Shown: positions 1 to 31,790 of the stretch, in pieces
How positions within the stretch are numbered: position 1 is the stretch's first letter
How the letters are laid out: the number at the start of each line of letters is the position of its first letter
IMG/VR virus record: IMGVR_UViG_3300025835_000022
Coordinates: 1 to 31,790 of that record
Length of the DNA stretch: 31,790 nucleotides
Direction: 5' to 3' (one strand)
Source: a virus
Lineage: Duplodnaviria; Caudoviricetes
Notes under the pieces: generated by a model
What the model saw: only the letters and a program-made list of their open reading frames with translations
Told to the model about the DNA's origin: nothing
Databases searched by the model: none
Translations under genes and position numbers: made by a program

Positions 1-3
1 CAT

Positions 4-1305
4 TTATAATTCTGCGTTAAGAATCATTAATCTTGTTCCTCCACCGTCTCCTCCCAGAAAAACCGCCTCTCCAGCAGTCAGACCGCTGGCGACGTCGGCT
101 AAGAAAACGACAACGTCGGGAGATAGATAAGCCCCTGCGAGATTGGTTACATCTATATTTGTTCCCGCCTTATGGATTATCCAATCACTGGCAGTTGCCG
201 TTAAACTTGGAGTCTGTCTCATTCTCGTTGGCAATGCTATGGTAAAAAGCCCTCTTGTGGTTGTATCACACATTCCAGGAGCAACGCAGTCAAGCAAATC
301 CGCCGCCTCAATCACAAAGCAAAATCTGCAACATGCTATCAATTCATCTCCAAAACTCTTAGGTTGAAAAGGTAGGGCTACACTTCCTGAATTTAACTGA
401 ACATTACTTAAAGTTCCTGCATTAAATTCAACTGACATAACTGTTCCTGCAGTCTGACCTGTAATTGTAATTGGACTTGCAGCATAATCACCTGACGGAG
501 TAGCACTATCAATTCCAAATCTTGCCTGAGCTGTGCCTTCCCAAGATAAAGTATAAGTTCCTCCAATCACATTTTTATCTTCAACTACCTGAATTAAAGT
601 TTTAGCTGCTTTAATAGTAATAACTGTTGATTGAGCTAATTGAGTAAAAGTATAATCACCACCACCTGCTCCCGCCTTCCACCTATCGTGTCCATAAGCA
701 CCTGCGGCAAGTACAGCATTAGAAATATAGACTCGCTGATTAACAGTAAATCCACCGTTAATTATAGCCTGACGACCCACATAAAAAGGAGTATCAATAT
801 CAGCTCCAGTTATCACTGGTGAAGTTAAGGTTATACCTGTTGCGTCTTTTATTCCTTTAGGAGTTACTATCTTTGTGTCATCTGTTCCTGTGGCTACTTC
901 TGCGGCTGTGGCTTTAAGAGTTGTGACAAGGGTTCCCTTATGAGTACCTGTTTGGTTGTGTTCAACAAGTATTCCTGTAACATTTCTATTTTGAATATCA
1001 GCGGTTACTAATACCTCAACAACTATTCCGGCATTCCACGCTTGGGCAGTTCCCTCAACTCCTCGAACACAATCAATAAGATTAGACCCTGATATTATTC
1101 CTCTAACCGTTTCATAATTATTAGTTTCATCCCCGTCGGTATCAATACGGTTTATTGTTATCTCAATAGCCGTATCTGTTGGTAAATTTGTAACTGAGGA
1201 CAGTGGAATAGTTGTAACTATCGCACTGGCGACCCCGCCACTTCCAATGGTTGTTGAAAAGTTAGGCGTTGTCTTGATGAAATAATCTGATGCTGATGCT
1301 GCCAT
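4..1305 (-). CDS. Tail fibre / receptor-binding protein
   Basis: Follows the nozzle gene. Contains the fibre-type motif ATAAEVATGTDDTKIVTP and an RQAIINGGFTVNQR...YGHDRW segment typical of phage fibre carbohydrate-binding-like domains. T/G/A-rich. Confidence 0.75.
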   Translation of the reverse strand: MAASASDYFIKTTPNFSTTIGSGGVASAIVTTIPLSSVTNLPTDTAIEITINRIDTDGDETNNYETVRGIISGSNLIDCVRGVEGTAQAWNAGIVVEVLVTADIQNRNVTGILVEHNQTGTHKGTLVTTLKATAAEVATGTDDTKIVTPKGIKDATGITLTSPVITGADIDTPFYVGRQAIINGGFTVNQRVYISNAVLAAGAYGHDRWKAGAGGGDYTFTQLAQSTVITIKAAKTLIQVVEDKNVIGGTYTLSWEGTAQARFGIDSATPSGDYAASPITITGQTAGTVMSVEFNAGTLSNVQLNSGSVALPFQPKSFGDELIACCRFCFVIEAADLLDCVAPGMCDTTTRGLFTIALPTRMRQTPSLTATASDWIIHKAGTNIDVTNLAGAYLSPDVVVFLADVASGLTAGEAVFLGGDGGGTRLMILNAEL

Positions 1306-1327
1306 ATTTATTTATATAAAATTATAA

Positions 1328-3325
1328 TTAATTCCAACTTTTTGGATCCTGAGTTGGAATGATTTTACCTTTAACTTGGAAACTTAAAATTGCGTACTTA
1401 TCATTCTTTCCAGTAGATGATACCTTAAATTGATAGTTATTCAATAACTTATTTACTTTTAACTTTTTACGTCTTGAGGAAGATGAAAATGTTGAAGGGA
1501 TACCTAATGAGGTTGAATATCTAAACGTACTATATCTGTCAAAAGAATATCCTGTATTTGAAATAAGGTCAGAGATAGTAACACTTCCTAAAGTTGAATA
1601 ACCACGCTTTTTTTCAGTACCAAGTAATGTAAAAGTAATTGTCCCTTTTGGATTGTAAAGTTCTACATAAGCGTTTTTTATCTTTGCCCATACAGTTTTA
1701 TCTTTCCCGTTGATCGGTGTTAAACCTGATAAGTATGTTGTCAAAAAAGCCGACCCTTCATCCCCTGTTATGTTATTACTAAATTCAATAAGTTGCGTTC
1801 CTGTTACAGGGACACCAAGTAAATGGGTATTCTCGCTTGAGTCAGTATATTCAATAAACTGTTTTATTCCTATTGAAAAAGCATCAGGGTTCCAGTTGCG
1901 TTTTTCAGTATCATAAACATATATCTTACTATTTCCCGTTGACCCTTCTGGTACTGAATAAAATATCTTACCCTCATAGAATATCCCGCAAATTTTATGA
2001 GATTGAGAGGAAACTATACTATCACGAACATTAGGCCTAATTGATTGTGAGATTTCAGAGGCGTCAAGAACATTAAGTAAATTAGGTTTGCTCCCAAGTA
2101 AAGTAAACCCTTGATCGTTATGAAATACTATTGAATTGCCTACCTCAACAACAGAGAGTGGCGCCCTTGTACCAAGCGCACCTATTATCTTGTCGGCTGA
2201 GGGTACAGTAAAGGTTGTATTTTCTACCGTTATACTACCTAAAGATATCTGCCACACGTTACCACGTCCTGAAGGGGAGGAACAAAGAACGGTTAATACA
2301 CTGTCCCCCCTACCTGTACGGTAGTGTACTGGAACTTTTGGCATATTTTCGCCCCCTTTTTCAAGCTCTATCCATCCGCCACCATAAAAAGGTGAGAAAT
2401 AACTTAGATACTGTCCTGTTCCTGAAAAATGAGTCCGGTATTTATTAATAGAGTCAATCCCCCAAATACGATTACCTGATAATACCAATTTCCCAAATAT
2501 GGGACCACCTGTTGTGTTATCGTCAGGTACTTCAATATATGGATTAGGAGTAAGAGTCCCGTCATCTCGAAAGGTATCAGTTGTAGTTGATCCAATCAGT
2601 ACCTCAAAACCTGTTTCATCTGAAAAATATATCTGATATCGTGTAGCTCCCGATACTGCAGCAAAACCTAAATCTATATATTGGGTAGCAGGAGTAGTCC
2701 ATGTATCACGTTCTAAATTAACCGCTATTGATTGCTCCGTACTTCCAACAGTTTCGCCAATATCATTTAAAGCAGTTATTTGATAGTAATATGTGTAGTT
2801 TCCAGTTGTAAGACCTGCCCCCCGAGTTAAAGGTGTTCCGTCCCATGCAGGAGCATTAATTTCGGTATAGGTGCTGATATCAGTCCCATCATAAAAAGCC
2901 AGTACGTTTACTCCGTTTGTTATATAAAGTTTTGACTCTATTTGTAGAAAGAAACATTGATTTCCTACTGTAAAATTAGCACTTCCTCCACCTGAAAGTA
3001 ATATTTCAGTCCATGTTCCTCCATCTGTAGATTTATAAACTTTATTTGCTACAACTATAAGTTCAGTAGTTTCATCGTTTTTTACATATTGAGTTGACCC
3101 GTCAGGAGATAGTCCATTTGGAGTAACCAAACCATATGTTTTTGTACCCCATCTTGTTTCCCACAGTCCATCCTGCGATTGAATTAAATTATATGCCTGT
3201 TTAGCTGCCTCTACAGGAAGTCTTGCTTCAGACAATATAGTAACCACTCCTTTTGAAAAGTCATCATGAGTCCTATTAAAAATCTGTGCGTTAGTATTTC
3301 TTCTTCTTGGTAAAGCGTATGTCAT
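1328..3325 (-). CDS. Tail nozzle / DNA-stabilisation protein (analogous to T7 gp12 or P22 gp10)
   Basis: 665 aa, beta-rich, N-terminal DFSKG and late NLIQSQDGLWETRWG-type motifs, and position right after the adaptor gene with an ATGA overlap. Confidence 0.65.
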   Translation of the reverse strand: MTYALPRRRNTNAQIFNRTHDDFSKGVVTILSEARLPVEAAKQAYNLIQSQDGLWETRWGTKTYGLVTPNGLSPDGSTQYVKNDETTELIVVANKVYKSTDGGTWTEILLSGGGSANFTVGNQCFFLQIESKLYITNGVNVLAFYDGTDISTYTEINAPAWDGTPLTRGAGLTTGNYTYYYQITALNDIGETVGSTEQSIAVNLERDTWTTPATQYIDLGFAAVSGATRYQIYFSDETGFEVLIGSTTTDTFRDDGTLTPNPYIEVPDDNTTGGPIFGKLVLSGNRIWGIDSINKYRTHFSGTGQYLSYFSPFYGGGWIELEKGGENMPKVPVHYRTGRGDSVLTVLCSSPSGRGNVWQISLGSITVENTTFTVPSADKIIGALGTRAPLSVVEVGNSIVFHNDQGFTLLGSKPNLLNVLDASEISQSIRPNVRDSIVSSQSHKICGIFYEGKIFYSVPEGSTGNSKIYVYDTEKRNWNPDAFSIGIKQFIEYTDSSENTHLLGVPVTGTQLIEFSNNITGDEGSAFLTTYLSGLTPINGKDKTVWAKIKNAYVELYNPKGTITFTLLGTEKKRGYSTLGSVTISDLISNTGYSFDRYSTFRYSTSLGIPSTFSSSSRRKKLKVNKLLNNYQFKVSSTGKNDKYAILSFQVKGKIIPTQDPKSWN

Positions 3326-4005
3326 AGTCCAAATCCTCTAACTCCTAATTTATTTGACCTATTGGGCAGTTGATTATTTTGATACCACCCATTCATCATA
3401 TTAGTAGTTTTCATTGATTTTAGTTTATTTTGAGATAACCCGAATTGTTTATCAGACTCACTTGGATTTTCTTGAGAAAGAATATCTGAAGCTACTCCAT
3501 GAACAATATAATCGGGGTCAAACATTTCTGGCTTATCTGTTGATATTGAGAGTTCTGTTGGTTTTTTATAGTAGGGAAAATAAATCGTCCCTGTACCAGT
3601 TGGATAGTTATTTGGATTAAAATATAAAGTGTACCCATTCTCTGGATTACCGGTAAAATAAACCCATGCCTCTGAATTGTTAGGAAGTAGCGCTATGTCT
3701 TGTGTCTTCAAAACACTATAAAAAATAGGAGCGGAAGTACCCTCTTTATAATAAATATACCCTCCCCATGTTTTCATTGTCGGGTGAGAGGAAACAAGAG
3801 AGTAAAAAGTAGCCCCTGTTGAAGTCTTTGTTCCCATTACCCATAGCTCATTCCATAGCATACCTTCTTCATTACTCCAATCACGTATCCACTTATTAAT
3901 AAGTACCGTTCTTAAAGTATAATCATCTTCTCCAACTGTTGGAACGTCTATATCCTGCTCAACTAAATAATGAATCGAAATCTGTAAATCCGCTAAAGTT
4001 CTCAT
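3322..4005 (-). CDS. Head-tail adaptor (tail tubular protein A-like)
   Basis: 227 aa with N-terminal MRTLADLQ helix and YYKKPTELS...D.PE..DPDYIVHG motif typical of podoviral adaptors; lies upstream of the nozzle. Confidence 0.65.
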   Translation of the reverse strand: MRTLADLQISIHYLVEQDIDVPTVGEDDYTLRTVLINKWIRDWSNEEGMLWNELWVMGTKTSTGATFYSLVSSHPTMKTWGGYIYYKEGTSAPIFYSVLKTQDIALLPNNSEAWVYFTGNPENGYTLYFNPNNYPTGTGTIYFPYYKKPTELSISTDKPEMFDPDYIVHGVASDILSQENPSESDKQFGLSQNKLKSMKTTNMMNGWYQNNQLPNRSNKLGVRGFGL

Positions 4006-4022
4006 ATTTATTTTTAACTCAT

Positions 4023-4048
4023 AAAAAAACCACAGAATAAATCTGTGG
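4023..4048 (-). terminator. Intrinsic terminator 17 nt upstream of the tail adaptor gene
   Basis: Minus strand CCACAGA-TTTAT-TCTGTGG followed by T7. Confidence 0.8.
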
Positions 4049-4080
4049 GTGTGTGGTAAAGTATCACTTCACTTACTTAA

Positions 4081-4109
4081 AATATAGACCTACATTATCC
4101 TAATTGCAA
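4081..4109 (-). promoter_or_regulatory. Sigma70-type promoter upstream of the tail-module leader/terminator
   Basis: TTGCAA (4109-4104), 17-nt spacer, TATATT (4086-4081). Confidence 0.55.
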
Positions 4110-7100
4110 CTGGTTTTTTTTATTTATTCTAAATGCTATTTTTTTAGGTTTTTTTAATTCTTGTTTAATTTGTCCAGATGTTATTTTTATAGTTTTAGGT
4201 GAGGGCGGTTTGGAAATTTTATAAACTTTTGCTTTAGTTATTCCTGATTTTATTTTTAGTTTCTTAAAGGTTATTTTTTTAGGCTTAATAGATTTAGTAG
4301 ATATCGCTTTTATTTTTAACTTGGGGGTTGCTCTTATTTTTATTTTTTTACCTGACGATTTTTTAGAGGATGTTGATTTTTGTTTAATAAGTACTTGTAG
4401 TTTTTTTTCAGCTTCTTCTTTTGTTATCTGTCCCAATTCGTACAGTTTAACGATATTATTAGACTGTGTTGTAATGGCACTGTTATATTTTGATATAAGT
4501 TTTTTATCCAGTTCTGTGTTGCCTGTAAATTTTGGTTCTTTTATAGGTGACAAGTTTATAATTTTACTCTTGTTATTATCATCTTTATATTCATATATAG
4601 TAGTTGGATCATAGTTTTCTATCCAATTTAGTATTTCTTTCCTTGCGATATCCTTTGTTATAGTTCCTTCTTTGAGTTGTTTTGCTAATTTAGTCTCAAG
4701 TTTTGCCTTAGCAATATTAGCTTCTTTTGATATATATCGTAAGTTATCTTCCGAATTATCTCCTCCAAGAGATAATGGAATAATATGATCCACTGCATCA
4801 CCCTGCTGAGGTGTTTTATTCAAAAACTGTTTTCTTTCAAGTATCATACCGTCACCCGACAATTTTCTCATTCTTTCTTCTGTAAATATAGCTTTTATAG
4901 TATTTATTGGATCAACTCCAATTCCTTTAGATGCGAGAGATATTTTTTCTATTATATTTTTAGGTGCTTCAGGAGAGGATTGATAAACTGATTTTTTAGG
5001 ATCTTGATTTGAAAAATAATTTATTCGTTTTGTTGCCTCTTCAGAAGTAATTATCCCTTCTTCAAGTTGTTTTGAAATTGCATTAATATTTTTAGAAATT
5101 GATTCTTTTTTTAATTGTTTAAATTCTGCATCTTTTTGTCTTTGTTCTTCAGCCTCTTTAGCTCCAAATTGCGTAATCTTAATTCCTCCCATTCTGGCAA
5201 TAGATTGAGGAACTGTTTGCGTTCTTCCATACATATCTTTTCCACCACTTGCAACTGATGCTATATCTATTGCGCTATTTACAGGAGGTGGTAAATAGCT
5301 TCTTCCTGCAAATATAGCTTGATTTTTTAACTTTTCATCCGATGTGAGTGTTGAAGGTTTATATTTATTTTCATTAAGATCTGATATTGGTTTACCCCTA
5401 AAGTCTTTATTGACTGCAAGTTGTATTAAAGGAGAGAGTAAAGGATCATTTGCGTTCATTGCTATATTGGAGGCAACATCTTTTTTTGGATTAATATTAG
5501 GAATAAAAGGAAACATTTTACTAGTACTTGTTATTTCATTGTTTGCAAAGAAAGGAGATATATATCGAGCTGCGTTTATTTCACCAAAAGAAGTTTGCCA
5601 AGTAAGAGGAATATTTAATCCCGGTATCTTAGGAGCACCAAACCTATCTTCTCTTGTCACTCGATCTTTATCGGTTTCACCTGATAATTTACTTGAAAGT
5701 CTGGCAACACCATATAAAGTACCTAAAAATATTATAAGTCCTAATGGATTATTAATTGCTCCGTTTTTAATAATACGAATTAAATCACCTTGAAACTTTA
5801 TAAAAACTGACCCTATAACTGGAGTTTTAGCCCACGTATCATAGAATTTTCCTACATTAGCGTAATTTTGAAAACCATCTGCTACCTTTCTTGTTGCTTC
5901 CTCTAAAGTAAATCCTTTATCAAGAAGAGCCTTAAAAGCAGCAACCTTATATACATCATCTGTTCCACCGTAAAAACTCTGTACTTTATCAACAATCTTA
6001 ACGAGAGGGCTAGTTCTTTTACCTAACGCAAGATCATTAATTTGAGCTAACTTATCTACAAAATCAGTACGTGTTATATCAGTTCCTACAATCCCTTTTC
6101 TCATCAAATAATCTGAAAATTGCTTAAAACTTGATGGATTACTTTTGAAGTCTAATATTTTTTTATTTAACGTTAAAGGGTCAACCCCTGTAACAAAACC
6201 AAAAACATTGTCAGATACGATATTTCCTACGTTGGTTGTTGGATTAAATACTGTTAACAATTTTTTCTGTAACTGCCTTATAGGCATTCTGTCATAAGCT
6301 CTAAAGACGTCATATAGATTTTGCATAGCGGTATTAGAATAAAAGAAGCCTTTTAAGTCCTCTGCCACACTATTAAGTACAAATTTACCCGACAGTTTTC
6401 CATATGCGGGAGAGTCTGAAAGTTTTATAAAACCTTTTTTTTCAACAGAAGATATAAATTGAGAATTGTTCACAAGAAAATCAGTATATTTTTTAATAGC
6501 TGTATTTGTTTCAACCTGTGCTAATCTTTTACCAAGACCATAAACTGGATCATTAAGTGAATTTTCAATTTTCCATACATCAAGGTTTTTTCTTTGTTTA
6601 TATAAATCATTAACTATCTTTTTACCTTGTGTTACAAATTTATTAACTTCGGCGGGAAGTTCCATCACATCATATAGTCGAGGAGTATATTTTCCTTTAT
6701 TTGCAATATAAAGTTCTTTTGAGATATGACCGTTTGCATAAGAAGTATCGTGTACTAAATCAAGACCTTCTCGTATAATTCCGTACGCTTGTTTTTCTAC
6801 ATCTGTTAACTGATTAAAGGTTACTTTTGTTTTAGAAATACTTGGGTCTAATACTGCGTTTATTCTTTCAAGTGAATTTTCATTATCTCCAAGAGATTTA
6901 TATATAGAATCCATAACGTTATATGCCCTTTCTCTTGCTGTTGATATACTGCCTCGCAAATCCATAGAAGCAGTTGATCTTTCTGGACTCATTCCTATTC
7001 CTCTAAAAAAGTTTTGTAAAGTTGACGCTGCATTTCTTATATACTTATTTTCACTTCCAAGACCCGCCTCTACTTTACTAGATATTCCTTCTTGTGCTTT

Positions 7101-9029
7101 TCTTAATATTTTTGTATATGTACTTGCTTCTTTAATACCTCCTACTGGATTTTTAGTTGAATAACCTAACGTCTTTTCAATAAAATTGTCTATTTTTGCC
7201 GGTAACTCTGACGCCACTTGTTCTTGTGTTGGTATTTTATTTTGTGATACAATCTTATATGTATTGGTCAATAAAGGTTTATTAGATAATGGTAATTTTA
7301 CTTGTTTTGTGGCTACTTTTGTTTCATCCACAACCGCCTTCATGCGATTTTGAGTGCCAAACATTCCCTCACTAACTCCTCCCTGTACTACACTTGGATA
7401 TTTATTACTAAATTCTATTTTCCATTGAGTTAAATTTGCTGACTTATTTGTAATATTATTCCATTCTTGTCTTATATTTTTATTTTCCATTAACTTAAAA
7501 AATTCTTGTTTATTAAAATCTTTAGGGATTATTCCTTTCTCAAAACCTAAACTTTTAAGTAATCCTTTTCCACCCTCTGACAATGAAGTTGTATTTATTT
7601 CATTAACATTATTTTTTATCATCCATTCCGAAAGAAATTTTCTACCATCTCCTATTTTTTGATTTTTGGTTGCTATATTTACAATATCAGCTACTCCATT
7701 ATTAACTTTTGCCTCTAAATAAATTTCATTCCCGTTAGGTAATTTATAAAGGTTATTATTCGTGGTTGTTAATAAAGAAGATTGAGATTTTACCCATTTT
7801 GGTATTTCATTATAAGAAGTTATATTTTTTACTCCTCCCTGTACTGCACCTAAATATTTCTTTTCTAATATCTGTAATTCTGGTAATGTTTTAGCTTTTA
7901 TAACCTCATCTATTGGTAAATTTTTCTTTTCTAATGTTTGAAATAATTTTAATCGTAAATCTGCTGTTTGTTTAGCAATAGGGTCACCCATTCGTTTTAA
8001 ATTCCATCCTCCTTGAGAATAAGTTTGTCTAATTAAATCAGCATCTTTCTGCCGATTTGCTTGAAATTTTGTTGATCCCAATATATCTGGTGGATTTGTA
8101 GTTTTTACTCCTCCCTGTACTGGGGGTACTTTTTTAGCTTGGTTATAGAAGTCAACTAAATTTTTATATCCATTATTATTTAATATTTTTAATGCTTCCT
8201 GACTTGTTGTATAATCTCCAATTGTTTTATCTTTTCCTGTTAATATTTTTATTGCTCGCTGTATACCATTTCCACTAATAAACTCCTCCGCACTCTTATA
8301 CTTCCTCGCCTCTTGGACGAGGGGTTCAAGTTTACCAAGTAACTTTTTGCCTGCCTTTACTCCTTTTGAGCCAACAACTTCCCCTTCTTCTACTATCTGT
8401 TTCCTAAATTTAGCAAAATTTGCTTTAACTCCTGCTTTACTTAAATTTTTTATTCCTCTCTTTGGACTGACTCCTCCTATAAAAAATGGAGCTATAAATC
8501 CCGCTGCCTCTGGTACATAAGGAATTTTACCTGCTGGAGTTCTCCTTACTCCCTCTTCTGCTTTTTGTCCTACCATACTATAAAAAGGAATTTCTTTACC
8601 TACTTTTGAGAGAAAATTTACCACCTTAGGAATTTTACCAGCTAGTTGTGGTGCTCCAAATGTTACCGATGGAGGAAGCGTAGCTAAAGTACCACCCAAC
8701 TGTTCACCAAAATTTTTAGTAAGGGTCTGACGCATAGGATTTGTAAGTCCAGTATATAAACCACCTGCTTGTCTTATAATTGGTCGTACAGGATTTCTTA
8801 CAAAACTAGATACATTCTGCCGTACTTGTTGTGGAACATTGATTATCTTATAAGCAGATTGTGGATTACGTTGCGCCCAATTAGTTATTCCCTGTTGTGC
8901 CGCTTTAACTGGAGTAAATTTACCACCTTGAAATAAGCCTTTATTATCATTAAAAGACGATGATAGTTTAGATTGGGCAGAGGAAAAACCCTGTCTTAAT
9001 TTATCCATCAAGTCTCGAAGTGCGGCCAT
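4095..9029 (-). CDS. Large internal virion / DNA-ejection (polyvalent) protein with GNAT-like module, HNH motif and Lys-rich tail
   Basis: 1644 aa next to tail genes. VDHIIPLSLGGDNSEDNLRYISKEANIAK is an HNH signature; NQKIGDGRKFL...GKGLLKSLGF is GNAT-like; the last ~95 aa are extremely Lys-rich. Confidence 0.65.
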   Translation of the reverse strand: MAALRDLMDKLRQGFSSAQSKLSSSFNDNKGLFQGGKFTPVKAAQQGITNWAQRNPQSAYKIINVPQQVRQNVSSFVRNPVRPIIRQAGGLYTGLTNPMRQTLTKNFGEQLGGTLATLPPSVTFGAPQLAGKIPKVVNFLSKVGKEIPFYSMVGQKAEEGVRRTPAGKIPYVPEAAGFIAPFFIGGVSPKRGIKNLSKAGVKANFAKFRKQIVEEGEVVGSKGVKAGKKLLGKLEPLVQEARKYKSAEEFISGNGIQRAIKILTGKDKTIGDYTTSQEALKILNNNGYKNLVDFYNQAKKVPPVQGGVKTTNPPDILGSTKFQANRQKDADLIRQTYSQGGWNLKRMGDPIAKQTADLRLKLFQTLEKKNLPIDEVIKAKTLPELQILEKKYLGAVQGGVKNITSYNEIPKWVKSQSSLLTTTNNNLYKLPNGNEIYLEAKVNNGVADIVNIATKNQKIGDGRKFLSEWMIKNNVNEINTTSLSEGGKGLLKSLGFEKGIIPKDFNKQEFFKLMENKNIRQEWNNITNKSANLTQWKIEFSNKYPSVVQGGVSEGMFGTQNRMKAVVDETKVATKQVKLPLSNKPLLTNTYKIVSQNKIPTQEQVASELPAKIDNFIEKTLGYSTKNPVGGIKEASTYTKILRKAQEGISSKVEAGLGSENKYIRNAASTLQNFFRGIGMSPERSTASMDLRGSISTARERAYNVMDSIYKSLGDNENSLERINAVLDPSISKTKVTFNQLTDVEKQAYGIIREGLDLVHDTSYANGHISKELYIANKGKYTPRLYDVMELPAEVNKFVTQGKKIVNDLYKQRKNLDVWKIENSLNDPVYGLGKRLAQVETNTAIKKYTDFLVNNSQFISSVEKKGFIKLSDSPAYGKLSGKFVLNSVAEDLKGFFYSNTAMQNLYDVFRAYDRMPIRQLQKKLLTVFNPTTNVGNIVSDNVFGFVTGVDPLTLNKKILDFKSNPSSFKQFSDYLMRKGIVGTDITRTDFVDKLAQINDLALGKRTSPLVKIVDKVQSFYGGTDDVYKVAAFKALLDKGFTLEEATRKVADGFQNYANVGKFYDTWAKTPVIGSVFIKFQGDLIRIIKNGAINNPLGLIIFLGTLYGVARLSSKLSGETDKDRVTREDRFGAPKIPGLNIPLTWQTSFGEINAARYISPFFANNEITSTSKMFPFIPNINPKKDVASNIAMNANDPLLSPLIQLAVNKDFRGKPISDLNENKYKPSTLTSDEKLKNQAIFAGRSYLPPPVNSAIDIASVASGGKDMYGRTQTVPQSIARMGGIKITQFGAKEAEEQRQKDAEFKQLKKESISKNINAISKQLEEGIITSEEATKRINYFSNQDPKKSVYQSSPEAPKNIIEKISLASKGIGVDPINTIKAIFTEERMRKLSGDGMILERKQFLNKTPQQGDAVDHIIPLSLGGDNSEDNLRYISKEANIAKAKLETKLAKQLKEGTITKDIARKEILNWIENYDPTTIYEYKDDNNKSKIINLSPIKEPKFTGNTELDKKLISKYNSAITTQSNNIVKLYELGQITKEEAEKKLQVLIKQKSTSSKKSSGKKIKIRATPKLKIKAISTKSIKPKKITFKKLKIKSGITKAKVYKISKPPSPKTIKITSGQIKQELKKPKKIAFRINKKNQLQLG
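7375..8121. repeat. Three identical 15-bp direct repeats ACTCCTCCCTGTACT (encoding VQGGV) inside the large gene
   Basis: Copies at 7375-7389, 7831-7845 and 8107-8121; spacings of 456 and 276 nt are both in frame. Confidence 0.9.
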
Positions 9030-9051
9030 TGGTAATTATGAAAATTTATAA

Positions 9052-10356
9052 TTAACCAAAAAGGTTATTTTTTTCTTCTTTACCTCGGACGCCATAAGGA
9101 CTTGATACCATTGCTCGTTGGCCTGAACCATTTTGTGGTAACCCACTTAACTCCTGTCTTACCAAATCCGTAGGATTGTAGTTACTTAACTTGCCACTGG
9201 CAATTTTATAATCATCAAGTTGTGCGGTTCTGGACAGCGCCCATTGCTGAATACCCTGATTCCAAGAAACAACTTGTTGATCAAGTTGAGCTAGTCTTTG
9301 CTGTGCCATACCAAACACCTCAGTATTTAGAGCTTGTAGAGCTTGAGCTTTATCCATTTGACCTTGTGATACCAACGATTGTAGTTGATCTTTCTTTTGT
9401 CTGATATAATCTCCTACTTTTAGCATTTCATTATTTTTCCACTCTGTTAATTTATTAATTTCGTTAGAGGCCGTATTTATTACCTCATTCTTTCTTAAAT
9501 CAATATCTGCATACTGTTGATTGGATTGTTTTTGTACCCCTGCTCTCTCCCTATTAGCTTGTTTAGTTAGCGCAAAAGATAACATTCCACCGGCTGAAGA
9601 TGAACCTGCCCCTATTCCTCCAAGATAAGTATTACCAGCTAAAAAGGCATTTCTTAAATTACTTTCTAAATCACGAAGTGTTGATAATTTATTACCTGTA
9701 ACTCTTTGTCCAGCACTATCAAGTTGTCCTGTTGACCTATCCCTTTCAGTATTGATTGTTCCCTGAGTAGAGTTAAAAAGATTACCAACTTGAGATTCAT
9801 TTGACTGTTGCTCTTGTGGTAGTCCTCCAATTCTTCTGTCTAAATCTGAAAAATATGAATCAAATTGAGAATTAATAAGACCTGTTTGTTGTTCTCTATA
9901 AGCATTTTGTTTAGCTTCATAGTCGGAATAAGAAGAATATCCTCCATTTGACGGATATCTTTGTTCCCAACCATTACCATTCCATCTATAGTTACCATCT
10001 GCTGATATATCCCCTACATTTGGCTGAGAACCACCATTACTACGTACATCATTATTTTGAGGAGGAGGAGGAGGAGGAGGAGATGTTTGTTGCAATAGTT
10101 GTTGCTGTTGCCAAACAGGATCTACTTTTGGGAGAGAGGTAGGATTTTGTACAAATTGTTGTGTAGAAACATCATAATTTCCCGGTACAGGAGACCTAAA
10201 ATATCCACCAGTTAAACCAGCGGCAGAAGAAAGAGGATTAACTTGAGTTGTAGGTTGCGTTTGTATGGTTGTTCCTTTTAATTTTTCTGACCAATTAAGT
10301 TCAGGAGCACCCAACCATTCACCAGTATTTGCTAACCATTGTCCAGCATCTACCAT
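9052..10356 (-). CDS. Probable internal virion / ejection protein
   Basis: 434 aa, Q/N/G/S-rich with coiled-coil character and a Gly/Ala-rich hydrophobic patch (YLGGIGAGSSSAGGMLSF); directly precedes the large virion protein. Confidence 0.55.
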   Translation of the reverse strand: MVDAGQWLANTGEWLGAPELNWSEKLKGTTIQTQPTTQVNPLSSAAGLTGGYFRSPVPGNYDVSTQQFVQNPTSLPKVDPVWQQQQLLQQTSPPPPPPPQNNDVRSNGGSQPNVGDISADGNYRWNGNGWEQRYPSNGGYSSYSDYEAKQNAYREQQTGLINSQFDSYFSDLDRRIGGLPQEQQSNESQVGNLFNSTQGTINTERDRSTGQLDSAGQRVTGNKLSTLRDLESNLRNAFLAGNTYLGGIGAGSSSAGGMLSFALTKQANRERAGVQKQSNQQYADIDLRKNEVINTASNEINKLTEWKNNEMLKVGDYIRQKKDQLQSLVSQGQMDKAQALQALNTEVFGMAQQRLAQLDQQVVSWNQGIQQWALSRTAQLDDYKIASGKLSNYNPTDLVRQELSGLPQNGSGQRAMVSSPYGVRGKEEKNNLFG

Positions 10357-10385
10357 ATTATTAAAAAATAAACTAATAATTAAAA

Positions 10386-10538
10386 CTAAACTTGTAAACT
10401 TTTAATAGTGTTATACATTTCAATCGCCATAATCTCTAAATTAGCCAATTCTCTATCTTTTTTTGTTAGACGTCGTAATTTATTTTTTACAAAAAGCGAC
10501 GTCTCCTTCTTTTTTAGCTTGTTAGTATCTACTTTCAT
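10386..10538 (-). CDS. Small basic hypothetical protein, 50 aa (not in ORF track)
   Basis: Translated by hand: MKVDTNKLKKKETSLFVKNKLRRLTKKDRELANLEIMAIEMYNTIKSLQV*; same strand as neighbours. Confidence 0.55.
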   Translation of the reverse strand: MKVDTNKLKKKETSLFVKNKLRRLTKKDRELANLEIMAIEMYNTIKSLQV

Positions 10539-10809
10539 ATTTTCTGTTTAACATTTAACGACGTCTATATATATCCCGACCCCTACCCCTGACACCTATT
10601 CTAACCCCACCCTCTATCTCCAATCTATTCTCCGCATTCACCTCTCTATCTCCCCCCTGTACGGTTTCTACTTAGTACAGAGTAAGTGTAGTTAGATGCG
10701 TTTGAATGAGTTGTCAATAGGCTCTTGTGAACTTCTTATTATCGGCAAACCTACTTTCGTAGGAAATATGGGACGAGCACCCTGCCTCCCTAAACTAATA
10801 ATAATTTTT

Positions 10810-10998
10810 TCATTTCAATTTAAACTCATGTTTTGCCATTGCCTCGAGCTTCATAATATCCCCTATTAGTCGCCTTGCCATATCTGCAGGTAATATATAC
10901 GCTTTCTCAAGTCCCCGGACAAGCCTTGTTAATCTGGCAACCGCAAATTCTCTTATCTGAACCTCGGTCAAAGGTTTCCTATCATTTTTTACATCCAT
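10810..10998 (-). CDS. Hypothetical protein, 62 aa (start revised to MDVKNDRK)
   Basis: The track's ATG at 11037 lies inside a terminator hairpin. The ATG at 10998 has an A-rich leader like the other genes. Confidence 0.6.
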   Translation of the reverse strand: MDVKNDRKPLTEVQIREFAVARLTRLVRGLEKAYILPADMARRLIGDIMKLEAMAKHEFKLK

Positions 10999-11020
10999 AT
11001 CTTTTTTATCAATTTTTAAC

Positions 11021-11066
11021 AAAAAAAACCGCCCCATATCTCAAATCACTTGAAATATTAGGCGGT
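11021..11066 (-). terminator. Intrinsic terminator in the leader of the small-ORF/ejection module
   Basis: Minus strand ACCGCCT-AATATTTCAAG-TGA-TTTGAGATAT-GGGGCGG followed by T8. Confidence 0.8.
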
Positions 11067-11095
11067 CTCGTGAAAACACAGTTTCCGTCAATAAA

Positions 11096-11124
11096 ATAGT
11101 AGCACTCTATTTTTTGCTTGTCAA
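11096..11124 (-). promoter_or_regulatory. Sigma70-type promoter
   Basis: TTGACA (11124-11119), 17-nt spacer, TACTAT (11101-11096). The 17-mer AAAATGCTATTGACAAG is identical to the one at the portal promoter. Confidence 0.7.
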
Positions 11125-11135
11125 TAGCATTTTAT

Positions 11136-11654
11136 TTATATAAGATATTTTTCAACTGTTTTCATTAGGATCTCTTCAATTTCAGCACTTGTTTTACCTT
11201 GTCTTAATTTCTTAATTGTTTTATCAAAGTCTATTTCTTTAACATTACGAAGTGATTTATAAGCATTAACAAAACCTTTGATACGGTCGTATACCGCCTC
11301 TTTATCAGTATCCTCATCAATATCTAATTCCTTTTTAAGTTGGTCTAATACTTTGTTATAACTTCTGGTCGTTGGCTCATAACCTTCAACTTTTATCCTT
11401 TTTTTTATAAACTCATCAATTCCATTGTACCCTTCAATAATATCTGTTGGTAAAAAATCTTTACGTTCCCCAACATCAAACAAATCAAGAATATAGTCAG
11501 TTTTATTTTGGCGTTCCCATATTTCAAGAGGCATTGTGTCATCATCAATTATGGTTGAAGTTTTATCTTCGGGTTTAATATCTACTGTTTTTGCTTTTGG
11601 TATATCAACTGCTTTAGTTACTTCGGTTTTTGATCCAACAATATTATCTATCAT
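11136..11654 (-). CDS. Hypothetical protein, 172 aa
   Basis: ATGA-coupled to the last glycosyltransferase gene; charged and helical; no recognised motif. Confidence 0.7.
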   Translation of the reverse strand: MIDNIVGSKTEVTKAVDIPKAKTVDIKPEDKTSTIIDDDTMPLEIWERQNKTDYILDLFDVGERKDFLPTDIIEGYNGIDEFIKKRIKVEGYEPTTRSYNKVLDQLKKELDIDEDTDKEAVYDRIKGFVNAYKSLRNVKEIDFDKTIKKLRQGKTSAEIEEILMKTVEKYLI

Positions 11655-12616
11655 AGTTTTGAGTATACATCAATCCATTCTTTATAATGATTTTCCAAGT
11701 TAAAATTATCCTTAACGTATTTATAATTACTTTTTCCTATCTTTACCCTAAAATCCTTATTTTCTATCAGTTTGGATAATTTAATTATCCAGTCTATCGA
11801 ACTTTCTGCGGTCAGTAAACTGTAATTATTATAAACTATCTTAGAACAGACCGAAGGAATTTTAAGTAAAGAATATTCTAAAAATTTAATATTCGATTTA
11901 CTTCGGTTAAAATCATTATCTGTTAATGGAGCTATCCCTATATCAAGTGCCATTGAAGATAACCTCATAGGGTAAGCTTCAAATGATGTTGGTTCATACA
12001 CTTCAAGACGGGATTGATGTTTAATATAATTTTTAAACCTGAAGTCCCCACATACCACAAACTTAACCTGCGGGTATTTATCCATTATCTTATTCATTAT
12101 CGGACAAATAAACTTAATATCTTCAAAGTGAGAGCTTGACCCTGTCCAACCAATTCTAATATCATCGGTATTGTTATCTATTTTCGAAACACCAAACCAT
12201 TTAGGGTGATAGTAATTAGGAAGAATAAGAGTATTGCTATTTAGCCTTTTCAACTTATCGGCTAAATATTCATTAGTTGTTGTAACGGCATTAGCTTGTC
12301 TTATAGTTTTAGATATTATTTTATTAGCATCAAGTACTTTATGTTGTTTATAGTAAGGATTAGTTTTACCAACACTTAAATTATCATCAACATCAACAAC
12401 AACTTTTTTACCCATCTTAAAAATCATATCTAACCCTTTTTTATCAACTATGTTATGAAGTACAACAATATCGGCGTTTGTTACTTCCTCTTCATTAATC
12501 CCTTTTAAAGATACAAAAGCAGACCAGTGAGGATTGTACCTTATATATTCAAAAGGAAATATCAATCTCCAATAAATAGCTCCTGAGGTGTCACTATACG
12601 CAATTACTTTTTTCAT
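11651..12616 (-). CDS. GT-B fold glycosyltransferase (GT4-like)
   Basis: Motifs VVVDVDD, RIGWTGSSSH.ED and LDIGIAPL.DN.FNRSKSNIKFLEYS, typical of phage GT4-like enzymes. Confidence 0.85.
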   Translation of the reverse strand: MKKVIAYSDTSGAIYWRLIFPFEYIRYNPHWSAFVSLKGINEEEVTNADIVVLHNIVDKKGLDMIFKMGKKVVVDVDDNLSVGKTNPYYKQHKVLDANKIISKTIRQANAVTTTNEYLADKLKRLNSNTLILPNYYHPKWFGVSKIDNNTDDIRIGWTGSSSHFEDIKFICPIMNKIMDKYPQVKFVVCGDFRFKNYIKHQSRLEVYEPTSFEAYPMRLSSMALDIGIAPLTDNDFNRSKSNIKFLEYSLLKIPSVCSKIVYNNYSLLTAESSIDWIIKLSKLIENKDFRVKIGKSNYKYVKDNFNLENHYKEWIDVYSKL

Positions 12617-14013
12617 TTTATACTTAACATTTCGGACACAAATTTAAAAGTAGCATCCGTTGGTATTTTAGTTAAGTTAATAATATTATCAATAATATTA
12701 TTTTCCGAAGGTCCACTTACATGCCCGTGAAGTTTCCATTTATACTCATCGGTAAATAACCAAAACTTCTCATCAATCGAATGATTATATTCATAGTACT
12801 TCTTTGTTCGAGGGGATTTTGGCTGGTTACGGTCAACTGCTAAAAACCATCCTTTTTTATCAAGATATTTAACCAAACTTTTATTGTATAACCAAAATGG
12901 AGCTTTAAAGCCTTTGACATAGGGAATACCATACTTTTTAAATACATCATCAATCGCTCTAAATATAATCGGGTAGTCCTCTTCTTTTACATTTTCAAAC
13001 TCCCTATGTTTATGGGTCAGTCCATGAGGAATTATCTCAATCCAGTCAAGGTTAGCCTTTATCTGTTTTAATATCTCATCACGTTGAAAGTCTGTAAAAG
13101 ACGGATAGTATTGATAATCAAATGGTATCATAAACATTGACACCTTTAGATTAGGTAAAAGCTTCTTGAGTTTAAACAAGTAAAATAGATTATTATTTTC
13201 AAGTGAAAAATCATCAAAATCTAATACAACCGTCTTTGGTCGTTTTACTTCCTGCTGGGTAATTTTTATAAATTCATCAACCTGTGTGTCACCCTTACTT
13301 ATTCTTTTCTTAATATTATCAATAGTCATTGTTTCAAAATCATCAGCAAGAGCATCAACTCTTTTATCTCCTAAAAATATAACTGGACACCCGCAATATA
13401 AGGCTTCTTCATGTAAGGCGCTACCTACAAATAAATAAAGCCGTTCAGCTTTACGAAGCATGTCGGCAAGTTCTTTTTTAGTCTTAGGAAATAAGTCTTT
13501 ACCTGTTTTTATCTCAATACCTTTGTCCTTGATAAACTTTGGTATTCTAACATTCCTATTAATTGCTTTCCCAACATAATAGATTATCCCTTTTCGTTTT
13601 TCTTTTCCTTTATAGAATATCGTTTCATCTATCTCTCTTAAATGTAAGACAGGAGACTTTTTATCAAATGCCCGATGGTATGTAAAAGTAAATTCCCCAT
13701 TATCAGGCAGTTTATAAAAATCCCATTTCATTATTTCCCAGTAAAACTCTGGCTTATTCATAAACCACCTAACTACACGTGTAGCACCGCATGGATTACC
13801 AAGTACTGTATCAGGATAGACCACTATCCAATCAGTTCTTTTTTGTACTTCCTCATCAGTTATTGAGGGGTTTATCCATTTAGGATTGCCAATCTTTGCA
13901 GTAATATAGGCAGTTTGTCCTTTTTTATTAAGACGATGGCATAGATCAAAAAGTGTTATGTTTCCAACTGATGTATCATCAAAATTTGGACAAACTATTA
14001 AATAAGGTCTCAT
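12613..14013 (-). CDS. Two-domain protein: N-terminal glycosyltransferase-like domain plus C-terminal NodB/polysaccharide-deacetylase-like domain
   Basis: N-terminal half has IVVYPD...NP...VVRW, YYVGK and EALYCGCPV. C-terminal half has VVLDFDD, HGLTH, GFKAPFW and LHGH (NodB-type metal-binding motifs). Confidence 0.7.
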   Translation of the reverse strand: MRPYLIVCPNFDDTSVGNITLFDLCHRLNKKGQTAYITAKIGNPKWINPSITDEEVQKRTDWIVVYPDTVLGNPCGATRVVRWFMNKPEFYWEIMKWDFYKLPDNGEFTFTYHRAFDKKSPVLHLREIDETIFYKGKEKRKGIIYYVGKAINRNVRIPKFIKDKGIEIKTGKDLFPKTKKELADMLRKAERLYLFVGSALHEEALYCGCPVIFLGDKRVDALADDFETMTIDNIKKRISKGDTQVDEFIKITQQEVKRPKTVVLDFDDFSLENNNLFYLFKLKKLLPNLKVSMFMIPFDYQYYPSFTDFQRDEILKQIKANLDWIEIIPHGLTHKHREFENVKEEDYPIIFRAIDDVFKKYGIPYVKGFKAPFWLYNKSLVKYLDKKGWFLAVDRNQPKSPRTKKYYEYNHSIDEKFWLFTDEYKWKLHGHVSGPSENNIIDNIINLTKIPTDATFKFVSEMLSIK

Positions 14014-14135
14014 AAAAATACATTATAAATATAACAAAAACAAAATAAAAATAAGACTAGGTAAAAAGGATAAACTGAATATATCATTATCAATATAAAT
14101 AATACAAATAATATAAATAATTCTTTATTACTCAT
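14010..14135 (-). CDS. Very hydrophobic 41-aa membrane peptide (not in ORF track)
   Basis: MSNKELFILFVLFILIMIYSVYPFYLVLFLFCFCYIYNVFL*; ATGA overlaps with both flanking genes and fills the gap exactly. Confidence 0.65.
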   Translation of the reverse strand: MSNKELFILFVLFILIMIYSVYPFYLVLFLFCFCYIYNVFL

Positions 14136-14791
14136 TTAAATAATATTGAGCTTGCTATATCCCTGTTAATATAATGCTGTTCTGTCTTACATTGTCCTAC
14201 TCCCCCGTCTTGTAAATCTATTACTTCCGCCTCATACGACGGTATAACTAAATTATTCCCACGATTGGAAACACTTAAAATAATATCATCAATATTTTCT
14301 TTTGGCAGGTCTTTATTATCTTCTCTAACTATAAAAACCTCCGATAGTATATGTTTAGGAACAAAATAAAGTCTTGTTAAAATATCAGAGTTGACTGGTT
14401 GATTAGTCGCCTTTACATACTTTCCATTAAAATATGGCCTTTCTCCCTCAACAAGTTTTGTCCCCTCATATCCTAAAGTATGTCCGGGATATTTTTTAGC
14501 ATATAATATAAAATTACTTAATGTATCTTTTGTAACAGTCATATCATCATCTATAAAAAAGAAGTAGTCGGTATCAATGGTTAGCGCTAAAGCATATCTT
14601 GTAATTACTGGAAAATTACTGTCAGCGTTAATCGAGGTAACCCCCTCACTAAAATAATTAACCGTTGAATTATCATTAAAAACAATTATCTTATCCGGAG
14701 GAACTGTAGATTTTTTCAAGTCTTCAACTATACGGTCAATGTTTCCAACTCTCTCTTGATAATGACAAAGAATAATAGCTGTTACTGTCAT
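14132..14791 (-). CDS. GT-A fold glycosyltransferase (GT2-like)
   Basis: VTAIILCH..R, IIVFND, YFFFIDDD (DxD) and IDDI motifs. Confidence 0.8.
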   Translation of the reverse strand: MTVTAIILCHYQERVGNIDRIVEDLKKSTVPPDKIIVFNDNSTVNYFSEGVTSINADSNFPVITRYALALTIDTDYFFFIDDDMTVTKDTLSNFILYAKKYPGHTLGYEGTKLVEGERPYFNGKYVKATNQPVNSDILTRLYFVPKHILSEVFIVREDNKDLPKENIDDIILSVSNRGNNLVIPSYEAEVIDLQDGGVGQCKTEQHYINRDIASSILFK

Positions 14792-16242
14792 AATGGTTTT
14801 GTAATTTTTTCTTTTTCCCGCTTATTAAAATATTCTTTATATCTTTTATGTTGGACTTCCGTACCCTCTATATGCTCAACCTTTAAATCTTCAATATAAA
14901 GCTGTTGATAGCCATTGCGGGTTAACCATTGAGATAGTTCTAAATCTTGAAGACCGTGAAGAGGTGAATCCTCCGTCCATCTAAAAGTTTTATAAATTGA
15001 AGCTGGGGCTATATGACATAAACCACCAATATGTGAAACCACTCCTATTAAATGATTGTTAAATTTACCATAAGCTAAACGGGGAGAACCACCGGGATTA
15101 TCACGTAACCCCTCAGGGTAAGGTGACATTGCCACCATATGATTGCGTTTATATAGTTCAACTACTGATTTTAGCCAATTATTAGAAAGCGATAAACAAT
15201 CATTGTCATATTTGATTACAATATCATATTTATAAGCTTCAAAATCTTGTTCAACAGTTGTAAACGGAAGTTTTGAATTACACCCTTTAATTATACGGAC
15301 AAGTGCTTGATTTGAGGCTATACTTATCCCTTTATTTTTTTTGTTATATATTTTTATATACCTATTATTTTCTTTTAACCATTTTTCTGTCCCATCAGTT
15401 GACCCATTATCAACAACATAGTGATCATACTTATAACCTGCTTTTTTTTCTAACGACTTAAAACATTTCTTTGTATAAAATAACCTATCCTTAGTTAGAC
15501 TAAATACCGCCACTTTTATTTCATGTGGCGTGTGAAGATAAGGTAAATCTATTTCAACGTCATAAGAACTCCACGCTGGGACCATAAAGGCTTTTTCATC
15601 TTCTTTTCTTTGAGACTTCATTCCTTTGTGTAAAAAATAGTGTGTAATTATTTTTGGCACTCGTAAAAAATGTTTTCCAGCTTTTGCCATTCTTACCCAT
15701 AAGTTCCAATCAACATACTTTCTATACCTTTCGTCCCACCCTCCAACACTAAACAAAGCCTCACGTTTAATCAGAACGTCTGAAGTATCTATATAATTAC
15801 GCTGTAAAAGTAAAAAAGGATTAAAGTTTGAATATACTCCTACCTGTGACGGTATTTTTCCCTCACTATCTATTATTAATCTATCCCCATAAACTAAATC
15901 TATATTTTTATTCTGTTCAATCGTTTTATATAAAGTTTGTAAATGGTCTTTAAGATATTGACAGTCGTCATCTAAGTAGGCTATATACTGTCCCTTTGCT
16001 TGCTTTGTTGCCTCGTTTTTAGGAAAGGTGTCACAGCCATAATTCTTATCAGCATAGATATAGATAATTCTTTTATCTTGTATTGTGTTTATCCAGTCTT
16101 GTGTCCCGTCTGTTGAATGGTCATCATAAATAATTATTTCAAAATCTTTAAATGATTGTACGAGGACTGACTTAACTGCTTTTTTTAAGAAAGATAATCT
16201 GTTAAATGTAGTAATAATGACGCTTATAATCGGTTTTTTCAT
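14788..16242 (-). CDS. Glycosyltransferase with two GT2 domains
   Basis: ISVIITTFNR, IIYDDHSTDGT and IAYLDDD; second domain with VVDNGSTDGT and KYDND. Confidence 0.9.
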   Translation of the reverse strand: MKKPIISVIITTFNRLSFLKKAVKSVLVQSFKDFEIIIYDDHSTDGTQDWINTIQDKRIIYIYADKNYGCDTFPKNEATKQAKGQYIAYLDDDCQYLKDHLQTLYKTIEQNKNIDLVYGDRLIIDSEGKIPSQVGVYSNFNPFLLLQRNYIDTSDVLIKREALFSVGGWDERYRKYVDWNLWVRMAKAGKHFLRVPKIITHYFLHKGMKSQRKEDEKAFMVPAWSSYDVEIDLPYLHTPHEIKVAVFSLTKDRLFYTKKCFKSLEKKAGYKYDHYVVDNGSTDGTEKWLKENNRYIKIYNKKNKGISIASNQALVRIIKGCNSKLPFTTVEQDFEAYKYDIVIKYDNDCLSLSNNWLKSVVELYKRNHMVAMSPYPEGLRDNPGGSPRLAYGKFNNHLIGVVSHIGGLCHIAPASIYKTFRWTEDSPLHGLQDLELSQWLTRNGYQQLYIEDLKVEHIEGTEVQHKRYKEYFNKREKEKITKPL

Positions 16243-16586
16243 TGTGATTTTCTCATGTTAGATAACTCGCTTATCTTTGATCCTCTTCTTTTCCATTCAT
16301 GTTTGTACTTTTGCCATTCCCGTTTTCTTCCCTCTTCATAACTTCGGGCCTTACTAGAACCTCTTATTTCTTTATTTTTTTCATACTCTACCGCTTCAAA
16401 ATATTTAGTTTCCTCCCCTGCTTTCATTGTAGAGGGATTTATTTTATTTGTCAAGGACTGATAGGATGGTTTTTGAATAGTACCAAACATATAATTATTT
16501 GGGTGTAGATTAATTAAACATTTATGGCAGAACTGCCACTTAGCCGATTGAACATTATTACAATTTTGACATTTTATATTCTTCAT
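16239..16586 (-). CDS. Hypothetical protein with N-terminal zinc ribbon
   Basis: CQNC...CHKC; ATGA overlap with the GT2 gene. Confidence 0.65.
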   Translation of the reverse strand: MKNIKCQNCNNVQSAKWQFCHKCLINLHPNNYMFGTIQKPSYQSLTNKINPSTMKAGEETKYFEAVEYEKNKEIRGSSKARSYEEGRKREWQKYKHEWKRRGSKISELSNMRKSQ

Positions 16587-16595
16587 TTTATCTTG

Positions 16596-16630
16596 CCATC
16601 CCCCCGCTCGGGATAGGAGCGGGGAAATGG
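16596..16630 (-). other. GC-rich stem-loop after the capsid gene, without a U-tract (mRNA stabiliser or weak terminator)
   Basis: CCAT..CCCCGCTC-CTATCCC-GAGCGGGG.ATGG, followed by CAAGATAAAATG rather than poly-T. Confidence 0.65.
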
Positions 16631-16652
16631 ACTAATTAACTTTTTTAATCAA

Positions 16653-17615
16653 TTATGCTGTTGAACTAACTACGTGTTTCAAGTTAATTCCAAAAGCACT
16701 GTTCAAAACGGCTGTACCAAAGGTTGTTTTCCAACCAGCGGTTGCCACTTTGTTTGTTGGATCCGCAATTCCACCTGATCCAAAGCCATGCATAATAACC
16801 TCCAATTTTTGAAGATTAGTTACACCAAAGGCTTCTCGTCCCATAATGTTTGTAACATATATAGAACCAGATCCTGTTACTGACCCTGTTGACATAACAT
16901 ATCCATTTGAAGTTTCAAGAAAACGGACACCCATTAACTTTCCAACTTCTCCTGAGAAAATGTTTGTCGAATCAGCGTACAAGTTTGCATCAATCCAACC
17001 TCCTGTCGTGGTATCACCCTGTAAATCATACAGAGAATCTGGATGCGTTACCGCAACCCAGTATCCACCGATATCAAGAGCATCGTTTCTACTCAAAGTT
17101 CTTTTCGCTTTCCTAATTTCAGTTATTGATAAAGTACCAGTTGAAGGAATAGCGGTAATATGAGCCGCACCTGTTGCTACTTGAGAAGTTAAAGACTCCG
17201 AAATGGAATTTCTAACTAAAGTATCAATAGATTTACCAGCGTTCTCACCCAATCTTTCAACGGCCTGTTTCATCATGTCACCAAAAGAAGTATAAACCAA
17301 AAGATCAGAAATGGAAACAGCGGCGTCATATTGAGCTGTTGATCCCGTAACGTTGACCGCAGTTAAAGCAACGGCAGTCGTAGGTACACCCTCGCCCTGT
17401 CCGGCCGTAACTATATCAAGGTTCGTAAATCTTGTCCAATAAACAACACCTGTCCCGTATCCACCTTCGCCTTTTTCAACGTGTTGATCCATCTGCCCCA
17501 ACTGTTTATGTTGAAGTTTTGGAGTAGCGGTATGTAAAAATCTGTTAATATAATAACGATTTTTAATCGCCTGCGTTGTCAAAGCTGTAGTTGATTTTGC
17601 ATTATCTATAGCCAT
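16653..17615 (-). CDS. Major capsid protein (HK97 fold, N4-gp56-like family)
   Basis: 320 aa after the scaffold; motifs EGVPT, AQY...ISD, YWVAVTHPDSLYDL, GEVGKLMGVRFLET, DPTN...TAGWK. Confidence 0.9.
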   Translation of the reverse strand: MAIDNAKSTTALTTQAIKNRYYINRFLHTATPKLQHKQLGQMDQHVEKGEGGYGTGVVYWTRFTNLDIVTAGQGEGVPTTAVALTAVNVTGSTAQYDAAVSISDLLVYTSFGDMMKQAVERLGENAGKSIDTLVRNSISESLTSQVATGAAHITAIPSTGTLSITEIRKAKRTLSRNDALDIGGYWVAVTHPDSLYDLQGDTTTGGWIDANLYADSTNIFSGEVGKLMGVRFLETSNGYVMSTGSVTGSGSIYVTNIMGREAFGVTNLQKLEVIMHGFGSGGIADPTNKVATAGWKTTFGTAVLNSAFGINLKHVVSSTA

Positions 17616-17648
17616 ATGTATTTAATGTTGATTTTGGGCAAAGTGAGT

Positions 17649-18140
17649 CTATGATAGGGTAAGAAGATATTTAGAGTATTTACTTACCTGTCTTTCAGCG
17701 ATTGTTAGGTTTTTTACCTGTAAATCTTTATCAGGAATTAGGAAAATATATTGTACTTTATCTTCTAAATCTTTACAGATTATTAAAAATAAATCTACTT
17801 TTCCCTTCTGTTTTGTTAATAAAAATTTCCAAACATATGCTTTTCCTTTTACCCATTCACCATTTATATGTTTGTTTGCTATCAACTTTTTCTTCCCTGT
17901 TTTTACATCTACAAGTTTACCTTCCCACTTCAAATCGCAAGGTCTTCTTATTCTTTCAGACCCTTTAAGAATAGTAAGAGCTAACATCTCTCCTCTAAAT
18001 CCTAAACTATCTCCTCCATGAGATTTATAAACATACTTTTGAGGATGTTTTCTCCTATATTCTCTTTGATACTCCATTACATCATATCTTCTTGATCTTG
18101 CTTTTGCTTGTTCTCCCCACATTCCTGTTTTATAGGTCAT
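17649..18140 (-). CDS. PD-(D/E)xK-type nuclease, putative homing endonuclease
   Basis: GFRGE...PCDL...VDVKT catalytic pattern, then WKF...VDLFLIIC...IFLIP, resembling I-Ssp6803I-type enzymes; basic N-terminus. Confidence 0.7.
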   Translation of the reverse strand: MTYKTGMWGEQAKARSRRYDVMEYQREYRRKHPQKYVYKSHGGDSLGFRGEMLALTILKGSERIRRPCDLKWEGKLVDVKTGKKKLIANKHINGEWVKGKAYVWKFLLTKQKGKVDLFLIICKDLEDKVQYIFLIPDKDLQVKNLTIAERQVSKYSKYLLTLS

Positions 18141-18146
18141 AACCCT

Positions 18147-18175
18147 ATTATAGACTCACTATTGCCTTTTATCAA
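18147..18175 (-). promoter_or_regulatory. Sigma70 promoter within the upstream inverted-repeat arm; predicts a leaderless nuclease mRNA
   Basis: TTGATA, 17-nt spacer, TATAAT, then 6 nt to the ATG at 18140. Confidence 0.7.
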
Positions 18176-18201
18176 CACTTTTATATTTTCACCTCCTTAT
18201 T

Positions 18202-19056
18202 TCAAGCCTTGTTTCTATCCCATTCACCAGTTTCTTTAAGATAGGCTTCCATTTCACTGTCAGACATTCCTTCAGTTGAAATATTACCCTTACTTACTTT
18301 AGCTGATGATGAAGGTGGCACTACCTCAGATGACTCTTGTTGAATCATCTTTTTAGTAACCGCCTGTTGACCTTCCTCCTGTCCAGCTTGATGAAAAGAC
18401 ATGATAGTTTCGGCAAAATCTTTTAGTCTTAAATCCGGGTCTTTAATTCTTAGCTCATTATATTTTTGAACAAATTTTTGAGTTCTTGAAGGATCAAATT
18501 TTTCTGAATCTTCATTAAATATTGGATATTTACGTTCTACCTCATGCAAATCAGATTCAAAACTATTAAGCCTTGAAAACTCTTTAGTAAACTGTCCAAA
18601 ACGAGCCTTAACTATATTATCAGCTGTACTCATTACATTACTTTGGTACTGTTCTTGAGTTATCTCCCCATTTTCAGGAATTATTGGCGACTGCTCCCAT
18701 GGAGGTATCGCAAAATTATCCCTTAAAGGAGGGGTTGTTTTCTCCCTTTCAAGTTGAGTACGTAAAGCTGAAAGCTCTTTTACAGCTTTCTCTTTTTCCT
18801 CTGTAACCGACTTTAATTTATTAACTAATTGACCCGCTCTTTTCTCATGTCTTTCGGACAAGTGGTCATCTCCTGATTCGGTAACTTCCGTTTTGCCCTC
18901 TTCGGGTGTTTCAGGAGGTCGAGTGTTTCCTTTTTCATCATCTTGAGCATGTTCTTTTGCATAGTCGTTTATTTCCTGCTCGACAGATGACGGAACAGAT
19001 ACGGTTGTTTCTCCTTCAACCTCAGTTTCTGTTGCCATTTTTGTTTGAGGTAACAT
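18202..19056 (-). CDS. Capsid scaffolding protein
   Basis: Acidic N-terminus, coiled coil and short C-terminal helix (MSDSEMEAYL); lies between portal and capsid. Confidence 0.75.
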   Translation of the reverse strand: MLPQTKMATETEVEGETTVSVPSSVEQEINDYAKEHAQDDEKGNTRPPETPEEGKTEVTESGDDHLSERHEKRAGQLVNKLKSVTEEKEKAVKELSALRTQLEREKTTPPLRDNFAIPPWEQSPIIPENGEITQEQYQSNVMSTADNIVKARFGQFTKEFSRLNSFESDLHEVERKYPIFNEDSEKFDPSRTQKFVQKYNELRIKDPDLRLKDFAETIMSFHQAGQEEGQQAVTKKMIQQESSEVVPPSSSAKVSKGNISTEGMSDSEMEAYLKETGEWDRNKA

Positions 19057-19139
19057 ATTTTTATGCAGTCCACTAATTTTTTTCCTCTAATTTTTAACTA
19101 GCCTACAGGACGCTTAGGCTTTTTAGTATTAAATAAATT

Positions 19140-19391
19140 TTATTTAATATTAACAAGCTTAGGTAATCCTTCTTCATCTATCCCTACTAACTGCTTATTT
19201 ACCCCTATGTGTATCGCATGTCCTATTATGCACGACCTACATTCAAGATAAATTCCTTTTTGTATCCATCTATGACCTGACATTTCAACTTTCTTATCAA
19301 TAATTATTCCACCCTGATAATTAAACGGTTTAATCTCAGGACTTTCAATCTTATCATTTTTTTTCTCCTCCGTCTTTTCTTGCTTTTTCAT
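19140..19391 (-). CDS. Small hypothetical protein, possibly zinc-binding
   Basis: H.W.Q.G..L.CxxC...H pattern. Confidence 0.65.
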   Translation of the reverse strand: MKKQEKTEEKKNDKIESPEIKPFNYQGGIIIDKKVEMSGHRWIQKGIYLECRSCIIGHAIHIGVNKQLVGIDEEGLPKLVNIK

Positions 19392-19703
19392 TTATTGTAT
19401 CGGCTGTTTTTTCAGCTTTATTAATAATTGACATAAGGTTAGCTTTGGTTAACCTATTAACCGCCCGCCTTAATCCAATCTCCTCAAGAGATGCACCTTT
19501 TTCAAAAGCATTTCCCTCTAAAATATCAAGCTCTTCTATTAATTTTAAAATGTACTTTTTTACAACGCCGTATGCTACACTTTCCGCAAACCTTGCCCAA
19601 ATAATATCATCTTCTTTTAAGATGTTATAAGCACTTACTTGATCTTGTCTAATCCCTACTAAATTTATCTTAAACCCCATTGGGGGTATAGCTTGATTGT
19701 CCA
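19354..19703 (-). CDS. Hypothetical head-module protein (start probably MDNQ)
   Basis: Follows the portal stop codon; helical; occupies a position often held by a small conserved gene. Confidence 0.6.
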
Positions 19704-19705
19704 TA

Positions 19706-21682
19706 TTATCTAAATAATTGTTGTGCAAATGCTTGAATGTCCGGGTCTTGCATTGTTTGTTGTGGTTGTGGTGGTTGTGTTATTTGAGGTTGGGGTGGTA
19801 CTTGTTGAGGTATAGGGGAAGATATAGGCTGTTGTGGTGGTTGTCCTCCCATTTGAGGTTGACCCTGTAGCATCTCTTGAGGTATTTCACTATTTGGCAT
19901 GGTTGGATTCGATACTTGAGTCCCCATTTGATCTGGTGGGATATCAATAATTATTTTATCCCAATCTTGTGTACCTGATGAAACTATTACCCGTTGAAAT
20001 AGTTCAGCTATATCAAGTGTTTTTCCTTTTTTAGCAAGTGCCTGATTAAGTTGTCCCCCTGCCTGTGGGTCAAGAGCCATCATAAGTAGGCTCCTTGAGT
20101 TATTTAAATCCTGTTCTTGATCAACTTTATAAGTAGATCCTGACGTTATTTGAAAATCAAACTTAGTATCTTTGAATAGATTGCCTGTTATCTTAGCTTG
20201 TCCCCGTTCCCCTGAAGTAAACATTTCGACTATATCGGGATATGCTTTTTCTATCTGTTCAATTTCCGACTTAAAAAGTCTCATTGTTAAAGGTTTCTCA
20301 AAATTCTTAACAGTTAGATCAACAAACCCTCCCAGTACTTCCTCTAAAGCCTTTTCCATCATGAAACGGTCCCAGCTATCCCTTGCCGACTCACGGACAG
20401 ATAACATTTTAAGAGCTTGAGGGGTTTTCCCTTGAGTTATATCTACGTTTTTTGAAACGGTTGTATCAGTTGTCCCGGCTTGGTTCATTAAAGCGGCTGT
20501 TAGAAAACTATATGTTGATTGAAATGTAGCAATTCCTTGAGTATTACTTTGAAACTGACGAATAGAATTAGGTTTAATCTCAAGCCATTTGGAAGCTGGC
20601 TCTTGGACAATAGTTGAAGGGACTATACCATCGGGGTTAAGAATAATAGGTGGAAAGATTGACATTTTTACACCGTCTAAATAAAGATTAATAAGTGAGT
20701 TAACCGCAAACTGTAATGTTTTACCACGTTCGAACTCTCCAAGCCCATAAATACTATCTAAAAGAGGAAACCCATATTTGGCAGTTATCGGAAGTTTGTT
20801 ATTTTTCTGAGGGTTAGGGATATCCCGAAGTACTAATTTCTCGTCCCCAAATTCCGAACAGATAGTAATCCAACGGTCTTTTCTGTATTCTGTATAAATT
20901 TCTATCTGCTTAAAAGCATTATCAGACTTTGTTGAAGGTTGACGTGTTCGTTCTACATAACTTCGCTTTTCATCATTAGTTTGACCCTTAACTGAATTTT
21001 GTCCATCTTTAATTTTAAGAAGCACTGTGTCTATATTTTTCCAACTATCTTTATTTCTTGCTTTTAACCAGTCTTCATTAACATGTGTAGTTACACCAAA
21101 CCAATCAGCATCGTTTAGTGAATATTTACCTGGTTGTGGGTGACAGTCCCGAATAGGAAGTAAAAAGAAATCGGGAGAGGAAAAATCATCTTTAGATACC
21201 CAGTCGGTGAGAGCAAATAACGACCCATACATTAACGAATAAATATCCCAGAGACGACATTTAATAAGGAAATCAAACTGAGCGTTGGCATTGGGAAGTA
21301 TCCATTTATCAAGAAGCAGGTTCATAAGTAGATTTTTACCTAAATCATCTCTTGATATTGCCATCGCCTTACCTGTTGGATTTTGCGCCATAACTCTGGC
21401 CGCACGTTCCAAAACTATAGTTGAAAGTCTTGGATCAAATACCTGAGACTTATTAACATGAACATCCTCTTCATCAATTAGTTTATTAACAAGTATTGAC
21501 TCTTTTTCATCCCATCCTGTTAATTGTGGACTTACCATATCAGTCCATGAATCATCTTTATGTTCCCAGACTTCTTTAAATAAGGTTTTTGATTTTAATG
21601 AAGATATTACTTTCTCCTGTTGTGTATCTTTTACTTTAGATACTTCGGTAGATTGTTTAGTAGATTCTTTTTTTTTTGACAT
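19706..21682 (-). CDS. Portal protein (P22-like)
   Basis: 658 aa after terminase; LPIT..YGFP..DSIYGLGE.E and QFAVNSLINLYLD motifs; P/Q-rich tail. Confidence 0.85.
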   Translation of the reverse strand: MSKKKESTKQSTEVSKVKDTQQEKVISSLKSKTLFKEVWEHKDDSWTDMVSPQLTGWDEKESILVNKLIDEEDVHVNKSQVFDPRLSTIVLERAARVMAQNPTGKAMAISRDDLGKNLLMNLLLDKWILPNANAQFDFLIKCRLWDIYSLMYGSLFALTDWVSKDDFSSPDFFLLPIRDCHPQPGKYSLNDADWFGVTTHVNEDWLKARNKDSWKNIDTVLLKIKDGQNSVKGQTNDEKRSYVERTRQPSTKSDNAFKQIEIYTEYRKDRWITICSEFGDEKLVLRDIPNPQKNNKLPITAKYGFPLLDSIYGLGEFERGKTLQFAVNSLINLYLDGVKMSIFPPIILNPDGIVPSTIVQEPASKWLEIKPNSIRQFQSNTQGIATFQSTYSFLTAALMNQAGTTDTTVSKNVDITQGKTPQALKMLSVRESARDSWDRFMMEKALEEVLGGFVDLTVKNFEKPLTMRLFKSEIEQIEKAYPDIVEMFTSGERGQAKITGNLFKDTKFDFQITSGSTYKVDQEQDLNNSRSLLMMALDPQAGGQLNQALAKKGKTLDIAELFQRVIVSSGTQDWDKIIIDIPPDQMGTQVSNPTMPNSEIPQEMLQGQPQMGGQPPQQPISSPIPQQVPPQPQITQPPQPQQTMQDPDIQAFAQQLFR

Positions 21683-21721
21683 AAAAAAACACGTCTTCCC
21701 AAATTACATGGAAAAACGTGT
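21683..21721 (-). terminator. Intrinsic terminator whose U-tract abuts the portal ATG
   Basis: CACGTTTTTCCA-TGTAATT-TGGGAAGACGTG followed by T7 and then ATG. Confidence 0.75.
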
Positions 21722-21747
21722 GACATGGATATCACTCCGATGAAAAA

Positions 21748-21776
21748 AGATTAATATAAAAATATCTACTTGTCAA
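21748..21776 (-). promoter_or_regulatory. Sigma70-type promoter upstream of the portal leader/terminator
   Basis: TTGACA (21776-21771), 17-nt spacer, TAATCT (21753-21748). Confidence 0.6.
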
Positions 21777-22077
21777 TAGCATTTTCATTTTTATAATTCT
21801 TTTTATTATGAAAATAGTTAACAAGCTCTTTAATATTTCCCTCAGAAAATGTTATTGTAAAGTTAAGAACTCCTGATTGTTTTCTATCAACCATATTTTT
21901 AATTAATTGTACAACCTCAGCAGTGGCCTTGGCATTATCTGAAGTATGATATTTTATCTTTCTAAATCTTTGAGACTCTAAAGCGACAGGTTTTCCCTGA
22001 TGAGTTATTACTGAAAAATTAACCTCCCCATACTCGGTTTTTGAGATTTCAAGTAACATGTCATCAATTATGCTCAT
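21766..22077 (-). CDS. Protein with two tandem YezD/DUF2292-like repeats (start probably MSIIDD)
   Basis: ISKTEYGEVNFSVITHQGKPVALE and DRKQSGVLNFTITFSEGNIKEL each match the helix-G-strand-G-strand pattern recalled for YezD/DUF2292; recognised by eye only. Confidence 0.5.
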   Translation of the reverse strand: MSIIDDMLLEISKTEYGEVNFSVITHQGKPVALESQRFRKIKYHTSDNAKATAEVVQLIKNMVDRKQSGVLNFTITFSEGNIKELVNYFHNKKNYKNENAIDK

Positions 22078-22078
22078 A

Positions 22079-22738
22079 TTAATAAAAGCTTTTATTTTTC
22101 CAAGCTTCTTTTGGAAATTCACTTATAACATGTTCGTAATCGGAAGCTTTTTTTGGTCGATCTACATTTAAATAAAGTTGATAAGCAATCGAAAGTGACA
22201 TAATTAGGTCATCATGTGCGTTAAGTTCAGCTTGAGCTTTCCAGATGGATGAGGACCTAACAACAACAAAAGAATACATTTCATTAATTGTTTTTTTATC
22301 ATAAATTTTAAGTACCCTATTGTCTATTGCCTGTTTTAAATCAGATAACATTTTTCCACGATTAGAAGAAGTGGTTGTCCACCCGTATTTTTTAGGTTCA
22401 CTTTCCGTTATCATCCCAATTCCTGTTGGCTGTTGCCAAACATCAAACCAGTTTAAACGGTTCATGGCAAGCATACGGTCTATTTCATAACTACCTCCGG
22501 CGTTAGTTTCCGGAGCAATACAAGGTTTAATTTGAGTTATATTATATATCTTTTCAAGAATACGGACCACGTCATTGGTTACATCTGATGCGGTTTTGTT
22601 AGAATGAATAACTAAAGGCACATCCATTTTAGTTTTTGATATAAATTGTACGGCACAATAATCATTGACACCTGCGGCCATATCATAACCCGCCACAATT
22701 TGCTCATCTTTTAATATCTCCCTAAATTGTCTATTCAT
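22079..22738 (-). CDS. terL: Terminase large subunit, C-terminal RNase H-like nuclease domain, encoded as a separate ORF
   Basis: IVAGYDMAAG..DY, APETN..G, YGWTT...R..M and HDDLIMSLSIA motifs. Confidence 0.85.
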   Translation of the reverse strand: MNRQFREILKDEQIVAGYDMAAGVNDYCAVQFISKTKMDVPLVIHSNKTASDVTNDVVRILEKIYNITQIKPCIAPETNAGGSYEIDRMLAMNRLNWFDVWQQPTGIGMITESEPKKYGWTTTSSNRGKMLSDLKQAIDNRVLKIYDKKTINEMYSFVVVRSSSIWKAQAELNAHDDLIMSLSIAYQLYLNVDRPKKASDYEHVISEFPKEAWKNKSFY

Positions 22739-24650
22739 AAATAAGTTTTTGAGTAATAGGTTCTATTGATTGGAATAGGTAATATTGTAAAGCCTGCTTA
22801 TCAAAATAAAGTGAACCACTTGTTAAATACGCCTCCTCTTCCGTCATCGGATATTCTTGAGGAAATAACCTATCTAATTCTTTTTTTTTCATATCTAAAA
22901 ATGTCTGATCATATTCCCATAGAGGATTGTAAAAATGTTTCTTAAACCCCCGATCATCTCCTACGTCCCATAGCTTTTTAAACCAATTAAAACCGTTAGC
23001 GGTTGTTTCAATTATTACCCTTCCATTTGGAACAACGGCTTGGATAGCTGATCCAAATATAGATTCAGGATCGGGATAGAAAGCCAACTCTGAATTAGAA
23101 ACCACGCCACATACAGTTAAAAATGAATGATTTTTGTTATCAACTTCTATATCATAGGTTTCTTTCTCTTCCACTTCTTCAATGCTTTTAATTTTTACGA
23201 ATAAATACCCATTTTTAGGTGAAGTGTTACGAGTAATAACATATTTTTGTTTACTTGCTCCTTTACTATGATCTTTATTCTTATCAAATCCATGTTCACG
23301 CAAAACATAAATAGGTTTAGTCTGCTTATCATATCTAAATCTTTTTTCGTGATAATCTAACGCTAAAAGACGGTGATTTAATAAAGCATAAATCTGTTTC
23401 ATTTGTCTTGCTATTTTTTCATGAATAGTAGTTATAGAAATACATTTCCATTTCAATTTTGCCTTACTTCCATCACCATCTCTCCAACCCTCATATAATC
23501 CTTTTAAAAAAGTTTTAGGAAACTGGTATAAAAAGCGGGTGGGAACATTTTTATTTGTTACTTTTCCTACTAATTTTTCAATAAATGAAGCTAATTCTAA
23601 AGAATAATAAATAATCAACTTTCTTGTTCCACTTTTTGTTTTGTTTATTTCAACGGTAGGTTTTAATGGTAATAAATCAATAAATTTTTTATAATATTCC
23701 TCATCTTTATGACAAGCGAATGTTATTCTCCCTTTATTGATATTCCCTTCTGCCAAATAATAACCTAAAAAATATCCTAATTTATAATTGGTTTTCACCA
23801 CAAAATCATCAGTTTTTTGATTAGCTATTTTTTGAACATAATTAATAGGAAGATGAATACAGTTTTTTATTTTCGGAATTGTTAAAAATTTAATATAAGC
23901 ACCTGTTTTAGGATAAGCCCATAAAATATAATTGTCTGTTGTTAACTCTCCGGCTTTTTTCCAAATTGGTTCACCTATATTTCTATAATAGTGCCACGCC
24001 TTACTTTTACCCATTACCCTTATTTTATGATCTTTACTAACTAAGATTTCTTCATTGCTTAACCATGTTTTAATTTTTAAAAGAGGTTTAACTCCTGTTT
24101 TGATTTTATTAATGACTTTGGTGGTTTTCCCATCTTCAGCTACCAAAATGTCATTAATATTTATTTTTTCTATCGGCTTGGTTGTTCCATCGGCACATAA
24201 TATTTTAGTTCCTTTTCCAATACATAAATGTAAATTTGTTATAGTTTTGCTCCTCCCAAATTGAGTATTTTTAGCGCTACCTAATTTATAATACGAGTTC
24301 ATAACAGGATTATATAGTTCCGTCTTAGAGTTATATTTTAAAGGCACTTTACGACCCGTTCTCTCTTCGTAGGATTGAATATAATACTTAACTCTTGCAA
24401 GTAGTCCTGTTGCATTGTCATCAATATCAGCAACCACCACGTTATAAGCATTTTCAGTTAAAATAAAATCAGCCGTAAACATTGCAAGTATTATTGAAGA
24501 AAAACCCATTTGACGACTTTTTAAAATAATATCTTTTCCTGACATATTAATTAAAAAATCAGTTTGAGTTTTGTTTGGAATAAAATTAACTACCTCTTGT
24601 TTTTTATTGACTATTAAAAGTTTGTCAGTGATCCATTTTAAATAATTCAT
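22731..24650 (-). CDS. terL: Terminase large subunit, N-terminal ATPase domain, intein-containing
   Basis: IILKSRQMGFS (Walker A region), NLHL|SELAF (Walker B split by the intein), IETTANG and FPQEYP. Confidence 0.9.
   Translation of the reverse strand: MNYLKWITDKLLIVNKKQEVVNFIPNKTQTDFLINMSGKDIILKSRQMGFSSIILAMFTADFILTENAYNVVVADIDDNATGLLARVKYYIQSYEERTGRKVPLKYNSKTELYNPVMNSYYKLGSAKNTQFGRSKTITNLHLCIGKGTKILCADGTTKPIEKININDILVAEDGKTTKVINKIKTGVKPLLKIKTWLSNEEILVSKDHKIRVMGKSKAWHYYRNIGEPIWKKAGELTTDNYILWAYPKTGAYIKFLTIPKIKNCIHLPINYVQKIANQKTDDFVVKTNYKLGYFLGYYLAEGNINKGRITFACHKDEEYYKKFIDLLPLKPTVEINKTKSGTRKLIIYYSLELASFIEKLVGKVTNKNVPTRFLYQFPKTFLKGLYEGWRDGDGSKAKLKWKCISITTIHEKIARQMKQIYALLNHRLLALDYHEKRFRYDKQTKPIYVLREHGFDKNKDHSKGASKQKYVITRNTSPKNGYLFVKIKSIEEVEEKETYDIEVDNKNHSFLTVCGVVSNSELAFYPDPESIFGSAIQAVVPNGRVIIETTANGFNWFKKLWDVGDDRGFKKHFYNPLWEYDQTFLDMKKKELDRLFPQEYPMTEEEAYLTSGSLYFDKQALQYYLFQSIEPITQKLIYE
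23094..24224 (-). mobile_element. Intein (377 aa) with LAGLIDADG homing endonuclease
   Basis: Starts CIGKGTKILCADG; block B VSKDHKI; LAGLIDADG motifs LGYYLAEG and YEGWRDGDG; block F TYDIEV; ends VVSN with Ser at +1. Confidence 0.92.
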
Positions 24651-25087
24651 TTATATTCCTCTGCCTCCTTTTGGAAATCTTGTTTTATATTAACCATAAC
24701 TCCTACCCCTTGTTTACCTTCTAAAAACTCCCCAGCTTGAACAACATCTTTAATAAATCTTGAACTATCTATTAATTTATCCAATTTCCCATATACTTTA
24801 GCTATTCCACGCTTTTTATGAAAGTTTTTATATTGTGTGTACCACCAATCATTAAATCCTTGTGATTTCCAACGATAATATTCTTGTCTCCACGCTTCAA
24901 CTGCCCTATTACTTCTTTTATTACATTCTGTTGCAATATCCATAGGACGCAATGATTGAATTTCAATAGAAACGTCAACCCATAATCTTTTTTCAGGATC
25001 ATTTTCAAATTTGATAGTATTTGTATCACTTTGTATTATTTCTATATTTTCCGGTGGTGGTAGTTCCTGAAGATTATTTGGTGTCAT
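24647..25087 (-). CDS. Probable terminase small subunit
   Basis: 146 aa, ATGA-coupled upstream of TerL, with HTH-like YYRWKSQGFNDW; the call rests mainly on position. Confidence 0.55.
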   Translation of the reverse strand: MTPNNLQELPPPENIEIIQSDTNTIKFENDPEKRLWVDVSIEIQSLRPMDIATECNKRSNRAVEAWRQEYYRWKSQGFNDWWYTQYKNFHKKRGIAKVYGKLDKLIDSSRFIKDVVQAGEFLEGKQGVGVMVNIKQDFQKEAEEYK

Positions 25088-25241
25088 CTATTTCTATTAT
25101 AACTTTTATTAACTGATCTGCTGGTATTTTAGCAAGTTCTAGTATTGCAGGATCGCTGGTATTTAGTTTAACAGTAAATTCAATATCATTAGTTATTAAT
25201 TTTTTAGATTTAACTTCCCTTATTTCTGCTATAAATTCCAT
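25074..25241 (-). CDS. Small hypothetical protein, 55 aa (not in ORF track)
   Basis: MEFIAEIREVKSKKLITNDIEFTVKLNTSDPAILELAKIPADQLIKVIIEIDDTK*; fills the gap in the operon. Confidence 0.7.
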   Translation of the reverse strand: MEFIAEIREVKSKKLITNDIEFTVKLNTSDPAILELAKIPADQLIKVIIEIDDTK

Positions 25242-25243
25242 AT

Positions 25244-25453
25244 TTAACTATCAATCTTCCATAAATAACGCTTGTTAAAAATTATTCCTTGACCTTTTAA
25301 ATCCGTAAGTAACATGAAGTCCCGATTGGAAGAATTATATTCTATATTTACTTCATAGTTTCCATTCATTTTTGTCCATATTTCCCCAACCGTATCTTGA
25401 ACTTGTGTTTCCATGATTTGACCATCTTTTTTTAACGTGTATATAACAGACAT
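25244..25453 (-). CDS. Hypothetical protein, first gene of the leftward operon
   Basis: 69 aa immediately downstream of the leftward promoter. Confidence 0.6.
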   Translation of the reverse strand: MSVIYTLKKDGQIMETQVQDTVGEIWTKMNGNYEVNIEYNSSNRDFMLLTDLKGQGIIFNKRYLWKIDS

Positions 25454-25461
25454 ACTCTATC

Positions 25462-25534
25462 AGAGTATATAAAATTAAACAAATTGTCAAGTATTATATA
25501 TTCATTTGACAAACGGTTTTGAAAGATATATATT
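25462..25534. promoter_or_regulatory. Back-to-back divergent sigma70 promoters
   Basis: Minus strand TTGACA(25490-25485)-17-TACTCT; plus strand TTGACA(25506-25511)-17-TATATT; located at the strand switch. Confidence 0.75.
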
Positions 25535-25649
25535 TAAATTATCGACCGAGGTAACTGACGATATAGTAGCTATAAATTTGGCAGTAAGTTTAGGTAACAC
25601 GAAGGCTTGTTGCCAAGTTTGTAGAACGATTAGAAATTTAAATTTAACA

Positions 25650-25874
25650 ATGAATAAAATATCCATACAAACAACACAGGAAATATTAAGACTACGTAAT
25701 ATACTTCAAAACATATCTAATATAAGTTATTCATTTTCTAAAATAAACCAAAAATATCCCCTTGATACACTATCAGAAGAAGATGGAAATGAAATAACAG
25801 AAGTCTATCTTAATTTAATCAGAGATACAAAAAGAACAGTAGATAAAATATTTACAAAAACAGTTCCAATTTAA
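25650..25874 (+). CDS. Hypothetical protein, 74 aa (start revised to MNKISIQ)
   Basis: The track's TTG start at 25506 is the -35 box; the first ATG with an A-rich leader is at 25650. Confidence 0.6.
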   Translation: MNKISIQTTQEILRLRNILQNISNISYSFSKINQKYPLDTLSEEDGNEITEVYLNLIRDTKRTVDKIFTKTVPI

Positions 25875-25895
25875 TTAAAATAAATAAATTTAACT

Positions 25896-26600
25896 ATGAA
25901 TGATATACCCCAAAAAGAAAAAGGTTTTTTACAAATAACTTCAGGTAAAAAAGAAAATGATATTTTATCCGCTCTAATTTCTATGAGATTAAATGGAACT
26001 GAATATCAAATAATACTAACTGTTATTAGAAAAACATGGGGATGGAATAAAAAAGAAGATTGGATTTCTATTAGTCAATTTGAAAAAATAACAGGAAAAG
26101 ATAGAAGTTTTATTATAAAAACTATAGGTGGACTAGTGGACAAAAAACTACTAGTGAAGAAAAGTACACTAGGTAAGATAACTAAATTATCTATTCAGAA
26201 GGATATAACGCTCTGGGATATTAAACTAGTGGATAATACACCACTAGTGGACAAAAAACCACTTACTAGTGGACTTTTAGCGTCGCAACTAGTGGACAAA
26301 AAACCACCCACAATAAACACTATTACAAAAGATACTAATACAATTACTCCGCAAGCGGAGTTAGTTTTATATTTTTCTAATATTTTTAATAAAAGATTCA
26401 AAAAACCATATATGCCATTTAAGACAGATTATATAAATATGGCAAGTCTTACAAAAACATATCCTCTTGACAAAATAAAAACATATATTGAATGGTACAT
26501 TTATTGGAATAATTGGAAAACAAAATCAGGATATAATATTGGTCATTTTTACAAGAATATAAATTCTGTTACAAGTTCGGCATCACCGTATAGCTATTAA
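25896..26600 (+). CDS. Lambda-O-like replication initiator
   Basis: IILTVIRKTWGWNKKEDWISISQFEKITG matches the O-family N-terminus; internal iterons; upstream of the helicase. Confidence 0.85.
   Translation: MNDIPQKEKGFLQITSGKKENDILSALISMRLNGTEYQIILTVIRKTWGWNKKEDWISISQFEKITGKDRSFIIKTIGGLVDKKLLVKKSTLGKITKLSIQKDITLWDIKLVDNTPLVDKKPLTSGLLASQLVDKKPPTINTITKDTNTITPQAELVLYFSNIFNKRFKKPYMPFKTDYINMASLTKTYPLDKIKTYIEWYIYWNNWKTKSGYNIGHFYKNINSVTSSASPYSY
26132..26305 (+). repeat. Iterons of the replication origin (ACTAGTGGAC core)
   Basis: Copies start at 26132, 26150 (degenerate), 26225, 26243, 26265 and 26288; three read ACTAGTGGACAAAAAAC; AT-rich DNA follows. Confidence 0.85.
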
Positions 26601-26603
26601 AAT

Positions 26604-27779
26604 ATGGACACCCAATTACTTGAGGCTCAATTACTATTTTCAGTCATCTTTACTCCGGAATGGATTGACTTACTTACACTTGGAGAGGTTGATTTTACTT
26701 CATATAGACCTGTTTTTAATGCCATTATGAAGTTAAAAAGTGAGGGAAAGACTATTGATTATACCGCAGTCCAGGCTATTGAAAAAACAACAAAAGATAT
26801 GTCTGATATTGTATTAGGATCTGATAACACTGGAATGACAATAATTCCATTAAAAAGCATATTTGAAGAACGAGTTGAACTATTAAAAGAATTATCAGCC
26901 AAACGCCAAATTAAAGCTAATTTTGTAAACGAACTTGATCTTAATGTTCTTAAAGAACAACTTGAAAAAATATATAAAAAAGGTTCGTCCCGTTGGTTAA
27001 CTGGTGAGGATATTAAAAACCTTGCTTATGAGATATTAAAAGAGAAAAAAGAAAACACGGTCACCTATGGTCTATCAATTCTTGATAAGGCTACTAAAGG
27101 AATTTCCCCTGGAACTTATGTAATAATTGCAGGTCGTCCTTCAGTTGGAAAATCAGCCTATCTTCAATATATGGGATTAAAAAATGCTGAGAAAGGGAAG
27201 AAAGTATTGTTTGTATCGGCTGAGATGAGCGAAGAGATGATAATTAGCCGTATAATGACTACCTACGGTCCAGAAACTATCCCGTCTACATTTAATATTT
27301 TAATCGCAGGGGATACCGGAACGATTGAAGCTGAGATTAATAAAAAAGCCAGGGACTTTGATTTAATCCTTGTTGATTATATCCAGCTTCTTAAATCAAA
27401 AGGGCGTACAAAAGACCTATACGAGCGTGTTACTGAAATATCAGGCGACCTGAAGACTATGGCTACTAAATTCAATCTACCATTTATCTGTGCCTCTCAG
27501 TTTTCAAGAGCTGCCGAGGGCAATCAACCTAATATGGCTCATCTTAAAGAGTCAGGTGCTTTGGAACAAGATGCAGATGTAGTTATATCACTATGGAAAG
27601 ATAAAAAAGATGCTGATTTTACAATAGATAAAACACTTTCTAAGGTAAGACTTGATCTACTTAAAAACCGTAATGGCTGGACTTTTGCCAATAGCGACAC
27701 AAACGTCTATGCTGTTATGTTTAAGAAAAATGAATTTAGATTTTATGATGTAGATATGATAGAAAGGAGCGAAAAATGA
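26604..27779 (+). CDS. dnaB: DnaB-like replicative helicase
   Basis: IAGRPSVGKS, SAEMS, VDYIQL, SQFSR, LKESGALEQDAD and KNRNG motifs. Confidence 0.92.
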   Translation: MDTQLLEAQLLFSVIFTPEWIDLLTLGEVDFTSYRPVFNAIMKLKSEGKTIDYTAVQAIEKTTKDMSDIVLGSDNTGMTIIPLKSIFEERVELLKELSAKRQIKANFVNELDLNVLKEQLEKIYKKGSSRWLTGEDIKNLAYEILKEKKENTVTYGLSILDKATKGISPGTYVIIAGRPSVGKSAYLQYMGLKNAEKGKKVLFVSAEMSEEMIISRIMTTYGPETIPSTFNILIAGDTGTIEAEINKKARDFDLILVDYIQLLKSKGRTKDLYERVTEISGDLKTMATKFNLPFICASQFSRAAEGNQPNMAHLKESGALEQDADVVISLWKDKKDADFTIDKTLSKVRLDLLKNRNGWTFANSDTNVYAVMFKKNEFRFYDVDMIERSEK

Positions 27780-28052
27780 GAATCCAAAGAGTCGCCAGAT
27801 CGGTTTATCTGCTTTATGCCAATGCCAACATTATTAAGCGGATTAAGATGTTGGAAAAGTTAAAGGCAAAGATATTTAAAAAATAATATAACTAAAGAAG
27901 AATTGGCCGGTGCTAAAAGATTTCAGGATTGGATGGATCAAGAGGAAATAAGAATGAAAAACGAACCGGAAATAATAATGGAAGAAAAACATTTTACTAA
28001 ACCGTTTTTCAAAGAAAGACCAAAAATAGACCGTCAGTTACGGTTATTTTGA
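27776..28052 (+). pseudogene. Small gene apparently frameshifted at an A6 run; the restored 91-aa product ends in QLRLF
   Basis: ATGA-coupled to the helicase and stops at 27886; removing one A from TTTAAAAAAT (27875-27884) opens the frame to TGA at 28052. Confidence 0.45.
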
Positions 28053-28059
28053 AATACAC

Positions 28060-28089
28060 TTGACAAACTATTATAAACTGTTATATAAT
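28060..28089 (+). promoter_or_regulatory. Near-consensus sigma70 promoter
   Basis: TTGACA, 18-nt spacer, TATAAT. Confidence 0.75.
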
Positions 28090-28096
28090 TATATCG

Positions 28097-28529
28097 TTAT
28101 CAATTAACTTAAATAAAAGGGGGGTGAGAAATAATGACAAAAGAACAGGCATACAAAGAAATGTTAGAGAATAGCCGGGCGTTAGTTAGTCCAAAGTTTG
28201 CTGAAGAAATAGCGAAGGCATTCGGTCAAAATTTACAAACATTAAATATTATGGCAATGCCAACTAAATATTTTTATAGAGCTAATTTTTCAAAAGAGAC
28301 ACAAGATTTAAATAGTGTTTCAATAAATTTATTAGCGAGTCGTTTAGTAGAGAAGCTAACAAAAGAAGAAGCACCAAAAGGCATATTTCACGGGGCGGGC
28401 AGTAATGCTGAATGGATTACCGAAAAAAGTGTAGCAGTACTAAAAAGAGAAATAAAATAGTGTTTAGCTTATGCCTATTAGACTAAACCCTAATAGGCAG
28501 AAAGTTAGAAATTATCAATTAACTTAAAT
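28097..28529 (+). repeat. 18-bp direct repeat TTATCAATTAACTTAAAT flanking one gene and a hairpin
   Basis: Copies at 28097-28114 and 28512-28529. Confidence 0.85.
28134..28460 (+). CDS. Hypothetical protein, 108 aa
   Basis: SD-like GGGGGTG 7 nt before the ATG; first gene after the promoter. Confidence 0.75.
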   Translation: MTKEQAYKEMLENSRALVSPKFAEEIAKAFGQNLQTLNIMAMPTKYFYRANFSKETQDLNSVSINLLASRLVEKLTKEEAPKGIFHGAGSNAEWITEKSVAVLKREIK

Positions 28530-28530
28530 T

Positions 28531-28746
28531 ATGAACAATGAAGAAAAGAAACAATATCTGAAAAAGCAGTTATTGGATACGTTTAGTGTTCTTGTCGTAA
28601 ATAGCGAGGAAGATATCGCTCACGATTACGGATCAATGAATGATTTCTACGATGTAATTATTGATAGGGTTGAAGAGTTAAGAGAGTTAAGTAGTTATAA
28701 ATTATCTTCAAAGGAAGAAGAGCTTTTGAAGAAAGTTATTAAATAA
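28531..28746 (+). CDS. Hypothetical protein
   Basis: 71 aa, tightly packed in the operon. Confidence 0.65.
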   Translation: MNNEEKKQYLKKQLLDTFSVLVVNSEEDIAHDYGSMNDFYDVIIDRVEELRELSSYKLSSKEEELLKKVIK

Positions 28747-28747
28747 T

Positions 28748-28975
28748 ATGAACCTACTTAAAATAAAATGTTTCTACTGTAAAGATGAATTAACCGCCGG
28801 TGAACTTGATACGCATTATAGAAAACCGTATCTTAATCAATCTAAGCCTTGTTGCTATCAATGTTCGCAAAAATTACTTGATGATGTAAAACGAAAATAT
28901 CAAGAAAGTTTAAAAATAAAGAAAAACGAAGAGTTTTGCGATTATATCGAGGATCAAATGAGGTGTAGATTATGA
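28748..28975 (+). CDS. Small zinc-finger-like protein
   Basis: CFYC...CYQC. Confidence 0.65.
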   Translation: MNLLKIKCFYCKDELTAGELDTHYRKPYLNQSKPCCYQCSQKLLDDVKRKYQESLKIKKNEEFCDYIEDQMRCRL

Positions 28976-29166
28976 ATACTTATAGCACATGTTGTGGAAC
29001 TGGGGTAGACGTAGATAAACTAATTTGCCTTGATTGTAAAGAACATTGCGGAGTTGAATATGAGTGTGAAGAGTGTCATTCACTATCTGAAGAATTAGAG
29101 TTAAGATCAGATAATAAAAATGTTTGTAAAGGTTGTTATACGGAAACTATGGATAGTCAATTATAA
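28972..29166 (+). CDS. Small Cys-rich protein
   Basis: STCC, CLDCKEHC, CEEC and CKGC; ATGA overlap. Confidence 0.65.
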   Translation: MNTYSTCCGTGVDVDKLICLDCKEHCGVEYECEECHSLSEELELRSDNKNVCKGCYTETMDSQL

Positions 29167-29184
29167 ATTTTAATTTTTTTACCT

Positions 29185-29745
29185 ATGAACGATTTTTTAC
29201 CAGAGGGAACATCAATTCCCGCAGGACAGAGTAATTATATGAAATTGTCTGAACCTGAAAATAAGTTTAGAGTTTTGGGGAGTGCTATTACAGGGTTTGA
29301 GTTATGGGTTAAAGGAAAACCCGTAAGAAATAAGTCAAAGGATCAGTTTACGCCAGAGCAATTAGAAAATGCTGATATGAACAAATTTACTGGGAAAAAG
29401 AAAGTCCCTCAATATTTTTGGGCATTTCCAGTTTATAACTATCAAACCAAAAATATAGAAATTCTTGAACTAACACAAGTAACTGTTATGCGGGGAATTG
29501 ATGATTATCTGAAGGACGAAGATTATGGTGATCCTAAAAAATACGACCTAAATGTGATAAGAGATGAAGCGACTGATAGAGTGGAGTATCGAGTAAAAGC
29601 GAAACCGCCAAAAGCCATCTCTAAAGAGATAGAGGATCTTTATAGCACTATGTCTATAAACCTTAAAGCATTATACAAAGGTGAAGATCCATTCAAAAAA
29701 GAATTGAACGAGAATGTTGATCCTGATAGTGTGAAGTTAGATTAG
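29185..29745 (+). CDS. Putative phage single-stranded DNA-binding protein
   Basis: NYMKL...NKFRVL, FWAFPVYNY..ILELTQ and YGDPKKYDL...EY.V with an acidic tail; resembles phage OB-fold SSBs. Confidence 0.55.
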   Translation: MNDFLPEGTSIPAGQSNYMKLSEPENKFRVLGSAITGFELWVKGKPVRNKSKDQFTPEQLENADMNKFTGKKKVPQYFWAFPVYNYQTKNIEILELTQVTVMRGIDDYLKDEDYGDPKKYDLNVIRDEATDRVEYRVKAKPPKAISKEIEDLYSTMSINLKALYKGEDPFKKELNENVDPDSVKLD

Positions 29746-29801
29746 TTTTTAACCTGATCCATCAAACTCTTGATGGTGAGGGGTTAAAAAATATTAAAAT
29801 T

Positions 29802-30002
29802 ATGAAAAAAATAAAAATAGGAAATAAGACAATATTAAGTTATCAAGAATATTTACATAAAAAAATAACTTTAGAAGATTGGGCAGATGATTTTCTAAAA
29901 ATAATTGATAAGTCAAGTGTTGCTGAAACTATATTATTTTCTGATGTAAAAATGATGATAGATTTTATATCTGACCTTTTGAAGTTAAAAATTCAAAATT
30001 AA
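29802..30002 (+). CDS. Hypothetical protein
   Basis: 66-aa ORF in the operon. Confidence 0.55.
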   Translation: MKKIKIGNKTILSYQEYLHKKITLEDWADDFLKIIDKSSVAETILFSDVKMMIDFISDLLKLKIQN

Positions 30003-30006
30003 AATT

Positions 30007-30159
30007 ATGGATATACCTAAATGTCCCAAAACATTATCAGGAAAACATTATTTTAGTGAAGAAGTAGAATTTTTAAGAAAAGATAAAGTTTGGATAAAAA
30101 GACCACAATGTTGTCTGTGCAGAATTATTGATGATAGAAAGTTAAAAGTTAAAAAATAA
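30007..30159 (+). CDS. Small putative zinc-binding protein, 50 aa (not in ORF track)
   Basis: MDIPKCPKTLSGKHYF...QCCLCRIIDDRKLKVKK*; fills the gap exactly. Confidence 0.6.
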   Translation: MDIPKCPKTLSGKHYFSEEVEFLRKDKVWIKRPQCCLCRIIDDRKLKVKK

Positions 30160-30160
30160 T

Positions 30161-30736
30161 ATGAACTATTACCAAAGGTCAGCTAAAAAACTAAACACCG
30201 TTACTAAAATATTTATACTTTCGTTTCTTATTTTATCGGCCGGTTACTTGGTACAAAAGTTTTTTCAATACTGGAATTTTCAATCTCCCTTAACAATAAA
30301 AATCAGATCACCGTTAAAGCGTATTTATCTTTATGAAAATTCAAGAAGCATAGAACCACTACCTACTACCACTCCACGCAAGGACAAGCCATCAGGCGCT
30401 CATATTTTGCCGTCTTTGACACCGACACCGAAGTTGAAAACCGAAAGGGAAATAATAATGGCTCAAAAACACGGTGAGGTATTGTGGAAAATATATTTAC
30501 TTGAAACAAGTCGGGGAAAAAATGATTATTGCCGACCTAACGGTTATGGCGGGTTTGGTGTAATGAACGAGGGTAAGGTGGTTTGCTACGATACCTTTCA
30601 AATCGCTGTTGAAAGAGCAGAATATTGGCTAACTAAAAATGGGGTAGATAAGGATTTGGCGGTATCTTTATGTTTGTGGAACGAGGGGATAGCCAAAAAT
30701 GACTGTTCGTATTATAAAAATTATTTAACATTGTGA
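30161..30736 (+). CDS. Membrane-anchored protein with a lysozyme-like C-terminal domain
   Basis: TM helix IFILSFLILSAGYLV, P/T-rich linker, then IYLLETSRG...GFGV...LCLWNEG (candidate catalytic Glu). Confidence 0.55.
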   Translation: MNYYQRSAKKLNTVTKIFILSFLILSAGYLVQKFFQYWNFQSPLTIKIRSPLKRIYLYENSRSIEPLPTTTPRKDKPSGAHILPSLTPTPKLKTEREIIMAQKHGEVLWKIYLLETSRGKNDYCRPNGYGGFGVMNEGKVVCYDTFQIAVERAEYWLTKNGVDKDLAVSLCLWNEGIAKNDCSYYKNYLTL

Positions 30737-30846
30737 AATAGTGTTATTTATTAAGTGGAAAGAATACTATAAACAAAGATATATTTTAATAAATTTACAA
30801 ATTAATAGTTAATTTAAAACTAAATATATCCTATATAAAAATGGAG

Positions 30847-30875
30847 TGGACAAACAGAATATAACAGTTTATATT
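30847..30875 (+). promoter_or_regulatory. Sigma70-type promoter giving a near-leaderless HTH transcript
   Basis: TGGACA, 17-nt spacer, TATATT; ATG 8 nt downstream. Confidence 0.5.
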
Positions 30876-30883
30876 TTAATTAT

Positions 30884-31123
30884 ATGACAAAAACAACTGA
30901 GTGGGTAACAATTAAAGAGGCTTCAATTATCACAAAATTACACCCGCATAGCATTAGAAAATATATCAAGGAAGGTATCTTTGAAATAAACAAGCCCTTC
31001 ATAAAAGAGGGATCAAAGATAATGGTATCTAAGGATAGTTTGGTTAGAAAATATAGTTTACCGGCGTATGCGAGAAAAAATAATGAAGAAAGTATAAGAG
31101 TTAAAAAGTTAAAAAAACTATGA
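30884..31123 (+). CDS. Excisionase/MerR-like HTH DNA-binding protein
   Basis: WVTIKEAS..TKLHPHSIRKYIKEG. Confidence 0.8.
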   Translation: MTKTTEWVTIKEASIITKLHPHSIRKYIKEGIFEINKPFIKEGSKIMVSKDSLVRKYSLPAYARKNNEESIRVKKLKKL

Positions 31124-31194
31124 CCGAACTAATTACAATTCTCATAACCATTGGAGTAATAGTTTGGATAAATAGCTGGAGGTCGAAATATTAA
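31120..31194 (+). CDS. 24-aa single-TM peptide (not in ORF track)
   Basis: MTELITILITIGVIVWINSWRSKY*; ATGA overlap with the HTH gene. Confidence 0.4.
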   Translation: MTELITILITIGVIVWINSWRSKY

Positions 31195-31228
31195 CAGTTA
31201 GTAGCAAATATAAATTCAAAGTATTGAT

Positions 31229-31672
31229 ATGAAAAAGATATTAACCATAGAATTAGTTCCAAAAAATAATTGGTATATAAATGTCCGTTCTGAAGTTTCA
31301 AAAGAAGAATGGGATATTTTACGAAGAGAAAGTTACAGGGAAGCTAATTATGTTTGTGAAGTTTGTGGTGGTAAAGGGGAAAAACATCCTGTTGAATGTC
31401 ATGAAGTTTGGGATTATCAAGAAAAAAATCATATACAAAAACTGATTAGGTTAATTTCACTTTGTCCTCTTTGTCATAAGGTTAAACATATTGGTAGAAC
31501 ACAGGTAATGGGAGAATATGATATTGCCTTAAAACACTTAAGAAAAGTAAATAAGATGACTAAAAAGGAAGCGGAAAACTATATTAAAGAAGCATTCAAT
31601 TTATGGGGTAAAAGAAATAATTACGATTGGAAATTAGACTTAACTTTTCTCTCCCAAAAGGAGAATAAGTAA
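31229..31672 (+). CDS. HNH-family zinc-binding endonuclease-like protein
   Basis: W..LR...CEVCG...ECHEVW...LISLCPLCHKVKH. Confidence 0.8.
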   Translation: MKKILTIELVPKNNWYINVRSEVSKEEWDILRRESYREANYVCEVCGGKGEKHPVECHEVWDYQEKNHIQKLIRLISLCPLCHKVKHIGRTQVMGEYDIALKHLRKVNKMTKKEAENYIKEAFNLWGKRNNYDWKLDLTFLSQKENK

Positions 31673-31696
31673 TTATTAAGTTTATTAGATATAGGT

Positions 31697-31790
31697 ATGA
31701 AAAATGATGAATGTTCAAATTGTGGAAAGGAAGCAATAATTAAAATGAAATGCCATTTTTGTGATAATGGCGATAAATTATGTCAAGATT
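31697..31790 (+). CDS. Cys-rich protein, truncated by the window end
   Basis: MKNDECSNCGKEAIIKMKCHFCDNGDKLCQD... Confidence 0.55.
   Translation, partial: MKNDECSNCGKEAIIKMKCHFCDNGDKLCQD

Follow-up and report, generated by a model that had tools for sequence, protein, structure and literature searches.

Gene order and viral context

The window, by which we mean the whole 31,790-nt stretch of DNA that was analysed, is a linear virus record that is about 84% complete. Its minus strand carries the genes for terminase, portal, capsid, glycosyltransferases, the large putative ejection proteins, adaptor and tail, and its plus strand the replication genes (Table 1). The portal protein itself has no direct match in Pfam or PHROG; many of its homologs contain PF23899, which we take to be a portal family. 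Since portal relatives at 30-34% identity lie within long contigs of Saccharibacteria and Moranbacteria genomes, the host is likely to be found among the ultra-small CPR bacteria (Patescibacteria); closer portal relatives come from short contigs, in bins with mixed labels. When annotated phages and plasmids were searched, two small proteins had no relatives and the portal had one weak match, and a direct search for adaptor relatives returned none.

The large terminase (22079-24650, minus strand) is split between one ORF for the ATPase part and a second ORF of 219 aa, a division found again in relatives such as L004, and the ATPase part carries a LAGLIDADG-type intein (Hint, Intein_splicing and LAGLIDADG_3 matches). 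Four sugar-modifying genes (11651-16242, minus strand), three with glycosyltransferase matches and one DUF2334-like, lie on the stretch of the head module that separates the capsid gene from leader 2, and a very strong GC-rich hairpin without a U-tract is found 3' of the capsid gene (16600-16635, minus strand). The 1644-aa protein has an HNH-like stretch near residues 1410-1460 and a lysine-rich tail. On the plus strand, four iteron-like 20-nt repeats (26132-26307) are located within a replication O-like gene. Divergent promoter-like sites and palindromes at 25450-25535 (TTGTCAA...TTGACAA, and an inverted repeat near 25452-25470) head the terminase operon and the replication genes, and may set the timing of the small gene described below.

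Table 1. Features of the three leader regions and of the neighbouring genes
Feature	Position	Strand	Description
Promoter-like site 1	21748..21785	-	TTGACA 21776-21771, 17 nt, TAATCT 21753-21748; shared 17-mer
Leader 1 hairpin	21717..21739	-	CG, GA loop, 6-bp stem, bulged A, CG (2x1 internal loop)
Intrinsic terminator 1 (predicted)	21683..21721	-	stem 21721-21689, 13 pairs, -16.8 kcal/mol, + T7; portal ATG directly next
Promoter-like site 2	11096..11133	-	TTGACA (11124)-17-TACTAT, TG ahead of -10; shared 17-mer
Leader 2 hairpin	11063..11087	-	two alternative forms; prefix fold -5.2 kcal/mol
Intrinsic terminator 2 (predicted)	11021..11067	-	stem 11067-11027, -21.2 kcal/mol, + T8
Promoter-like site 3	4081..4109	-	TTGCAA (4109)-17-TATATT, within 3' end of 1644-aa gene
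Leader 3 hairpin	4049..4072	-	stem 4067-4053; GTG, AA loop, stem, bulged A, CAC (2x1)
Intrinsic terminator 3 (predicted)	4023..4048	-	stem 4048-4030, -9.7 kcal/mol, + T7
Small ORF	21766..22077	-	103 aa, tandem DUF2292/YezD/OscA-like, candidate RNA-binding antiterminator; last gene of terminase operon
Portal gene	19706..21682	-	658 aa, first gene of head module, between terminase and major capsid genes
1644-aa gene	4095-9029	-	putative ejection gene; LPD38 match below cut-off
Adaptor gene	ATG 4005	-	SU10 adaptor PF24175, E 5e-4, under cut-off

The three leaders of the window

All three virion-gene blocks are headed by a short hairpin that stands between a putative sigma70 promoter and a putative intrinsic terminator. 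A first-pass annotation of this DNA had described these layouts on the minus strand, and all three were found where it had placed them, with the 17-nt promoter spacers and the runs of seven or eight T residues that it reported; the portal ATG at 21682 likewise follows the U-tract of leader 1 with zero gap. The sequence that it gave as common to promoters 1 and 2 is an exact 17-mer which occurs only twice on the minus strand (21785 and 11133), and the hairpins, said to be followed by AC, can all be drawn as G-NN-G...C-A-C. A third CTATTGACAA at 10720 (10560-10720, minus strand) has no good -10 box and is followed by a G/A-rich non-coding tract of about 100 nt.

The small hairpin core of leader 1 comprises 21735-21720, and the hairpin covers the first 5 nt of the 5' arm of the terminator (prefix best fold -5.9 kcal/mol). 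For leader 2, the hairpin takes the form of a 6-bp stem (11086-11072) or of a longer structure that reaches, with its basal CGG/CCG, 3 nt into the terminator core; downstream of its terminator come an ATG at 10998 (62-aa ORF), further small ORFs and then the large putative ejection genes. In the best prefix folds leaders 1 and 2 each take 3 nt of the terminator core and leader 3 takes 0, its AA/A hairpin adjoining the terminator without overlap, which counts against the reading favoured below. Whole leaders 1, 2 and 3 fold better than 200 of 200 shuffles (z -4.5, -5.4 and -4.4), and the small hairpins alone do not (z -0.5, +0.5 and -1.2). A loose promoter-plus-terminator scan of the window returned, for the minus strand, exactly these three cassettes, together with a pair of weak antisense cassettes on the plus strand; the same scan on 40 shuffled windows gave a mean of about 1, with one shuffle reaching 5, so that the cassette count within the window is modest evidence by itself and only suggestive.

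A small gene ahead of the portal gene

The first-pass annotation had singled out no factor that could act on the leaders; a candidate does lie in the window, the 103-aa ORF, which runs at its 3' end into the -35 box of leader 1. Relatives carry it as single units of 55-90 aa, as tandem fusions of 100-125 aa, the type present here, or as two adjacent genes, and, judged by profile comparison (hhalign probability 97.6%), the tandem and single phage forms are homologous. An AF2 model (pLDDT 84.5) shows helix-strand-strand twice and is mostly beta; the protein is basic in the strands (15 K+R of 103) and has no cysteine.

Neither the protein nor any other part of the window matches PF10055 (DUF2292), yet this is the top Pfam family in both alignments of the phage proteins, with weak matches at E 0.1 from 8/19 members (best E 2e-5) and 8/28 members, and NCBIfam sulfur_OscA (NF033785) is matched by 4/19 family members. 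Among the best 60 of 266 profile matches, 13 match PF10055 at E 0.01 and one exceeds the curated cut-off of 22 bits. Against five true DUF2292 proteins, hhalign gave a probability of 12% for the tandem profile and 58% for the single-unit form; helix, aromatic-Gly and the strand-turn-strand pattern are shared with DUF2292/YezD/OscA, whereas the phage form is tandem, falls below the family cut-offs and has a first strand two residues longer. The window protein thus appears distantly DUF2292-like through its relatives, and is not a scored member. Membership of the lambdoid Q proteins was also considered and rejected (PF03589, 15 bits against a cut-off of 26.7, E 0.028 for the window protein; 2/19 members match).

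A sequence search of solved structures gave nothing under E 0.15, and fold searches of PDB and BFVD gave no match at E 0.001, the best VIA Z being 7.0. Among solved folds, those of tail terminator/completion proteins come nearest to the model (rmsd 3.6-5.7, with Z reaching 7.0), and in the ESM Atlas only viral clusters were returned, at 0.85-0.88. A complex prediction for two copies of a single-unit relative scored 0.30, under the mark of 0.42.

Conservation among portal relatives

One hundred loci with portal relatives were fetched; with the window included, 96 had enough upstream DNA, and grouping at 90% identity left 72 clusters. In 60/72 clusters the portal gene is immediately preceded by a small ORF, a count that is partly circular since the profiles defining it were built from 47 of the same ORFs. 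Behind this ORF a terminator is present in 37/60 clusters and promoter plus terminator in 30/60; after other ORFs of the same loci, promoter plus terminator were found in 7 of 413 windows, and two of these seven are leaders 2 and 3 of the window itself. The conservation in related phages that the first-pass annotation had proposed to look for is seen at the portal gene and establishes that the layout did not arise by chance; with so few positives in the control, chance promoters in AT-rich DNA were rejected as an explanation. Two of the 12 clusters without an adjacent small ORF have the cassette, one locus being cut by the contig end and the other having the small gene about 7 kb upstream.

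Beyond the portal, the cassette stands ahead of an adaptor-sized gene (217-226 aa, matched by size and N-terminus only) in 4/14 longer records (G306, G308, G311 and G313), and in these 14 records cassettes also precede further genes on that strand. G309, a complete record, has the portal leader only, and G317 and G318 have none.

Counting against the favoured reading, 23/60 relatives with the small gene have no terminator behind it. Several of these go from promoter directly into the ATG; one group (L029, L053, L056, L067 and L071) keeps the hairpin and has a ribosome-binding site; a few form a competing stem whose U-tract is poor. G316, which lacks the portal terminator, has cassettes ahead of other genes, a pattern that fits a trans-acting factor yet shows that the portal gate is optional.

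Shape of the leader RNA

The sequence of the leader RNA is free, and what recurs is its shape: a basal stem, an internal loop with two unpaired nucleotides 5' and one 3', and above it an upper stem, the 3' strand of the basal stem lying at the start of the terminator. A fold with this 2x1 internal loop at the terminator base was found in 21/44 leaders, the mirror 1x2 loop in 2/44, other loop sizes in 3-11, and the 2x1 loop in 0-5 shuffled leaders (20 shuffles), the geometry having been picked after inspection of the sequences; the other 23/44 leaders have no good 2x1 fold. Most leaders with the fold draw 2-8 nt of the terminator core into the basal strand. Leaders are more alike within a genome (14.7, 22 pairs) than between genomes (11.8, 254 pairs; p 0.001) in a set of 24 hand-picked leaders, though the three leaders of the window resemble one another only weakly (scores 10, 16 and 11). 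Thirteen GA/A hairpins are 96% paired, with 7/8 pairs changed on both sides, counts that are not proof of structure since the hairpins were selected by a pattern that demands pairing. The Rfam search suggested by the first-pass annotation drew a blank: neither the leaders (E up to 1) nor eight related loci had a match, the RAT family included.

Linkage between the small protein and the leader

DUF2292 above the Pfam cut-off was found in 5/301 genomes of the phylum of a CPR-labelled bin. Directly 3' of three of these five chromosomal genes lies a 2x1 hairpin of the GA/A type that continues into a stem of terminator type, with a clear U-tract in two, and the loop of leader 1 is the same GA/A. 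Where an ORF is inserted between leader and portal gene (L021 and L052), the leader stays behind the small gene; in L073 and L081 the leader lies upstream of the terminase genes together with a similar-looking small ORF, judged by eye and missed by the profiles, and neither part is present at the portal. Across 34 loci, leader similarity tracks the small protein with the portal held fixed (partial rho 0.20, p 0.0005) but not the portal with the small protein held fixed (0.04, p 0.19); the correlation is small, and kinship, partly controlled, can inflate it.

Relation to known antitermination systems

Several established systems resemble parts of this arrangement. In the LicT/RAT system, an antiterminator hairpin is stabilised by a protein (PMC5393181). 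As in the BglG/SacY/LicT-RAT group described there, a short leader hairpin with an internal loop overlaps the 5' arm of an intrinsic terminator, and the partner of about 55 residues acting as a dimer has its counterpart in the tandem or adjacent pair of 50-60 aa units. RAT has two loops and the phage leaders a single 2x1 loop, the hairpin-terminator overlap is 8 nt in licS versus 0-5 nt in the window, and RAT gates sugar operons, whereas virion genes are concerned here. Unlike the RAT family, the loop sequence differs between phages, and the phage proteins lack CAT or PRD domains, for which no Pfam match was found in the window ORFs or in 47 family members.

The first-pass annotation had likened the layout to lambda pR'/tR' with Q, a comparison that stands in outline and fits loosely: promoter, short leader and terminator precede the late genes, and the factor gene lies just upstream of the first late promoter, as with lambda Q and the Q21-like BrrG (10.1101/2024.11.20.624540). 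According to the same text, Q loads at paused polymerase through a -10-like DNA element and acts processively from a single promoter. The phage, by contrast, has its gates at three places, all of them with a conserved RNA structure, and its candidate factor has a different predicted fold; an RNA structure competing with the terminator base is RAT-like, not Q-like. The bipartite conAn system of pLS20 (PMC8191782) is similar in that, on a mobile element, a protein gene precedes an RNA that brings about antitermination in cis; its RNA is large and its action processive, whereas the RNA here is about 25 nt long and repeated at each operon. Of the chromosomal relatives, oscA is cotranscribed with a sulfate-binding protein gene (PMC3596284).

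The literature on DUF2292 and yezD contained nothing on RNA binding by title or abstract start, and none was found for COG5583/PF10055. No description of this leader-hairpin system was found; the PMC6429828 supplements gave no match, and other large motif supplements, which were partly covered, could hide a candidate motif.

Proposed mechanism and alternatives

Taken together, these data suggest that a DUF2292-like protein probably binds the nascent hairpin and opens the terminators at the three virion blocks, in a manner resembling BglG/RAT. A LicT/RAT-type mechanism is likely because most hairpins overlap the terminator base, the geometry recurs and the leader tracks the protein. We infer that the promoters would fire and that transcripts would stop at the U-tracts, giving terminated RNAs of 50-70 nt, with terminator 1 also ending the terminase operon until the gates open. 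The small protein, made at the end of that operon, would bind the hairpin during transcription, its tandem form acting as a pseudo-dimer, and the bound hairpin would prevent formation of the terminator base, letting transcription proceed into the portal/head, ejection and tail genes. As to timing, we infer that expression of the terminase operon would raise the level of the protein until it opened every gate, replacing Q. Conservation of the layout, at the portal (30/60) and before the adaptor-sized gene (4/14), lends support to the gating logic put forward in the first-pass annotation.

The same small protein could instead act processively, with the hairpin as a boxB-like loading site from which a modified RNA polymerase would ignore local and later terminators, as with lambda boxB/N. 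The absence of terminator overlap in leader 3, the five relatives that keep the hairpin without a terminator before the portal and the basic residues in the strands would all suit such a mechanism, which we nevertheless consider unlikely, since processivity needs neither a promoter and hairpin at each gate nor the overlap of most hairpins with the terminator base, and the late strand has few strong internal terminators.

Somewhat less likely again, the terminators may be leaky, or the short RNAs may themselves be the product, for dosage control or as decoys for host DUF2292, the protein having another job, for instance in controlling translation or as part of the virion neck. Retention of the small gene in leaderless and terminator-less relatives would be expected in that case, and the tail terminator/completion folds point the same way, although with Z below 8 a match may reflect no more than a common arrangement; moreover, terminators of -17 to -33 kcal/mol with U7 before essential genes would hardly be expected to leak, the chromosomal homologs adjoin the same hairpin, and the leader sequence tracks the protein. 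That a different factor is responsible, either a phage protein, Q-like or promoter-binding, encoded in the part that the record lacks, or a host protein, acting via the 17-mer, seems the least probable, for although this 17-mer spans the -35 boxes of promoters 1 and 2, the incomplete record means that another regulator may be missing, and the small ORF has a weak Antiterm Q match in 2/19 family members, promoter 3 lacks the 17-mer, no window ORF matches Q, RinA or ArpU at E 0.01, as the first-pass annotation had noted by eye, and Q is a helical protein whereas the small protein is mostly beta in the model and has no cysteine, with no Q chain among the matches listed in the fold searches.

Extended beyond this virus, binding of the hairpin by the DUF2292-type protein could be a widespread phage late-gene switch, in which such a protein, found in bacterial chromosomes too, reads a 2x1 hairpin at every virion operon and in which protein and loop have diverged together into phage-specific pairs (GA/A, AA/A, UU/C and UA/C), a generalisation whose chances we put at about even. 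If true, DUF2292/YezD/OscA would constitute a new family of RNA-binding antiterminators, giving this conserved small-protein family a testable function, and CPR phages would have a Q-free lytic cascade, with one RNA switch per operon, a form of late-gene control unlike that by Q, N or late sigma factors. The parts are tiny (an RNA of about 25 nt and a protein of 60-100 aa) and occur as naturally diverged pairs, and could therefore yield orthogonal gene switches.

Variants at the portal start

In three relatives (L015, L027 and L075) a competing stem, with at most a rudimentary U-tract, comes after the hairpin and abuts the portal start codon, an arrangement that is possibly a translational version of the switch. 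In L024, L038, L049, L086 and L092 the -10 box lies 3-12 nt before the portal ATG, giving a leaderless mRNA, with the small gene still upstream. Finally, two loci have a tRNA-Met gene (L036:1157-1228 and L065:9922-9993), and L042 a similar stretch, after the terminator of the leader and ahead of the portal ATG, so that this gene would be gated as well.
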